In this document: piece after piece, positions 1-55,846 of the stretch
Layout of the letters: the number at the start of each line of letters is the position of its first letter
Position numbering within the stretch: position 1 is the first letter of the stretch
Origin: a virus
Lineage: Duplodnaviria > Caudoviricetes
Reading direction: 5' to 3' (one strand)
IMG/VR virus record: IMGVR_UViG_3300042471_001765
Span: 1 to 55,846 of that record
DNA: 55,846 bases
Notes under the pieces: model-generated
The model's input: the letters and a program-made list of their open reading frames with translations, nothing else
Database searches by the model: none
What the model was told of the DNA's origin: nothing
Translations under genes and position numbers: made by a program

Positions 1-453
1 GACAATACGTGGTTGCAGACTTTCTACAGTACCTAGCAGCAAATCCAGGAACTCCCTAGGGATATTGTTAGCCTGGCGGAGTTTCATCATGCGGATTTGG
101 TCTTTTTCACCCCACACATGAGAAATACCGATTTTACCAAACTCGGATCCTTCTAACTTGATGATCCGTCCAGCGCGAGTTTGGGGTATGGCTTGTCCGG
201 TGGCAATTACTGAAGCGATCGCCATGTTGCGCTCGATCAGGTACTGCAATACATCAAAATCGTCGGACATTCTCATGGGTCCGTATTCATCAGGAATAAC
301 GTACTGACCCAACACTTTAGGATCGGGTGTTTTTCCCTCACGTTTTAGGCGGGCTTCCTTGTCTGGATCAAGGAGGAATGCAGAGGTATTATCAAGGATA
401 GTGGTAACCTTACCCCTGATCTGGGGAGAATTAAGCAGCAGTGCAATAGACAT
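1..453 (-). CDS. Major capsid protein, N-terminal part (truncated by window edge)
   Basis: Not in the ORF track. Manual translation from the ATG at 453 gives MSIALLLNSPQIRGKV...RNMAIASVIATGQAIP...GKIGISHVW..., open to base 1. It lies directly downstream of the protease, scaffold and decoration genes and resembles lambda gpE-type capsid N-termini. Confidence 0.65.
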   Translation of the reverse strand, partial: MSIALLLNSPQIRGKVTTILDNTSAFLLDPDKEARLKREGKTPDPKVLGQYVIPDEYGPMRMSDDFDVLQYLIERNMAIASVIATGQAIPQTRAGRIIKLEGSEFGKIGISHVWGEKDQIRMMKLRQANNIPREFLDLLLGTVESLQPRIV

Positions 454-475
454 ATCTTCAGATGTTGAGGGTTAA

Positions 476-1399
476 TTAATAAACGGGCATCCAACTAAGA
501 CGGGTGAGGGACTTAGTAATATGTCCATCGATGTAGGGTAGTGCATAGATGTTAATAGTCCCCATGGTCACTACCGATAAATCGGTTGGTCTGTCTTGCA
601 GATCGTTATCTGTCAGGTAATATTCCTCAGTGACAACCCCAAGGGGAATATCGGTAATCGTGCCGACCTTAGTACCGATCGCATGATTGCCATTGTCGGT
701 GGCTGGGGTAATGGTTAAAGCCCCGATAGCTGAAGTCACAGCCACCGCAGCCGTACCAGTAGTAGCCCCGGAGCCTTGAACCACACTGCTAGAAATTACA
801 AACACTTCTCTAGCAAAGCGATGAGTAAAAGTAATCACACCACCAACCACAGAAGCATCAATATCTGCCCAGGAGGAAGTCTGTGATTTTTGGCTGTTGA
901 AAATATTTACAAGAGCGATCGCAGTGTCCGCTGCAACTGTAGTAGTAGCAGTGTGGCTAAAGCTAACACCATCGATAGTCAGGTTGAAAATATTACCAAT
1001 AGCAGGGGAAGCAACGGTAACTGTGGTACTTTGGCGATCGCCTACCAGTGAAATAGCCGTAATCGTACCAAAAGCCGCAGCACTGGCAGAAGCGATCGCG
1101 GTATTTTCTTCATTAGCAGTAGCGCTAGGGGAGCCAATGACTTTAAGAACATCCCCTACCTTGTGCGTCCAAGGGTTATCAACAATGACAGTTGTACTAT
1201 TGCTGGTGTAAGGACTAAGGATTTTAGAGCGAGAAACGGGACGATTATTATTGCCTAAAAAAACACCTGGTAAAATCCTACGGTGTCCCCCAATTTTAGG
1301 GATATCCAGAGGGTTAACATATCGTCCGTAGAGCCTTTCGGTAACGGTATCCCCATAAAGAATGGGGCGTTCCATCTTGTAAGCATATCTAGTCAGCAT
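476..1399 (-). CDS. Head decoration / capsid-associated protein
   Basis: Thr/Ala/Ser-rich and beta-rich 307 aa, located between the scaffold and capsid genes; ILPG and C-terminal GTI..YALP motifs recall decoration proteins. Confidence 0.45.
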   Translation of the reverse strand: MLTRYAYKMERPILYGDTVTERLYGRYVNPLDIPKIGGHRRILPGVFLGNNNRPVSRSKILSPYTSNSTTVIVDNPWTHKVGDVLKVIGSPSATANEENTAIASASAAAFGTITAISLVGDRQSTTVTVASPAIGNIFNLTIDGVSFSHTATTTVAADTAIALVNIFNSQKSQTSSWADIDASVVGGVITFTHRFAREVFVISSSVVQGSGATTGTAAVAVTSAIGALTITPATDNGNHAIGTKVGTITDIPLGVVTEEYYLTDNDLQDRPTDLSVVTMGTINIYALPYIDGHITKSLTRLSWMPVY

Positions 1400-1407
1400 A
1401 AGCCACC

Positions 1408-2412
1408 TTATTGATAGGAGTGTCGAGAACGGTAATCATCTAAAAAGCTTTGGGCTTCTCGGTATTCTGCTTCTGCCAAAGCCATCGGCTCATCAGATTC
1501 TTGAGAGAAAAAAGCAGAATAATTAGAGGGTCCGCATTGCATTTTCCAATTCAAGCAAAACTCCACATTATCCAAATAGTTGTGAGGGTTAATGCCTTGG
1601 TCAAAGCAGAATTGAGAGAATGCAGCTACAGAATCTTGATCCTTGCTGAATTGAGCCGATCTCAGTAAAGAATTACGTTCTGCCGGAGTTAAGATCATCC
1701 TGCCTTGCAGATCGTCCGCAATACCTTCTAATTGTCTCAATCGTGCGCTCACCTCGCGCTCTACTTGGATAGTGCGGATGGTATCAAGCTCATCGGTGAT
1801 ATCTTCAACGTCTTCACGGGAATACTCACTCATGGATTTACGAGCCATACCGCCCATGTCCGCGGTATCGTCCATGTCCTCGATATCGTCCATGTCGTCC
1901 ATTTCGTCCATGTCGTCCATTTCGGACATAGCCGACTCGTAAGCATCCATACCTAAATCACAAAATTCCTCATAAGCTTCAGGATCATCTGCTAAATACT
2001 GATCAGCGATCGCTCTGCAAACATCAGGGGAGGGGGCGGCTCTACCCATTAAGTATGCCTGGATTTCTTCAGGAGGAACACCAGTCATTTCCGAGATATC
2101 TTCGATGCCATCCTCTGGATCTTCATAGCTAGCTTCCAGCACCTCTGCTAAAGCCTCACCAAAGTCAGCACCAGCCGCATTGACATCTTCAAACTCTACA
2201 TCAATTTCCAGATCAAAAATATCTAAAGCCGCTTGAGCGTTGTCTTCAATAGCCTGAACGATGGTTGCGTCAACATCATCGGAATCAGCTTCACCACTAT
2301 CTTCCATTTCCAATGCTTGACGGACTACAGCGATAAATGCAAGATAATTAACATTCAGCGCCTGTATTTCCTCATAGTCGCTCATTTGAGCCAGGGCTTC
2401 TAGCATTTCCAT
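1408..2412 (-). CDS. Acidic scaffold-like protein
   Basis: Very acidic helical 334 aa with a DEMDDM low-complexity tract; positioned between protease and capsid. Confidence 0.45.
   Translation of the reverse strand: MEMLEALAQMSDYEEIQALNVNYLAFIAVVRQALEMEDSGEADSDDVDATIVQAIEDNAQAALDIFDLEIDVEFEDVNAAGADFGEALAEVLEASYEDPEDGIEDISEMTGVPPEEIQAYLMGRAAPSPDVCRAIADQYLADDPEAYEEFCDLGMDAYESAMSEMDDMDEMDDMDDIEDMDDTADMGGMARKSMSEYSREDVEDITDELDTIRTIQVEREVSARLRQLEGIADDLQGRMILTPAERNSLLRSAQFSKDQDSVAAFSQFCFDQGINPHNYLDNVEFCLNWKMQCGPSNYSAFFSQESDEPMALAEAEYREAQSFLDDYRSRHSYQ
1862..1925. repeat. 9-bp tandem coding repeat (CGTCCATGT-like) encoding MDD/MDE
   Basis: Visible tandem cgtccatgt/cgtccattt units. Confidence 0.75.
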
Positions 2413-2852
2413 TAGTTGTATCTCCGGGAAAAATAAACAGTACGAATTTGGCGGGAGTAGTTTTCTTCTCTTCTACTTCTACCACCTCTACCTAGCAGAT
2501 AAGCACCTGCTGCACCCGCAGCAGCAAGTCCACCTGCTATAGCAGCAGTTTTACCAGGGTTGCGGGCAATTGCTCTTATTCCTTTTTTCACAACAGCAAG
2601 TCCGCCGCGCTTAGTCCGCCGCAAGAAGGTATCGCCAGCTTTGCCAAGTTTTTTTAAGGGATCTCCTTTTCTCAGATTTAGGTCTACATTAGGTTTGGGA
2701 CTAATGGCTGTATTAGGCTTAGGCTTAAGCTTAGGTCTGGGTACTCTCAGTCTGGGTTTATTGGGATTAATGGGACCAACAATATCTCTAAATGGCATTT
2801 TTGCAAACTGCGCCATTTCCACATCTGCCATAGTGAATAAAATACTTGCCAT
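2412..2852 (-). CDS. Small basic protein in head operon
   Basis: K/R/P-rich with an Ala/Gly hydrophobic stretch; overlaps both neighbours by 1 bp, consistent with translational coupling. Confidence 0.6.
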   Translation of the reverse strand: MASILFTMADVEMAQFAKMPFRDIVGPINPNKPRLRVPRPKLKPKPNTAISPKPNVDLNLRKGDPLKKLGKAGDTFLRRTKRGGLAVVKKGIRAIARNPGKTAAIAGGLAAAGAAGAYLLGRGGRSRREENYSRQIRTVYFSRRYN

Positions 2853-3742
2853 TATCTACGTCTCCTTTTTTTTAATGGTTGTGCGAATTCAGCGCGATCG
2901 CTGGTGTCGCTTTCGGCATACTCTTGATAGGGTTGGGGTATGTCTTCATAAGCCCCGATGTTGTCAGGCTTGACTTGCGGGGTCTGTTCCACTTCATCCT
3001 CATCAAGATCAAATACTTCCAATAAATCATCATAAAATCCCTGAATAGCATTAAGCTTTAATGCTTTTGGATCAACTCCAATTAATTCATTAGGATCTGT
3101 GGATTCAATGTCGGAAATGACCTGGAATAAAGTATCGATGTTGTCCTTGACCTTGCTCCTTTTTTCACCCATCAAAGCCTTGCGCTCTTTCACCTCAGCA
3201 TAGCTAAGGGCAAAGTAGGCATGGCGAGAAGCAGTAAACAAAGCAGGACCCTTGATGGCAGGGAAAGCCACAGCGGAAACCTCCACCACCCTTTCCTCTT
3301 CTAAATCAATACCGGGGGATAGTAATTTAATCACACCCTTCTTGACTTGATCTACATAATTGTTGATGTAGACCTTGGCAAACATCCCAAATTTACCAAT
3401 TAAATCCTTCATCTTTGGATTTGGTAAATCTCGTTCTTGGATTACCCGACCCTCAGCGCGGGAATGAAGCCAGCCAAGCTTATTAATAGATCCTGTGGGA
3501 CTAACTAAAGCCTTACCATGATCCAGCATTAAAGGTATTTCTATTCCAGAATCAAAAGCAGCATTAGTATTATCTATCTGCGCTTGTATCCTTTCCGCCG
3601 GGAACTCATGGGTACGTCCTTTGTTGTCTTTTTGTGTCCCTTCTACCAAAAGCAGCGCGTTTTTGATCAGGAAATCATTATTGTCCTGACTGCCAAAAGC
3701 CACTAAACCCGCTGGGGAATCACCTAAATAAGTTGCACTCAT
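2852..3742 (-). CDS. Prohead protease (Mu gpI-like)
   Basis: PLMLDH, LGW, LLSPGI and VEVSAVAFPAIKG motifs typical of Mu-like head maturation proteases; head-module position. Confidence 0.65.
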   Translation of the reverse strand: MSATYLGDSPAGLVAFGSQDNNDFLIKNALLLVEGTQKDNKGRTHEFPAERIQAQIDNTNAAFDSGIEIPLMLDHGKALVSPTGSINKLGWLHSRAEGRVIQERDLPNPKMKDLIGKFGMFAKVYINNYVDQVKKGVIKLLSPGIDLEEERVVEVSAVAFPAIKGPALFTASRHAYFALSYAEVKERKALMGEKRSKVKDNIDTLFQVISDIESTDPNELIGVDPKALKLNAIQGFYDDLLEVFDLDEDEVEQTPQVKPDNIGAYEDIPQPYQEYAESDTSDRAEFAQPLKKRRRR

Positions 3743-3855
3743 TTCATAAAGATACTTTTTTTGGCTGAACTTTATTAATATGAGTATGATAAATTTATGA
3801 GCAATTTTCTATAAATGTGATTACTAATCACCCTTGAATTAATCAGGCAATAAAT

Positions 3856-4056
3856 ATGGTAAGATTAAAGATTTGCCAAATACTAAAAGAAGCGAGAATC
3901 GATGCAGGATTAACTCAAAGACAAGTGAGTAAATTACTGCATTACGATCGCTCAACCTTAGCCCACAAAGAAAGTGGCAAAATTCCATTTTATGCCTGGG
4001 AATTATTACAATTATGTAAACTGTACCAAATATCCCCAAAAGATTTTAATTTTTAG
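3856..4056 (+). CDS. XRE-family HTH regulator
   Basis: LKEARIDAGLTQRQVS...RSTLAHKESGK is a classic HTH_3 pattern. Confidence 0.8.
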   Translation: MVRLKICQILKEARIDAGLTQRQVSKLLHYDRSTLAHKESGKIPFYAWELLQLCKLYQISPKDFNF

Positions 4057-5815
4057 AATTCCTGAAAATTACCCGTTTTCTTTTACGTCGGGAAAACTTA
4101 AGACTCCTCATGTGCTTACTAAAATTTGGTTCCTCACCTGGTAGCCTAGGTAGTCCGGTTAGTGGATCGATATCAAGATCAGGGGGAGTATTAGATGGCT
4201 GAATCGTTGGCTGTGCTTGAGATGTGGGGGATGATTGATTAATAATTGTTAATCGCTGGCGGATATTCTCAATGGTTTTATTCCCTATCCCCTTTCCTTT
4301 CAATCGCTGGCGCATATCTTCAATATTTTTAAATGGTGCTTTCTGCAATTCCTGGAATACTGTATTAGCTTGCGATCGCGTCAGTCCTAAATTACTAGCC
4401 CACAGCTGTACAGGGGACTTAATATCATTTAGCATTGTAATAGGATCAAAGCCTTCAGACAACTGGATGAATCTTTTTAAAGTTTTTCCGCCTATTTGGG
4501 GAATTTTTCTCAGATCATCAATACTATCAATGCGATTAGTCCTTCTGTACCTGAGAATTTCACTAACTTGCCGGACATTGAGTAATCTACCCGGCAGTAA
4601 TGCTTGTATTTCTTCCCTAGTAGCAGTATTCAAGTCCACTCCATTTATTAAAAATCTAGTATCAGTTTCTTCTGTGGACTCCTCTAGGGTTTCTTCTGTA
4701 TTTTCTTCTGTACTTTCTTTTGTACTTTCTTTTGTACTTTCTTTTGTTGGCTCTAGTTGCTGTGTTTTACTTTCTACTGCGTTCTTGATTTCCTGTACGG
4801 CTCTTTCCAAAGTCAAACCAACAACCACATCCTTACCAGTCTCGATCGCTTTAGAACCTGCTTTTTTAGCCGCAGCACCTAAGAGTACAGCAGCCAAAAC
4901 AGCAGCCCCAGCCCAAAGCACCGGGCGGGGGATTAATTCTCTATTCTCAATTTTTCTATCAGGTTCATCAAGCCGTGGATCGTCTTTTAGTACAGGGCTT
5001 AAAACACATCTGCAATTGGGATGCAGTGGTGGAGTGATTTGTGCGATCGCGCGCCAATCATCCAGAGGAATAATCAACCCGTGACGGGATGCGCAGATAG
5101 GACAGCGACGCTCATCAATAATCGTGTAAAAAGTCACGGCTTTAACCAAACCAGATTGGCGGTAGGTTTCCAGCCTACCAGCGTTATAGGCAAAAGTTAA
5201 CTCGGTTCTTGCAATGGTTTCAGCTCGCCTTTTGAATCTGCCAGATTTAGATCCCAGAGTTTCCTCAATGCGATCTATTAGCTCACTCCTAGAAATAGGT
5301 TGCCCGGATCTACCCTGGGGAGTTACCGCCGCCAATAAATCTTGTTGGATGCGGGCATATTCAGAGTTACTAACATCACCAGCCAACTGGTTAATTCTAG
5401 CCCTAATAGCTCTTTCCGCCGGAACATTACGGATAGATTGAATCCGCACACCTGGTTTGTTTCTATCATCCCTTTCATTAAAATAAATTAAATTAAGATC
5501 ATTACTAAAAGTAGCCCGCTTAGGAGCCTGCTTTTTAATCTCTGTATTGCCGTGATTAGCTCCTAAATTCCAGCCAGCGAGCCACACAGCATACAGCGAT
5601 CGCTCTAATTGAATCCTGAGAAATTCCCGCACCTTCTCCGGATCTTGTTTCAACTTTTTTACAGCTTCCAAAGGGATTTTAGATATTACACCAGCCCCCT
5701 TGTTTTCTGCATTTTCCAAAGCCTCTAAAACTTTCTTTTCCCCTAGAATCAGCTTATCATTAGGGAAATACTCACCACCAACCCTGGTAAATTTAGAGAA
5801 TACAGAATCAAACAT
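4046..5815 (-). CDS. MuF/SPP1 gp7-like head morphogenesis protein with C-terminal ComEA-like helix-hairpin-helix repeats
   Basis: RAETIARTE...AYNAG, DERRCPIC and PPLHPNCRC are MuF signatures; VDLNTATREEIQAL...IPQIGGKT and KGIGNKTIE are HhH motifs. Confidence 0.85.
   Translation of the reverse strand: MFDSVFSKFTRVGGEYFPNDKLILGEKKVLEALENAENKGAGVISKIPLEAVKKLKQDPEKVREFLRIQLERSLYAVWLAGWNLGANHGNTEIKKQAPKRATFSNDLNLIYFNERDDRNKPGVRIQSIRNVPAERAIRARINQLAGDVSNSEYARIQQDLLAAVTPQGRSGQPISRSELIDRIEETLGSKSGRFKRRAETIARTELTFAYNAGRLETYRQSGLVKAVTFYTIIDERRCPICASRHGLIIPLDDWRAIAQITPPLHPNCRCVLSPVLKDDPRLDEPDRKIENRELIPRPVLWAGAAVLAAVLLGAAAKKAGSKAIETGKDVVVGLTLERAVQEIKNAVESKTQQLEPTKESTKESTKESTEENTEETLEESTEETDTRFLINGVDLNTATREEIQALLPGRLLNVRQVSEILRYRRTNRIDSIDDLRKIPQIGGKTLKRFIQLSEGFDPITMLNDIKSPVQLWASNLGLTRSQANTVFQELQKAPFKNIEDMRQRLKGKGIGNKTIENIRQRLTIINQSSPTSQAQPTIQPSNTPPDLDIDPLTGLPRLPGEEPNFSKHMRSLKFSRRKRKRVIFRNSKN
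4695..4748. repeat. 12-bp tandem coding repeat (KEST units) in the MuF linker
   Basis: tttgtactttct repeated about three times. Confidence 0.75.
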
Positions 5816-5817
5816 AT

Positions 5818-7182
5818 ATGGCTATTAATAATTTAATTCCACTATATACCACCAAAATCGCACCAGAATTAAACGAGCTTGATACTAACTACGTGCGAGA
5901 ACTCCCAGACACGGGGGAAACTTACGTACTAGAAGATTTAATCAAGATGATTAAAATCTGTGAAGTGAACAACGCCGCGATCAACATCAAAACTATGCGA
6001 GCGGTAAGCGCACTTGGCTCCTACTACAATGATGACGATCAAGCATTTATACCATCGAGGCGCGGCAAACAAACTATCCAAGAATGGGTACGGGGCAACT
6101 TCCAGAGCATGAAAGGAAGCCTAGCGAGTGTAGTCAGGAAAATGATCCGCCAGGCTTACTCTCTGGGTACTTCAGTAGGCGAAATTCAATGGGAATCAAA
6201 AACTAATTCCAATTCATCATACCAAGAATGGAGATTAGCAGCCATTCCCATACTTAATCCACTGCATTACAACTTTGCAGGGATAAAAGGGAGCGTCGAT
6301 CGCATCATTTACAATCCTATATACCACGCTCCCAAAGCCATACCCTACTCTAAGCTACTGCATATATATACACCATCCCTAGAGGAACCGGAAGATCCTA
6401 GGGGTGAACCAGCATCAGCCAGGGCATTACCCTATTACAAAGGTTCCCGCATCTGCTACAAGCAGTGGACGATCGCGGGACAAAGGGAAGCCACCGGACG
6501 CACCGTAGTCAAAGTCCCCAGCGACAAAACCGTAAATATTTATGGCGCAGATGGCAAGCCCATCTTTAAAGATGGAAAGATTCAAGAACAGCCAGCGGCA
6601 GTAGCCACACTAAATGCTTTCCAAAAAGCAGAAAACGGAGCCGTAACCATTACAGATAAAGAAAACGACGTAGTGAATATTCCCGGTAATGCCGGAGAAA
6701 ACTTTTTTAATACTCAATCCACTAATTACGAGAAAAAAATATTTTTAGCCTATGGAGTACCCAGCACAATTTTTGGTGATACTCAATCCTCCATAGGTAG
6801 CGCCGGAATCAATGCCGGGCATAGATTAATCTTGGATACCCAGATAGAAGATTTAGTAAATGACCTACGCGATCAGCTAATTGAAAAGGTGATCCGTCCC
6901 CTGCTGCTAGCAAATTTCGGGAATAGATTTGAGGACAATCTAGGTAGATTTGAATCAGATAAATTCTTGGATCCAACCATGGTATCAATGCGAGTGAGCA
7001 ACTTAACATTGTCCATGGGACAAGGCTTTATAGATGCCAACGATCTGGAAGCCATTAACCGACTAAGGGAAGATTTAGGATTGTCGCCTAAATTAAAAGA
7101 AGAATTTGATCAAGAACAGCTAGCCAAATTGTTGGCGCAGCAAGAATATCAACGTCAACAGCAAGAGATGCAGGAACAATAA
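5818..7182 (+). CDS. Portal protein (DUF935 / Mu gp29-like)
   Basis: 454 aa adjacent to MuF; G.SVGEIQW and LIEKVIRPLLLANFG motifs typical of Mu-like portals. Confidence 0.7.
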   Translation: MAINNLIPLYTTKIAPELNELDTNYVRELPDTGETYVLEDLIKMIKICEVNNAAINIKTMRAVSALGSYYNDDDQAFIPSRRGKQTIQEWVRGNFQSMKGSLASVVRKMIRQAYSLGTSVGEIQWESKTNSNSSYQEWRLAAIPILNPLHYNFAGIKGSVDRIIYNPIYHAPKAIPYSKLLHIYTPSLEEPEDPRGEPASARALPYYKGSRICYKQWTIAGQREATGRTVVKVPSDKTVNIYGADGKPIFKDGKIQEQPAAVATLNAFQKAENGAVTITDKENDVVNIPGNAGENFFNTQSTNYEKKIFLAYGVPSTIFGDTQSSIGSAGINAGHRLILDTQIEDLVNDLRDQLIEKVIRPLLLANFGNRFEDNLGRFESDKFLDPTMVSMRVSNLTLSMGQGFIDANDLEAINRLREDLGLSPKLKEEFDQEQLAKLLAQQEYQRQQQEMQEQ

Positions 7183-7194
7183 CATTACAGCATT

Positions 7195-7224
7195 AAAAAA
7201 CCCTGCTAAGGAGCAAGGTTTTTG
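7195..7224. terminator. Bidirectional intrinsic terminator
   Basis: aaaaaaccctgct-aagg-agcaaggttttt between convergent genes. Confidence 0.55.
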
Positions 7225-7334
7225 TTATTTATTGCGATATCGCCTGATTAGCTCTTGTACTTTTTCCACTAAAGCTAGTGGAATGTACATGGTCTTGCCC
7301 CGTCCGGTGGCAGGGCGACCAGTTTTTACAGTTT

Positions 7335-7643
7335 TTATAAAGGGATGCTATCGCCTAAGCGATAGTCTGGTGACGTGGAGTGGATTACTAATGCCACCCC
7401 CAACCGGGGGTTGGCGACTGCGATCGCACCAAATTGATTTTTGTAGTGAGCAATAGCTGCCCCTACAAACGATGTGGGCATACCCGACAATACAGCCAAT
7501 CCGGGACCAGCCGCAATGTCAAAATCTAAACCTGCTAATTCTTGCACTTCATCTACTGAATTCTGAGGGGAAACGGGATCCCCATTCTTGGTGATCGCGA
7601 GCAATGTGTAGCTAGGTTGGGTTGTTGCGGTTACATTAACCAT
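7335..7643 (-). CDS. csx3: Csx3/Crn3-like CRISPR ring-nuclease family protein (divergent)
   Basis: Aligns by eye over its full 102 aa with the Csx3 pattern as recalled: YTLL, AVLSG-P, AH, AVANPRLG, ALVIHS, RLGDSI versus FTLI, VVISGRGP, AH, AVYDPRLG, AVVVQSH, REGDVI. Confidence 0.75.
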   Translation of the reverse strand: MVNVTATTQPSYTLLAITKNGDPVSPQNSVDEVQELAGLDFDIAAGPGLAVLSGMPTSFVGAAIAHYKNQFGAIAVANPRLGVALVIHSTSPDYRLGDSIPL

Positions 7644-7648
7644 CTAAT

Positions 7649-7704
7649 GCGGCTCCTCTTTGTATCTATGTATTTATCTTAGATAAACTCTAGAAAAATG
7701 TCAA
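7649..7704 (-). promoter_or_regulatory. Sigma70-type promoter and RBS for the csx3-like gene
   Basis: Minus strand TTGACA (7704-7699), 17 bp, TAAGAT (7681-7676); palindrome TTTATC-TAA-GATAAA over the -10; RBS AAAGAGGAG. Confidence 0.7.
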
Positions 7705-7740
7705 GGGGATTTGCAGTATTTTTCTAAGATTAACTAAACT

Positions 7741-8628
7741 TTACACAGAATCACCGATCAGAGCCTTCCAGGTATTGGCTCCGACGATACCATCTGGCGA
7801 TAACTGATGCTCCCTCTGAAACTTTTTAACAGCTGCTTCTGACAACACCCCATAGACACCATCAACATCAGCATCCAAGCGATATTGGATATACCGCACA
7901 GGAGCGCCGCCGGCGTGATGCAGCCTGATCATGGGTTTGGTAAAAATCAAATTAATGGCATTCCAGGTACTAGCATCTGCAACACCCGAAGGCACAAGTG
8001 CCATAATCTTTTGAAAATCACGCAGTTGCCCAAACTTTAACTGCTTCAATGCTTTTTCCAATCGCGTATTGGAGGTATCTGTATTTAATTCCTCATCAGG
8101 GATAAAAGGCTCTGTACTGGTTTTACCAGTCAATCCCCGGACAATAGCGATCGCGGTTGCCTCCGGATCAAATATGTCCATATCCCGTGGTGAATCGATA
8201 AAACAGCACTCAATTAATATGGCTGGCATCCTGGTGTACTTCAAAACGTAAAAAGGCGATCCACTTTTTAATCCACGATTTACAAAGCCCAACTTAACAA
8301 GCTCATTCAAAACAGGCTCCCCAAATTGCCGCCCAGCCTGACTGGAAATAAATACTTCAGTACCGTGAGCTTTGCCATTAAAAGCATTGAAGTGGATAGA
8401 TGCAAACATATCTACTCGGTGAGCATTGGCAGTACGTACCCTTTGAGCCAGGGAATTACCCACAGAACTAGCCTCATTAGGTTTGCACTCCACAACCTCA
8501 TTTCCTAAAGCGCGCAACTTAGCAATAACCCGATTACCCACGTCTGTGGTTAAAGCATCCTCAGACTTAATTCCCACAGCCCCAGAGTCAGGGCTGCAAT
8601 TATGCCCAATGTCAATACCAAATTTCAT
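7741..8628 (-). CDS. N-acetylmuramoyl-L-alanine amidase (Amidase_3) with peptidoglycan-binding domain; endolysin
   Basis: IDIGH, E, SIHFNA and PAILIECCF zinc-amidase motifs; C-terminal VDGVYG...FQREHQLSPDGIVG..TW PG_binding_1 repeat. Confidence 0.9.
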   Translation of the reverse strand: MKFGIDIGHNCSPDSGAVGIKSEDALTTDVGNRVIAKLRALGNEVVECKPNEASSVGNSLAQRVRTANAHRVDMFASIHFNAFNGKAHGTEVFISSQAGRQFGEPVLNELVKLGFVNRGLKSGSPFYVLKYTRMPAILIECCFIDSPRDMDIFDPEATAIAIVRGLTGKTSTEPFIPDEELNTDTSNTRLEKALKQLKFGQLRDFQKIMALVPSGVADASTWNAINLIFTKPMIRLHHAGGAPVRYIQYRLDADVDGVYGVLSEAAVKKFQREHQLSPDGIVGANTWKALIGDSV

Positions 8629-8720
8629 ATATGCAACCTCCTACAGGCATCTTAATTATACACTCAACACACAAGAACCGATATACTACCAAGAACAAAA
8701 AAAATATTTTTATTTACCCC

Positions 8721-8772
8721 TTGACAAATAAAAAGTATCAGGATACTATAAAGGGGTAAGCAACAAAGAGGT
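8721..8772 (+). promoter_or_regulatory. Strong promoter with palindromic operator and RBS
   Basis: TTGACA (8721), 17 bp, TACTAT (8744); perfect palindrome AGTATC-AG-GATACT at 8734-8747; RBS AAAGAGGT. Confidence 0.75.
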
Positions 8773-8779
8773 AACAGCA

Positions 8780-9427
8780 ATGGTAGTACAAAGTTTTGAA
8801 GTTAGAACCCTCAGAGGACAGATTGCCGCCTGTCTAAGGCTTATAGCCCTTAAAGCGAAAGCCGCTGTGTTGCGGCTTATTGAATTGGAAGAAAATCTCG
8901 AAGCCGCGATCGCGGCACAATTCCAATCGGCACAGGCTCCGGCTCCTAAGCCTGTAGAGCCAACATTTATATACCTTTTCTCCTATAGGAGAAAAGGTAT
9001 CAATGCTTATTTAATCAAAGAACAGGTGGGGGCTTACCCACTTTTCGGTAAGCCCGTGAGTGAAAAGGACAGGCAAGCCGCCTATCGCGGCAAATTGCAC
9101 CAGATACAAATAAGGGTAGACAATCTACCCGATGGAATATACAAAAAAGTTGAAGCCGGAGGCGGGAGCTTCAACAAGGTACAGCGCGAGTACCTAAAGA
9201 TACAGGACGGAGCCGTAGTGGCTCAGTCCTGGGATATGGCAGAGTTGATCGATCTACCCAAAACACTCCCCGAACTTATCGGGACGCCCAAGCAAGTAGC
9301 TTGGGCGGAGAATCTCCGCAGCCGGATCATCAGTCAATCAGCAAAAGATGGTAACTCCATCCCGGAGTACGTCTACAGCCAAACCAGTGCGACCTGGTAC
9401 ATCGACAACCGGGAGGTTGTCAAATGA
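8780..9427 (+). CDS. Hypothetical phage protein (C-terminal LxGTxKQVxWAxxxR motif)
   Basis: Strong RBS and promoter; the motif is common in uncharacterised phage proteins. Confidence 0.7.
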   Translation: MVVQSFEVRTLRGQIAACLRLIALKAKAAVLRLIELEENLEAAIAAQFQSAQAPAPKPVEPTFIYLFSYRRKGINAYLIKEQVGAYPLFGKPVSEKDRQAAYRGKLHQIQIRVDNLPDGIYKKVEAGGGSFNKVQREYLKIQDGAVVAQSWDMAELIDLPKTLPELIGTPKQVAWAENLRSRIISQSAKDGNSIPEYVYSQTSATWYIDNREVVK

Positions 9428-9690
9428 AACAAGAAAATGATTCCGCAGAAAAACAACAATGCAGACGTGTAAAACAGGAGAAATGCGAGATCAGCATAAA
9501 CGCTGATCAAAAAGCTTCCCTAGAGGCTCTAGCGAAAAAACTAGGGTATATGTGGGGTCAACGCCCCAATATATCCGGGTTGATGAAAGCGATCGCGGAC
9601 GGAGAGGTGGCGATCGCAAAAAAACAAACAAAAAAGGAAGCCTTGGAAGCCATCAGGGCAATCAAAGAAAATCTTAAGAAGCTGGGATGA
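9424..9690 (+). CDS. Small putative DNA-binding (RHH-like) protein
   Basis: ATGA overlap; ISINADQKASLEALAKKLG...NISGLMKAIA beta-helix-helix pattern. Confidence 0.5.
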   Translation: MKQENDSAEKQQCRRVKQEKCEISINADQKASLEALAKKLGYMWGQRPNISGLMKAIADGEVAIAKKQTKKEALEAIRAIKENLKKLG

Positions 9691-9908
9691 ACCTAGACTA
9701 CTTCAACATTTTAGATGATAAAGCTAAGGCAACAGTTGCCAAGGACTTATTTCATCACTTGCTCACGCGGGTAAAAGAGCGTGAGTTGTACAAGGGTAAG
9801 TATTCAAGCTTTCAAAACTACGCGCGGGAGCTTGAAGCTACCCCAGTAGAAGACTGGGAAAAAACCGGATTATTGAACATCCTTTGTAGTGCTGGTGCTG
9901 AAAAATGA
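9687..9908 (+). CDS. Hypothetical protein
   Basis: ATGA-coupled ORF in an operon. Confidence 0.6.
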   Translation: MNLDYFNILDDKAKATVAKDLFHHLLTRVKERELYKGKYSSFQNYARELEATPVEDWEKTGLLNILCSAGAEK

Positions 9909-10003
9909 AAAACATACTGCTGTCGATACAGCCAATTCATAGCCAGGCAATACTGGCTGGAAGAAAAACAGCCGAGCTAAGGCTGTATTCCGTCACCTTA
10001 TAG
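9905..10003 (+). pseudogene. Truncated ASCH-domain gene
   Basis: MKNILLSIQPIHSQAILAGRKTAELRLYSVTL*; LLSI.P....IL.G.KT.ELR is the ASCH N-terminal signature, but the ORF stops after 32 aa. Confidence 0.65.
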
Positions 10004-10030
10004 TAATACAAATAAATTGGGTAACAGCTT

Positions 10031-10732
10031 ATGACCTGGGTAGATCCGTTAGAAGACGGAAAAAGCAAAATAAAACTAATAGCAGCACTGGGGAGCGACT
10101 TAGACATTGTTAATGATGCTAGGGCAAGCTTTGAGAAAACATCCACACAGCTAAGTGATAAAGATATTAAACTCATTCATTACCTAATCAAGCACCAGCA
10201 CACAAGCCCTTTCCGGGGTACTGTCTTCAAATTTAAAATTAAAGCTCCTTTGTTTGTTTGTCGCCAATGGTGGAAGCACGTCATCGCCAGCAATCATAAT
10301 GATGAGCAACTAGGATGGAATGAGAAAAGCTTTCGATATGTTGAGATTGATGATAGTAGTGAATTTTATATTCCTAAAATTTTTCGTCAACAGTCCAAGA
10401 ATAACAAACAAGCCAGCGAAGGTAAATTACCTGAAGATGCTAATCAGCAAGCAATAGAAATTTATACTCAACAGTGCCAAACTAGCTATCAAGCATACCG
10501 CAATCTTCTAGAGTTAGGAGTGGGACGAGAACAAGCCCGTGGCGTATTAGTTCCCTCTGTGTACACTTCTTGGGTCTGGACTGTTTCCCTGCAAGCTGTT
10601 TTACACTTTATCTCATTGCGTAGTGGTGCTGGCGCGCAAAGTGAAATTGGCGCTTATGCTGAAGCCATCACTTCCCTCATTAAACCCATAGTCCCCATAT
10701 CAATAGAGGCTTGGGAAACTCACTATGGCTGA
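10031..10732 (+). CDS. thyX: FAD-dependent thymidylate synthase
   Basis: ARASF, HQHTSPF, RQWWKH, WNEKSFRY, REQARGVL and HFISLR...AQSEI ThyX motifs (cyanobacterial type). Confidence 0.93.
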   Translation: MTWVDPLEDGKSKIKLIAALGSDLDIVNDARASFEKTSTQLSDKDIKLIHYLIKHQHTSPFRGTVFKFKIKAPLFVCRQWWKHVIASNHNDEQLGWNEKSFRYVEIDDSSEFYIPKIFRQQSKNNKQASEGKLPEDANQQAIEIYTQQCQTSYQAYRNLLELGVGREQARGVLVPSVYTSWVWTVSLQAVLHFISLRSGAGAQSEIGAYAEAITSLIKPIVPISIEAWETHYG

Positions 10733-10874
10733 AAAACCACAGACTCCAACCAGGTGTAACAGCCTGGTTTTTTTGTGCCTACTGATAAATAGGTATAAAA
10801 ATATTTTTAAAATTAAGTGTTGACTTTTCAAAAATATCAGTATACTATATAAGGGTAGAGAAAAAACAAAGAGG
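10733..10874 (+). repeat. Cassette repeat copy 1: terminator + promoter + RBS (~140 bp)
   Basis: ACCAGG-tgtaacag-CCTGGT-T-tract; TTGACT (10820), 17 bp, TACTAT (10843); AAAGAGG. Near-identical to 11185-11327 and 11794-11925. Confidence 0.95.
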
Positions 10875-10880
10875 TAAGCA

Positions 10881-11186
10881 ATGAAATTATTAACCGCACT
10901 CGTACCCGTTAAAAAAATAAGCTGTAGTCAGCCCTGCATCTGGAACGAAGACTTCCTAAATACAGCAGCACAGTCTATTTTAGAATCCAAAGGAGTTATC
11001 AACCCTATAGTGGTTCGCCGAATAGATTTACGATCTTACGAGTTAGTGAATGGAGTACTTGAATACTATGCGGCTGTTAGAGCTAGAGAAATAGATCCTG
11101 GCGAAGGAGAGATGATCACTGTATTCATTGTGGAACCAGAGAATGAAGAAGCTTTAACCAAGCAAATAGAAATATTTAGAAGATAA
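10881..11186 (+). CDS. Stand-alone ParB/Srx N-terminal-like domain protein
   Basis: GVINPIVVRR...YELVNG...YYAA resembles the ParBc core; the GH.R motif is altered. Confidence 0.6.
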   Translation: MKLLTALVPVKKISCSQPCIWNEDFLNTAAQSILESKGVINPIVVRRIDLRSYELVNGVLEYYAAVRAREIDPGEGEMITVFIVEPENEEALTKQIEIFRR

Positions 11187-11327
11187 AAACCACAGACTCC
11201 AACCAGGTGTAACAGCCTGGTTTTTTTGTGCCTACTGATAAATAGGTATAAAAATATTTTTAAAATTAAGTGTTGACATTTCAAAAATATCAGGATACTA
11301 TATAAGGGTAGAGAAAAAACAAAGAGG
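11185..11327 (+). repeat. Cassette repeat copy 2: terminator + promoter + RBS
   Basis: Near-identical to copy 1; TTGACA, 17 bp, TACTAT. Confidence 0.95.
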
Positions 11328-11330
11328 CAA

Positions 11331-11513
11331 ATGGAGAACACTAAAAAACTGGAAGAACTAGAAAAAAAAATCGACTCTATCGAAATCTTGTTAGAGCGTT
11401 TATTAGGAATGGAATTAGACGATCTGGAAGAACTAGAAAAAAAAATCGACTCTATCGAAAATCGAGTGAATAAATTGGAAAGGCTTGTGTCTGAAATACT
11501 TCTAGAACTATGA
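11331..11513 (+). CDS. Small acidic coiled-coil protein with internal duplication
   Basis: LEELEKKIDSIE occurs twice (about 37-bp DNA duplication); directly follows the repeat RBS. Confidence 0.7.
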   Translation: MENTKKLEELEKKIDSIEILLERLLGMELDDLEELEKKIDSIENRVNKLERLVSEILLEL

Positions 11514-11570
11514 TGAATGACACTGCTAATCGAGTATATCTGGGATAAAAACAAACAATTGGAGATTTTG

Positions 11571-11786
11571 ATGAAAGTAATTAGAGTTAAAAAAAATAAC
11601 GCTACCGCGGCACTAGCCGCTATTCCTGGATCAGCTTTTACCCGCTGCCCGGACTACGATTGGCAAAACGGGCTAAGTGACGACCACACCATTCCCGCAG
11701 CGGGAATGGTAGGGCTAAAGTTACCGGACGGGATGTCCGGTAAGCAAGCGCACAAGCTGCTAAAAGAAGCGGGAATTGTGAATTAA
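11571..11786 (+). CDS. Hypothetical protein
   Basis: GGAG RBS before the ATG at 11571 (MKVIRVKK...). Confidence 0.65.
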   Translation: MKVIRVKKNNATAALAAIPGSAFTRCPDYDWQNGLSDDHTIPAAGMVGLKLPDGMSGKQAHKLLKEAGIVN

Positions 11787-11793
11787 TCCATCT

Positions 11794-11925
11794 TCCAACC
11801 AGGTGTAACAGCCTGGTTTTTTTTTGTGCCTACTGATAAATAGGTATAAAAATATTTTTAAAATTAAGTGTTGACATTTTAAAAATATCAGGATACTATA
11901 TAAGGGTAGAGAAAAAACAAAGAGG
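11794..11925 (+). repeat. Cassette repeat copy 3: terminator + promoter + RBS
   Basis: Near-identical to copies 1 and 2. Confidence 0.95.
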
Positions 11926-11937
11926 GAACAGGGAACA

Positions 11938-12555
11938 ATGAATTTTTATCACTTAAAACAAATTATTGCTTGCCATAAAGGCAAGAAAGTAGTTGACACA
12001 AGAGGCATTATAACTGAAGTGCGCCCCTTTGCGCATGGCAGTTATGAAGAAGTTGAAGCTTGCTACCAGCAAGGTAGCAGGGTATACACAGACGATCTGG
12101 GAAATGTTTACAAAATAATTCAAAAAGACGGGGATGAACAAATCCTTGTAGGCACTTGGAGGGTGTTTGATAAATCGGAAATCGCTTCAAGAATCGCAGA
12201 GATTCTTGAGGAGAATGTGCAAGAAATTGAAGTAATCAAAAAGGATTACTATGCCCGCACCCAACCCCTATACCCGCATAGGGATAGGAGACGGTTCTGG
12301 AAAGAGTACTTTTACCAAGTGAAAGTGCCGTTTCCATCTTCTCAAAAAAAGATCCTTAAAAACGATCTGGAAGATGAAAACTATCCAGACTGCTTAAACT
12401 ACCTCCACGTGACCATTCACGGGGGGTATAGAATCTTCAAAATTCAGGGTGATGACATCACCCTACTAGAGACCCATGTAAATAAAAGAACGGTCGTAGG
12501 ATACGACCGAAACGGGGAGAAAATCCCCAACCCTGTGATGGGATGGAATTTCTAG
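11938..12555 (+). CDS. Hypothetical protein (cassette cargo)
   Basis: 205-aa ORF directly after repeat copy 3. Confidence 0.7.
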   Translation: MNFYHLKQIIACHKGKKVVDTRGIITEVRPFAHGSYEEVEACYQQGSRVYTDDLGNVYKIIQKDGDEQILVGTWRVFDKSEIASRIAEILEENVQEIEVIKKDYYARTQPLYPHRDRRRFWKEYFYQVKVPFPSSQKKILKNDLEDENYPDCLNYLHVTIHGGYRIFKIQGDDITLLETHVNKRTVVGYDRNGEKIPNPVMGWNF

Positions 12556-12560
12556 AATTT

Positions 12561-12944
12561 CTATTCAAAAGACACAAAATCAACCAGGTGTAACAGCCTG
12601 GTTTTTTTGTATCGCTCGATCGCTTCCTCTAGCTCCCAGAAAATAGGAGCGCCAACAGCCGATATGAGCCGATCGCTCCGATACTTTCCGGTGGTGATTT
12701 CTTGCTTAGAGAATCCCAACTGGATAAGTGTTTCGTAGGAACCTAGTAGAGGGATGAATTCCTCAAGCCGAGCAATACTCAAATTACCATCCTTAAATTG
12801 CACCGGGAATATATCGCGGTTGTCAGCTACCTGTGGGGGCTGTTCCGTTGCGATCGCGATGGTAAATGGCGGATCCGGTGGGTGGATAAGGGCATCCCTG
12901 ATGGTGAGTACAGATACCAATCTGCCAGAAAGATAGTTATTCAT
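12561..12944 (-). pseudogene. Csf1 (type IV Cas8-like) C-terminal fragment
   Basis: LIHPPDPPFTIAIA, RDIFPVQF and LGFSKQEITTGKY recall the PPEPPF region of Csf1-like proteins; the N-terminal Cys motifs are absent. Confidence 0.45.
12581..12610 (+). terminator. Fourth, terminator-only copy of the cassette repeat
   Basis: caaccaggtgtaacagcctggtttttttgt is identical to the hairpin in copies 1-3. Confidence 0.85.
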
Positions 12945-12991
12945 GATTCTTGCTGCTTACAAAAATGCCCCCAATCAAGGGGGCTGATTGA

Positions 12992-13249
12992 CTAATATTT
13001 TATTTCCTCCTCATCAGCTACTAGCTTCAAAAGCTGATGAGGATAGGGGTTGATCTTTGTTCCGTCATCCATGGACACTTCCATGGATATGATCATTTTC
13101 CACCCATCGCAATCTTCATAAGTTAGGCGGGTGATTGTCCCGGTTTTTCCTTGTATACCAAGGGTGTTTCCAATGACGCGATCGCCCTTAGAAAGGGGAG
13201 AGCAATCAAATAGCCTTTCGGTGTGGCACTTAATGGTTTTTAATGGCAT
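12992..13249 (-). CDS. Hypothetical protein (SH3/KOW-like)
   Basis: LSKGDRVIG...GKTGTIT pattern. Confidence 0.5.
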   Translation of the reverse strand: MPLKTIKCHTERLFDCSPLSKGDRVIGNTLGIQGKTGTITRLTYEDCDGWKMIISMEVSMDDGTKINPYPHQLLKLVADEEEIKY

Positions 13250-13290
13250 TTTTCTTTATTTAGTAGGGTTTTAGTCCTAATCATACATAC

Positions 13291-13785
13291 TCATGCGATC
13301 GCTAGGAAAGTATCTAAAGTCTTTGTCGGAACTGGTTTGTGAGTGCTGAATTCTAGATTATGTTTCTTTGCCCATCTTCTCAAAGTTTTGATTGACGGAC
13401 ATCTACCCACTTGGCGAGATAGCCAATGGGGGACATCAGCACCTAGAATACCATCTGCATAGATAGCGTCGCCTAATGCCTTGTCCAGGCTCTGTTTTAA
13501 AACCGGTGATGAGTTCAGTCTTTTAATGATCTGCGGTAAAGTGATCCCTGCACTTCGTCCCACGGGCTGCTTAGTAGTGGAGTTCAAGCTTTGCTCATAC
13601 CTCATGTAAGCAAGCATCATCAACCATTGGCAATGAGTTTTACTAATGGTATTAGTGCGTGATTTCCTTTTATCTGGTATCCTGCATATATGCTTGTACT
13701 TTGCCCATGTCCGGGCAGCGATCGGCTTGCCATAAATATGTACGCAAGCTGCCCGGATCCAGTTTTCTGGGTATCCTGTTTCCAT
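13291..13785 (-). CDS. Hypothetical DNA-binding protein (two HTH-like segments)
   Basis: PIAARTWAKYK and PSIKTLRRWA helical motifs; GGAGG RBS. Confidence 0.5.
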   Translation of the reverse strand: METGYPENWIRAACVHIYGKPIAARTWAKYKHICRIPDKRKSRTNTISKTHCQWLMMLAYMRYEQSLNSTTKQPVGRSAGITLPQIIKRLNSSPVLKQSLDKALGDAIYADGILGADVPHWLSRQVGRCPSIKTLRRWAKKHNLEFSTHKPVPTKTLDTFLAIA

Positions 13786-13825
13786 GTTTCCTCCTTATTC
13801 CCTCTTTTGAGGGAATTTTTTTTTA

Positions 13826-14101
13826 TTACTCTTCTTGGGGTTCAGGGATACCTAAATCCCTGCGCATTTTTCTATTTACCAACCTTTTATTACTAGCCTC
13901 ACAGTACAGGGAGAATCCCTGCTGCCATAGCAATCGATGAAACTCAGATGGATTAATACCATCTTGCAGAGCCATTATCTCTGCTTGCTCTAATAGTGGA
14001 GTAGGCAGGTACAGTTCTATCTTTTGCATCTTGTCTTTTTTCCTAGTTCTGGGTGACACGATCTCATTTTCCATATATTGATCCTTATGCTTGCACATCA
14101 T
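13826..14101 (-). CDS. Ribbon-helix-helix-like regulator
   Basis: KIELYLPTPLLEQAEIMALQDGINPSEFHRLL; divergent from the 14.3-18.4 kb operon. Confidence 0.5.
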   Translation of the reverse strand: MMCKHKDQYMENEIVSPRTRKKDKMQKIELYLPTPLLEQAEIMALQDGINPSEFHRLLWQQGFSLYCEASNKRLVNRKMRRDLGIPEPQEE

Positions 14102-14137
14102 GATTGAAATTATAGAAGAAAAAATGTAAAAAAGTAT

Positions 14138-14207
14138 GACTAGAACATGACTAAAAATAAAATATATGTGCTATTGTTGTTTTTAGTAGGATTAGAACCC
14201 GACTAAA
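14138..14207. promoter_or_regulatory. Repeated 18-bp operator-like motif GAYTARAACNNKACTAAA
   Basis: Copies at 14138-14155 and 14190-14207; an inverted copy at 13259-13276. Confidence 0.55.
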
Positions 14208-14360
14208 TGTATTCAATCACGATAGCGGTAAGACACGAGGAGCCAGATGGCTCCTACACCGAGTGGGTGCTGAACACACCCCAAGCCCAGGAAGCTCTCA
14301 CCCAGAGAGCAAAAAGACAAATTGAGCGGCTTATTACTAAGGATAATAAGGACACAAAAA

Positions 14361-14870
14361 ATGAACATTGATGAGTACGTTAAGAGGTTTATGACCTCTG
14401 AAGTCCCCTTGGACTACGTTTGGGAACAAACCCAGAAAATATCCTCAGAAATGGGGATTGATTTACAAAACTTGGATGAGCCAACCGCTCGCTTCATTGC
14501 AGAAGAGATTGATAAAGTAGCCTCTGCAAGTTTGGCGGCAAGACCTGAAGCCGCTATTGAGAAGAAAAAGACCAAAAAAGAAAAAACTACTAATGCCAAT
14601 AATGGCAGCAGTGTAGAGAAGCTAAAACCGGCGATAGCCAACTTAAAAACCGCTGTAGAGGAAGAATCTACAGCTATGTTGGCTGTTTTCAATACCAAAG
14701 CCCAGCAGGTAGAAAACGCTGTGGCTGGAAAGATATTAGATCGCTGCAAAGCGATAAACCCAAATATCATAGCCCTCGTATCGGAAGAGATGGAGAGGTA
14801 CACACGCGACAGCGCCAGCTTTCGCGAGCAAATCTTTGATGAGACTTTCGCAGGTCTCCTCGGTGATTAA
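14361..14870 (+). CDS. Hypothetical helical protein, first gene of membrane/ATPase operon
   Basis: AAGGA RBS before the ATG at 14361. Confidence 0.65.
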   Translation: MNIDEYVKRFMTSEVPLDYVWEQTQKISSEMGIDLQNLDEPTARFIAEEIDKVASASLAARPEAAIEKKKTKKEKTTNANNGSSVEKLKPAIANLKTAVEEESTAMLAVFNTKAQQVENAVAGKILDRCKAINPNIIALVSEEMERYTRDSASFREQIFDETFAGLLGD

Positions 14871-14932
14871 GGGTAACAATGTTTACTTTTGGCTGTGCTT
14901 GATTCAAGCACTGTTAATCGCAGTAAGTATAT

Positions 14933-15286
14933 ATGCAGCAAACACAAACAACATTCAAAGAACAGCCCCCATCCCAGCAGATCGCGTTTACCCTGCGGTC
15001 TACAGGGGAGACTAAATACGAAGGGGTGAAGGACCAGGAAATTGTGGAGCAATTGCTTCACAACGCGGACTACAACCGTGACCAATACAGAAAGTCACAA
15101 TTGGAACTAAACAAAAAAATCCAAGATGAGGTGGCTTTGACCAACGCCATGACCATTGGATTTTTAGGGATATCTTTCATTACGTGCATTGTTTGCGCGT
15201 ATCTCACAGTCAACAAACCAACAATTACAGGGAACACAGTCCATGTCAATAGAACAATTATTCGGGGGAATTGTCCCCAGCCCTAG
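14933..15286 (+). CDS. Single-pass membrane protein
   Basis: Hydrophobic segment IGFLGISFITCIVCAYL. Confidence 0.6.
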   Translation: MQQTQTTFKEQPPSQQIAFTLRSTGETKYEGVKDQEIVEQLLHNADYNRDQYRKSQLELNKKIQDEVALTNAMTIGFLGISFITCIVCAYLTVNKPTITGNTVHVNRTIIRGNCPQP

Positions 15287-15680
15287 GGGTAAACTAGCCG
15301 GTCTTGGCAGTGACCCCACTAAAATTGGGGATATGGGGCAATCATTGACACGAATTAAAACCAAGATGGTACTACCCAGTGACATCTCACCCGCTTGCTT
15401 GCTAAAGCAGTCCGAAGAATTGGGTACAGTGGAAGGCGAGGTAGAACTTGCCAAACAGATTGCAGACACCCAGGGCAAACAAGTGGATAAGCTTGTGGAG
15501 TTGCACAGAATCAATACGCAATACACCCAAAAAATGATGGGCCTAGATCAAACCTTAAGGCAGATGGAAGCAAACCACGGGCGGCAAGTTGCCAAATATC
15601 AATTAAAAGCTGCGGAAACACAAGCCAACTTTGATGGATACACTCAAGCGTATCAAATGGGGGCTGAGTTATTCGGATGA
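15243..15680 (+). CDS. Coiled-coil hypothetical protein
   Basis: Q/E/K-rich helical ORF; probable start at MSIEQLF. Confidence 0.6.
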   Translation: MSIEQLFGGIVPSPRGKLAGLGSDPTKIGDMGQSLTRIKTKMVLPSDISPACLLKQSEELGTVEGEVELAKQIADTQGKQVDKLVELHRINTQYTQKMMGLDQTLRQMEANHGRQVAKYQLKAAETQANFDGYTQAYQMGAELFG

Positions 15681-15687
15681 AAAACTT

Positions 15688-15969
15688 ATGAAAAACTTAT
15701 TTTACGCAGGTTGCTGTTTTTGTGGGTACGCACTTTTTCAATTATTAGGCTTCGTAGCGGCAGCCTTTCCCGGTTCCCGCACCGGGGCTATTTCCTTAAT
15801 CATCCTCCTACTGCTATTGATCGCAGCAGTAGGACTAACCAACTGGGTAGGACTGTATTACAAACAGCACCGGATTAACAGAACCCAGACCCTGGTAGGT
15901 TTTGCTCCTGCGTTGATATTTGGAGCGATCGCATTATTTGCAGTATTGGTGGGGGTGATGATTGCATGA
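15688..15969 (+). CDS. Small three-helix membrane protein
   Basis: Three hydrophobic stretches. Confidence 0.6.
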   Translation: MKNLFYAGCCFCGYALFQLLGFVAAAFPGSRTGAISLIILLLLLIAAVGLTNWVGLYYKQHRINRTQTLVGFAPALIFGAIALFAVLVGVMIA

Positions 15970-16448
15970 TTTTCAAGAGAGGGTCGGAAGCTGATAGTTC
16001 TTTATCGGCGATCATGATGAAAGTAGGCTGGGTGGTTATTGCCTACAACGGATTTACACTATTTCCCTACTTCTATGATCTGATGATAAAAGCTGCATTC
16101 TGGCAGCGCGTATTCAGCTGTAGCGTGGCAGTGGCTTTAATTCTTGGCATAGAAGCAGCCACCATGACAGTACTTTTTGATCCGAAGGTGCTGGTGAAAA
16201 TCCTGGAAAAACCAAAACAGGATAAGGAAACCAAAGCCTTCAGCGACGTAGTGCATATGTTGGGTATATGTGGTTTCCTTTTGATCGCATCGTATACTTT
16301 TTGGTTTGACTACCAGGTAAATCTCAAACAGCTTGGTAATCCCACCATCATGTTTCTAAAAGTTTTGTCCGCAGTATTTGTCATCGGTGCGGAGCTAGCT
16401 TTTGGGTGTGCCAATGTATTTCAAATTAGCGCAAAGGAAAACTCATGA
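15966..16448 (+). CDS. Four-helix membrane protein
   Basis: Four hydrophobic stretches; ATGA coupling. Confidence 0.65.
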   Translation: MIFKRGSEADSSLSAIMMKVGWVVIAYNGFTLFPYFYDLMIKAAFWQRVFSCSVAVALILGIEAATMTVLFDPKVLVKILEKPKQDKETKAFSDVVHMLGICGFLLIASYTFWFDYQVNLKQLGNPTIMFLKVLSAVFVIGAELAFGCANVFQISAKENS

Positions 16449-16539
16449 TAATACCAGACTTATTCGGCATCTTGACCATTATCGCGATCGCGGTAATTCT
16501 TGGATTGATTTTGTGGCTAAATATTAGGGGGATGGAGCC

Positions 16540-18078
16540 ATGACAAACCCGGCGGCTAATCCCTTCGCTAGGGATAAAGATTTATTTGCACCATTATTGA
16601 TTCGAGAGAGGATACTAATGGGATTGTTCGCTACCACCGCAGTTGTGGGATGCTTTGCTCCGGTGATGTGGAATTCCCAGAAAAATGAAGTAAAGCTATT
16701 GCAGCAAATTTACGGATTATTTGCTGGTACGTGCTTTACAGCCGCTGCTTACCATCGCAAGCAAAAGGAACAGACTTACCAGGCAATCTCAGAAGCCAAC
16801 TACAAGATAGTGAATGAGCATCTAAAGGGAGTATTTGCCTACGAGGCATCACGCCAGCAAATAGAAAGCAAGCGAGAATTAGCAGAATATGTAAATTCTC
16901 TCCCATCTTACGAGCGGGAAAGATGGATGAATCAGTATGGATTACATGGATTGGTAGAGCTTCCCCAATTCCAGGAAGCAGAAATTTTACCTCAACCGCA
17001 ATTATCAGGGATGGAAATCCCTGATCCTGAGATTGCAGCAATAAATGAAGATGCAGTACAGAGCATCATCAACCCAGATGCAATGCAAGTGTTGCAGCAA
17101 TACGCAGCACAGTATCCCCAATACATCAGATTAGATGATCGCTGGATTGATGATCTATGTGGTGCTGCATCCAACCCAGATATGAAGAGCCGATACAACC
17201 ATCATTTCATGTTGGTTGGTGGTACTCAATCGGGTAAATCCACACTAGCAGGGGTGATTGTAAATAAAATCGCATCTCGCTCACAATCACCCGCCATAGT
17301 CTTGGGCAGTGACCCCAAGGATCAAGTTACCCAGTGGCTGTGTAAATTCAGCCGAAAGTTTGATGGAATGAAGGCTTTGGATTCCTGGATCTCCTTTGCC
17401 ACCGAGGTCATCCAACAACGCAAAGATCAAATAGGAGGGAATAACGGTACTGAGGGTATAGCAGAAATATTTTTTTTACAGGATGAAGTAGATACTTGCT
17501 ACGGTGGTGGTAACGGATTCCCCGGCATGGTGGAAAAAACCACGGCTAAAAATCTACAAGCACTATGGAATTACATCGCCAAGTTTACGGCGGGCTTGAA
17601 GTGTCACGGTATTTTTATGGGGCAATCACCATTGAGCGAGGCGACTGGATTTAGCCGACCAAATCTAAAAAACATCTGTTTCATGGCTTTGGGACAATTA
17701 AGCTCCTACATCCTTAGTAAACCCACAGATTTTCTCAATGTCAAATCTGAAATTATCGATTTACTCAAAGAAGTATGCAGCTTACTAGATGATGCAAGAG
17801 TACGCTATGCCCTGGTAGTGCCTACAAGAGGTAATCCCTACGTGGCTTTAATCCCCACTTTTGATATTGAGGGATTAGAGCAAAAAAGCACTACAAGAAA
17901 TCAAACCGACACAGTTGACGCTGTGAACTGGTATGAGGAATTACAAACCTGGTTTAATTCGCTAGGGAGGAAACCATCCGATCAGGAACTACAAGAACAA
18001 TGGGAAAAGATAACAGGAAAAACACTAAACGCGAAAGGTATTGCGCTATTGCAAGAGAAGCTGGCAGGCAAGACATGA
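16540..18078 (+). CDS. Membrane-anchored P-loop ATPase (FtsK/HerA/coupling-protein-like)
   Basis: Two N-terminal hydrophobic helices, HFMLVGGTQSGKST Walker A, DPK, FFLQDE Walker B and a GQS motif. Confidence 0.7.
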   Translation: MTNPAANPFARDKDLFAPLLIRERILMGLFATTAVVGCFAPVMWNSQKNEVKLLQQIYGLFAGTCFTAAAYHRKQKEQTYQAISEANYKIVNEHLKGVFAYEASRQQIESKRELAEYVNSLPSYERERWMNQYGLHGLVELPQFQEAEILPQPQLSGMEIPDPEIAAINEDAVQSIINPDAMQVLQQYAAQYPQYIRLDDRWIDDLCGAASNPDMKSRYNHHFMLVGGTQSGKSTLAGVIVNKIASRSQSPAIVLGSDPKDQVTQWLCKFSRKFDGMKALDSWISFATEVIQQRKDQIGGNNGTEGIAEIFFLQDEVDTCYGGGNGFPGMVEKTTAKNLQALWNYIAKFTAGLKCHGIFMGQSPLSEATGFSRPNLKNICFMALGQLSSYILSKPTDFLNVKSEIIDLLKEVCSLLDDARVRYALVVPTRGNPYVALIPTFDIEGLEQKSTTRNQTDTVDAVNWYEELQTWFNSLGRKPSDQELQEQWEKITGKTLNAKGIALLQEKLAGKT

Positions 18079-18398
18079 ATTACAGCAGGCGTTACGGTAA
18101 TCCTAAAAAATACCGGAAACAATGCGCGATCGCACACACCAATACTCACGGGCTGTGTTGCGTTTGCATGAATAATCCATCGCAAGAGTTGCACCATGGA
18201 TTTTACGGTAAAGATATTATCGGCATTTCTGTATTTCCTGTATGCACTCGCTGTCATCAGATGGTATGTCACAGCAAAGAAAACTGGATTAGAGATAAAA
18301 CAAATCCAGTGTGGAGAAATAGAAATACATCTAGTTTTTTAGCTAGATTGCAAATAGGCTACAAACTACTTTATGGAGGGATTCATCATGAAAAATGA
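18075..18398 (+). CDS. HNH-type endonuclease
   Basis: CCVC...ELHH...PVCTRCH...CH zinc/HNH pattern; ATGA-coupled to the ATPase. Confidence 0.65.
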   Translation: MNYSRRYGNPKKYRKQCAIAHTNTHGLCCVCMNNPSQELHHGFYGKDIIGISVFPVCTRCHQMVCHSKENWIRDKTNPVWRNRNTSSFLARLQIGYKLLYGGIHHEK

Positions 18399-18511
18399 AC
18401 AGCTATTCAATGTTTACCAAAAATGCTTAATAGAAGATGGATACACGCCATCAGTGGCAGCTAAAATGGCAGAAATTTTAGAAAGAAAAACTAACCCAAA
18501 GGAGAAAAAAA

Positions 18512-18754
18512 ATGAAAAGTAAAATTATGTTTTGTGCGTTTTCTGCGATCGCATTCAGTTTGACTTGTGCATATGGAGTAGCTCAAATCAATCTAGCTAT
18601 TCACAAGCACGAATGCGCACAGCACCACTGGGCAATACAGCAAGCCTGTAATACCTGGATAACACCGGGGGCATTGTGGAGGGGTGCTAAAGCCGGAGCC
18701 TCCACAGGCGCGATCACTGGGGCTGTAATTAGTTTGGCGGTAATTAAATTCTAA
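18512..18754 (+). CDS. Small membrane/secreted protein
   Basis: AAGGAG RBS; hydrophobic N- and C-termini. Confidence 0.55.
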   Translation: MKSKIMFCAFSAIAFSLTCAYGVAQINLAIHKHECAQHHWAIQQACNTWITPGALWRGAKAGASTGAITGAVISLAVIKF

Positions 18755-18877
18755 AGAGGGGTAATGGCTTACTACACAGTAATTATTGATGGGAAAAAAT
18801 TTAGAGTCTACGCCAGCGATCCGGCTGATGCTTACATCAAAGCGATCGCACAAAGTAGAAAGTAAAAAGGAGAAACA

Positions 18878-19465
18878 ATGCAAGTATTAATTTGGGGAGA
18901 TTACGCCTGCTTCACGCGTCCGGAATTGAAAGCAGAGCCATTTTCGTACAATTACCCCACCTTTAGCGCGATCACAGGGGTGCTAGAGAATATCTACTGG
19001 AAGCCTGAAATGAAATACAAAATTAATTTTATTTTAGTTTGCAATCCAATTAAGAGGGCAAAATTTAAAATTAATGGCATCCAGGATAAGGCAAAAATAT
19101 CCAACATTGGCGGGATTCTAGCCGATGATTATAGTGTGCGCACACAAAGGAATTTAAATGTTTTGAAAAATGTGCGATATGTAGTAGATTTTGAGATTGA
19201 TCCACAGCGAACCGTGGACATCAAAAAACACAATTCCATCATCTACCGAAGGATTGAAAAAGGACAATATTATCACCATCCATGCCTGGGGTTTAAGAAA
19301 TTCCCTGCTTATTTTTCATTTCCAGTTGGTGATGAAAAAGGGCATCCATCCTTACTAGATGAGGAATATGTGGCTTTAAAGTACCTAAATTTTACAGGAA
19401 GCAAGGTCAAGCCTGAGTTTGGAATTTATCAAATTACGAAGGGTAAAATATGCTGCTTGAATTAG
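18878..19465 (+). CDS. cas5: Type I-C Cas5 (Cas5c/Cas5d)
   Basis: WGDYACFTRPELKAE..SY..PT.SA..G.LE.IYWKP and Y..PCLG...FPAYF are diagnostic. Confidence 0.95.
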   Translation: MQVLIWGDYACFTRPELKAEPFSYNYPTFSAITGVLENIYWKPEMKYKINFILVCNPIKRAKFKINGIQDKAKISNIGGILADDYSVRTQRNLNVLKNVRYVVDFEIDPQRTVDIKKHNSIIYRRIEKGQYYHHPCLGFKKFPAYFSFPVGDEKGHPSLLDEEYVALKYLNFTGSKVKPEFGIYQITKGKICCLN

Positions 19466-21003
19466 CCGAATTAGGCAAAAAATTAGAAGCACAAGGGTTA
19501 TTGGCTCCTTTTGGCTATGGCTTTATATCCATAGCATGGGAGTTGATGCTAAATGAAGACTCTGTAGATATAATTCCAGTGGCTACAGATTCAAAGCTAA
19601 AAACAAAAAAAATGTGTATTCCCGACATTGCTAGGAATAACACAAATCCCATCGCTCCCTGCGATAGTGCCGAATATGTACTAGGCTTAGGCGATCGCGG
19701 TGAATCGAGACACCAAAAATACTTGAATCTTCTCAAAGAATTGTACGGAGACCTGGAACTAGGACGCAAATTACATCAAGTCTTGACAGAAAAAAAATAC
19801 ACTGTTCCCACAAAAATGAATAGTGGCGATCGCTTGGTTATCAGCTTCGATGGTGTGTTCTTACATGAATTACCAGAATTTAAATCTCGGTGGATTTTAT
19901 ACGTAAATTCACAGCAAGAAACAATTACTGGAACTTGTAGCTTATCGGGTAAGGAATGCCAGGCTTTTGAAAAAACCATCCCAAAAAAGATCAAAGGCGT
20001 GCGGGGAAGCTTATCTTCTGGTGCTGCTTTAATCAGCTTCGATAAAGACTTCTCTCAAAGCTATGGATGGAAAAATAATGAAAATGCCTTAATAGATAAA
20101 GACATAATCTTACTAGCGTACCGATCGCTAGAATGGATTTTGAATGAAAAAACAACCCACTGGCATTGTGGGAACGATGATCTGACTTTCATTTTTTGGG
20201 GTGACGCTAGCGAGGGAATCCATGATGATATTTGGAATAGCGACATCACTAAAATCGACGGTGCTTTTACATCACTGGATGGTAATGGTTATCGTCGGAA
20301 ATATCCTCTATCTAATAGCTTTGTTTTTTGCACTCTCAAGGGCAACAGCGGGAGGATTTCGTTAGAAGATGTTGGAAAGATTAGCGCCGAAAACATTAGA
20401 AGCAACATAGAAAGATTTTTCCAGGATCAATTAATCAATGAATCCTGGAAACCTTACCCCATATGGCGACTAGTTTCTACAATGTACAAAAATCCAAAAA
20501 AAGAGTACACGAAAGATATTAAAAAATCACTTGCTGAATTAATGCTTTTTGGTACTCCATTACCTCGAAAAGTGGTAACATTATTATTAGCTAGAATATA
20601 CGCCGATCGCGACATAAAAAGCAGAGCCAATATTTTAGCCTTGTATGCAAAAACAACATTACTTCAAAATAAGAAGATGAAAAGTAAACAAGCAGAAGCT
20701 TTAGGACGCATAGCTTTTTGCCTGCATCAAGCACAATCCATCCAGAGAGGGAGTAGCAATACAAACATTATCAAATGTTTAAAAGCCTTAGCCCATTATC
20801 CTTGTAAACATTTTCATAGACTTTTAATCTCTTTTCAAAGAGATTATTTCCTTGTCACCCTATCCACTCGTATAGGTGAGCTATCGAGGGGATTAGAAAT
20901 ACCGGAAACACTTACAAAAGAAGAGCAGACCGTATTCATGCTCGGATTCATACAGGAACAAGATGAATACTGGTCCGCTAAAAACAAAGAGGTAACTCAA
21001 TGA
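19450..21003 (+). CDS. cas8c: Type I-C Cas8c (Csd1)
   Basis: D.AEYVLG, CSLSG, KIKGV, GAALISFDK...SYG and KGNSGRIS motifs; located between cas5 and cas7. Confidence 0.9.
   Translation: MLLELAELGKKLEAQGLLAPFGYGFISIAWELMLNEDSVDIIPVATDSKLKTKKMCIPDIARNNTNPIAPCDSAEYVLGLGDRGESRHQKYLNLLKELYGDLELGRKLHQVLTEKKYTVPTKMNSGDRLVISFDGVFLHELPEFKSRWILYVNSQQETITGTCSLSGKECQAFEKTIPKKIKGVRGSLSSGAALISFDKDFSQSYGWKNNENALIDKDIILLAYRSLEWILNEKTTHWHCGNDDLTFIFWGDASEGIHDDIWNSDITKIDGAFTSLDGNGYRRKYPLSNSFVFCTLKGNSGRISLEDVGKISAENIRSNIERFFQDQLINESWKPYPIWRLVSTMYKNPKKEYTKDIKKSLAELMLFGTPLPRKVVTLLLARIYADRDIKSRANILALYAKTTLLQNKKMKSKQAEALGRIAFCLHQAQSIQRGSSNTNIIKCLKALAHYPCKHFHRLLISFQRDYFLVTLSTRIGELSRGLEIPETLTKEEQTVFMLGFIQEQDEYWSAKNKEVTQ
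20677..21003 (+). CDS. cas11: Putative Cas11c from an in-frame internal start in cas8c
   Basis: In-frame ATG after AAGAAG giving MKSKQAEALGRIAF...EEQTVFMLGF, matching the LGR...F.LG domain known to be translated separately in type I-C. Confidence 0.6.
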   Translation: MKSKQAEALGRIAFCLHQAQSIQRGSSNTNIIKCLKALAHYPCKHFHRLLISFQRDYFLVTLSTRIGELSRGLEIPETLTKEEQTVFMLGFIQEQDEYWSAKNKEVTQ

Positions 21004-21806
21004 TAACGCAATCCACAACGCGCCATGACGCGATGGCATTCATAGAAGTAATCGACGGGAACCCCAACGGTGACCCGGATAACAATAATGAGCCACGCAG
21101 TGATATATCGACTGGACAAGGGTTGATATCTGATGTGTCCCTCAAAAGGCAAATCAGGAATACCCGCACCCTGAGCGGGTATGATGACATCTTCATCAAA
21201 CAAGGGGCTGCACTAAACGCACTGATGGAAGAGTGCTGGGGTAAATCTAAATTCAATTTAAACACCGACAGGGAAAATATCACCAACATTTTAATTGAAA
21301 AATACTGGGATATAAGAATGTTTGGGCAAGTCCTCAGTACAGGAAAAACACCAGGCTACCCTGTCCGGGGGTGCTTACAGATATCTTTCGGACGCTCCCT
21401 AGATCCGATTGAAATAGCCGAACACACCATTACCCGGTGTGCTAGCGCCAAACAGGAAGAAGAAAAAGAAAATAAAACCATGGGGAATAAAATGACAGTC
21501 CCGTATGGACTTTACACCTTTCGCATTGCTTTTTGCCCAAACAATAAAGCTAGTGATGAAGATTTAGAGTTTTTCTGGCAAGCTCTAAAATCTTGCTGGG
21601 AACTGAATAGATCAGCTAGCAGGGGGTTTATGGCGACAAGGCAAATAGTAATTTTCTCCCATGAAAGCCGTTTAGGATCAGCCCCGACACATGATTTGTT
21701 TGATACTGTATCTGTAGCCAAACAAGTTGAATTCCCCAGAAAATGGGAAGATTACAAAATTACTTACAAGGATATTCCAGAGGGGATATCCAGAACCATT
21801 TTGTAA
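21000..21806 (+). CDS. cas7: Type I-C Cas7 (Csd2)
   Basis: GNPNGDPD..NEPR, SDVSLKRQIR, DIRMFG, TITR and MGNK..VPYGLY motifs. Confidence 0.96.
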   Translation: MITQSTTRHDAMAFIEVIDGNPNGDPDNNNEPRSDISTGQGLISDVSLKRQIRNTRTLSGYDDIFIKQGAALNALMEECWGKSKFNLNTDRENITNILIEKYWDIRMFGQVLSTGKTPGYPVRGCLQISFGRSLDPIEIAEHTITRCASAKQEEEKENKTMGNKMTVPYGLYTFRIAFCPNNKASDEDLEFFWQALKSCWELNRSASRGFMATRQIVIFSHESRLGSAPTHDLFDTVSVAKQVEFPRKWEDYKITYKDIPEGISRTIL

Positions 21807-21811
21807 TTCCT

Positions 21812-21832
21812 TAAGCCCTTCGGGGCTTTTTA
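21812..21832 (+). terminator. Hairpin between cas7 and cas3
   Basis: AAGCCC-TTCG-GGGCTT followed by a T-run. Confidence 0.65.
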
Positions 21833-21836
21833 ATAA

Positions 21837-23822
21837 ATGCAAAAACAATTTTATGCTCGCATCTCAGATTCCCGCGGGCAACTTCTAAAAAATCACCTCT
21901 TGGAAGTTGCCAACCTAATGAATGAAAGATCCAAAGAAAAATTCAGGATTTACGCTTATTACATAGGCTTATGGCACGACTTAGGCAAATACAGAGAAGA
22001 ATGGCAGAATTACTTGATTAATGCGATCGCGGGCAAGAACCAAGAGCGTATTCATCACGCAGGGTATGGTGCTTGTGTATGTGAGCATCCTGTAATTAAT
22101 GGAATTATCGCGGGTCACCATAGTTCTATCAAGCCGCCGGAGCAAATAGGTGAAAATAGTATGGCTTTCGCTAAATACGAGAAAGAATATCAAGAATGTA
22201 TTGCCAACGCCACCCAAGAGATACCCCACTTTATCCAAGAAATTCCCAGAATCAAGCAAGCGCCAAACAATCGAGATGTAATGGCGAGGATGCTTTACTC
22301 ATTACTGATTGATAGCGATCGCTTAAATGCCCACTGCTTCTCAACATCCACCGATTGGAATGAGATTATTGATAATTCCGGCAGGGTGGTAATCAATATT
22401 AATATTCCCAGACACAATGAAAATACCTCAATCAATTCACTAAGAAATAAGTTTAGAACCACAGCCCTAAAAGCAGCCAAGAACAAACCAGGGTTGTACA
22501 AGCTCACCGGAGCCACAGGAATAGGCAAAACATATACAGCTTTTGAGTTTGCAGCATTGCACAACAACTTTAACAAAATGAATGGAGTTGTTTATGTTGC
22601 TCCTTTTAATAGCATATTAGACCAGACATCATCAGCAATTCACAAAATAGTTGAAAACGAAATACTAGATCACTATGGCAGCTTTGACAATTCAGACTCA
22701 CCAGCCATGCGCATTTCCTGTTCTCGGTGGGACAAACCAGTTATCTTGACTAGCATGGTACAACTGCTATCTAGTATGTTCAGCGATCGCGCGACGAAAG
22801 TCAGGAAATTACAAGGCTTAATCGATAGAGTAATCATCATTGATGAACCCCAATCTTTACCAATAAAATGCATTACTCCCATCCTAAATATGTTGTCTGC
22901 ATTAGTGGAAGATTGGGGATGTTCGGTAATATTCATGTCCGCCACGCAACCAGTATTTAATAATATTGGCACTTGGAATTTTCAAGATATCATCTCAAAA
23001 GATTTTCATCGCGATCACTCCTTAAAGCGAGCTAATTATAAATACTATCCAGAGCCAATGAAGTGGAAAGAATTACAAAATAAAGTTTGTTTGGAGTCAA
23101 TGGCATTAATTATTTTCAGTACCACTCAAAATGCCAGAGATTTCTATCATCAATTAAAAGTAGCCACCGACAAACCAGTACTGCATTTAAGCAGTAAGAT
23201 GTACATCCTGCATCGCAAGCAAGTATTAAGCCAAGTCCGTCGGTTGTTGGCAGAAGACAAAGATTTTTACTTAATCTCTACCCAAGTAGTAGAAGCTGGA
23301 ATTGATCTTGATTTTCCCTGTGTATTCAGGCAAATAGCCCCTATTCCTTCAATCATTCAAGCCCAAGGACGACTTAACAGAGAAGGTAAAAGAGACCCCA
23401 AAAATTCATGGCTACACATTTTTAATCTTGCAGAAGGAAACATACTGCCAGAAGATATCAAAGGCGCGGCAATTTCTCACACCCTATTAACACAAAACAA
23501 AGATTTAAATGACCTCAATGACATCTATTATCGTCGCTACTTGACAACCACCACCGACACCGGAGAAGAAATCGAAGCCCTCAGATACCAACAAAAATAT
23601 GATCAAGTAGCCGAAAAATTCAACATCATAGAAAATCAAAACACAGTCCTGGTTTTAGCTGAAGATTTTTTGAAAGACTATCAATATAAATCCCTCACAC
23701 CATCAGATTGGCAGATACTGCGATCATATACAGTCAACACCAGATCAAATAATTATATTGAATGGATAAATGGTATTTTGTGCTGGAATGGTGGGTATGA
23801 TGAGTGTGGAATTATGATATAA
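21837..23822 (+). CDS. cas3: Cas3 HD nuclease-helicase (compact, 661 aa)
   Basis: H..HDLGK, GHH and LIDSD (HD domain); TGIGKT, IIIDEPQ, MSAT, TQVVEAGIDLDF and QAQGRLNREG (SF2 helicase). Confidence 0.95.
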   Translation: MQKQFYARISDSRGQLLKNHLLEVANLMNERSKEKFRIYAYYIGLWHDLGKYREEWQNYLINAIAGKNQERIHHAGYGACVCEHPVINGIIAGHHSSIKPPEQIGENSMAFAKYEKEYQECIANATQEIPHFIQEIPRIKQAPNNRDVMARMLYSLLIDSDRLNAHCFSTSTDWNEIIDNSGRVVININIPRHNENTSINSLRNKFRTTALKAAKNKPGLYKLTGATGIGKTYTAFEFAALHNNFNKMNGVVYVAPFNSILDQTSSAIHKIVENEILDHYGSFDNSDSPAMRISCSRWDKPVILTSMVQLLSSMFSDRATKVRKLQGLIDRVIIIDEPQSLPIKCITPILNMLSALVEDWGCSVIFMSATQPVFNNIGTWNFQDIISKDFHRDHSLKRANYKYYPEPMKWKELQNKVCLESMALIIFSTTQNARDFYHQLKVATDKPVLHLSSKMYILHRKQVLSQVRRLLAEDKDFYLISTQVVEAGIDLDFPCVFRQIAPIPSIIQAQGRLNREGKRDPKNSWLHIFNLAEGNILPEDIKGAAISHTLLTQNKDLNDLNDIYYRRYLTTTTDTGEEIEALRYQQKYDQVAEKFNIIENQNTVLVLAEDFLKDYQYKSLTPSDWQILRSYTVNTRSNNYIEWINGILCWNGGYDECGIMI

Positions 23823-23830
23823 TGGGGGGA

Positions 23831-24006
23831 GTAACAATCCCTCGCAAGGGGGGTTGAGGATTGTAATTAGGAAGCGCTAGATTGTCAGGGCTTAACGGTA
23901 ACAATCCCTCGCAAGGGGGGTTGAGGATTTTAACATCGAAATACACCCAAAAAAGCGCGCGAGCCGGGAGTAACAATCCCTCGCAAGGGGGGTTGAGGAT
24001 TGTAAC
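23831..24006 (+). CRISPR. Mini CRISPR array: three 37-bp repeats, two spacers (30 and 35 nt)
   Basis: Repeat GTAACAATCCCTCGCAAGGGGGGTTGAGGATTGTAAC at 23831-23867, 23898-23934 and 23970-24006 (at most 1 mismatch each). Spacers TAGGAAGCGCTAGATTGTCAGGGCTTAACG and ATCGAAATACACCCAAAAAAGCGCGCGAGCCGGGA. Confidence 0.93.
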
Positions 24007-24050
24007 GAGGATTGCAACAATGTAACAACCACGGAGCCATATCAGACAGT

Positions 24051-24090
24051 AATAAAAACACCCGGTGCGGCAACACCGGGTTTTTATTTA
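24051..24090 (+). terminator. Terminator closing the CRISPR transcript
   Basis: acccggtg-cggcaa-caccgggt-ttttattt. Confidence 0.75.
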
Positions 24091-24311
24091 AAAAAAATCC
24101 CGTCCCTGGCAAATCATGCAAAATACCATAATCCCTATCTTCCCCACACACAATCAAGGCTTATTCCTGCATCTATAAAAGCTTTTTTATTAAATCGTGC
24201 CTACTGGTGAGGCATAGAGGCGCGATCGCGGGCAACAACCATTAACTGATAAGCAATTGACTAGGGACATGACATCTGCATTATTATTAAAAAAGTAATT
24301 GCCATAATCCT

Positions 24312-24545
24312 ATGAAAAAATTTAAAGTTATAATCCTGGGAAAATTAAGAAAATTTGGCGCGAAAGGCGCAGTCATTAAGCCCGGAACAAAAAAAGGTGA
24401 TAGCTACTGCGCGCGATCGCTCAAAATCAGAAAATGTAAAAATCCCCCATGTGCCAATGACTTATCACGGGCTGCATGGGGGTGTGTAGGCAAGAAGTCC
24501 TACAAAAGCCGGGTAAGGTTTCCCAAAAAAACAATCCGGCTTTAG
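24312..24545 (+). CDS. Small very basic Cys-containing protein
   Basis: K-rich with a GTKKGDSYCARS motif. Confidence 0.55.
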   Translation: MKKFKVIILGKLRKFGAKGAVIKPGTKKGDSYCARSLKIRKCKNPPCANDLSRAAWGCVGKKSYKSRVRFPKKTIRL

Positions 24546-24985
24546 TTAATGTCGTTAAAAAATACAACTTCCACGTCGATGTGATCGTAGTCTTCAGTGA
24601 CTACGCTTTTTAAATGGGAATTAAACTTAATTCCCTTAATATTTTTATACTCCTTAACCTTAACATCGCCATAGAATTTGGCAACTCCTATATCCGGAGT
24701 AGCGAAAAGGACTGAATACTCACTATCCGGTCTTGATGACCGAACACCTCGGTACAGCAGGGGAAATATTTCCCCATGATTGGCTACAGCCCATCTCAAC
24801 GCTGCGATCGCTAGCAGCGTTGAGGGTTTGGGATTTTGATGGTAATTGCCTTGCATGGAAGCAAGGCGAATCTGGCGGTGGGCGTAATACAGATTAAGGA
24901 AATCAACATCTGGCGGAACTTCATCCAAATCGGTGATCATGAGATCACCATCCTTAAACCAGAAATACGAAAATTCATGAAACAT
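24542..24985 (-). CDS. Hypothetical protein, possible ADP-ribosyltransferase-like fold
   Basis: LYRG...FATPD..VAKFYG...VEVVF spacing. Confidence 0.35.
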   Translation of the reverse strand: MFHEFSYFWFKDGDLMITDLDEVPPDVDFLNLYYAHRQIRLASMQGNYHQNPKPSTLLAIAALRWAVANHGEIFPLLYRGVRSSRPDSEYSVLFATPDIGVAKFYGDVKVKEYKNIKGIKFNSHLKSVVTEDYDHIDVEVVFFNDIN

Positions 24986-25508
24986 TTTTTACCCCCTTTG
25001 ATAATAATTCCAATTCTGAGACCAAACAGCACAAGTCCACTCGGTCTCTTCCTGTCAAGAATTTTAGCGATCCTTTGATCGCTACTAATGAATCCTTGCG
25101 GACAAAATTACTGAATTCAGCAACCTTGCCCCACATTTCCAGTGGGAGCCACTCGGTGGTAGCTCCCGGTCTTTCCAATTCCAAAAAGGAAGTGGCTTTA
25201 CACTTTCCTGATTGGAAATACCGAATTACTGGATCCTTAAGGACAGCGCCTACAAGAATCCAAGTATTAATTTTGCCTTCGCATACTTGCAGATGAGAGC
25301 TACTCATTTGCAACTTGGGGACTTGGATATAATTCAAGCCCCCGGATACCACCACTTCTTGCCCCTCTCGAACAGAGGGGATGAATGCCGGGCTTCCCCA
25401 GCATTCAATCTCTTGTCCTCCTACTTGAATGTAGGAGAATAAAACATTATCGTTCCTCAATATTTGTGGGCGGGTGACTACCCCGCCAATCGTTATACTA
25501 TTGATCAT
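24975..25508 (-). CDS. ssb: Single-stranded DNA-binding protein (two OB folds)
   Basis: INSITIGG..., then LVGAVLKDPVIRYFQSGK...WLPLEMWGKVAE..FVRKDSLVAIKGSLK, a cyanobacterial SSB pattern. Confidence 0.8.
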   Translation of the reverse strand: MINSITIGGVVTRPQILRNDNVLFSYIQVGGQEIECWGSPAFIPSVREGQEVVVSGGLNYIQVPKLQMSSSHLQVCEGKINTWILVGAVLKDPVIRYFQSGKCKATSFLELERPGATTEWLPLEMWGKVAEFSNFVRKDSLVAIKGSLKFLTGRDRVDLCCLVSELELLSKGVKNVS

Positions 25509-25662
25509 TAAGAAAATTACGCGCGATCACGATCGCGTCTTTTAGCTCGATAAATTCTCCGTAGGACTTAATCACCGCGCGAGTAGCTAAAACAATCGGT
25601 GATTCTGCTGTTTTGTTTTCACTACTGTATTTTTTATACAGCTTTTTTGCTTCTGGCGTCAT
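25498..25662 (-). CDS. Small hypothetical protein (54 aa, MTPEAKKLY...)
   Basis: Manual translation; preceded by an AAAGAGG RBS and the shared promoter. Confidence 0.6.
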   Translation of the reverse strand: MTPEAKKLYKKYSSENKTAESPIVLATRAVIKSYGEFIELKDAIVIARNFLNDQ

Positions 25663-25669
25663 TGTTTTT

Positions 25670-25723
25670 GCCTCTTTGCTTACCTACCCTTATATAGTAT
25701 CCTGATACTTTCCAAGTTGTCAA
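25670..25723 (-). promoter_or_regulatory. Promoter of the shared family with palindromic operator
   Basis: Minus strand TTGACA...AGTATCAGGATACTATATAAGGGTAG...AAAGAGG. Confidence 0.75.
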
Positions 25724-25769
25724 GGGGTTTCCAAAACTTTTTTTTTGAAAAATATCAGGATAAATAAAA

Positions 25770-26423
25770 TCAAATGTACAAAGCCTTCTGCCATCTCTTA
25801 ATGGCAGTCAAGCTTACATCTTTGACATTGGCTGCATATGCAGCCATGACCTGATCGCGATCAAGCCCCTGGGACTCAGCCCACTCAATCGCCATATCGC
25901 CAACGAGTTTGCTGTATACCCTTACCAGATCAGAGCTAGTCAAACCCTGATCTGACAACCAATCCAGCACCCATGTGCGATCGAATCCGAGAAATTCCCG
26001 GATTTCTTGAATGAGAGCGCCGATTTCGTTGATGGTCTTGCCATTGCCATTACCGCCATTGCCACTGCCGACACCATTACCGTCGGTATCCTCATCTGCG
26101 GTAATGCACAGAATAGAACAAATGCTGTATCGCCTTCCGTACGTGATGGCAGCACCCATTTTCTGAGCATCCAGCCCAGAAGGAAGAAGATAAGACGAAT
26201 AAATTGACTGCCCACTCTCGTGGTAGAGAGTGGTGATAAGCTTACCCTCGTCGAGGGTTTGCACGACTGCCAAGCCGTGCCGACACAGGCACGGCACTAC
26301 AGAGTCCAAAATGCTATCAAGGGAAGCGTACCTAACCCCCTTGAACGCGGGATTGAGTTTATCTTTAGGGATCTTTGGGAACTCCGATCGCGCCCTGATT
26401 AGGGCTTTTATGAGTTCATTCAT
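25770..26423 (-). CDS. ERF-family ssDNA annealing protein
   Basis: NPAFK..YASLDSI, TTLYHESGQ and AQKMGAAITYGRRY...DEDTDG motifs. Confidence 0.92.
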   Translation of the reverse strand: MNELIKALIRARSEFPKIPKDKLNPAFKGVRYASLDSILDSVVPCLCRHGLAVVQTLDEGKLITTLYHESGQSIYSSYLLPSGLDAQKMGAAITYGRRYSICSILCITADEDTDGNGVGSGNGGNGNGKTINEIGALIQEIREFLGFDRTWVLDWLSDQGLTSSDLVRVYSKLVGDMAIEWAESQGLDRDQVMAAYAANVKDVSLTAIKRWQKALYI

Positions 26424-27117
26424 TTTCTGGGAACTCCTTATAGAATTGGCCTAATAATTTAGAACCGCCGGCTTTAGAGGTTCTGCCTCCAACTTGCTTA
26501 AAGAAAAATGCCACGCCAGCTTTTTGACATTGATCGCGAATATCCTCAGCCCATTCCATTTTCATTGGGCGATGCTTAAGCCCAGATTCTCCACCCACTA
26601 TCACCCAGTGGATATCTTTTAAGTCAAGATTCAATGAACCTAAAAGTGGTTCACAGGAAAGAAACCGCACCGATGCAGGTACTTGACGTAGTAAGTCAAT
26701 CCGATGGACGTAGTTCTGGTTTTCCACCGACACACCCATCCAAATATTTTTATGAAATACTAAGCTAGGAGCTAACTCAACTAGTCGTTCAGGTCTTTTT
26801 GTCAATATTTGATATGTGTGCCGGGGTGTGGCTTCAGCCACCGCAAAGACATCTTGAATGAACTCAATATGTACTTTTTCATGGAACAGGTCGCTCATTG
26901 AATTGACAAATATTTTGCTAGGCTTTCGCCACTTCAATGGTTCTGCGAGCCTTTCTGGATGTAATGTTAAATCAAACCCATTCTTAAAATTATCAGGAAA
27001 ACGCCGAGTTACTTCCTCAGCGTAACAGTGAGCGCATCCCGGACTTATTTTGTTGCACCCAGTTACTGGGTTCCATGTCTTATCAGTCCACTCAATTCCT
27101 GTGCTGGTACTAGACAT
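26416..27117 (-). CDS. Phage Gp37/Gp68 family (DUF5131) radical-SAM-like protein
   Basis: IEWTDKTWNPVTGC.KISPGC.HCYA, FVNSMSDLFH and WVIVGGESG motifs. Confidence 0.93.
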   Translation of the reverse strand: MSSTSTGIEWTDKTWNPVTGCNKISPGCAHCYAEEVTRRFPDNFKNGFDLTLHPERLAEPLKWRKPSKIFVNSMSDLFHEKVHIEFIQDVFAVAEATPRHTYQILTKRPERLVELAPSLVFHKNIWMGVSVENQNYVHRIDLLRQVPASVRFLSCEPLLGSLNLDLKDIHWVIVGGESGLKHRPMKMEWAEDIRDQCQKAGVAFFFKQVGGRTSKAGGSKLLGQFYKEFPENE

Positions 27118-27441
27118 TACTCCTACTCCTATAAAAATGCGATCGCACCATTCACGACGTGCGATCGCGTGAACTATTTATCTATCTTTTGGCGGACGAC
27201 CGCCATCTAATGGCGGTTTAGGGTCTTCAAGACAAAGACATTGGAATTCGAGACAAACGAGATGATAGCTTTTAGCAAAGCTATCAAATTTCATACACCA
27301 CCCTTTAATCTGTTCCAAGGAACGGGGTTGGAACAGATTACATGAGTCACAAGTTGCTGCTGCTGATATCATAAGATTAGATTAGGTCATCAAGGCGATC
27401 GCGTAGACAAGTAATGAACGCGATCGCTTTTTTGCACTCTT

Positions 27442-27548
27442 ATACTGTACACTGACAGTTAGCAGTTGTCAAGGGGTGTTAGTAAAAAATTTAGTAAAAA
27501 AATATTTTATTTTTTTTAGATACTGTACACTGGTGGTTAGCAGTGTTA
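27442..27548. promoter_or_regulatory. Divergent promoter region with two direct-repeat operators
   Basis: ATACTGTACACTG-N4-TTAGCAGT at about 27442 and 27520; minus-strand TTGACA at 27472-27467. Confidence 0.6.
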
Positions 27549-27558
27549 TGGTAAGCAT

Positions 27559-27795
27559 ATGATAATCAGGCAAGTCAGGGAAGTGATCGCGCCAGAGCTT
27601 CCCGGAATTCTAAAAGAGGCGAGGCGTAAAAAAGGGATGAGTTTTTTAGCCCTGGCGCGTACCACTGGGATATCCCGTGGAAGCCTTCAAAAGTTTGAAT
27701 CTGGTAAAGCGATCGCGATCGCTTTACCAACCTTGGAGAAAATCTCTAAGGCACTAGATATTAAAATCGATTGGAGAAACTATGAAACTTTTTGA
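27559..27795 (+). CDS. XRE-family HTH regulator
   Basis: LKEARRKKGMS..ALARTTGISRGSLQKFESG. Confidence 0.85.
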   Translation: MIIRQVREVIAPELPGILKEARRKKGMSFLALARTTGISRGSLQKFESGKAIAIALPTLEKISKALDIKIDWRNYETF

Positions 27796-28129
27796 TTTAC
27801 TAATGAGAGGCTTTCCCTACGACAACAATGTGGCAGTCTTTGCCACAACCGACAAGAAAGGAAAATTTTATCCTGAGTCAGAATCGTGTTTAAGCCAGAC
27901 AGATATGGAAAACGGGGGACTTCCGGGATCTTATGAGCAATTCGAGCGATGTGATGTAATCACCGACTTCATCGATAATTACATCGGTGAAGAAGACATC
28001 GTTGACTTCCTCCGAGAGGATACAAAATTGGATGCGATCAGAGAACTGATAGCCCAAATAAATGCGGAAAAGCCGATCCGGATATGCCCGGATCTGCCAG
28101 AGGTGGTTAGAAGGATGATCACGCTTTAA
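27782..28129 (+). CDS. Acidic hypothetical protein
   Basis: GGAG RBS; coupled to the HTH gene and followed by a terminator. Confidence 0.65.
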   Translation: MKLFDLLMRGFPYDNNVAVFATTDKKGKFYPESESCLSQTDMENGGLPGSYEQFERCDVITDFIDNYIGEEDIVDFLREDTKLDAIRELIAQINAEKPIRICPDLPEVVRRMITL

Positions 28130-28145
28130 GCTTCCATCAGTCTTA

Positions 28146-28182
28146 AATAGCTCCTGTAAAAATTTACAGGAGCTATTTTTTA
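28146..28182 (+). terminator. Intrinsic terminator
   Basis: aaatagctcctgtaaa-aa-tttacaggagctattttt. Confidence 0.8.
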
Positions 28183-28436
28183 TGGCGGATCAACCAACTG
28201 AAGCCGATTCTGGAAAATTAACACAATAGCTTTTTACTATATAGAAGAGAGATCCTCACTCTTTAATTAATTTATTTAAATAAGAAAGAAATAAATTCAA
28301 TTCAAGAAAAAGATATTGTGACAAAAACCAAAAAACGGCATCAGTGCTGAACTGGATGTGATATAGTAAAAAGTAAGCGCCCTGTGAAAACAGAGCGCTT
28401 ACGAACTTACACAAAATGATCTGAACAGTTTATATC

Positions 28437-29207
28437 ATGACTATCATAACACAGATCCTCACAACTGAACAAATTAAAGAGACGGAACAAGAGGCGATCG
28501 CATTTGCCGCCACCCGCACGGATCGCCAGATTCTAACAATGATGGCAACTCTAAATGCCTATGCCTGGAGGGCTGCCATAGATTACGGTGCTATCAAAGC
28601 CGATGAATCGGGTCACACGACCATCCAGTATGAGAATTGGAAAAAATTGTTAAATGCCTCGGCGCGCGGGGGAATTAAGATAATGGTGGCTGTAAAGTAC
28701 TTGGCTACCTACATAAAAAGATTTTGGCGGGGAGCTTTCCACACCAGACCGACAATGATGACTTACCGTGAATACCTCGTAGCCTTTGGATTGTTTACGT
28801 ACGATCGCGATCGCCCCCAACATACAGTATTGCCGCCGGAGTTGGAGGGTGTGGATTTTTGTAAGATGCTCATTATATATAGGGTTTTAGATCGCATCCT
28901 ACGGGAGCGGGTAGCTAGAAAAAATAACTATAGTGAGGATGCAGCATTTGATTTTCTTCCCAAGCATGGGGGAATGTCGATGATTATCATGTACGATGCT
29001 TTATTTGCTGGAAGTAGTGATTTTCAAGGGAATTATCAAGAAGAAAAGAATATAGCGATCGCCTTTGCGGAGACCGCGCCCCTGCCACCCATTCAGTGGA
29101 GTTACCCTAAGTTCACGACTTTATGTCGCAGAGCTTGGCAGAAGCTTTTACAAAGAAGTGGATACTTCAATAGATGGGAGCAGCAGCTAGAATTATGCAC
29201 CACGTAA
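28437..29207 (+). CDS. Hypothetical protein
   Basis: 256-aa ORF with no recognised motif. Confidence 0.65.
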   Translation: MTIITQILTTEQIKETEQEAIAFAATRTDRQILTMMATLNAYAWRAAIDYGAIKADESGHTTIQYENWKKLLNASARGGIKIMVAVKYLATYIKRFWRGAFHTRPTMMTYREYLVAFGLFTYDRDRPQHTVLPPELEGVDFCKMLIIYRVLDRILRERVARKNNYSEDAAFDFLPKHGGMSMIIMYDALFAGSSDFQGNYQEEKNIAIAFAETAPLPPIQWSYPKFTTLCRRAWQKLLQRSGYFNRWEQQLELCTT

Positions 29208-30073
29208 ACGAAATATTGAATGAATCAGTAACAAAATATGGCATATCCGCTATTTATGCCTTATTTTCCGGTGGGCATGATTCATTGACGAATACTCACC
29301 TAACAGCCAAGCACCCTTTATTTGCCGGGGTGCTGCATATTGATACAGGTATTGGCATTCCTCAAACTCAAGATTTTGTACGTGCTACCTGCGATCGCTA
29401 TGGCTGGGAGCTACAAATTTATAAGGCTACAGAATATATCAATGGCAAGGGGCAACTACAGCCACAAATATATAGGGATATGGTGCTGGAATATGGATTT
29501 CCTGGTCCTTCGCTTCACCAAAAAATGTACGATCGCCTTAAAGCCTTGCCACTAGCGCATTTTATTAGAGATTGGCGCAAGATAAATGGTAAAAAAATCA
29601 TAGGTTTATCCACTGGGGCAAGAAAAGAAGAGAGCCGCCGACGGGCTGCATTTATGAATAAAAATCTTAATAATTATCGCAAAGATGGGAGAAAAATCTG
29701 GATAAATCCTATTGCGGATTGGCTTGATGATGATTGCGATCGCTACATCAAAGAAAATAATCTGCCAAGGAATCCGGTAAAAGATAATCTTTGTATGAGT
29801 GGTGAGTGCCTGTGTGGAGCCTATGCACAGCCACGGGAATTGCAGCAAATAGAATTTTTCTATCCAGAGGTAGGGGCTAGGATTCGGGCATTAGAGGAAG
29901 AAGTAAAAACTAAATTCCCGTGGGGATGGGATGAGAAGCCCCCGGTATGGTGGGCTGAAAAAATCAAAGCTGAAAGATTAGAAGAGTATGGGCAAATAAA
30001 TTTATTTAATCCCTTGTGTACATCTTGTAATTTACGGTATTTGCTCACAAAAGATGATTTAATGTATAAATGA
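29195..30073 (+). CDS. PAPS reductase (CysH/DndC-like) family PP-loop protein
   Basis: FSGGHDS PP-loop, IDTG, G.RKEES.RR, NPI.DW and SGECLCGA motifs. Confidence 0.85.
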   Translation: MHHVNEILNESVTKYGISAIYALFSGGHDSLTNTHLTAKHPLFAGVLHIDTGIGIPQTQDFVRATCDRYGWELQIYKATEYINGKGQLQPQIYRDMVLEYGFPGPSLHQKMYDRLKALPLAHFIRDWRKINGKKIIGLSTGARKEESRRRAAFMNKNLNNYRKDGRKIWINPIADWLDDDCDRYIKENNLPRNPVKDNLCMSGECLCGAYAQPRELQQIEFFYPEVGARIRALEEEVKTKFPWGWDEKPPVWWAEKIKAERLEEYGQINLFNPLCTSCNLRYLLTKDDLMYK

Positions 30074-30094
30074 TGATTTTTAAAAAAAATTAGT

Positions 30095-30721
30095 ATGCCA
30101 GAGATAGCCAGCTTAAAGGCTGCCATACAATCTTGTTGCTTAAGTTTCGTTGATGATGAGCTTTTGATAAATTGCTCATCCCTAGAAGCTTGGAAATTGC
30201 TGCTAAGGGGACAGCGGGTACTCCCTACCCTGATCATGCAACAATTTGAGCAAGTCACTGGACTTCGTAGGATAATAATATGTAAAGGAGAAGCAAGCGT
30301 GATCCTAACAGTGCCTCTCACGCTTCTACCAAACATGAACGAAACCAGTACTTTAGTACTGCCTAAAAAGCAATTATCACAATCTGATGTGATAATTGAG
30401 TGCCTAAAGTGTGAATCTGCATGCGGAATAGTCCGCATGAGCGATCACAAGGGGCTATTTTCAAATACTAGTATTTTTCTAGCTTCCAATGCCCACCCCA
30501 ACGATTGGCTGGGCAGGAAGATGTCAGATTTTTGGATTGAATCGGAACTTGATGCCTACATCAAGCGCCTATCCAAGGATAGTGAATTAACCAACTATTC
30601 ATACGTGGCGAGGCTTTTCAGTGGAGAAAATGCTCGTTTAACAGTGAATGCCCGGTTGGTGATTTTTAATGGTGAAATAGCTCGCATGGTGGAAACCGTG
30701 TCTCGCGAGCTACTAGTTTAA
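30095..30721 (+). CDS. Hypothetical protein with possible C-terminal PAS-like domain
   Basis: GLFSN...DWLGRKMSDFW pattern followed by beta strands. Confidence 0.45.
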   Translation: MPEIASLKAAIQSCCLSFVDDELLINCSSLEAWKLLLRGQRVLPTLIMQQFEQVTGLRRIIICKGEASVILTVPLTLLPNMNETSTLVLPKKQLSQSDVIIECLKCESACGIVRMSDHKGLFSNTSIFLASNAHPNDWLGRKMSDFWIESELDAYIKRLSKDSELTNYSYVARLFSGENARLTVNARLVIFNGEIARMVETVSRELLV

Positions 30722-31293
30722 TTTAAGTAAGGAAAGATTAAATTTAAATATTCCTGGTTTTCCTGCCCTTCGTGAGTAGGAATTTCTTTATGGCAGAATT
30801 TAGCCAAGCTTTCAGCAGTGCCGAATCTGCGTCCAGTTTCTGGGTTCACCAGCACGGACGATAAAAACCATAAGTCCTGCTCCATTTCGTCAGTTTGGTT
30901 TCCTGCCAGGATAATCAGCAGGTCTTGATAATTAATGCCGGATTTAATTACCAAGTCGTCGGCAGACATTTTGAGTAAATTGATTTTAATCAGATGGATG
31001 AGGGTATTCATCCTGATGTTTTTCAATAAATTCTCCGAGGCGATATCAATAAAATCGTAGATATCCAGTCCCCGCACTATGTCAGAAGCCGCGATCGCGG
31101 CCAAGGTGTTAAATTCCGGTGTCCCTTCATTCTTTTCAATCCGGTTGATTGTGCGGTAGCTGATCTTAAATCCTGTGGAAGCCGCGATCGCCGCTGCGGC
31201 TTGTCTGAGGGTGAGTCCCCTCGCTTCCCTCCCGGCTTGGATGACTTTACCCAGTTTCGCTAATCCCCTCTCTGTCCAGTACTTATTAATCAT
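30718..31293 (-). CDS. CI-like XRE repressor
   Basis: REARGLTLRQAA...ISYRTINRIEK...PEFNTLAAIA; divergent from a small regulator. Confidence 0.75.
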   Translation of the reverse strand: MINKYWTERGLAKLGKVIQAGREARGLTLRQAAAAIAASTGFKISYRTINRIEKNEGTPEFNTLAAIAASDIVRGLDIYDFIDIASENLLKNIRMNTLIHLIKINLLKMSADDLVIKSGINYQDLLIILAGNQTDEMEQDLWFLSSVLVNPETGRRFGTAESLAKFCHKEIPTHEGQENQEYLNLIFPYLN

Positions 31294-31330
31294 TCTTGCC
31301 TATTATCGATATTTTCTCTATTGTGCCTCA

Positions 31331-31361
31331 TTGTTGGATATACAAACAGTATACGCAACAA
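31331..31361. promoter_or_regulatory. Imperfect inverted repeat in the repressor/cro intergenic region
   Basis: TTGTTGGATATAC-aaaca-GTATACGCAACAA (11 of 13 positions complementary). Confidence 0.45.
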
Positions 31362-31437
31362 AAAAAATATTTTTCTAAATTGTTCACAATGATGAACCTG
31401 TATGTTATAGTATGTTCAGTGTGAATCACAAAGAACA

Positions 31438-31620
31438 ATGGACAAGCTAAACATCAGAAAACAACCGACTACTAGGATTCATCCCGGCGATCGCGCCAGG
31501 CTGAACGAATTAGCTTTAGTACTGGGGATTACCCAGTACGAGGCTCTAAGATTATGCCTCCGAGTGGGTTTTGCTTCCTTGGAAACAAACCCCCAAGGGT
31601 TGATGGGGGTTGAAATATGA
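31438..31620 (+). CDS. Small Cro/RHH-like regulator
   Basis: TTRIHPGDRARLNELALVLGITQYEALRL. Confidence 0.55.
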   Translation: MDKLNIRKQPTTRIHPGDRARLNELALVLGITQYEALRLCLRVGFASLETNPQGLMGVEI

Positions 31621-32552
31621 CTACTGAAGAAAGAGGCTCTGGAAGGATTGAGGTGATAGATATCACCCAACTTCTACCCCACTCCTTAAATGCTTCTATC
31701 TACGGGGCAGAGGAGGATGTCTCAGATTTAGTAGAAGCAATTACAGAAAGCGGGCATATAGATCCGCTCTCTGTAATTCAAGTTGGTGATAAAGGTGATA
31801 AATACCAAGTCCTGCGGGGACACCGCAGGCTACGAGCAGCCAAGCAGATGCAACTGGCAAAGCTGCCATGTACAGTCTTAGTAAACTTGACAGAAGAAGA
31901 AAAATTGGTCATTTTACTCACTGGAAATGTCCAGAGAGAAAAGACTATTGAAGTCAAAGTCCGCGAGGCTTGGCTTTGGGAAGAAATCTACAAAACCCAA
32001 GCCAAAGCCCGCATGGGCAAAAAAGGATCGGGGCAGGGTGCTGCCCGCGACCTCATAGCCAAGCAAGTGGGGCTTGGTTCTGGTGTGACTTATGAGCGCG
32101 CCAGCGCTGCGGTCAAAGCCATGGAAGGAAACCACCCCATGGCAGATCAGATAAAAGAGATTGTTACCAGCCCTACTGGTAAAGTCTCTAAAGCTTACAA
32201 ATTAATCCAGGAAGATAAGGAAGAAAAAACTTTCACCTCTGTAGCAGCAGAGGTGAAGGACAAACAGAAGAAACTTGGACTGGGTACAAGTGATCAGGTT
32301 TTTCCTGATATTGAGCGCAACCAAGGAGATCCGAGAGAAATGGATACCCCCGTTGCCTGCTTACCGATTAAAAAGCCGGCGCAGCCAATGCCGGAAAAAT
32401 ACAAGGATATTCTTGTAAAGCTTAGAGACATTCAAGAGGAAGCGCGCGCGATCGCGAACTTCCTGGAAACCCGTGCTGAGTTCACAGACGATGCAGCACG
32501 GTTTGTAGATATGAGGGTTTCCGCAATGAAGACAAGGATATCTGCATTATGA
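31617..32552 (+). CDS. ParB/Spo0J-like protein
   Basis: L.PH.LN..IYG, DLVEAI..SG.IDPL and YQVLRGHRRLRAAK motifs, plus a downstream HTH. Confidence 0.85.
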   Translation: MTTEERGSGRIEVIDITQLLPHSLNASIYGAEEDVSDLVEAITESGHIDPLSVIQVGDKGDKYQVLRGHRRLRAAKQMQLAKLPCTVLVNLTEEEKLVILLTGNVQREKTIEVKVREAWLWEEIYKTQAKARMGKKGSGQGAARDLIAKQVGLGSGVTYERASAAVKAMEGNHPMADQIKEIVTSPTGKVSKAYKLIQEDKEEKTFTSVAAEVKDKQKKLGLGTSDQVFPDIERNQGDPREMDTPVACLPIKKPAQPMPEKYKDILVKLRDIQEEARAIANFLETRAEFTDDAARFVDMRVSAMKTRISAL

Positions 32553-32710
32553 AAAAGAATTTTAAGCCCCAATCACCACCGGGGCTGGTGGTGGCGCAGC
32601 AACCAAAACCGAACCTAATCGGTATGGATGGGTTCCCATGGCTCAAGCCAAGATACACCTGGGCAGATGCACCAGGGTGAGTGAAACTTGCCTATAGCGA
32701 TGAGGTAACA

Positions 32711-33559
32711 ATGAAAACAATAACAATGGTAGTCCCCAGCTACCTTGACGACTGGGGACTCAACCCCTATGAATTTCGTGTTTATTGCCGCATAGCCCGG
32801 CAGGCTGGTAAGTCGGGATGCCTTGAATCTATAGCATCTATGGCGCAGGCGTGCCTAATGGATGCCAAATCGGTGCGTAAAGCCATAAAAAGGTTGCTGG
32901 CAGATAAGCTAATCCGGGCGATCGCAGCACCGGGTAATCCTACCAGATATGAGCTTAATCCCATGGATGAATGGGAAGCTGCAAAGCGGGAACCCCTGCC
33001 AGATATGGTAGACCCCCCCTGCCAGATCCGGCATACCCCCCCTACCACATTAGGTAGCCCTACCCCTACCAGATCCGGCATACCCCCCCTACCAGATATG
33101 GTAGACCCCCCCTGCCAGATCCGGCATACCCCCCCTACCAGATCCGGCATACCCCCCCTGCCAGAAATCCCATCTAACAAGGATTTCTCAATGCCATCAG
33201 GATTTTCCCCACTTTCTGGAAAAAATCCAAGAACAGGAAAAGAGTATTTTCCTTGGCAAGGAATTCAGAATGGGCGCATTGCCAACAATCCTGAATTTTT
33301 GGAATTTGTAGCGCGATCGCTTACCTCCAAATACGACCATTACAAAAATCTACAACTCCGAGAGCTTCCCATTGAAATTAAAAATTATGTAAATCGCGCA
33401 CAGCATGATTTACAGCGTGAGGAGACTATGTGGGAGTACTGGAATATTTTTACATCAAATCAAAAGGAATTCTTGCCTCAAACCATGAGTGTAAATGAGG
33501 TAAAAACAATCTCCGCTTTGGAGAAAATGACACAAAACCTAGTAAACAAAGGATACTGA
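32711..33559 (+). CDS. Replication initiator (N-terminal winged HTH, internal iterons)
   Basis: LNPYEFRVYCRI...SIASMAQAC.MD..SVRKAIKRL winged-HTH pattern; central tandem repeats as in lambda O-type initiators. Confidence 0.75.
   Translation: MKTITMVVPSYLDDWGLNPYEFRVYCRIARQAGKSGCLESIASMAQACLMDAKSVRKAIKRLLADKLIRAIAAPGNPTRYELNPMDEWEAAKREPLPDMVDPPCQIRHTPPTTLGSPTPTRSGIPPLPDMVDPPCQIRHTPPTRSGIPPLPEIPSNKDFSMPSGFSPLSGKNPRTGKEYFPWQGIQNGRIANNPEFLEFVARSLTSKYDHYKNLQLRELPIEIKNYVNRAQHDLQREETMWEYWNIFTSNQKEFLPQTMSVNEVKTISALEKMTQNLVNKGY
32993..33166. repeat. Iteron-like tandem repeats (about 8 units of 22-23 bp); probable origin
   Basis: CCCCT(G/A)CCAGAT(ATGGTAGA/CCGGCATA)CCC units inside the initiator gene. 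Confidence 0.85.
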
Positions 33560-33560
33560 C

Positions 33561-33947
33561 ATGACCCCTAGGGAATTTACAGAGGCAATGAGCTTGTTGG
33601 CGGTAGTTCACGGAGCAGAACAACCCCCATTTATTAATGCGGACATTGCGGAAGTTTGGTATGAGTACTTTAAACCCCGATGCACGGGGCAGACGTTCAA
33701 ACGAGTCATTAAAAATTACTTAGCACATTGCCCGTGGATGCCCAAGTCTCCTAGCGATGTATGGAAGCTGTGGAGTGAGGAGCAGCGACCACCGGGGGAG
33801 AACTTTTTAGGGTATTCCCTGCCATCAAAGGAAGCCCGGCTAAAAGCAGAGCTAGATGATATGAGTTTGGAGCAGATGGAAGCCAACCGCCAGCGATTGG
33901 CACAGATGACACGCAAGCTTGTACAAAAAAAGAGCATGAAAATATGA
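33561..33947 (+). CDS. Helicase loader / inhibitor-like protein (G39P-like)
   Basis: MT..EF...M.LL...VWYEYF...PKSPSD pattern; follows the initiator. Confidence 0.5.
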   Translation: MTPREFTEAMSLLAVVHGAEQPPFINADIAEVWYEYFKPRCTGQTFKRVIKNYLAHCPWMPKSPSDVWKLWSEEQRPPGENFLGYSLPSKEARLKAELDDMSLEQMEANRQRLAQMTRKLVQKKSMKI

Positions 33948-34159
33948 CGCTGCAAGATTACATCCTACTTTCTTTAGATATAGATTTCTTGATTTATTCC
34001 CTAGAAAAATCTTCAGATCCTATATCTACAATCAAGCTGAATTTTGCAAAGCAGCACGGCTACCATGTGCGGGATAAAATCCAAAAAATTGAAAAGCAAG
34101 TAAATCATTTGAATGCTTGCTACAAACTTTCAACAATTAAAGGAGAAAACAGTGTTTGA
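33944..34159 (+). CDS. Hypothetical protein
   Basis: Coupled ORF. Confidence 0.55.
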   Translation: MTLQDYILLSLDIDFLIYSLEKSSDPISTIKLNFAKQHGYHVRDKIQKIEKQVNHLNACYKLSTIKGENSV

Positions 34160-34760
34160 CACCGACAATTACGAAACACCCAACCACATCGCCAAAGCAA
34201 TGGCTAGTTTGATACTCCATAGCGATAAGAAAATTTTAGAACCATGTGCTGGAACTGGTCAAATTGCCCAGTTCTTGCCAGATTATGCTCACTGTAACGA
34301 AATCTTGTTTCACAGGTATGAGCATTTATCCTGTGTCGTCAAGAATGCCAGCAATAAAGATTTTTTATTAGATGAGTTTGAAAGCTACGACTTAATCATC
34401 ACCAACCCTCCTTTTTCCCTGTGCCTGGAATTTATAGAAAAAGGGATTTATTTATTAAATAGGGATAATCCAAATGCCAGGTTAATTTTTCTCATGCCCC
34501 TAGACTGGAATTGTGCTAAAAGCAGAGCCAAAATATGGGCTTCTTTTGATGCACACATCCATCATGTGTATCGCATATCGCAGCGTGTAGATTACCTAAT
34601 GAATGGTAAGCCATGCAGCCGCACCCAAAAAGTGAAGAATGGGGAGCCGGTGTTTAGTGCTGCTGGATCGCCAGTAATGATGTCCGGCAGGCAATGCTAT
34701 GATGCTGTATTTGATATTCGTCCCGGCAAGCACTCACCCGCTACCACTTACTTATTATGA
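34152..34760 (+). CDS. DNA amino-methyltransferase (NPPF)
   Basis: YETP, LEPCAGTG and IITNPPF motifs; GTG start after AAGGAG. Confidence 0.85.
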   Translation: MFDTDNYETPNHIAKAMASLILHSDKKILEPCAGTGQIAQFLPDYAHCNEILFHRYEHLSCVVKNASNKDFLLDEFESYDLIITNPPFSLCLEFIEKGIYLLNRDNPNARLIFLMPLDWNCAKSRAKIWASFDAHIHHVYRISQRVDYLMNGKPCSRTQKVKNGEPVFSAAGSPVMMSGRQCYDAVFDIRPGKHSPATTYLL

Positions 34761-35659
34761 AAATCGGATCAATTTGTAGTGGCATGGGAATGGCTTTACA
34801 TGGCTTAGGAGATCGCGTCTGGGGCATTGAGTATGATCCTGCCATAGCCGACATTTACCAAGCCAATCATGGCTTAGGTATTATTTGCAGTCCAGTAGAA
34901 AAAATAAGCCCGGATACCTTGGAAGATGTGGACTGCATAGTAGCCACGCCTTCATGTATCCGAGCCTCTAAAGCCAATTATAGCAATAGCCCAAAAACCA
35001 GGGAAACTAGCGATGATCTTAGTGTAGCATGGGCGATCGCTAACATTATCAGCAGAAAGCTCCCTAAGTTTTTCATCTTGGAAAACGTCCCAGGATACAA
35101 AACTTTTGAGAGCTACAACACGATCATCAAAACATTATACGCCAATCAGTATTATGTTCGTACTCAAAAACTAAATCTAAAAAATTTCGGCATAGCTCAA
35201 AGTCGCGATCGCATCTATGTAATGGCTGTCCGCAATGGTTTTTTTATGGATATCGTACCACCGAATAAAAATATGGGATGGTATGAAGCGATCGCGGATA
35301 TAGTGGATACACTGCCAGATACAAAGCTGACTTCTTGGCAGCATCCCGTGGGTGATTGTTTATTTCGTAGGTGTGGGGCTAATAAATCCAACAATAGATT
35401 GTATGCCCCCCACGAACCAGTTTTCACCATCAGAGCCTATGGCAGAAAAGCAGGGGGACATTGGCATCAAGCCGATATCTCTATTGGTGGCAATTTCAAA
35501 GCACTAACACCCCAAGCTGAATTACGATTTTTTGGGGATAAAAAAACAGCCGACAAGATTAAATTGCCAACCTCCAAAGCCTTGGCTAGCGAGGTAGTAG
35601 GTAATGGCGCTAGTTGGGAGATCATGCAAATCTTACTAAATCACATGGTGAAAAAATGA
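34757..35659 (+). CDS. C5 cytosine DNA methyltransferase
   Basis: ICSGMG, TPSC catalytic motif, ILENV, QSRDR and VGN. Confidence 0.85.
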   Translation: MKIGSICSGMGMALHGLGDRVWGIEYDPAIADIYQANHGLGIICSPVEKISPDTLEDVDCIVATPSCIRASKANYSNSPKTRETSDDLSVAWAIANIISRKLPKFFILENVPGYKTFESYNTIIKTLYANQYYVRTQKLNLKNFGIAQSRDRIYVMAVRNGFFMDIVPPNKNMGWYEAIADIVDTLPDTKLTSWQHPVGDCLFRRCGANKSNNRLYAPHEPVFTIRAYGRKAGGHWHQADISIGGNFKALTPQAELRFFGDKKTADKIKLPTSKALASEVVGNGASWEIMQILLNHMVKK

Positions 35660-35865
35660 AAAACATTGATCATCCATCTCATTACAATAGCGGCGAAATT
35701 GAGTGCATTGATGCGATCGCTTCGGCACTCACACCAGAAGAATTAGCTGGGTTCATTAAGGGCAATGTTGTCAAGTACCTATGGCGCTCCAATTCCAAAG
35801 GTAAACTAGAGGATTTAGAAAAAGCTGAATGGTACTTAAAATGGTATTTGCAAAAAAAACGATGA
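35656..35865 (+). CDS. DUF3310 family protein
   Basis: HPSHY..GEIECIDAI...GNVVKYLWR...EDLEKAEWYL. Confidence 0.9.
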   Translation: MKNIDHPSHYNSGEIECIDAIASALTPEELAGFIKGNVVKYLWRSNSKGKLEDLEKAEWYLKWYLQKKR

Positions 35866-35876
35866 CTGACTAACTA

Positions 35877-35910
35877 AAAAAAACCCTGTAATCGCTCGCT
35901 GATTACAGGG
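35877..35910. terminator. Terminator (T-tract on the minus strand)
   Basis: aaaaaaa-ccctgtaatc-gctcgct-gattacaggg. Confidence 0.8.
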
Positions 35911-35949
35911 CAGGCATTAAACACAAAAGAAAAAGACAAATCTAACATA

Positions 35950-35981
35950 TTTACAATCCCCCCCTTGCGAGGGATTGTTAC
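35950..35981 (-). CRISPR. Solitary variant CRISPR repeat
   Basis: Minus strand GTAACAATCCCTCGCAAGGGGGGGATTGTAAA equals the array repeat minus TTGAG; preceded by TGATATAATGGGG as at the array. Confidence 0.85.
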
Positions 35982-35999
35982 CCCCATTATATCACAGCT

Positions 36000-36581
36000 T
36001 CACACCGTGGCAACAGTGATCGCTTGGGGCTGATTTTGATATTTGCCAGAGCGATCGGCGTAAGTGGTTTGGCATGGTTCTCCTTCTAAAAATAGAAGCT
36101 GTATCACCCCTTCATTAGCATAGATGCGACAATCAGCACTGGAAGCGTTGCTAAATTCCAGGGTTAAAAATCCTTCCCATGAGGCTTCCGCTGGGGTGAT
36201 GTTTGCAATTATCCCACACCGTGCCATGGTTGATTTGCCAGTACAAATAACTGTGATATTGGCAGGTACGCACAACCTTTCTAAAGAGACACCCAAAGCG
36301 TAGGAGTTAGCAGGGATAATAAAAAACGATCCATCTTCATCTGTCCGCAGGGTGGCAGGTTCTAGGTTGTCAGGGTTAAACCGTTTAGGGTTAACAATCG
36401 TCCCTGGAATATGCCTAAAAATGCGAAAGTCTGTAGGAGCCAACCTTAAATCATAGCCATAGCTAGACAAGCCATAACTAATAACTCGCCTATCTTCAAC
36501 CATCCGCACCATAGAACCTTCAAAGGGCGCGATCATCCCTTGTTTGGCTTGTTCAATAATCCATTTATCGTTTTTCAGCAT
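36000..36581 (-). CDS. dcd: dCTP deaminase
   Basis: ISYGLSSYGYDLRL, GKST.ARCGI, TPAEA.WEG.LTLE and YADR.GKYQ.Q motifs. Confidence 0.95.
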   Translation of the reverse strand: MLKNDKWIIEQAKQGMIAPFEGSMVRMVEDRRVISYGLSSYGYDLRLAPTDFRIFRHIPGTIVNPKRFNPDNLEPATLRTDEDGSFFIIPANSYALGVSLERLCVPANITVICTGKSTMARCGIIANITPAEASWEGFLTLEFSNASSADCRIYANEGVIQLLFLEGEPCQTTYADRSGKYQNQPQAITVATV

Positions 36582-36973
36582 TAGTAAGTTAGTAAAAACG
36601 TTTCTAATTCTTTTAAAAAAGTTTTCAGCAAGTCAGGAGGTACTGGATACTTCTTGTCATCTGGAATCTTCCTATCCCATTCCCGCCAGTCAATTTCTAA
36701 TTCTGTTGCCACCTTGCCATCAAGACTTACGTCACCCGGAGCTAAAACCCGGAATGACAAGCCATAATCTCTAATGGTGTCAGCTACCCTCTCAGGTAGA
36801 TTAGTTAGGAGTGACTCCACAAACATGGAATTATTACGGTAAACTGCCCAAGCGATCAGAGTTTTAATCCATCCCTCGTCTGATAGATCATCTAAAATCG
36901 TCCTACCTCGATACATTGCTCTTTGGAGAGCAATGACCGCTTTGATTTTCTCGTTTACAATTTCCACCTGCAT
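36581..36973 (-). CDS. Hypothetical protein
   Basis: Coupled to dcd. Confidence 0.6.
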   Translation of the reverse strand: MQVEIVNEKIKAVIALQRAMYRGRTILDDLSDEGWIKTLIAWAVYRNNSMFVESLLTNLPERVADTIRDYGLSFRVLAPGDVSLDGKVATELEIDWREWDRKIPDDKKYPVPPDLLKTFLKELETFLLTY

Positions 36974-37007
36974 AATAAAGCAGCAACAATTATTATTCTA
37001 CCAATTA

Positions 37008-37292
37008 TCACTGCTTTATAGCATCCTGCAAGTTTTTCCAAAATTCTGGTGATGTCCCCAAAACTTGAGAAAGTTCCATGGCTACGTCGGTGGTAATTTG
37101 CTTATTTCCACAAATAATTTCATCAATGTTTTGCCGATCGCACCCCATAAAATCGGCTAGGTCTTTCCGTGTCCATCCCCGCGCTTCTAGTTCTCGATTT
37201 AAAATTCTCCCTAGACTTGGTGATCTTGCAGGTTTTTGGTTCATGTGTTTAACATTGCTAGGCTTTGACTTTGCTTGTACCTCCACTTCCAA
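37008..37292 (-). CDS. HigA-like HTH antitoxin (orphan)
   Basis: GRILNRELEARGWT.KDLA...KQIT.DVAMELSQVLGTSPEFWKNLQ. Confidence 0.8.
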   Translation of the reverse strand: MEVEVQAKSKPSNVKHMNQKPARSPSLGRILNRELEARGWTRKDLADFMGCDRQNIDEIICGNKQITTDVAMELSQVLGTSPEFWKNLQDAIKQ

Positions 37293-37349
37293 TGCGATCG
37301 CTTGACCCTCATGTACACACCTTTGTACCAGATATCTGGGATAAAACCA

Positions 37350-38174
37350 CTAACCTTGATTTCCATACAACAATTCTAATTGCTCCGTAGGGTTGTCTTT
37401 ATGCCAAGCGTCCACGCGATCGCAGATCATTTGATAATATTCTGGATGCTGTTCAATGCAGATATAATTCCTATTTGTTTCCAGACACGCGATCGCGGTT
37501 GTGCCACTGCCAGCAAATGGGTCAAGTACAATCATGTTTTCATTAGTTGTAAATTCTATCAGTGGCTTGAATAAACTAATGGGTTTCTGTGATGGATGCT
37601 CGGTTTTTTCTTTGTGTTTCATCGTTGTTTTATTGGGTGCTTCAATAACATTTGTCTGGTATCGCCATCCCTCATTATTTTGTATATATCCTTGCTTAGT
37701 CCACGCACTTGTATTTGCTCTAGATAAACTATCTTTACCATCTCGCAAATATCCAGTATTGTTTTGTTTTTTAATATAAGGTTTACCAGGAACCATCAAC
37801 TTATTAAAAACTAAATTACTTATTTTGTGTTTTGGGTGAGCAAAAACGCCATAAAGCTCTGATTTACTCATAGGCTTTTTGGCAGTAGCAGTTCTCATTG
37901 TTCCTTGTGGCTTGAGCCACACACCAGTCCATCTGGTATTAAATACCGTGGACATCTTGGCTAACAACTCGAATGATCCGAATGAGATTAAAAAGCCATC
38001 GGGTTTACATACTCTCAAGCACAGTTGCAGCCAAGCATCAACATCAAAGCCAACCTTGTCAAAGAATAAATCGGTAGTCATGTAAGGCGGGTCTGTTAGG
38101 ATTAGATCCGCGAAATTATCTGGCAGTGTGGGTAGGATATCAAAACAATTACCGTGCAAAATTTGAGATTTCAT
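37350..38174 (-). CDS. N4/N6 DNA methyltransferase (beta class)
   Basis: DLILTDPPY...HPSQKP...VLDPFAGSGTT. Confidence 0.92.
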   Translation of the reverse strand: MKSQILHGNCFDILPTLPDNFADLILTDPPYMTTDLFFDKVGFDVDAWLQLCLRVCKPDGFLISFGSFELLAKMSTVFNTRWTGVWLKPQGTMRTATAKKPMSKSELYGVFAHPKHKISNLVFNKLMVPGKPYIKKQNNTGYLRDGKDSLSRANTSAWTKQGYIQNNEGWRYQTNVIEAPNKTTMKHKEKTEHPSQKPISLFKPLIEFTTNENMIVLDPFAGSGTTAIACLETNRNYICIEQHPEYYQMICDRVDAWHKDNPTEQLELLYGNQG

Positions 38175-38209
38175 AATATATTCAGTTAGTAGCCCATGGA
38201 GTAACTTAA

Positions 38210-38497
38210 ATGTACGGTAAACCAATACTAGATTTTATTGAGAAGAACTGGAATAATTCAACCAAATTAAGTCACTTAATAGATAGAACTATTCTCACAG
38301 AAGATGGTGTTTTTAGCCATCATTTTAAGAAGAAACTTGAGCCATTTAGTCCCGCTGAATGGGTAGAAATTGAAGTAATTAACTCCAAAATTACCCGGAT
38401 TAGAACTTTTGCTGGACTGTGGAGTAATTACGGCTACCAGGGAACACAAATATTTGATATTAAAGTTAATTCCCTGGTTGACCCCTTAACTGACTAA
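38210..38497 (+). CDS. Hypothetical protein
   Basis: GGAG RBS; fills the gap on the opposite strand. Confidence 0.45.
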   Translation: MYGKPILDFIEKNWNNSTKLSHLIDRTILTEDGVFSHHFKKKLEPFSPAEWVEIEVINSKITRIRTFAGLWSNYGYQGTQIFDIKVNSLVDPLTD

Positions 38498-40728
38498 GGC
38501 AACAAGCACTTGTCAGAGTCGCAGCCAATGGGTCCGGCTTCTGTTGCATCACCAAAATCGTGACGACGTAACAGAGCCTGGAAGTCATTACTAATACGTC
38601 TGTTCTCTACCTCTTGAATTAATGCAAGATAGGTATTTTTATTAATCGGCTCAAAAGGCATTCTAGGGAAGGATTGTAAATCATCAAATCTCGCTAAGAT
38701 AGCAGCCGAGATATACCCCTCATCTTCCTTGATAGCTTCATAAATCCGCTTACCTAGGGTTTCCACCTCGTGCGATCGCACCTCTATAGTTGCAGAGGTA
38801 TTGTGGGTTGTGTACCACTTTTGCACCTGCATATAAAAGTCAAATTGAGCCAATGCAGAAAACTTAGAAATATCGATGTTATCAGCCCCCGGCAGGTCAG
38901 CCCAAGATACAGCCACGGGAATTTCCACTAACCACTCAGACACCCTTGGATCATGGGGGTCATTGAGTAGCACACCGTTATCGTCTTTATCTGATTGAGA
39001 AGGAATAACGTTGTAGCCATAGTCGATGCAGGCTAAAGCCACCGGGTCATTTTTTCTAAAGGTAATGCGACGAATAAATCTTTGAGCCTTTGGAGGATGC
39101 CAGCCTGGACTAGCACCGGTTAAAAGTGATTTTGTGCCACTAGGTTGTACAGTAGTGCATCGGTTGGGGCGCTTGAGGTTATGGCGATCGCAATAATCCC
39201 AAACAACCGTATGCACTAGCTCCTTCCATCTTCCTAAATAAGCCGATTCTTTTAGTTTAAAATCTTGTCCCTCTGGTGTATCTGGTCTCCCATCTTGCCA
39301 CCAATTAAGCCACCCCACACCGAAAGCATTAACAAAAAAGTCAAACAATCCAGTAAAGGATACCCCCACAATAGGATCCACTTGCCTGCTAAATTGATAT
39401 CGTGGCTCGGTAAACTTATGATGTAGCAGGGTAGCAGCAGAAATAGCAGCAGCTTTAAAAGCTTGTGCTTGCTCTTGATGATCCAGGGGATGGATATTAT
39501 TTAAATGAATTTCTGCCAAGTTGCAGTGGAAGTCACTACCGATAATTTCACCACAGGGATTTAATCCATAGCGCGCCAGTCTATGCTCTTTTTCGTGCTT
39601 TTTAAATCCTTCAAACTTAGGATCAAGCTGATCATCTTGATAATTGCGGATAAAGCGAGCCTTGTCTTCTGGTGTTACCAGAATATCCGCATTAGCACGA
39701 GCGATCGCCTCACCAGCCCACTGGATAGCTCCCTCACCCGTGTAATACTGAGATTCCACCGACTGTATACACTCTTCCAGGGTAGGTTTTTTGTGAAAAA
39801 TCCTGGTATGGTTAGCCATACGCAGTACATCTCGCTCCGGGTCAATACGCCAATTGCCATGATCATCTTGCTGCCACAAATCTTTTTTAGCGATCGCGGC
39901 TTCATCATCAGTGCTAATAAATTGTCTCATACCAGCACTACGCCTAATATTCCCAGCCACCACAGCGATCGCGGCATGATCAATAAGCAAGCAGCACTCC
40001 ACAGAAGTAAGCTTCCTGCCAATAGCACCATTAAGGATTTTGGCGATATTGATATACATATCCATCAGCTTTACCGGGTTAGCTACCCCGCCAAAGCCCT
40101 TTAATGGCTCCCCACTTGATCGAATATTCCCCAAGTCAATGGTTACTTTGCATTCCCCCGGTAAATCAGGGCTTGAAGACATCTGCAATAAACTAGTGTA
40201 TGAGTCTACCCAACCTTGTCTGCTATCCCCCACAGTAATCACAATCTCTGCTTCAGTCTTCGTTATCCGTGCTTTGAGGGTCGTTCTTTCTTGCCTGCGA
40301 TCGCTCGGTACTTCTCCTACTCTTGTTCCTAATACAACCTCTATGCGGTTGCGAATGACGGGCAATTTCACCGTATGCCGAGGCTCGATCACCGCACCGG
40401 TTCCCGAACCCATCATGGCTAAATTCATGATCAACCCAAAAGCCATCCAGTTGGATAGGGTGGTAGAAGTGCAATTGTAAGCCCCTGAATAATTGTTAGG
40501 ATCCTTAATCCATTGTGTTCCTCCTACCCATAGCCATCTACCACTAGGTAGAGCTTTAAAATCTCGCTGCATCCTACTAATTAGTTTCACTTCGTCTGGC
40601 GCGAGATTTCCTAATTTAGCCATATCTTCAATAGTGCGATCGCACACGTCCATCCATGACTCACGTCCATTAGGCGTTTGACGGCTATAAGTCCTGAAAA
40701 ATACTGGATTAGCTGTTGTTGTTAGCAT
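38494..40728 (-). CDS. nrdJ: Class II adenosylcobalamin-dependent ribonucleotide reductase
   Basis: VFFRTYSR, AYNC, AGNIRRSA, LNPCGEI, TTVQPSGT and C-terminal CDSDKC motifs. Confidence 0.95.
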   Translation of the reverse strand: MLTTTANPVFFRTYSRQTPNGRESWMDVCDRTIEDMAKLGNLAPDEVKLISRMQRDFKALPSGRWLWVGGTQWIKDPNNYSGAYNCTSTTLSNWMAFGLIMNLAMMGSGTGAVIEPRHTVKLPVIRNRIEVVLGTRVGEVPSDRRQERTTLKARITKTEAEIVITVGDSRQGWVDSYTSLLQMSSSPDLPGECKVTIDLGNIRSSGEPLKGFGGVANPVKLMDMYINIAKILNGAIGRKLTSVECCLLIDHAAIAVVAGNIRRSAGMRQFISTDDEAAIAKKDLWQQDDHGNWRIDPERDVLRMANHTRIFHKKPTLEECIQSVESQYYTGEGAIQWAGEAIARANADILVTPEDKARFIRNYQDDQLDPKFEGFKKHEKEHRLARYGLNPCGEIIGSDFHCNLAEIHLNNIHPLDHQEQAQAFKAAAISAATLLHHKFTEPRYQFSRQVDPIVGVSFTGLFDFFVNAFGVGWLNWWQDGRPDTPEGQDFKLKESAYLGRWKELVHTVVWDYCDRHNLKRPNRCTTVQPSGTKSLLTGASPGWHPPKAQRFIRRITFRKNDPVALACIDYGYNVIPSQSDKDDNGVLLNDPHDPRVSEWLVEIPVAVSWADLPGADNIDISKFSALAQFDFYMQVQKWYTTHNTSATIEVRSHEVETLGKRIYEAIKEDEGYISAAILARFDDLQSFPRMPFEPINKNTYLALIQEVENRRISNDFQALLRRHDFGDATEAGPIGCDSDKCLLP

Positions 40729-40914
40729 TTTAATTAATTGCTGGTATTGGTTGCGGGCTTGGGATTGGCGGTTTAGGAGTTCTTGGCTTCAAAGGAATTA
40801 CCTCGCCATAGGTATAAAAAACAAACATTGTTTTGCAGGATAAACTGTAAATATTTTACAATATTCTTAGGCTGTGGTGTTTTTTTTGATAACCACATTC
40901 TAAGGAGGCTTTTT

Positions 40915-41175
40915 ATGAAGAAGGATAGCTATTTAGGCAAGGGATACAGCATATTTTTTGCCTGTATAGTTTTAATATTAATCTTCTCATCTTCCTTTCG
41001 TGTAGAAATTAATTTGTTTGAAGAGAAAGCTAAGATCAAAATTCAATTAGTGGAAGTAAACCAGAGCGTGGTCACCGTTGGGCTTATGGTTGTTTCGTGC
41101 TTACTTGGTTTACCCTCTGATGAAATAGCTCACAAAATTGCTACTCTCTTAGGATACAAAAAAGAAGAAGATTAA
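40915..41175 (+). CDS. Small two-helix membrane protein (holin candidate)
   Basis: AGGAGG RBS, two hydrophobic segments and a charged C-terminus. Confidence 0.45.
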   Translation: MKKDSYLGKGYSIFFACIVLILIFSSSFRVEINLFEEKAKIKIQLVEVNQSVVTVGLMVVSCLLGLPSDEIAHKIATLLGYKKEED

Positions 41176-41535
41176 TGATATACTCAAAATGTAGATGTTG
41201 CCCTCACTCACACTTACACCATGCGTTAGAGATCACCCGCCGTCGGGTGTTTTTTTTTATTGATAAAACACTTGTCATAATTAAATTCATGTGTTATCTT
41301 AAATATGAGAGTCAGACCCAGACACAGAACTAATCTATATACTAATTGTTATTGCTACGCTGATCAAACCAGCCCTTGCAATCACCACCCGCCTCCGGGT
41401 GGTTTTTTGTTGCTGTAAATTCATCCTTGTAAATTTTTACAAGAGCTATCCAATATTGTCATATTGATCTAAGATATCTAAGATAGAATAAGTTGAGGCA
41501 CTGATCCACGCGTTCCACCCGCCTCCGGGTGGCTT
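41176..41535 (+). ncRNA. Three tandem promoter-short transcript-hairpin units (candidate sRNAs)
   Basis: Shared hairpin CACCCG-cc(g/t)(t/c)-CGGGTG at about 41236, 41386 and 41516, each preceded by a promoter-like element. Confidence 0.5.
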
Positions 41536-41543
41536 CCTGTTTC

Positions 41544-44282
41544 ATGATTAACCTAGAATCAATATATTTACAAGAAAAAGAAAATACTTATACTGCTCAT
41601 GCAGCAGAAATTCATCTAGACAATAATTACTATGCCACCCTCTCAGAAAATCAACTTCCAGCCACCACCACAGCCCTGGTAGTGGAACAACCTTCTTCCC
41701 CAATTACCATTCCTGATGATTGGGCAATGGTCACCACCGTCTTGGTGAACGGACGGCTTTACACCCTAGCGGAAAATCCAGAAGCTCCGGTAAACGGTGA
41801 ATTTGTTTACAATCCATTCACCCGAACCGTGGAAATATCCAGCGATCGCCCAGTCCGCTCCGTAATTGTTTACGGCTCCCAGCAAACCATCGACTTTTAC
41901 CCACCATTGCTACCACCACCATATCCGGCTATATTCTACCTCCTACCTTTAACAGGTACGGTACAAATCGATCGCAAATTTGAAGAGCAACCATCAGCAC
42001 AATTTCAATTTGAATCACGACTACCTAAGAGCTTTTTACAAAAAACATTCACACCTGGTAAGGAAATTGATTTATTCGGAATAGGCTTTAGAATTAATAA
42101 TTGTCAAATTACCGAGGAACCCAGATCAATTCACCCGGATCGGCTTTGCAGGGTAAGCGTATCTTTAGGTTCTAAATGGGAAAATTATTTATCTGAATTA
42201 TGTTTTTTACGAAGCAACGGTAAAAATCAACTGCCACTAGATCAACCGTTTTTAGATCCTGATTGTATCAACGAAATAGCACAGGAAACAGACAAGAACA
42301 AAACCACAAGCGTAAGCAGATTACTAGGTAAAATCAACATACCTTACAAAGGCGTAAGGCTAAAAGAAGTAGAAATTCCTTCAGATACTCCCATAGATGC
42401 AGTAGTTAATCCAGTGCAACTACTACAAGAGCGATTAAGGATCGCTCAAGCCTTTATCCGGTGGAGTAATTCCAGTGGAGTAGAAACCGTAAATTATAAA
42501 ACTTCTGGCAATTGGGTATACACAGAGAACCAAATACGGAGCGCCGTGTCTACCAGCTACGACGCGATCGCTAAAGCCAATAAAAATACACTTAGCTTTA
42601 CCAACATTAACCAGCCACCGCCAAACCCCAACACCTTTCCTAGTACCATAACAACCCCCAATCTGCAAGTATCAGCAAGTGACAATATAGCCTTAAATTT
42701 CGAGTACCCCAATACAGAGCTAACAGGTAAGTTTGCAGAGCCAAAAGAGAAAGAACCAGAGAAAGAAAAGAACCAAGACACCAAACCAAGATACGTAAAA
42801 AAAGACCTCAAAAGAGAGACACGCATAGATGGGGATGAGAGAGCCGATAGACCGTTAGAAGGCGTTACCTCCATTAGCACCATGAGCCTATGCTTTGATA
42901 TTGGTGGGCAAACTAAAACACGCTCCATAATCACTGAAGAAGGCGGAGCCACAATAGAAACTGTAGATGAAACTTGGGGTTTCGCCTTCAGGGGAGTAGA
43001 TATTTACGATGAAGAAAGAGAAAAGTACATGACCGGAAATGTCTATGGCTACTGGAAACGACTTAGATACATTAAGACCACATACAACTATGACCCTAAC
43101 TTTGGTTACCTCCTGTCAACCAACATCACCGGGTACAACACCGTAAGATACAAGCAAGAATCAGCACAGAACCCCGAAACCATTGACCTAGAACCTGATG
43201 ACCCTGACTATTCCCTGTATGATTTTTTCAGGATACCCATTACTGGCGGATCCCAGAGGCTCCTAAGATTAATGCCAGAATACACAAGCGCCAGTGACGA
43301 CGACTTCTCCGAGAAATATAAAGTCTGCAACCGTGACGGTACAAGCTCCATCGAAACAGCCCTAAACCCTAATTACGCACCCCCTTATTATGTGGAGTAC
43401 GAAAAAACAGAAACCGTTGGCTACCGTCGCCGACGTAATCCAGAAAATGACGATCGCGATCCCAACGAAGGCGATAAGCTCCTACCAGACTTAATCGTAG
43501 GGGAAGAATCTAACTATGAAGTTTTTACCCAGGTTACCCCAGCGGAATATGATTTTTACTTAGAGCTAGACAATGAAACTAGAACCATTGTGAGCAAAAG
43601 AGGCGAGCTAATCTCACCGCAAAAATTTGTGAAATTCACCAAAAAATTCAACGCTCAGGGACAAGCGATCGCCACCGCCGTAGAAGAAACATCCACAGAA
43701 GAAGGGACAGGAGAATTACCCCTAGCCCAGCGTCGCCCGGCTTTATATACCAAAGAAGAGCGAGACACGCCGGAGACCAAAAAAGACCCCGAACCCCAAC
43801 AGCAACTATATAAATACCTAATCCAATCCTCCGGACACACAGCCCACGATCCCATCAATGGTAGCGAGAGCTTCCCCCTTGCAACCACATTCAACGAAGC
43901 GTTCTTGGCTGCAAAGTGCAAACTAGCCATAGAGAATTGGCGTAATGGCTTTCGTGAATCCCTAGAAATTGATGGCAACTTGCAAATCAAAGAAGGCGAT
44001 CGCTTCAACTATTACTGTAATGGAGAATACCGCAGTCGGGTTGTGCTTAGTGCATCCACCACATTAAACATATTGGGTACGGTAGGGAGCGATCGCCGGA
44101 TCACAGCCACAACATCACTGACATTAGGTAATTATGTTTTCCCAAACTTAAATTTTAGTAAAATCAAACTACCCAAAAAACCAAAACCCAAGGAAGTTAA
44201 TTTTTTCCGATTCAACACCATAAATGATACTTTGGGACAAGTGAACTGGACAAGCATCCAAAGCCGACGTAATCCAAGATAA
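41544..44282 (+). CDS. Large putative virion (tail/baseplate) protein
   Basis: About 912 aa, acidic and Thr-rich, next to the tail-fibre cluster; no family recognised. Confidence 0.5.
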   Translation: MINLESIYLQEKENTYTAHAAEIHLDNNYYATLSENQLPATTTALVVEQPSSPITIPDDWAMVTTVLVNGRLYTLAENPEAPVNGEFVYNPFTRTVEISSDRPVRSVIVYGSQQTIDFYPPLLPPPYPAIFYLLPLTGTVQIDRKFEEQPSAQFQFESRLPKSFLQKTFTPGKEIDLFGIGFRINNCQITEEPRSIHPDRLCRVSVSLGSKWENYLSELCFLRSNGKNQLPLDQPFLDPDCINEIAQETDKNKTTSVSRLLGKINIPYKGVRLKEVEIPSDTPIDAVVNPVQLLQERLRIAQAFIRWSNSSGVETVNYKTSGNWVYTENQIRSAVSTSYDAIAKANKNTLSFTNINQPPPNPNTFPSTITTPNLQVSASDNIALNFEYPNTELTGKFAEPKEKEPEKEKNQDTKPRYVKKDLKRETRIDGDERADRPLEGVTSISTMSLCFDIGGQTKTRSIITEEGGATIETVDETWGFAFRGVDIYDEEREKYMTGNVYGYWKRLRYIKTTYNYDPNFGYLLSTNITGYNTVRYKQESAQNPETIDLEPDDPDYSLYDFFRIPITGGSQRLLRLMPEYTSASDDDFSEKYKVCNRDGTSSIETALNPNYAPPYYVEYEKTETVGYRRRRNPENDDRDPNEGDKLLPDLIVGEESNYEVFTQVTPAEYDFYLELDNETRTIVSKRGELISPQKFVKFTKKFNAQGQAIATAVEETSTEEGTGELPLAQRRPALYTKEERDTPETKKDPEPQQQLYKYLIQSSGHTAHDPINGSESFPLATTFNEAFLAAKCKLAIENWRNGFRESLEIDGNLQIKEGDRFNYYCNGEYRSRVVLSASTTLNILGTVGSDRRITATTSLTLGNYVFPNLNFSKIKLPKKPKPKEVNFFRFNTINDTLGQVNWTSIQSRRNPR

Positions 44283-44451
44283 CAACATGAACACCATAGA
44301 AGAAACCGCGAAACTCCTACACGACCTCCTACCACAGATTAAAAAACTAGAATCATCCATTGAAATCAAACTGCGTGGACAAGTGGTAAAACTTCCCATC
44401 CAACCCCAGCGATCACGTATCCAATCCAGGAATTACAAACAGTACCGATAA

Positions 44452-46023
44452 TCAAAGATAAATACTAATAGCCTCAATTTCTATGCTTTCCGGGTCAATG
44501 GTTTGTCCCTCCTCTAACCCAACATCTTGGGGATTTACCGCATTATCTACCCCCAAAGCATCGATTTTTAAATTAATAAATTTCGGCTCCCCTTTTTGGC
44601 ACTCATTCTCTACCACATTTAAAAGCCTTTTCTCCACACTAGCTTTAACTGGTTCAGTTTTAAGAATCTCTTTTAATCGTCGCCCGTCGATAAATTGTTC
44701 TAAATTGCAAATATAAAGCGTTTTGCCTTTAATATTAGCTCCGAGGTTGCTGATATAGTCATTAACGCATGGGTTGTCGCTAGAAACATAGCGATCGTAG
44801 GCAATGTAATCTGTTTGCCAGTTATTTCTAGTTGGAAGATTTGGTTTATTTAATAATTCTTCTTTTAATTTTCCGCTTGGCAACATCTCAAAACTTTTTA
44901 TCTTACACCAAGGTTGAAGAGGCAAATTAACCTCCATATTTACGGTTTCTTTCCCCGCTGGTATTCTCAACAAAACGCGAGACTCCTGTGCTGCCAGAAA
45001 AAAGCGGTAAAAATCATCTGTTCTTAGTGATATTATTTTTTTAGTTTGATCATTTACTTTTAAATAATAATGCTTCATTACTGTTTGTATTGGTCTATCG
45101 ACAGGCACACCTTCTATACTTAAACTGAATTCAGTAAACAAGGAACCTGTTAGCTTGCATTGAAAGTTGATTATTAAATAAATAAAATATACTTCATCCC
45201 TGGGTTCAAATTCTAGCGTAGTATTTAAAGAGTTTCCTTGGTATCTGGGGCTGTCTGATGCAAGTACGTTTACAGCTACAATCCATTCACCATCGCTAGA
45301 ATTTACACTGCCATTAATTGTTAATTCCGTTCTTTCGTAAATAGCCAAGCCATAAGTTCTTGCTTGAAATTCATCCGTTGGAAAAGTCTCAACAGTTATT
45401 GAATTACTAAAATACGGTGGAATCTCGCTATCAATTGGCACACCGTTAACAGATACTTTTTTAACGTCAACGGCGGAAAAGATGGGACTATTAGCGATCG
45501 CTTCTTCACGAGAAGACCACCCCGGAAGTTGAGAACCGTGATCGTAGTTGTACTTCCATCCCTCGTATTCTTCTTCTTTTACTTCATAGCCGGAAGTCCT
45601 AATAAAGTAATAAGGCCTCCCCGCGCACAATTTTCGATATATAGATGTATCTGGAATATAGAACCATCTATCGCTACAAATACAGGGACGTTCTTCTTCC
45701 ACAACCTCAGTGACACTGTACAGTATTGCCACTATTGGCTCTTTTTTGGCTTCACTCTGTACAGTCCTTCTGTAGCTGATTTGCCGGCTATTATTTACCT
45801 CACTCCTTACGTCACCGCCGGTAATATACCATTGTCCATCGTCAGCCAGGAAGCTCGTACATTCCCCCGGTGCTAAATCCTTAATGCAAGTACCTTGGAT
45901 GCTTCCCTTTGATGTCTTGATCCAGATTTTTTCTCCAGCCCTACCCCCAGAAGTAGTACCACTGCGGATCTGGTTAAGTACGGTGTCTCCTAGTAGGTTT
46001 TGTATCTCTTGATCGCCAATCAT
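44452..46023 (-). CDS. Hypothetical protein, tail module
   Basis: Last gene of the coupled tail operon. Confidence 0.6.
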   Translation of the reverse strand: MIGDQEIQNLLGDTVLNQIRSGTTSGGRAGEKIWIKTSKGSIQGTCIKDLAPGECTSFLADDGQWYITGGDVRSEVNNSRQISYRRTVQSEAKKEPIVAILYSVTEVVEEERPCICSDRWFYIPDTSIYRKLCAGRPYYFIRTSGYEVKEEEYEGWKYNYDHGSQLPGWSSREEAIANSPIFSAVDVKKVSVNGVPIDSEIPPYFSNSITVETFPTDEFQARTYGLAIYERTELTINGSVNSSDGEWIVAVNVLASDSPRYQGNSLNTTLEFEPRDEVYFIYLIINFQCKLTGSLFTEFSLSIEGVPVDRPIQTVMKHYYLKVNDQTKKIISLRTDDFYRFFLAAQESRVLLRIPAGKETVNMEVNLPLQPWCKIKSFEMLPSGKLKEELLNKPNLPTRNNWQTDYIAYDRYVSSDNPCVNDYISNLGANIKGKTLYICNLEQFIDGRRLKEILKTEPVKASVEKRLLNVVENECQKGEPKFINLKIDALGVDNAVNPQDVGLEEGQTIDPESIEIEAISIYL

Positions 46024-46703
46024 AAGTATGTATCAGTTTCAGGATTAAAATTAGCCGTGTATCTCGCCACCCCTTTAGTCACTCGCACCCTTTCCATGTA
46101 CCCAGCAAAAGGATCATGGTAGATATTACCACTTCTTCCAAGAATGAAATTCAAGCCATCGTAATTATCCGCAACATTGGCAGAAGTCAAGGGGATACCA
46201 TTTAGAAAAATAGTAATTACTCCATTCAGCCTGGACATTGCTACATGATTCCATTGATTATTAATAATCGGTCCACCTGAAGCCTGTACCCCAAAATTAT
46301 AGTAAACAACAGAAGATTCTAAAATATACAATCCTTTTTCAGTCCAGTCTCCTGAAATAATTACCGCCTGTAAGTTGCTACCGCCAGTCCGGAATAGCCA
46401 TAATTCCGCGGTAAAATCACCAGTCCCTAGCGCTAAATCCAGACTATTTGCAGTACTTAACCTGGATGAATTAAATAAAATACTGCTAGTCCCCAATCTT
46501 GATTGATCGCCAGAAATAATAGCTGGATTCAATCCATTATTATTAATAACTTTTGGGGTCTGAGAGCTATCAATAATACTTGCACTACCAATAACCCCCT
46601 CTCCCTTCAAAAACAAAACCACATTATCGGCATAAGGATCATTGCCACCACCGCCACCACCGGGCTGAATGAAATTAACACCTACAGGAAAAAACATAAC
46701 CAT
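46020..46703 (-). CDS. LamG/concanavalin-A-like tail fibre-associated protein
   Basis: DPYADNVVLFL, GTGDFTAELW, NQWNHVA and RVTKGVARYTANF motifs. Confidence 0.85.
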   Translation of the reverse strand: MVMFFPVGVNFIQPGGGGGGNDPYADNVVLFLKGEGVIGSASIIDSSQTPKVINNNGLNPAIISGDQSRLGTSSILFNSSRLSTANSLDLALGTGDFTAELWLFRTGGSNLQAVIISGDWTEKGLYILESSVVYYNFGVQASGGPIINNQWNHVAMSRLNGVITIFLNGIPLTSANVADNYDGLNFILGRSGNIYHDPFAGYMERVRVTKGVARYTANFNPETDTYL

Positions 46704-46704
46704 G

Positions 46705-49700
46705 CTACACCTCCACCGCGATCGGAAATAAGGTAATAGCTGATGCACTTCTAGCTACACCTGTAAGAATATTTCTTTTCCCTGGATTGACATTAATACT
46801 TGAATTATCGCCAGCTAGTCGTTTAAAAATGGAATTTAAATTAACAGCATACCCCGTCGCATCTTGAATCAGATAAATAATATATGTAGCACCTGGTTGG
46901 ATATTACTAATAGTTAAATCTGTAACCACACCTGTAATAGTATGACTAAAGATATTCCCAGAGCCACCATTTAGTACCACATTACCACTGCCAGAGCTAG
47001 TAATAATACTACCGGATTGAGCCGCGGTAAATTGTTGAGCCGCGGTAGTAAAAGCAACCTTGTTAATCGCGCCATTGCTACCCAGCCTAGCGTGTAGTTC
47101 ATTGTTTTTATTGTATATTTTGATTTCACTATCAGTACTTGGATCTACCCCGGTGGGAATTACACCTAATTCAGGAGCAGCGCTCACGCTCCCCGCAGCC
47201 CCTGTTGCCCCTTCTACACCACCACTGGAAACACGACTATTACTAATTATCGAGCTACCAGCGATCGCATTACCAGTGGCTCCTGTATTTTCAATAGTAA
47301 CGGAATCACTAGCGACACCAGTCACCTTGTAGTACCCACCGCCACTGACAAAAATAGTTTGTCCCACGGAGATCCAGTCTGAGTTGCCGACAAACAATAC
47401 CCCACTACTCCCGATGGCAGGCTGGATAAAATTATTAGTGGTGTTTGTAAACGCACCTTGTCCTACAGCCCCCGTTGCACCTGTAGCACCAGTTGCACCC
47501 GTCGCGCCAGTTGCGCCTTGGATACCCCCGCTAGAAATACTCCGTCCGGTTGCAGCGATCGCACCTGGTAAAGCATTTCCCGTATAGCCTAAATTTTTAA
47601 TCTCAACAGATGTACTACTGGGCTTGGATACAACAGAATAATACCCACCATCCTGGACATAAACGATCATCCCAGTAGCCATCCAATCGCTATTACCCAC
47701 CGAAGCCGTGACATTAGCATTAACCGCAGGCTGGGTAAACCCACTAGTAGTTGCGGTATATCCAGCACTACCTGGTAATCCAGCAATCCCACCGGGACTT
47801 ACCCCCTTACCTGCGGCTATTAATTCATAATAATTACCATTACCAGGATGTCCATCATTTTGAAGAATCAAGGATGATGAATTAGGTTTACTCGCAACTA
47901 CAAAACTTCCAGCATCTTGAATATAAACGAATTGTCCAACAACGGCCCAATCTGAATTACCGACAGCCACCGAGACCGTAGTCCCAATAGCAGGAATTAC
48001 AAAAGAGCCTGTAGTTATAGTGAATGCGTTAATTCCATCCGTACCATCCGTACCATCCGTACCATCCGTACCATTTGTACCGTTTACGCCATTTGCACCA
48101 TCAGCACCCCTAGGTATACTGAAAGTCAAGTACACCTGGTTACTCGATCCAGACTGTGCTACCGTAGCTTGAGACCCCGGTGCTAGAGTCAGTACATCAG
48201 GGTTTACAGCCACACTCGCTGGCTGAAAATCCCCATCCCATTCTCTGATACAGTCCGCAGCGACATGAGATATGGATGTAATTTGATTCCCGTTGTACTG
48301 GAAAGAATAGGCGATCCTAAAATTAGTTGTCGGGAAGTTACCAGCGATCGCGGTAGGTGTAGGGATAGTTGCAGCAAATAGAGAAAAATCAGCACTAGCC
48401 ACAGGTAGACTAGCCACAGTACCAGACTCCCAGTCGATAATCTCAAACACTTGAGTAGTATTACCGGGAACCACCGAGAATCCAGAGAATTTCTTAATTT
48501 CTAAAGTATCTTGCCTCTGGATATAAAAATTAATCCCAAAAGCATTAAAAACAGCCTTATCACTTCCAGCCAAAACATCAGGATAGTCATCCCTTACAGC
48601 CACCGGGAAAGTAATAGAAATTGAAAAACCACCACCACTTAAGTAACTACTAAAGCTCCCAGCCACACTCTCCCCAGCCACCGTTCCGACGATTGCCCGG
48701 ATAGCTTCAGCCTCGGTTGGTTGATAGCTTGGCAACGCAGTAAACACCGCAGCATTACCATTAATAATTACCTTTTGTCCTGCCAAATTAGCAGACAAAT
48801 TCCCATAGGTACGCCGTGGCTTAATAGGAAAATCATAAGATGCAACGATAGCCGCACCCCGTAGCACATCATAAGTCAATCCCGTATTAGGTACTACCCT
48901 GTACTTATCCCCCAAATCGTAAATAATCCCTCTTTTAGATAAGTCCCCATCAATAGATAACAGCTTTCCCAGGGGGTTGTAGTCACCCGATCGCGTCCGA
49001 GTCACCGGGATTACACCAATTACCGCCTTGGGTGTCACTTCATTATTAAGCTCTGCAACGCTAAAAAATGGCTTGACTGCTAGAGCGATCGCTTCCCCCG
49101 GTTGCAGATCATCAATGGTTATAAATGGTGTTTCTAGCCTTGGCGACCAGGGAATAAAAGCCCCTAGATTAGGAAAATTTCTACCCTCCACATCGGTAGT
49201 ACGGTAAGTTCCATCACCCCTGACAAAACCATCAAACCGCACCAAAAACAAACTACTCAGCAAGTCAGGCGATCGCTTGTTGTTATATTCCAGTTCAACA
49301 CCAAATTCAGTACCCGCGGGTAAAACCACAGTCTGATCATTGTAGATAAAATACCGAGCTTCCCATGTGGGTTCATACTTACCTAGGGTAGTTCCTGGAT
49401 ATGGTGGTGTAGGTATTACAGTAGTTCCCGTGGGATTTACTTCACTTAGCGGGCGATCGCTACCCACCGCATCACTATCTGGATTCCCCACATAGGTAGA
49501 AGCACCCCCCACCTGTACCCATTGACCAAAATCAACGCCAATCACAAAATCACTCACAGGCAACTCTGAATCAGCCCGATACTCCAACCACCGGGATTGA
49601 TTAGTCACCCACCGTACCTGTCCATCTATGCGATCGCTCCCAGTAGGTAAGCTCGCGATGGTAGCCACTGAGGGAGCCAAGGCAATATGAGCATTCCGTG

Positions 49701-50067
49701 ATAATTCAATGGTCGCTGGTAAATCCACCTTAGTGGTTTGCTTGTCGTAACCCAAGCCGTACTTGTAGCCGTGATACCTAGCGATTTGCACATGAGTACT
49801 AGGATCCGCAGTAGTTCCAGCGCTAACAACAAAATAGTGGACATCCCAAGCTGGTTTGCTAACACTTGCAGGGATGGTAATAATAATTTTTTGATTAGCA
49901 GCATAACTAACTACACTGGATACCGCCGGAGCATTAAACCCCACCCGATTTTGTAATTGAAATGATAAATATAAATTCCCCCCGGTGGTTAGCTCGCCGC
50001 CGGACACCACAGCAACCTGAAAAGCTGGGCAATTAGTACCTACCCCTGCATACCTAGCGATCGCCAT
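46705..50067 (-). CDS. Tail fibre protein with collagen-like repeats
   Basis: Gly-X-Y runs (GTDGTDGTD, GATGATGAT) and three repeated FxQPA...VGNSDW...G.Y.V modules. Confidence 0.8.
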   Translation of the reverse strand: MAIARYAGVGTNCPAFQVAVVSGGELTTGGNLYLSFQLQNRVGFNAPAVSSVVSYAANQKIIITIPASVSKPAWDVHYFVVSAGTTADPSTHVQIARYHGYKYGLGYDKQTTKVDLPATIELSRNAHIALAPSVATIASLPTGSDRIDGQVRWVTNQSRWLEYRADSELPVSDFVIGVDFGQWVQVGGASTYVGNPDSDAVGSDRPLSEVNPTGTTVIPTPPYPGTTLGKYEPTWEARYFIYNDQTVVLPAGTEFGVELEYNNKRSPDLLSSLFLVRFDGFVRGDGTYRTTDVEGRNFPNLGAFIPWSPRLETPFITIDDLQPGEAIALAVKPFFSVAELNNEVTPKAVIGVIPVTRTRSGDYNPLGKLLSIDGDLSKRGIIYDLGDKYRVVPNTGLTYDVLRGAAIVASYDFPIKPRRTYGNLSANLAGQKVIINGNAAVFTALPSYQPTEAEAIRAIVGTVAGESVAGSFSSYLSGGGFSISITFPVAVRDDYPDVLAGSDKAVFNAFGINFYIQRQDTLEIKKFSGFSVVPGNTTQVFEIIDWESGTVASLPVASADFSLFAATIPTPTAIAGNFPTTNFRIAYSFQYNGNQITSISHVAADCIREWDGDFQPASVAVNPDVLTLAPGSQATVAQSGSSNQVYLTFSIPRGADGANGVNGTNGTDGTDGTDGTDGINAFTITTGSFVIPAIGTTVSVAVGNSDWAVVGQFVYIQDAGSFVVASKPNSSSLILQNDGHPGNGNYYELIAAGKGVSPGGIAGLPGSAGYTATTSGFTQPAVNANVTASVGNSDWMATGMIVYVQDGGYYSVVSKPSSTSVEIKNLGYTGNALPGAIAATGRSISSGGIQGATGATGATGATGATGAVGQGAFTNTTNNFIQPAIGSSGVLFVGNSDWISVGQTIFVSGGGYYKVTGVASDSVTIENTGATGNAIAGSSIISNSRVSSGGVEGATGAAGSVSAAPELGVIPTGVDPSTDSEIKIYNKNNELHARLGSNGAINKVAFTTAAQQFTAAQSGSIITSSGSGNVVLNGGSGNIFSHTITGVVTDLTISNIQPGATYIIYLIQDATGYAVNLNSIFKRLAGDNSSINVNPGKRNILTGVARSASAITLFPIAVEV

Positions 50068-50104
50068 GGCTTACCTCCATTCATATAAATTCCCTAATCA
50101 TATA

Positions 50105-51925
50105 CTAAGGTGCGGGAGCATTTTTGTATGGGTGATCAGAAGGTAGCCTGCCAGCAATTCCCCACTTATGGGTTAAATCGCTTTCCATTAATTGTCTTTC
50201 TTGGTCTGATAGATTGCGATTAAAAAATACAATTTCTCGGATAGAGCCTACAAATTCAAATCCAGAATTAACTCCCCCAATTTGAACATTACCTAGCGAC
50301 CAAGAGAAAGCACCGGAACTGACAGAAGTAATAAATTCGCCATCCCTGTAATACCTCATGCTTATTCCCGTATGGCTAACGTAAATCATAGAAAGAGTCG
50401 AGACTGGAACATTAAGGGCAATACTGTTGCCCCCATGTCTAACCCATGATCCTAAACTTAAATTTCCTATTCTGCCACCAGAACCAGGGGCAGCATCAAA
50501 TAAACCCATTAAATAAGTATGATCAAAAACAAAGAACACATCTAATATATCGCCAGGGTCTGCCATGTCCGGGAACCGCAATCTATTATTAGTGAATACT
50601 ACCTTTTTGTCTACTGCATTGTATACTGGTTCTCTTCCTGAAGTTATAGCCACAGCATGATAGTTGTTACCACTTACATCATTCCATTGAGTAATTAAGT
50701 TCCCAGATAACTGGAAAGTATTTGTATTGGCAGCGTCCAGGTGTAAAAATGCGCTGTACCTTAAAGCTTTAACAATGGATGCAGTCGCTGTACTTGTACC
50801 GATAGTAGAATTAACAGGATTCATCAACCTAACAAGCAACTGTCTGTAACTATTTGCCTTAGTTGCGATCACCAAATTATAGGGATTAGCCGAAAAATCA
50901 ATACTTCCAGATGGGTATACATCCCCCACAAAATCCGAGGATATAGCAGGGTCGCTTCCAGCGCCTTCTACCGCATAGTTGATGGAAGAAATACCATAGG
51001 GTGTGTGACGCTTCACTTCAAAAGTAATGCGCTGCTCTCTAGCATTTCCTACATCAACAATTTGATAGGAAATATATTTAATGATTATGTAGTTATCAGT
51101 AGGAGGCATATCTTTATAAGGATGTGTAGAATTTAAGATACTTCCATTGAATCCCCATTTATATGCTAATCGTGCCTCCAATAATTGTCTTTGCTCTGTT
51201 GAGGGGATGGAACGAAGTATTATTAACTCGTATAACAAAAAAGAATTATGTTCAGTTTCTGAGATCCCGTTAGCGTCCCTAGCTCCTATCAAAAATCTAA
51301 TATTATTAGATCCGCCGGAAGTTGAGTAAGCTCTTAAGGATGATATAATACCGTTCCTGTGAATAAAATGCCCATTCCCATCATCAATAATCTGTCCGCA
51401 TATCATAGGACTTTCTGCTTCCGCAGAAGCATAAGACAAAGATTGTGCGCTACCAGTACCAATCTCATCTCTGTACCCAGTAATAGAAGTACTGCTAGTG
51501 GCAACTACTCTATACCTACCACTATTTGAGGTATTACTATGTTTGCCAAAAATAGCCCCGCTGTATATACTCGTATTTATACGACTAATAACAGCAATAG
51601 AGTATAAATCTTGCCCATTTAAATCTAATAAATTGGAATCTCCACAACTCAAAAAATGCAATACCGAAGCATCAAAATAGACATAATTCGTCGATTGGTA
51701 ATAATAAGGTTGGCGAGCAGGATTAGTCTGTACTGCATGAATATTATTCCCGCTCAAATCTTTAATTTGAGATACACCTTTAGGATTTGAAGTACCATTG
51801 AGAGTCAAATTGTTAACTGAAGCATCAAGCCATAAAGTAGGACTTAGATCCCTTATATAAAAATCAATTTTCACTTTCTTGATTTTTCTAAGCAACCGCC
51901 CGCGACCATTGCTATTCAATAACAT
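50105..51925 (-). CDS. Tail fibre / receptor-binding protein with two LamG-like domains
   Basis: Duplicated (W/H)LDA...D.SGNN.HA...L..KWG.....HPYK..PP domains flanking a Calx-beta-like segment. Confidence 0.75.
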   Translation of the reverse strand: MLLNSNGRGRLLRKIKKVKIDFYIRDLSPTLWLDASVNNLTLNGTSNPKGVSQIKDLSGNNIHAVQTNPARQPYYYQSTNYVYFDASVLHFLSCGDSNLLDLNGQDLYSIAVISRINTSIYSGAIFGKHSNTSNSGRYRVVATSSTSITGYRDEIGTGSAQSLSYASAEAESPMICGQIIDDGNGHFIHRNGIISSLRAYSTSGGSNNIRFLIGARDANGISETEHNSFLLYELIILRSIPSTEQRQLLEARLAYKWGFNGSILNSTHPYKDMPPTDNYIIIKYISYQIVDVGNAREQRITFEVKRHTPYGISSINYAVEGAGSDPAISSDFVGDVYPSGSIDFSANPYNLVIATKANSYRQLLVRLMNPVNSTIGTSTATASIVKALRYSAFLHLDAANTNTFQLSGNLITQWNDVSGNNYHAVAITSGREPVYNAVDKKVVFTNNRLRFPDMADPGDILDVFFVFDHTYLMGLFDAAPGSGGRIGNLSLGSWVRHGGNSIALNVPVSTLSMIYVSHTGISMRYYRDGEFITSVSSGAFSWSLGNVQIGGVNSGFEFVGSIREIVFFNRNLSDQERQLMESDLTHKWGIAGRLPSDHPYKNAPAP

Positions 51926-52374
51926 TAATTCAAAACTCCTTGTACCTCAAAACTTGATACTGGATAAATCCCCAACTGCTGCGATCTAGATTCACCCTTA
52001 ATATATTGCTGATATCCAGGATCATCTTCTGTTGCTTCCAAAAGTACTTGAATCTTACTGGCAGATTCAGCGCTAATCAATCCCTGAACAATCATCAAAT
52101 AAGCCATTAAATTATCCTTGCTCCTCAGATCAACGCTAAGTCTGATGTCAGAGACTAGATTAGGGATTTTATATAATTCCAGTGCTTCCCCAGGAGTTAA
52201 AGCACCAAACAGATCCAGCATTTCAGGGCATTTCCACACCTTACCTTGTGGTAGAGGATTCAAAATCAGAGGCTGATAATTCAATTGATTTGCGATCGCT
52301 TGGTAATCTTGTGAATCAACTAAATCCGCATACTGCTCATTTTGTAGTTCGGTTTTTAAAATCTCATTTTTCAT
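51925..52374 (-). CDS. Hypothetical protein, tail module
   Basis: Coupled ORF. Confidence 0.6.
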   Translation of the reverse strand: MKNEILKTELQNEQYADLVDSQDYQAIANQLNYQPLILNPLPQGKVWKCPEMLDLFGALTPGEALELYKIPNLVSDIRLSVDLRSKDNLMAYLMIVQGLISAESASKIQVLLEATEDDPGYQQYIKGESRSQQLGIYPVSSFEVQGVLN

Positions 52375-52376
52375 AA

Positions 52377-53204
52377 TTAAACAGCCTCCACTCGATATCT
52401 ACCAGATACAAAAAACTCAACAGCATTAGATAAATTAACAATAAAAGCAGTATTAACTGGCAACTCTAACTCCTTCCAGTAATCAAAGCTTTGAATAACC
52501 CCATCACCTTCATCGGGACATTTAAGGCGATCAATAATAGTAGCTCCCTTCTTAATTAGCACCACGGTACTGGTAGTGCTATTATTTTGTATTTTGTATT
52601 CTGAAATCACCAATCGGAAACCAGCGCCCGGACTAGCGATCACTGTATTATCCCCAGAAGTAGAAAACAACGTAGTAGGGAAATCCAAATAATTCCTAGT
52701 AGTGATGCCGCCGGAAGTTTTCAAGCTCCCATTAACAATCAGCCCATCGATAGTATTATCCAACTCGATCAGCTTAGTAGAAATTGACCCTAGAGTAGTT
52801 TGAGTAGCCAAACCATCCAACTTTGTAGAGATAGTCCCCAAAGTGTCTAGCTTTGTAGATGCACTGGTTAAAGTAGTTTCTCTGGCAACCACACCACCTA
52901 GATTATTTACAGATATCGTAATATTATCTAACTTCGTGGATGCACTGGTTAAAGTGGCTTGAGTAGCCAACCCATCCAACTTTGTGGAGATCGTATTTAA
53001 AGTATCCAGTTTCGTGGATGCACCAACTAAGGTGTTTTCTTTAGCCAACAAAGAAACATCGATCGCTACCTCAATTCCCCCAACAATTAATTCTCCCGTC
53101 TCTTCAATAGCGATCGCCTTTACATCCCCCGCCGCCGTCACACCACCAATTAAAGTAGTCGATATAGTCCCTGTTTTGTCGTTGCCATTTTCAAAAGTAG
53201 TCAT
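52377..53204 (-). CDS. Putative fibre/structural protein with internal repeats
   Basis: Repeated TLTSASTKLD / TISTKLDGLATQ units. Confidence 0.6.
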   Translation of the reverse strand: MTTFENGNDKTGTISTTLIGGVTAAGDVKAIAIEETGELIVGGIEVAIDVSLLAKENTLVGASTKLDTLNTISTKLDGLATQATLTSASTKLDNITISVNNLGGVVARETTLTSASTKLDTLGTISTKLDGLATQTTLGSISTKLIELDNTIDGLIVNGSLKTSGGITTRNYLDFPTTLFSTSGDNTVIASPGAGFRLVISEYKIQNNSTTSTVVLIKKGATIIDRLKCPDEGDGVIQSFDYWKELELPVNTAFIVNLSNAVEFFVSGRYRVEAV

Positions 53205-53767
53205 TACTTTAATCTCAACTTAGATTCAGTAAACCCAATATTCCAATTATCTTTAAAATAATCCTGATTATAGCTCAATCCGGGTAATCCATCCACTGTC
53301 ATCTGCCCAAACCGAACGGTAGCCCGTTTATTTTGATAAGTTATGTATTCGTTGGGTTCTACCCCGCAAAAATCAATTACTTTTACAGGGAAAAATTGAT
53401 TGTATTTGGATGATTCAGAGATGAGAATCAACCGATAAATCACATCAAAAATCACCCGCTCTTTTTGAAGAATCGTCGCCTTAAAACCACGTTGTACAGT
53501 ACTAGCAGCGTATCCCATACCATTAAAAGTAGGCTTCAATCCCTCATTCCCAAGGTTATTACTCTCTAAGGCATAATCTGGAAATAATCTCAGGTATACA
53601 TAGTCTTCCCCGTCGGTGTGGTACAGAGTCGGATCAAACAGGTAAAACCAAGTGGAGGGTATGGCTAAAGCTTCAATTACAGCAATGGGTGTGAGGATCA
53701 TAATTGGTTGCCTCGCCCATTCCCCTAAACACTTTTGCGCATTGACAATCAAATCCCTAGTACTCAT
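53204..53767 (-). CDS. Putative distal tail protein
   Basis: Immediately follows the tape measure gene. Confidence 0.45.
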   Translation of the reverse strand: MSTRDLIVNAQKCLGEWARQPIMILTPIAVIEALAIPSTWFYLFDPTLYHTDGEDYVYLRLFPDYALESNNLGNEGLKPTFNGMGYAASTVQRGFKATILQKERVIFDVIYRLILISESSKYNQFFPVKVIDFCGVEPNEYITYQNKRATVRFGQMTVDGLPGLSYNQDYFKDNWNIGFTESKLRLK

Positions 53768-53794
53768 AGCTCATGTAAATATTTTCATGGGTGA

Positions 53795-55846
53795 TTATTT
53801 TTGCTGTACCTTCAATAGTATATCTTTCAACTCACTTCTGATTTGATTAACCACAGTGTTTCCAGCCGACTTATCAGCGCTGTTGAAATTATTAGTAATA
53901 TTGGCTGTAACCTCCACTTGATTGGGGCTTCCTAACCTGTCCACCAATTCATCTAATTTCTGAATAGCACCTACAATCGTCTGTTGCCCCTGCTTAGTTA
54001 AATCCTGGGGTGAGGTTTTGTTAGGCATTTGATAGCCAAATTCTGCAAATCTAGAAAGCTGGTTTTTTCTGAATTGCTCAAAATCTGGGAATTGCAATTG
54101 AACAGGCGAGGGAGTTCTTACCCCTAGCCTACCAAGCACGCCCCTAGCAAGTTCCTCTTGATATGGTGTTAGGGCATAACCCCTTTGTTGATCCGCAAAA
54201 GCCTTCAAAGCATCCCGTCCTTGTCTACCTAGGGAGCTTTGGAGTAACTCATCCCTGGTACGCCGCATAATCGACCTTTTACCCGTAGCAGTTGCAAACT
54301 CAACTCGTGCTTGACTTCTTTGGAAGTCTGCGTTTTGCTTAAACTGTTGCTTTTCTATTTCTGCCAACACTCTTTGGTTAGCAACTTGCCTGTTAAGTAA
54401 AGCCCCTGCATATTGTGTCGCGATCGCTTCCTCTACTTTTGCCTGTACATTTAGTTGCGCAGCTTGTACTTGCTGTGGTGTTGCCTTGGGGTCAAGTTGC
54501 ACTGATGCTAAATCAGCTTGTGCCTGAGCGATCGCAGCTTTACTATTAGCTACAGCCACCCGGTTTCTAATTTTTTCCTGTTCCAGTTGGGAGGCTTGTT
54601 GAGCAAGATTAATGTTTAAAACTTTTTCTTCAAAACTCAACTGTCTTTCCAGCGACCTCATTTTAATAGCCGCAATTGATATCGCTATCTTCTTCTTCTG
54701 TCCCTCGGAATTAGTTAGTTGCGATGCCAGTTGCAACTCCCCAGTAATCACATCAACCCGCCCCTTAACTAAATTCTGGGTTGATTGTAAAACACTTTTT
54801 TGATATTCATAGGCTTTACCGACACCTTCAGCTTGCTGAATTTGAATCTGTCCAGCCAAATTAATCTGTTCAGCGCCTGATTTAATAATCTCTACTTGTT
54901 TATTGATCGCTCCCTGTAATTCACGTCTGCGAGCCATGATCAACTCACTAGCAGCCTCTCTTTTTGCTATTTCCTGTTTTACTTCCAACTCGCGCCGGGA
55001 ATTAGCAAGAATCTGGGCTTGTTGAGTTAGGTTTTTACTCAGTTGCTCGCCTTGCTTGTTAAGTAAATCAGCTTGCTGTTTAGCCGCTTCTATTTGTAAT
55101 TCAATAGCCTTAATTTCTTCTGGTGTTTTTTTATCTCGCTCAGACCTAATTAGCTCTGCTTCTAATTCTGAAATTTGTCCCTGATTTTGAATCTTCTGAA
55201 TTTGTAGCTGTATAGCCTCTCTTTCAAAACTTAATTTATTTAGTTTCTCTTGATTAACTAAAGATTCCCTCTCTTGCCGCTGGGTAATAACTAAATTATT
55301 AAATTTATTCTCCACTATTTGAGCTTCTATCTGGGCTTGCTTCTCTACATCACTGGTAAATTTAAGCTGCAACTGTAGCTCTGATTCCCTAACCTGCAAA
55401 GAGGTAGCACGCAACTGACTTAAAGAATCTACTAGCTGTTGGCTTCTTTCAAAGCTCTTAACTTGAAATTCCGATTCACTAGCCTGACCTTGCAGCGACA
55501 ATACACGCTCTTGGTTGGTATTAGCTAATATTCTTTTTTGCTTCTCATCTTCTATTTGAAGTTCACGCTCAGTAATCGCTGCTTCTTGTTGCCTGATCTG
55601 TAACCCCGCCAACCTGGTTTTAGCATACAAATCACTGTCAGTATTACCAGACTTCCTAAACTCCTGAACTAAATCATTTAACCTATTTTTTGCAGCCTTA
55701 ATCTCTAATTGCGCTAGTTGCTTTTGCGCTTCTTGCTCCGTAATCAAGCGATCAGCCCTAGCGGCTTTAACTTGTTCCATCTCAATATTCAGAGCCTCTT
55801 GCCTGCGTTGCGTCTGCCTTTCAAAAATACGGTTAGATTCAGCTGC
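53795..55846 (-). CDS. Tape measure protein, C-terminal part (5' end beyond window)
   Basis: Long Q/E/A-rich coiled coil; the frame stays open upstream of 55780 to the window end. Confidence 0.75.
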   Translation of the reverse strand, partial: AAESNRIFERQTQRRQEALNIEMEQVKAARADRLITEQEAQKQLAQLEIKAAKNRLNDLVQEFRKSGNTDSDLYAKTRLAGLQIRQQEAAITERELQIEDEKQKRILANTNQERVLSLQGQASESEFQVKSFERSQQLVDSLSQLRATSLQVRESELQLQLKFTSDVEKQAQIEAQIVENKFNNLVITQRQERESLVNQEKLNKLSFEREAIQLQIQKIQNQGQISELEAELIRSERDKKTPEEIKAIELQIEAAKQQADLLNKQGEQLSKNLTQQAQILANSRRELEVKQEIAKREAASELIMARRRELQGAINKQVEIIKSGAEQINLAGQIQIQQAEGVGKAYEYQKSVLQSTQNLVKGRVDVITGELQLASQLTNSEGQKKKIAISIAAIKMRSLERQLSFEEKVLNINLAQQASQLEQEKIRNRVAVANSKAAIAQAQADLASVQLDPKATPQQVQAAQLNVQAKVEEAIATQYAGALLNRQVANQRVLAEIEKQQFKQNADFQRSQARVEFATATGKRSIMRRTRDELLQSSLGRQGRDALKAFADQQRGYALTPYQEELARGVLGRLGVRTPSPVQLQFPDFEQFRKNQLSRFAEFGYQMPNKTSPQDLTKQGQQTIVGAIQKLDELVDRLGSPNQVEVTANITNNFNSADKSAGNTVVNQIRSELKDILLKVQQK

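Follow-up and report, generated by a model that had tools for sequence, protein, structure and literature searches.

A type I-C CRISPR-Cas module with a three-repeat array, very probably carried by a lake cyanophage

The locus described here raises the question of whether a cyanophage carries a type I-C CRISPR-Cas interference system of its own and, if it does, where that system came from and whether it could still act. The window, by which we mean the whole stretch of 55,846 nt that was analysed, is the entire IMG/VR record IMGVR_UViG_3300042471_001765, which is classed as viral and has a CheckV completeness of about 51%. A sequence-only reading had described it as containing a compact, phage-encoded type I-C module without adaptation genes; the features as we place them are listed in Table 1. 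Our preferred explanation, which we hold with moderate confidence when it is taken as one statement with activity included, is an active type I-C Cascade-Cas3 interference module in a cyanophage, descended from a cyanobacterial subclade of such systems.

Table 1. Positions of the features of the module and of the orphan repeat unit in the window
Feature	Position	Strand	Remark
cas5c (195 aa)	18878..19465	+	predicted pre-crRNA endonuclease / 5'-handle binder
cas8c (517 aa)	19450..21003	+	large subunit, type I-C signature gene
Putative internal cas11c frame (108 aa)	20677..21003	+	inside cas8c, M410 to stop
cas7c (268 aa)	21000..21806	+	backbone subunit
cas3 (661 aa)	21837..23822	+	HD nuclease fused to SF2 helicase
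Candidate array promoter TGATATAATGGGGG	23815..23828	+	extended -10-like box (TGnTATAAT) overlapping last cas3 codons
CRISPR mini-array	23831..24006	+	3 repeats, 2 spacers
R1	23831..23867	+	37 nt, 1 mismatch to consensus, ends in T instead of C
Spacer 1	23868..23897	+	30 nt
R2	23898..23934	+	37 nt, 1 mismatch, T for G five bases from end
Spacer 2	23935..23969	+	35 nt
R3	23970..24006	+	37 nt, 0 mismatches to consensus
Tandem near-copy of 12-nt repeat end	24007..24018	+	1 mismatch, directly 3' of R3
Intrinsic-terminator-like hairpin with T run	24060..24090	.	bidirectional, closes cas-array unit
T-rich unique sequence (~35 nt) and terminator hairpin	35875..35950	-	downstream of orphan repeat
Orphan unit	35951..35994	-	14-nt promoter-like box, then truncated repeat copy

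The carrier is a siphovirus-like lake cyanophage of filamentous (Nostocales-type) cyanobacteria. The window encodes head-morphogenesis and virion proteins and a ribonucleotide reductase, and the downstream flank of the module includes genes for SSB, Erf, DUF5131 and dCTP deaminase. One protein of 1120 aa shares 56% identity with Nodularia phages, and the relatives of the phage have genomes of 95-147 kb. Its backbone is related to that of Aphanizomenon phage vB_AphaS-CL131 (MG209611), with which positions 13277-18063 are colinear over gp121-gp108 (57.6% identity for gp108). Unlike the present phage, CL131 has no cas gene annotated up to 9 kb from the point of synteny. It reportedly carries a different, type V-U-like CRISPR system elsewhere in its genome. 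A misassembly of host chromosome or of another element onto phage DNA might be suspected from the cyanobacterial nature of the nearest cellular relatives of the cas genes and from a GC fraction that is slightly lower at 18-24 kb (0.396-0.402) than in most of the flanks, but independent contigs from runs X2 and X3, which are other lake metagenomes, cross both module junctions without differences. In X2, which comes from another study, a 2852-nt contig spans 17103-19954 with no differences and a 1402-nt contig spans 23976-25377. The gene order, too, is unlike that of every host locus seen, and the cas block is not recent host DNA because its identity to any host Cas protein is only 29-45%. With phage genes on both flanks, synteny to CL131 as far as 18063 and contigs across both junctions, the earlier claim of a phage-borne locus stands: the module is very probably genuine, and we regard a misjoin as scarcely credible.

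All four cas open reading frames are intact, with the lengths, positions and strand first reported, and a Shine-Dalgarno sequence (AAGGAG) lies 6 nt 5' of the cas5c ATG. Four independent profile libraries assign the products to Cas5c, Cas8c, Cas7c and Cas3c. Cas5 matched PF09704 (61.7 bits) and the PADLOC Cas5c model (3e-37), scored just below the curated cut-off of 85 for the NCBIfam Cas5c model TIGR01876 (82.3 bits) and, among solved structures, came closest to the Cas5d/Cas5c chains 3kg4_A (2e-26) and 7kha_A (9.6e-26). Cas8c matched PF09709 over residues 7-505 (170.4 bits, cut-off 27), four PADLOC Cas8c models (1e-39 to 3.3e-35) and a solved Cas8c chain (2.4e-14), and stayed under the equivalog cut-off of NCBIfam TIGR01863 (125.3 bits, cut-off 218.65). 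Cas7 was identified by TIGR02589 (231.7 bits, cut-off 182.25) and PF05107 (253.6 bits), and Cas3 by the PADLOC Cas3c model PDLC01765 (3.9e-144) and TIGR01596 cas3_HD (68.4 bits, cut-off 43.45); TIGR01587 cas3_core (97 bits, cut-off 102.45) and Pfam Cas3_HD (16.4, cut-off 23.1) scored below threshold. The expectation of a type I-C system with Cas5c and without Cas6 is borne out by the Cas5c profile and structure matches and by a six-frame search of the window, which gave no match to Cas6 (PF01881) at E<=1. On the plus strand the repeat folds into a hairpin followed by an 11-nt unpaired tail (-13.9 kcal/mol, z -3.16); a 3' stem-loop and then an 11-nt handle ending ...ATTGAAAC are what one looks for in a type I-C repeat. 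Judged by gene content and repeat, the module is type I-C.

Its arrangement is cas5-cas8c-cas7-cas3-array rather than the usual cas3-cas5-cas8c-cas7-cas4-cas1-cas2, which does not exclude type I-C because subtypes are themselves variable in gene order and in their adaptation module. The canonical Cascade-Cas3 systems of Desulfovibrio vulgaris and Neisseria lactamica (7KHA, 8DEJ, 8G9U, 8ZNS) share with the phage module Cas5c, Cas8c, Cas7c and an HD-helicase Cas3, the absence of Cas6, and a repeat hairpin with an 11-nt handle; they differ from it in gene order, in having cas4-cas1-cas2 and in the handle, which in the phage has T at position -4. They differ in size as well, phage Cas8c having 517 aa against 612 in the D. 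vulgaris chain and phage Cas3 661 aa against 771 in that of N. lactamica, while solved Cas5 chains have 205-227 aa and the open reading frames of the nearest host locus (L001) 221, 581, 294 and 688 aa. With 1641 aa in total, the module is smaller, as had been claimed, but "compact" overstates a modest reduction of about 6-12% below the comparators.

The nuclease and helicase motifs that had been read in Cas3 were confirmed in an alignment of 11 sequences (A1), in which H20, H47-D48, H74, H94-H95, D159/D161, GxGKT (228-232), D336-E337-x-Q339, S368-A-T370 and Q508xxGR512 are invariant; Y77 replaces a His present in all ten other sequences. The metal ligands H25 and H52-D53 of N. lactamica Cas3 align to phage H20 and H47-D48, and the equivalent of its H8 is unaligned. 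A small subunit may also be made. Internal translation of the type I-C small subunit is described in PMC7684278, and the phage module would by analogy produce a putative Cas11c from a start within cas8c: AAGAAG abuts the ATG at 20677, and a Met stands 5-14 residues before the invariant Ala415, ahead of the Cas11-like C-terminus, in 10/10 aligned subclade Cas8c proteins, whose overall Met content is 1.1-2.4%.

An exhaustive search found a single close relative of the phage Cas8c (P0002, 88% identity, 518 aa), the next best being 37% identical. This second lineage has, with its full-length Cas8c, a full-length Cas3 (P0026, 92%, 663 aa) that keeps all motifs, and we read this retention as a sign of purifying selection. 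The Cas3 tree places the phage pair on a long branch (1.17) inside a clade of nine rows (support 99) that is otherwise cyanobacterial. The cellular systems closest to the phage module belong to a cyanobacterial type I-C subclade (Cas3 36-38% by tblastn; Cas8c 29-33%, against 19-27% elsewhere), which we sampled as nine loci (L001, L002, L003, L019, L024, L004-L006 and L009) from hosts that include Sphaerospermopsis NIES-73, Anabaena FACHB-1237, Cuspidothrix and Calothrix PCC 7716 (L001, L002, L003, L019, L024). The subclade has the same four genes and a 37-nt repeat that agrees with that of the phage, single changes aside, in its first 8 and last 14 positions (GTxACAAT at the start, TTGAGGATTGxAAC at the end). 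The hosts, however, have cas3 transcribed divergently from cas5-cas8-cas7 and the array behind cas7, directly so in 5/9 loci, whereas the phage has its four genes in colinear order with the array after cas3. The number of repeats is 9-41 in the host arrays and three in the phage, host hairpins are A+T-rich, and the host leaders are absent from the phage, in which only 8 bp follow cas3. Descent of the phage module from this subclade belongs to the explanation that we favour and shares its moderate grade.

Six-frame searches of the window for Cas1, Cas2 and Cas4 gave no match at E<=1, and neither did tblastn with verified Cas4, Cas1 and Cas2 sequences. The sequence-only reading had spoken of a system without adaptation genes; this is upheld for the window but not for the phage, since the record covers only some half of a genome, and absence is established just for the 18.9 kb before and the 31.7 kb after the module. 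Among canonical loci of at least 19 kb, 23/24 have cas4/cas1/cas2. The lack in the phage is probably inherited from the cyanobacterial subclade rather than a phage speciality, because none of the nine nearest cellular loci has cas1 or cas2 nearby; in two complete genomes, hundreds of kb separate the locus from the closest Cas1. Some members may keep adaptation genes, because L004 has cas4 at its contig edge. A subclade with long arrays but no cas1-cas2 of its own raises the question of where its spacers come from.

The array has three repeats and starts 8 bp after the cas3 stop (23820-23822), as first read, and no repeat match arose in any of 100 shuffled sequences. Its candidate promoter is a consensus match only, a general promoter scan of the array region having given no signal above shuffles, and the locus was present in no RNA run; the identical 14-mer occurs twice in the window, the second time before the orphan repeat, and none of 100 shuffles reached two. 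The phage repeat ends in GAGGATTGTAAC, whereas 41/44 arrays adjoining Cas3 relatives have ATTG[A/G]AAC, from which the phage consensus copy differs once and R1 and R2 twice. Both spacers stand behind a repeat whose handle is altered, R2 lacking the G kept in those 41/44 arrays, and the consensus handle is found only in R3, after which no true spacer stands. The handle mutations, the duplicated handle fragment after R3 and the presence of just two spacers, neither with a target in the collections searched, would suit a phage that has kept its Cas proteins while its own array decays, the effector using host crRNAs or being lost in its turn; the handle of the host subclade, AGGATTGAAAC, agrees with the phage consensus at all but one of 11 positions. 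We think this rather unlikely, because the hairpin sequence is wholly different between phage and host repeats, the phage-type repeat core occurs in 0/151 genomes of the related host family, the repeats retain good folding, and the array is equipped with a promoter-like box and a terminator of its own.

No spacer target was found in the window itself, in 50,697 phage records, in IMG/VR (exact cores and seed patterns), in plasmids or, at <=3 mismatches, in 401 genomes of the order of the related host, and spacer 2 had none in JGI metagenome contigs; with no protospacer found, no PAM can be read for comparison with the TTC type expected of type I-C. The two spacers, the lack of adaptation genes and the lack of a host-like leader make it most likely that the phage uses fixed guides, and these would probably be directed at a rival phage or a plasmid, or else at a host island of its lake hosts. 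The weapon role and the reliance on host Cas1-2 proposed in the sequence-only reading found no support, the former for want of a protospacer in the collections searched, the latter for want of a leader like that of the hosts. In the working that we propose for the favoured interference module, the operon would be transcribed from upstream of cas5 and the mini-array also from the extended -10 box inside the end of cas3. Cas5c would cut each repeat at the 3' base of the hairpin, leaving an 11-nt 5' handle, and would assemble on the crRNA with several Cas7c subunits, Cas8c and internally translated Cas11c. The complex would then find a PAM-flanked match and recruit the HD-helicase Cas3, by which the DNA would be shredded. 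Besides the missing targets, what speaks against this reading is the altered handle before each spacer, Y77 in Cas3, the scores of Cas8c, Cas5c and cas3_core below the NCBIfam cut-offs, a promoter that is a consensus match and a record of about half a genome. If active, the module would be a natural case of a phage of bloom cyanobacteria that turns DNA shredding by Cas3 on its rivals or on host islands, and its four genes in 4.95 kb would offer a somewhat smaller Cas3 tool.

Phage-encoded CRISPR-Cas systems that lack adaptation genes are a class already described, which the present module joins as a new member. The type I-C variant of huge phages, as Al-Shayeb et al. 2020 (PMC7162821) present it, is also phage-encoded, with a Cas5d-like Cas5 and no Cas6, Cas1 or Cas2, but another helicase replaces Cas3 and the genomes exceed 200 kb; the present module has a true HD-helicase Cas3, and the relatives of its carrier have the smaller genomes given above. 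The review PMC11656645 describes complete type I effector modules with Cas3 as rare in phages below 200 kb. One phage of ordinary size with a type I system, according to the same review, is Vibrio phage ICP1, whose interference-competent type I-F system includes an adaptation module and many spacers that target a known host island; the present window has no adaptation module, and its spacers have no known target. Text searches of the literature brought up no report of a type I-C system in a cyanophage.

The orphan unit lies 6 nt beyond the stop codon of the dCTP deaminase open reading frame (36000-36581, minus strand). Its repeat copy keeps a hairpin identical to that of the phage's own repeat and has no 11-nt handle, because it lacks 5 nt. 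In PMC10651486 and 10.1101/2023.03.03.530964, solitary repeat units, RNA anti-CRISPRs and crRNA-like regulators resemble it as lone viral repeat-like hairpins with a promoter-like box; the orphan differs from them in copying the phage's repeat instead of the host's and in having no recognisable partial target at the cas promoter. An RNA anti-CRISPR mimicking a host repeat was rejected, the related host repeats having other stems, and so was a CreR/crlRNA-type regulator made from the orphan or post-R3 sequence, which should show partial, PAM-flanked complementarity to the cas promoter or a toxin promoter: no seed match in 18080-18900 rose above the window-wide background, and the only matches of at least 11 nt were T-rich runs elsewhere.

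A module serving regulation or counter-defence rather than DNA destruction, with Cascade acting on partially matching promoters or phage Cas proteins and repeat RNAs disturbing host type I-C, could include this handle-less promoter-hairpin unit in its circuit, and PMC10651486, 10.1101/2023.03.03.530964, 10.1101/2024.10.29.618823 and the review PMC11656645 describe repeat-like RNAs with regulatory roles as well as RNA anti-CRISPRs. We judge it clearly improbable: the intact nuclease and helicase motifs of Cas3 are unneeded for regulation alone, the orphan hairpin copies the repeat of the phage and not that of the host, seed matches of the spacers, post-R3 and orphan sequences upstream of cas5 (18080-18900) did not exceed the window-wide background, and matches of at least 11 nt to a plausible target were absent from the window, only T-rich runs elsewhere being hit. 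Kinship with the subclade does raise the question of whether phage and host components can be swapped. A guide pool shared by phage and host, in which phage Cascade loads host type I-C crRNAs and the orphan hairpin titrates Cas5c as a brake, seems highly improbable to us; if true, it would turn the host's spacer memory against the phage's competitors, a way of working undescribed so far. The orphan region itself folds, over 35885-35985 (minus strand), at -35 kcal/mol (z -3.41), a value that none of 200 shuffles matched.

All four genes named by the sequence-only reading, cas5, cas8c, cas7 and cas3, were recognised at the sizes it had given, and the HD and helicase motifs of Cas3, which it had described as intact, are so. 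The strong calls are Cas7c, with 231.7 bits to TIGR02589 (cut-off 182.25), and Cas3, which matched the PADLOC Cas3c profile (3.9e-144) and TIGR01596 cas3_HD (68.4 bits, cut-off 43.45). Cas8c and Cas5c are more distant, the former scoring 170.4 bits to PF09709 and 125.3 to TIGR01863, below its cut-off of 218.65, and the latter 82.3 to TIGR01876, below its cut-off of 85; a strong Shine-Dalgarno sequence lies upstream of cas5. In an alignment of 11 Cas3 sequences, H20, H47-D48, H74, H94-H95, D159/D161, GxGKT, DExQ, SAT and QxxGR are invariant, and H20 and H47-D48 of the phage protein align with H25 and H52-D53, the metal ligands of NlaCas3 (PMC11417383). An oddity is residue 77 of the HD domain, a Tyr in the phage protein and a His in all ten other aligned sequences, that of its 92%-identical relative included.

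Components of the phage-borne type I-C module and of the orphan repeat unit
Feature	Position	Strand	Product or content	Recognised by
cas5c	18878-19465	+	195 aa	Pfam, NCBIfam, PADLOC
cas8c	19450-21003	+	517 aa	Pfam, NCBIfam, PADLOC
cas7c	21000-21806	+	268 aa	Pfam, NCBIfam, PADLOC
cas3	21837-23822	+	661 aa	Pfam, NCBIfam, PADLOC
Orphan unit	35951-35994 (whole element 35875-35994)	-	identical 14-nt TGATATAATGGGGG box and truncated repeat copy	

The reported lack of cas1, cas2 and cas4 held throughout the window, an IMG/VR record that is linear and estimated to be 51% complete: a six-frame search gave no profile match to Cas1, Cas2, Cas4 or Cas6, and tblastn with Pfam-verified Cas4, Cas1 and Cas2 queries gave no match. 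The module belongs to a known class, phage-borne adaptation-less CRISPR-Cas. According to PMC7162821, the CRISPR systems of huge phages as a rule lack Cas1, Cas2 and Cas4, and a type I-C variant among them has another helicase in place of Cas3; in PMC11656645, CRISPR systems are termed rare in phages smaller than 200 kb. Text searches of the literature gave no cyanophage type I-C system, and the consulted passages of a survey of cyanobacterial type I systems (PMC11903412) do not treat one; more phage-borne loci of type I-C may be catalogued in the supplement of PMC7162821.

That the locus is phage-encoded, as had been proposed, is borne out by phage genes on both sides, by synteny with the Aphanizomenon phage vB_AphaS-CL131 (MG209611) and by metagenome contigs over its junctions. 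The window encodes head-morphogenesis proteins, virion proteins, ribonucleotide reductase and a 1120-aa protein with 56% identity to Nodularia siphophage proteins, and SSB, Erf, DUF5131 and dCTP deaminase are encoded downstream of the array. Positions 13277-18063 are colinear with gp121-gp108 of CL131, and the ORF that immediately precedes the module shares 57.6% identity with gp108; the similarity ends at 18063, so the module lies at a synteny break. The stretch recurs in lake and freshwater metagenomes, in 15 rows drawn from 14 studies; three of these rows, one of them possibly the source, contain half or more of the sampled words, and no RNA run is listed among the sequencing runs. In one lake run, X2, contigs corresponding to 17103-19954, 21270-23860 and 23976-25377 have zero differences to the window, and a second run, X3, is similar. 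Both module junctions are thus present in other samples, since contigs of these runs cross them. A misjoining of host chromosome to the phage, the hazard that the sequence-only reading had raised, was not seen in these junction contigs, and we reject a misassembly of the module into the phage. The array interior is spanned by no single contig among the metagenome pieces listed.

Two features of the upstream flank deserve mention. The CL131 gp108 (641 aa) homologue is represented at 16540-18398 by a pair of overlapping ORFs, 512 and 132 aa long, and an X2 contig omits 471 bases between 17636 and 18108, with loose ends at 17597 and 18133; from this gap and these ends, the gene is variable or split in the population. 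Just 5' of cas5, at 18512-18866, are two small ORFs. The product of one, 80 aa long, is hydrophobic at its N-terminus and matched nothing in Pfam or PHROG; the second, of 33 aa, has a Shine-Dalgarno-like sequence of its own.

The phage appears to have acquired, and to have rearranged, a type I-C system of a kind that already lacked adaptation genes, because the most similar cyanobacterial loci are without Cas1 and Cas2 and have similar repeats. Megablast of 18500-24200 against phages found no close DNA relative, and we found no Cas3 relatives in IMG/VR and no Cas8c relatives in JGI metagenome contigs. Cas8c and Cas3 each have a single close relative, P0002 at 88% and P0026 at 92% identity. A Cas8c identical to that of the phage, P0001, is encoded on a contig of 69,810 bp, and P0002 on one of 74,202 bp. 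The next best Cas8c reached 24% in a word-index search and 37% in an exhaustive search, which returned 22 clusters at 1e-30 or below, mostly about 540-560 aa long; after P0026, Cas3 is nearest to Nostocales proteins at 37-41% (Nostoc, Nodularia, Anabaena, Sphaerospermopsis, Dolichospermum). Among 80 loci, nine from cyanobacteria (L001-L006, L009, L019, L024) have cas5-cas8-cas7 divergent from cas3, and their Cas8c proteins are 29-33% identical to that of the phage, except in L009 (24%), against 19-27% elsewhere. In a Cas3 tree of 81 rows (IQ-TREE quick search, LG+G4; L019 excluded as too short) the phage pair sits on a long branch (1.17) within a clade (99*) that holds seven of the divergent-cas3 cyanobacterial loci, and the remaining 16 type I-C rows from cyanobacteria belong to a different clade. 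The Cas3 phylogeny called for by the sequence-only reading therefore places the phage pair among cyanobacterial loci that are themselves without cas1 and cas2: none of the nine subclade loci has Cas1 or Cas2, and one, L004, encodes Cas4, at the edge of its contig. Cas1, Cas2 and Cas4 are all present in 23 of 24 canonical loci of at least 19 kb.

The nearest host locus, L001, is flanked by hypothetical genes, a transposase fragment and a NACHT protein, and in its genome, as in a Calothrix genome, the Cas1 genes are distant from the type I-C locus. Its ORFs have 221, 581, 294 and 688 aa against 195, 517, 268 and 661 aa in the phage. The arrays of these hosts comprise 9-41 repeats, each 37 nt long; the first eight and last fourteen repeat positions are common to subclade hosts and phage bar single changes, whereas the stems differ. 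In L001, L002, L005, L019 and L024, where cas3 is divergent and the array lies directly 3' of cas7, no cas1, cas2 or cas4 is nearby, yet there are 9-41 repeats.

The phage array begins 8 bases 3' of the cas3 stop and consists of three 37-nt repeats with spacers of 30 and 35 nt, its position and repeat number being those first read from the DNA. On the cas strand the repeat forms a hairpin with an unpaired 11-base tail behind it (fold -13.9 kcal/mol, z -3.16), and this is the type I-C repeat layout. Its 3' end is GAGGATTGTAAC, and ATTG[A/G]AAC is the repeat end in 41 of 44 arrays adjoining Cas3 relatives. The last base of repeat 1 is T, and repeat 2 is without a G that related arrays retain, so that the handles of both spacers, that is, the 11-nt repeat tails, are non-consensus. 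A TGnTATAAT box, which we take as a candidate array promoter, overlaps the final cas3 codons a few bases 5' of repeat 1; the 14-mer box TGATATAATGGGGG has one further identical copy in the genome, preceding another repeat copy. A promoter scan of the region found 22, not above shuffles (mean 18.3). A separate Rfam search at gathering thresholds gave 0 matches. A bidirectional terminator lies at 24060-24081, and an exact search of IMG/VR with the repeat core gave no match. In tandem after repeat 3, at 24007-24018, is a 12-nt near-copy of the repeat 3' end (one mismatch), with no fourth repeat following.

We propose that the array would be transcribed from the box at the end of cas3, that Cas5c would cut the base of each repeat hairpin, and that Cas5c, Cas7c, Cas8c and an internally started Cas11c would form Cascade, with Cas3 degrading the target afterwards. 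A candidate internal start in cas8c, a Met 5-14 residues before an invariant Ala415, is found in 10/10 subclade members, and the principle of Cas11c from an internal start is described in PMC7684278. Fixed guides are the most economical reading of the array because adaptation genes and a host-like leader are both lacking and the spacers number only two. Against full activity speak Y77 of Cas3, the non-consensus handles and the lack of a protospacer. The search of IMG/VR and cyanobacterial genomes that had been suggested for the spacers yielded no target: neither has a protospacer in the window, 50,697 phage records, IMG/VR (exact cores and seed patterns), plasmids, or 401 genomes of a related host's order (up to 3 mismatches), and spacer 2 has none in JGI metagenome contigs. 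At 15520-15534, within a coding region, 15 nt are identical to the central part of spacer 2; this match was dismissed as chance, having no seed match, CAA at the PAM position and no TTC-like flank. Conversely, 107 host type I-C spacers gave no match longer than 17 nt to the window; 6 of the 107 have matches of at least 15 nt, as spacer 2 does.

The second copy of the box belongs to an orphan unit that starts 6 nt past the stop codon of the dCTP deaminase gene. Its repeat copy retains the hairpin, which is the phage's own and not a host's, and is without the 11-nt handle because 5 nt are missing; a T-rich stretch of about 35 nt and then a terminator follow. Neither the cas promoter nor any other part of the window has a recognisable partial target for it, and the unit and the sequence after repeat 3 had only chance-level matches to phages. 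The orphan unit may be a duplication relic, or it may be a small RNA that acts on Cas5c of the phage itself. A short contig from a further lake run, X4, is not a version of the array carrying different spacers but derives from this unit, which lies near 35.95 kb in the phage genome.

Follow-up and report, generated by a model that had tools for sequence, protein, structure and literature searches.

On the minus strand of the genome of a lake cyanophage that encodes its own type I-C CRISPR-Cas effector operon, we identified a solitary CRISPR repeat unit composed of four parts, a promoter, a variant repeat, a spacer-like unique sequence and an intrinsic terminator, located between the dcd stop codon and the convergent DUF3310 gene. 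This unit does exist, and its origin in the phage's own array is clear. Its repeat reproduces the three array repeats (R1–R3) except for a 5-nt gap (TTGAG) and a changed last base, and 12.1 kb separate the unit from the position at which cas3 ends (23822). A first-pass annotation had described a lone repeat with its own promoter and terminator 12 kb from the cas operon; each of these elements was recovered in its place, and an alignment with R1–R3 confirmed that TTGAG is missing. What that annotation missed is that the deletion removes the predicted Cas5c cut site and, in the modeled fold, buries the handle in the stem.

The phage, its cas operon and its array

The DNA analyzed here (the window, 55,846 bases) is a linear virus record estimated to be ~51% complete. 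It carries a tailed-phage gene set, including a Mu F-like head protein, an amidase lysin, ThyX, an ERF recombinase and SSB, together with genes for ParB-like and PAPS-reductase-like proteins, DNA methylases, a class II ribonucleotide reductase and a dCTP deaminase. When the dcd region was compared with known phages, only cyanophages of Nostocales (filamentous hosts) matched, in 9 records at 60–80% identity. A GCGATCGC-type octamer, typical of cyanobacteria, was common in the repeat listing of the window. An Rfam scan of the window returned no family and a tRNA scan returned no tRNA, and Pfam scans of 40 window ORFs, a subset of all ORFs, gave no family named transposase.

Other features of the window were recorded alongside. 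An ORF with an HTH_36 domain (32681–33559) contains ~7.5 tandem copies of a 23-bp unit at 32993–33165, which look like replication-origin iterons inside an initiator gene. Cassettes of 70–146 nt, in which an identical terminator hairpin (four copies) is paired with a promoter-like element, are repeated at 8698–8767, 10732–10877, 11185–11330, 11783–11928 and 12581–12610, between small genes near thyX. Directly upstream of the cas operon, a 512-residue protein (16540–18078) gave a weak HerA/DUF87-type P-loop match.

The cas operon contains all four type I-C effector genes, cas5c, cas8c, cas7 and cas3 (Table 1). Against NCBIfam, Cas7/Csd2 and cas3_HD scored above their cut-offs, and Cas5c (82.3 versus 85 bits) and Cas8c (125 versus 219 bits) scored below theirs; taken with the Pfam matches, these hits bear out the type I-C assignment made at first pass. 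No Cas1 or Cas2 was found within the window, a record only ~51% complete from which half of the genome is missing. The array has no closing repeat, and therefore ends in the same layout of repeat, unique part and terminator as the solitary unit. The near-duplicate of the handle at 24007–24018 is predicted to pair with the true R3 handle in a 6-bp hairpin, and this modeled pairing may mask the handle of the last array guide as well.

A near-identical phage was present in contigs of four lake-water DNA runs (X1–X4). Of these, X1 is possibly the run behind the record and X2–X4 belong to other studies; no RNA run was listed as carrying the phage. Among the rows listed for these four lake metagenomes against the window, no letter differed within 35877–35995; since the contigs are near-identical, this comparison provides no evolutionary test of the unit's conservation. 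One contig from run X1 joins 23826 to 23966, skipping spacer 1, repeat 2 and spacer 2, a junction that may represent either an assembly collapse across the repeats or a genuine shorter array variant.

Table 1 Coordinates of the cas operon, the array, the solitary unit and its neighbors in the window, and of the units found after cas7 in two other viral loci
Feature	Position	Strand	Description or basis
Type I-C effector operon	18878–23822	+	Pfam, NCBIfam and structure-chain matches
cas5c	18878–19465	+	Pfam Cas_Cas5d 1.3e-16; solved I-C Cas5 chains 2e-26
cas8c	19450–21003	+	Pfam Cas_Csd1 8.4e-50
cas7	21000–21806	+	Pfam Cas_Cas7 2.7e-75
cas3	21837–23822	+	HD and helicase domains (Pfam)
Extended −10 before array	23815–23823	+	Overlaps the cas3 stop codon; no good −35 found
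CRISPR array	23831–24006	+	Three 37-nt repeats, two spacers; begins eight bases after the extended −10 element
Array repeats	R1 23831–23867; R2 23898–23934; R3 23970–24006	+	Repeat listing
Array spacers	Spacer 1, 23868–23897; spacer 2, between R2 and R3	+	Spacer 1 (between R1 and R2) 30 nt; spacer 2 35 nt
Array end	24007–24081	+	12-nt handle near-duplicate (24007–24018), unique sequence, terminator (24060–24081)
DUF3310 gene	35614–35865	+	Convergent with dcd; terminator region common to both
Intrinsic terminator of solitary unit	35911–35876	−	11-pair stem, 7-nt loop, then a run of 8 T; stem scan 35911–35883
Spacer-like unique sequence	35949–35912	−	38 nt, T-rich; sequence
Solitary variant repeat	35981–35950	−	32 nt; alignment to R1–R3
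Promoter of solitary unit	36013–35986	−	−35 at 36013–36008, extended −10 TGATATAAT at 35994–35986; scan
dcd, dCTP deaminase	36000–36581	−	Last gene of the minus-strand operon ending at the solitary unit; stop codon 36002–36000
Post-cas7 units	L103:10817–11100; L104:3254–3540		Two variant repeats with a 25-nt spacer, then hairpin, handle-like end, ~15 nt, apparent terminator-like hairpin and T run

Parts and predicted folds of the solitary unit

The predicted promoter is near-consensus, matching 11 of 12 positions with a 16-nt spacer and a TG ahead of the −10, and occupies the last dcd codons and the bases just beyond the dcd stop codon. The 1-kb region around the unit holds 2 promoter-like sites in all, no excess over shuffled sequences (mean 2.0), and the extended −10 pattern has only 4 occurrences on both strands of the window. 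As the first-pass annotation had noticed, the element in front of the array recurs in front of the solitary repeat: the 13-nt motif TGATATAATGGGG has exactly two exact copies in the window, at 23815 on the plus strand, before the array, and at 35994 on the minus strand. With up to 2 mismatches allowed, the motif gave 4 matches versus 2.28 expected, a count reached by 20 of 100 shuffles, so the motif alone is at chance level. The 18-nt repeat core occurs 4 times, three times in the array and once at 35978–35961 on the minus strand, versus 0.05 expected, and none of 100 shuffles reached 4. In the alignment, likeness to the array leader possibly extends 10–12 bases further upstream of the −10. 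Transcription is predicted to start at about the first base of the variant repeat. By the Racr yardstick of no further full or partial repeat within ~100 bp, the repeat is solitary: the only other copies of its core are those of the array ~12 kb away, and its flanks are unique.

The spacer-like part overlaps a 24-codon frame (35948–35874, minus strand) whose ATG lies one base past the solitary repeat; the frame continues across the terminator, reaches its stop codon where the T run ends, and is probably not translated.

The 107-nt RNA of the unit folds at −38.5 kcal/mol (z = −4.4), and none of 200 shuffles folded as well. Type I-C repeats are described as a hairpin with an 11-nt 3′ tail, the handle, which Cas5c cuts at the junction between the stem base and the handle (PMC8524198). 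The array repeat alone follows this geometry, with four free bases, a 9-bp stem, a tetraloop and 11 free 3′ bases (−13.9 kcal/mol), whereas the variant repeat departs from it: its predicted stem has 10 bp and takes in six bases of the handle, so that only 3 nt remain as a tail (−16.4 kcal/mol, z = −4.6). The first-pass annotation had claimed an 8-bp stem; the stem is upheld, but its predicted length is 10 bp. A weaker alternative fold of the variant, drawn by hand rather than computed, keeps the loop but has a 6-bp stem and a tail of 9 nt.

The five bases missing from the variant (TTGAG) are the final three of the stem and the first two of the handle, and they make up the Cas5c cut site. For one well-studied Cas5c, cleavage is described as needing the three bases just past the cut and a 3′ overhang (PMC8524198). 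With the cut site deleted and the handle predicted to be buried in the stem, ordinary crRNA maturation from the variant repeat is therefore doubtful, and the repeat may still bind Cas proteins.

Relatives, parallel units and target searches

We searched for relatives of the unit through its repeat, through Cas7 and through dcd. The repeat core was absent from viral contigs (0 stretches), and the gapped repeat pattern retrieved 15 stretches from metagenome contigs, all of them single and with no repeat-like flanks in the ~135 nt around each. Neither viral contigs nor genome contigs gave a match when Cas7 was used as the only query; besides the same Cas7 on a 69.8-kb contig, a Cas7 protein search gave one relative at 86% identity, on a 3.3-kb contig, and all others at ≤46%. 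From 169 dcd relatives, 80 loci (≤72% identical) were kept, none of which carries anything like the unit. Among the 14 of these 80 downstream regions that were read, L032 has the exact extended −10 nonamer just after the dcd stop and L005 has a near match, so the solitary promoter may either predate the repeat or have been copied along with it.

Lone and variant repeats were found in other phages with type I-C systems. A Cas7 profile search yielded 55 viral loci, and a full repeat consensus was obtained for 13 of them. Two of the 13 (L101 and L102, a single lineage whose Cas7 is 44% identical) carry a lone perfect repeat ~7 kb from their arrays. Searching five whole records (G001, G002, G053, G054 and G055) revealed two further lone repeats at a distance of ~33 kb from the arrays. 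They belong to G001 and G002, which represent the closest I-C-bearing viral lineage found (the one with the 44% identical Cas7); the other three records had no dispersed repeats. One unit of G001 follows an 89-codon gene whose promoter matches 11 of 12 positions; this repeat is one loop base off the consensus and has a strong terminator ~75 nt on. The other lies within a long non-coding stretch. In locus L156 (G001:49300–50900, minus strand, ~950 to 1), an 11/12 promoter opens ~900 nt without an ORF of at least 45 codons, with a lone repeat in its middle and no Rfam family.

In L103 and L104 (Cas7 42% identical), two variant repeats unlike the main array repeat stand right after cas7 with a 25-nt spacer between them, and one of these repeats has an 11-bp stem and an 11-nt tail. 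Behind them comes a further unit that bears a handle; its terminator-like hairpin and T run were read by eye and do not appear in the terminator scan listing. The region looks like a regulatory mini-array. The spacer-like parts of the L101 and L103 units gave no convincing self-target within their loci. Furthermore, an exact match to the 12-nt handle only was present away from the array in 8 of the 13 loci. Such lone copies lie ~2.6–3.3 kb upstream of cas7 at L108:2553, L109:3642, L117:7334 and L119:6953, and ~3.5 kb downstream of cas7 at L101:14321; they may be crRNA-like regulator sites of viral I-C loci. On sequence grounds, I-C systems carried by phages thus show lone or variant repeat units repeatedly. 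The units of other lineages mostly have intact repeats, and are therefore parallels, not proven homologues, of the solitary unit.

The first-pass annotation had proposed that the AT-rich spacer is suited to a promoter target, a proposal that the searches did not sustain. In the window, no 5′-TTC site with at least 8 consecutive seed matches to the spacer-like part was found in four registers on both strands, and the best partial match (23/35) was equaled by 112 of 200 shuffled spacers, which is chance level. The PAM-flanked match of ~9 or more bases to a cas or toxin promoter that characterizes CreR, CreA and Cracr is thus absent within this roughly half-complete genome. Known phages gave only chance-level matches (E ≥ 0.09). 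An exact 25-mer of the spacer-like part was absent from viral contigs, and when every sixth base was replaced by N, the resulting pattern had no match in the representative genomes of 185,579 species. Among 50 related dcd-phage records a single 17-nt match was found, and 50 viral records with I-C-like Cas7 gave only 14–17-nt matches in the T-rich middle.

The array spacers likewise had no targets in the searches done, with one mild exception. On the antisense strand of dcd in this phage, the site 36353–36382 agrees with spacer 1 in 21 of 30 positions, a score reached by 3 of 200 shuffles, and this site has no 5′-TTC ahead of it. At the same dcd site in loci L036, L038, L039 and L042, spacer 1 matches 20 of 30 positions, which hints at a rival phage's dcd as its target.

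Candidate roles of the solitary unit

The precedents that the first-pass annotation had invoked, solitary-unit RNA anti-CRISPRs (PMC10651486) and crRNA-like regulators (10.1101/2024.10.29.618823), are real, and the unit resembles each in part. Viral solitary repeat units behind promoters, of which 2,103 cases are described, act as RNA anti-CRISPRs (Racr) and mostly match the host's system; the survey reports no association of these units with cas genes, and a type I-C representative, RacrIC1, has been validated (PMC10651486). The solitary unit is likewise a single intergenic phage repeat directly behind a promoter, and the published units are made as small RNA. Unlike in those units, which mimic host repeats, here the repeat and the cas operon are the phage's own, operon and array standing in the same record, and the cut site is deleted. 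In the crRNA-like regulators of hosts and phages (see also 10.1101/2023.03.10.532045), a single repeat-like unit precedes a spacer-like part, which is closed by a rho-independent terminator or by a second repeat-like unit; what defines them is that ~9 or more seed bases, flanked by a PAM, match the promoter of a cas or toxin gene (10.1101/2024.10.29.618823; PMC10120712). Repeat degeneracy is described as typical of them, and type I-C examples exist (10.1101/2024.10.29.618823; PMC10120712). The solitary unit shares with CreR, CreA and Cracr the whole of this layout, a degenerate repeat followed by a spacer-like part and a closing terminator. However, CreR and CreA are described inside or beside cas loci, whereas the unit lies 12.1 kb from cas3, behind dcd, and no promoter seed match was found for it; and Cracr are described as hijacking host Cas proteins, whereas this phage owns its Cas proteins.

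A 2024 review distinguishes three kinds of CRISPR parts in viruses, namely complete systems, mini-arrays and single repeat units (PMC11656645), and cyanophage CL131 is described as carrying a different system, type V-U2 (PMC6293099). With the mini-arrays of that review, which serve in conflicts between viruses, and with complete phage-encoded CRISPR-Cas systems, the window has in common phage CRISPR parts without an adaptation module and a short, presumably fixed array. Mini-arrays, however, have at least two repeats around a spacer, whereas the unit has a single repeat with a terminator after its spacer-like part, and no rival-virus protospacer was found. Our literature search yielded no report of a phage with its own I-C effector genes and remote lone repeats, and such a case may be listed unremarked in a supplementary table. 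The first-pass view that the arrangement is undescribed thus agrees with this search, but the arrangement is not unique, for a second I-C phage lineage has dispersed solitary repeats. CRISPR-associated transposons keep a special guide apart from the array by means of a variant repeat or a remote position and handle it differently; the likeness is analogy only. The Pfam scans of the 40 window ORFs gave no family named transposase.

We tentatively prefer to read the solitary unit as a crRNA-like guide gene that consists of a single unit, is transcribed separately and would supply the phage's own Cascade with an RNA of altered processing. Most likely, the array promoter and first repeat would have been copied to the end of the dcd operon, where a strong host-type promoter would start the RNA at the first repeat base and the terminator hairpin would occupy the place of a downstream repeat hairpin. 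Because the TTGAG deletion removes the Cas5c cut site, the RNA would be cut poorly or not at all, and it might enter Cascade as an atypical guide keeping its 5′ hairpin or load less well than array crRNAs. The unit has the same extended −10 and repeat as the array and a better −35, a full I-C effector set including the Cas3 HD domain lies 12 kb away, and the array itself ends in a repeat, unique part and terminator without a closing repeat. The layout also fits the crRNA-like architecture documented so far (10.1101/2024.10.29.618823), and the lone near-canonical repeats of G001 and G002 and the stem and 11-nt-tail units after cas7 in L103 and L104 point in the same direction, as does a repeat that differs from those of the array by two discrete changes and shows no scattered decay. 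Against a guide gene, the cut site is gone and six handle bases are buried in the lowest-energy fold, no protospacer or PAM-flanked seed match was found in any collection searched, the unit is present in 0 of the 80 dcd loci (≤72% identical), and the units of other lineages are parallels rather than homologues.

The loss of the cut site would also suit a Racr-like decoy or attenuator, in which a highly expressed, uncleavable hairpin ties up Cas5c or Cas7 non-productively, whether the proteins belong to the host, to a rival phage's I-C system or, as a timing brake, to the phage itself; we consider this possible but rather unlikely. A solitary repeat right behind a promoter is described as the hallmark of viral solitary repeat units, among which a type I-C RNA anti-CRISPR has been validated (PMC10651486), the deletion stabilizes the hairpin (−16.4 versus −13.9 kcal/mol) as well as removing the cut site, the unit's promoter is predicted to be stronger than that of the array, and the spacer-like part had no target in the searches done. 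However, the repeat is that of the phage's own array, so a decoy would also strike its own system, and the solitary repeat units published so far are reported to lack an association with cas genes (PMC10651486). Moreover, no array with the repeat core was found in viral contigs, and the 15 metagenome stretches were all single, so no host system that the unit could mimic is known. A separate idea, mimicry of the Cas6-type repeats of cyanobacterial hosts, was considered and dropped.

That the unit is known from one phage only would also fit a recent, functionless duplicate of the array promoter and first repeat in front of a pre-existing terminator, an explanation we regard as unlikely. The extended −10 after the dcd stop in L032, with a similar one in L005, and the need of the convergent genes for a terminator in any case agree with it, but the repeat is free of scattered substitutions, the promoter is near-consensus, known crRNA-like genes have their start, repeat and terminator in the corresponding places, and dispersed solitary repeats recur in another I-C phage lineage. 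Quite improbable, in our judgment, is a Cas-independent product, either a small RNA in which the repeat hairpin is the 5′ stabilizer of a T-rich regulatory RNA or a translated 24-codon gene starting at 35948. The shape, in which a 5′ hairpin is followed by an unpaired, U-rich body and then a terminator, is common among small RNAs, and an ATG right after the repeat opens the frame. The frame, however, crosses the terminator stem, and its stop codon comes only where the T run ends, so that the majority of transcripts would be without a stop; no target was identified for a regulatory RNA, and the origin shared with the array points to a link with Cas.

Two points stand out, namely that the cut site has been deleted and that dispersed units recur among phages with Cas proteins of their own. 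Solitary repeats in phages have so far been read as anti-host-CRISPR tools of phages without Cas, whereas the effector system to which this repeat belongs is that of the phage itself, and another phage lineage shows the same habit. If the unit is a decoy, the phage would tune or shield its own CRISPR system through RNA. If such units are working guide genes, single guides would stand under separate promoters and could be timed separately, and the natural deletion of the cut site would offer a simple test of the role of Cas5c cleavage in Cascade assembly. A wider proposal, to which we give little credence at present, is that some phage-borne I-C systems without an adaptation module keep guides as dispersed stand-alone genes beside the array, and that loss of the cut site here would yield an uncut RNA and a distinct class of Cascade that binds its target for repression or timing rather than triggering Cas3. 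If this were true, guides would be sorted by repeat variant, as is reported for transposon-associated systems.
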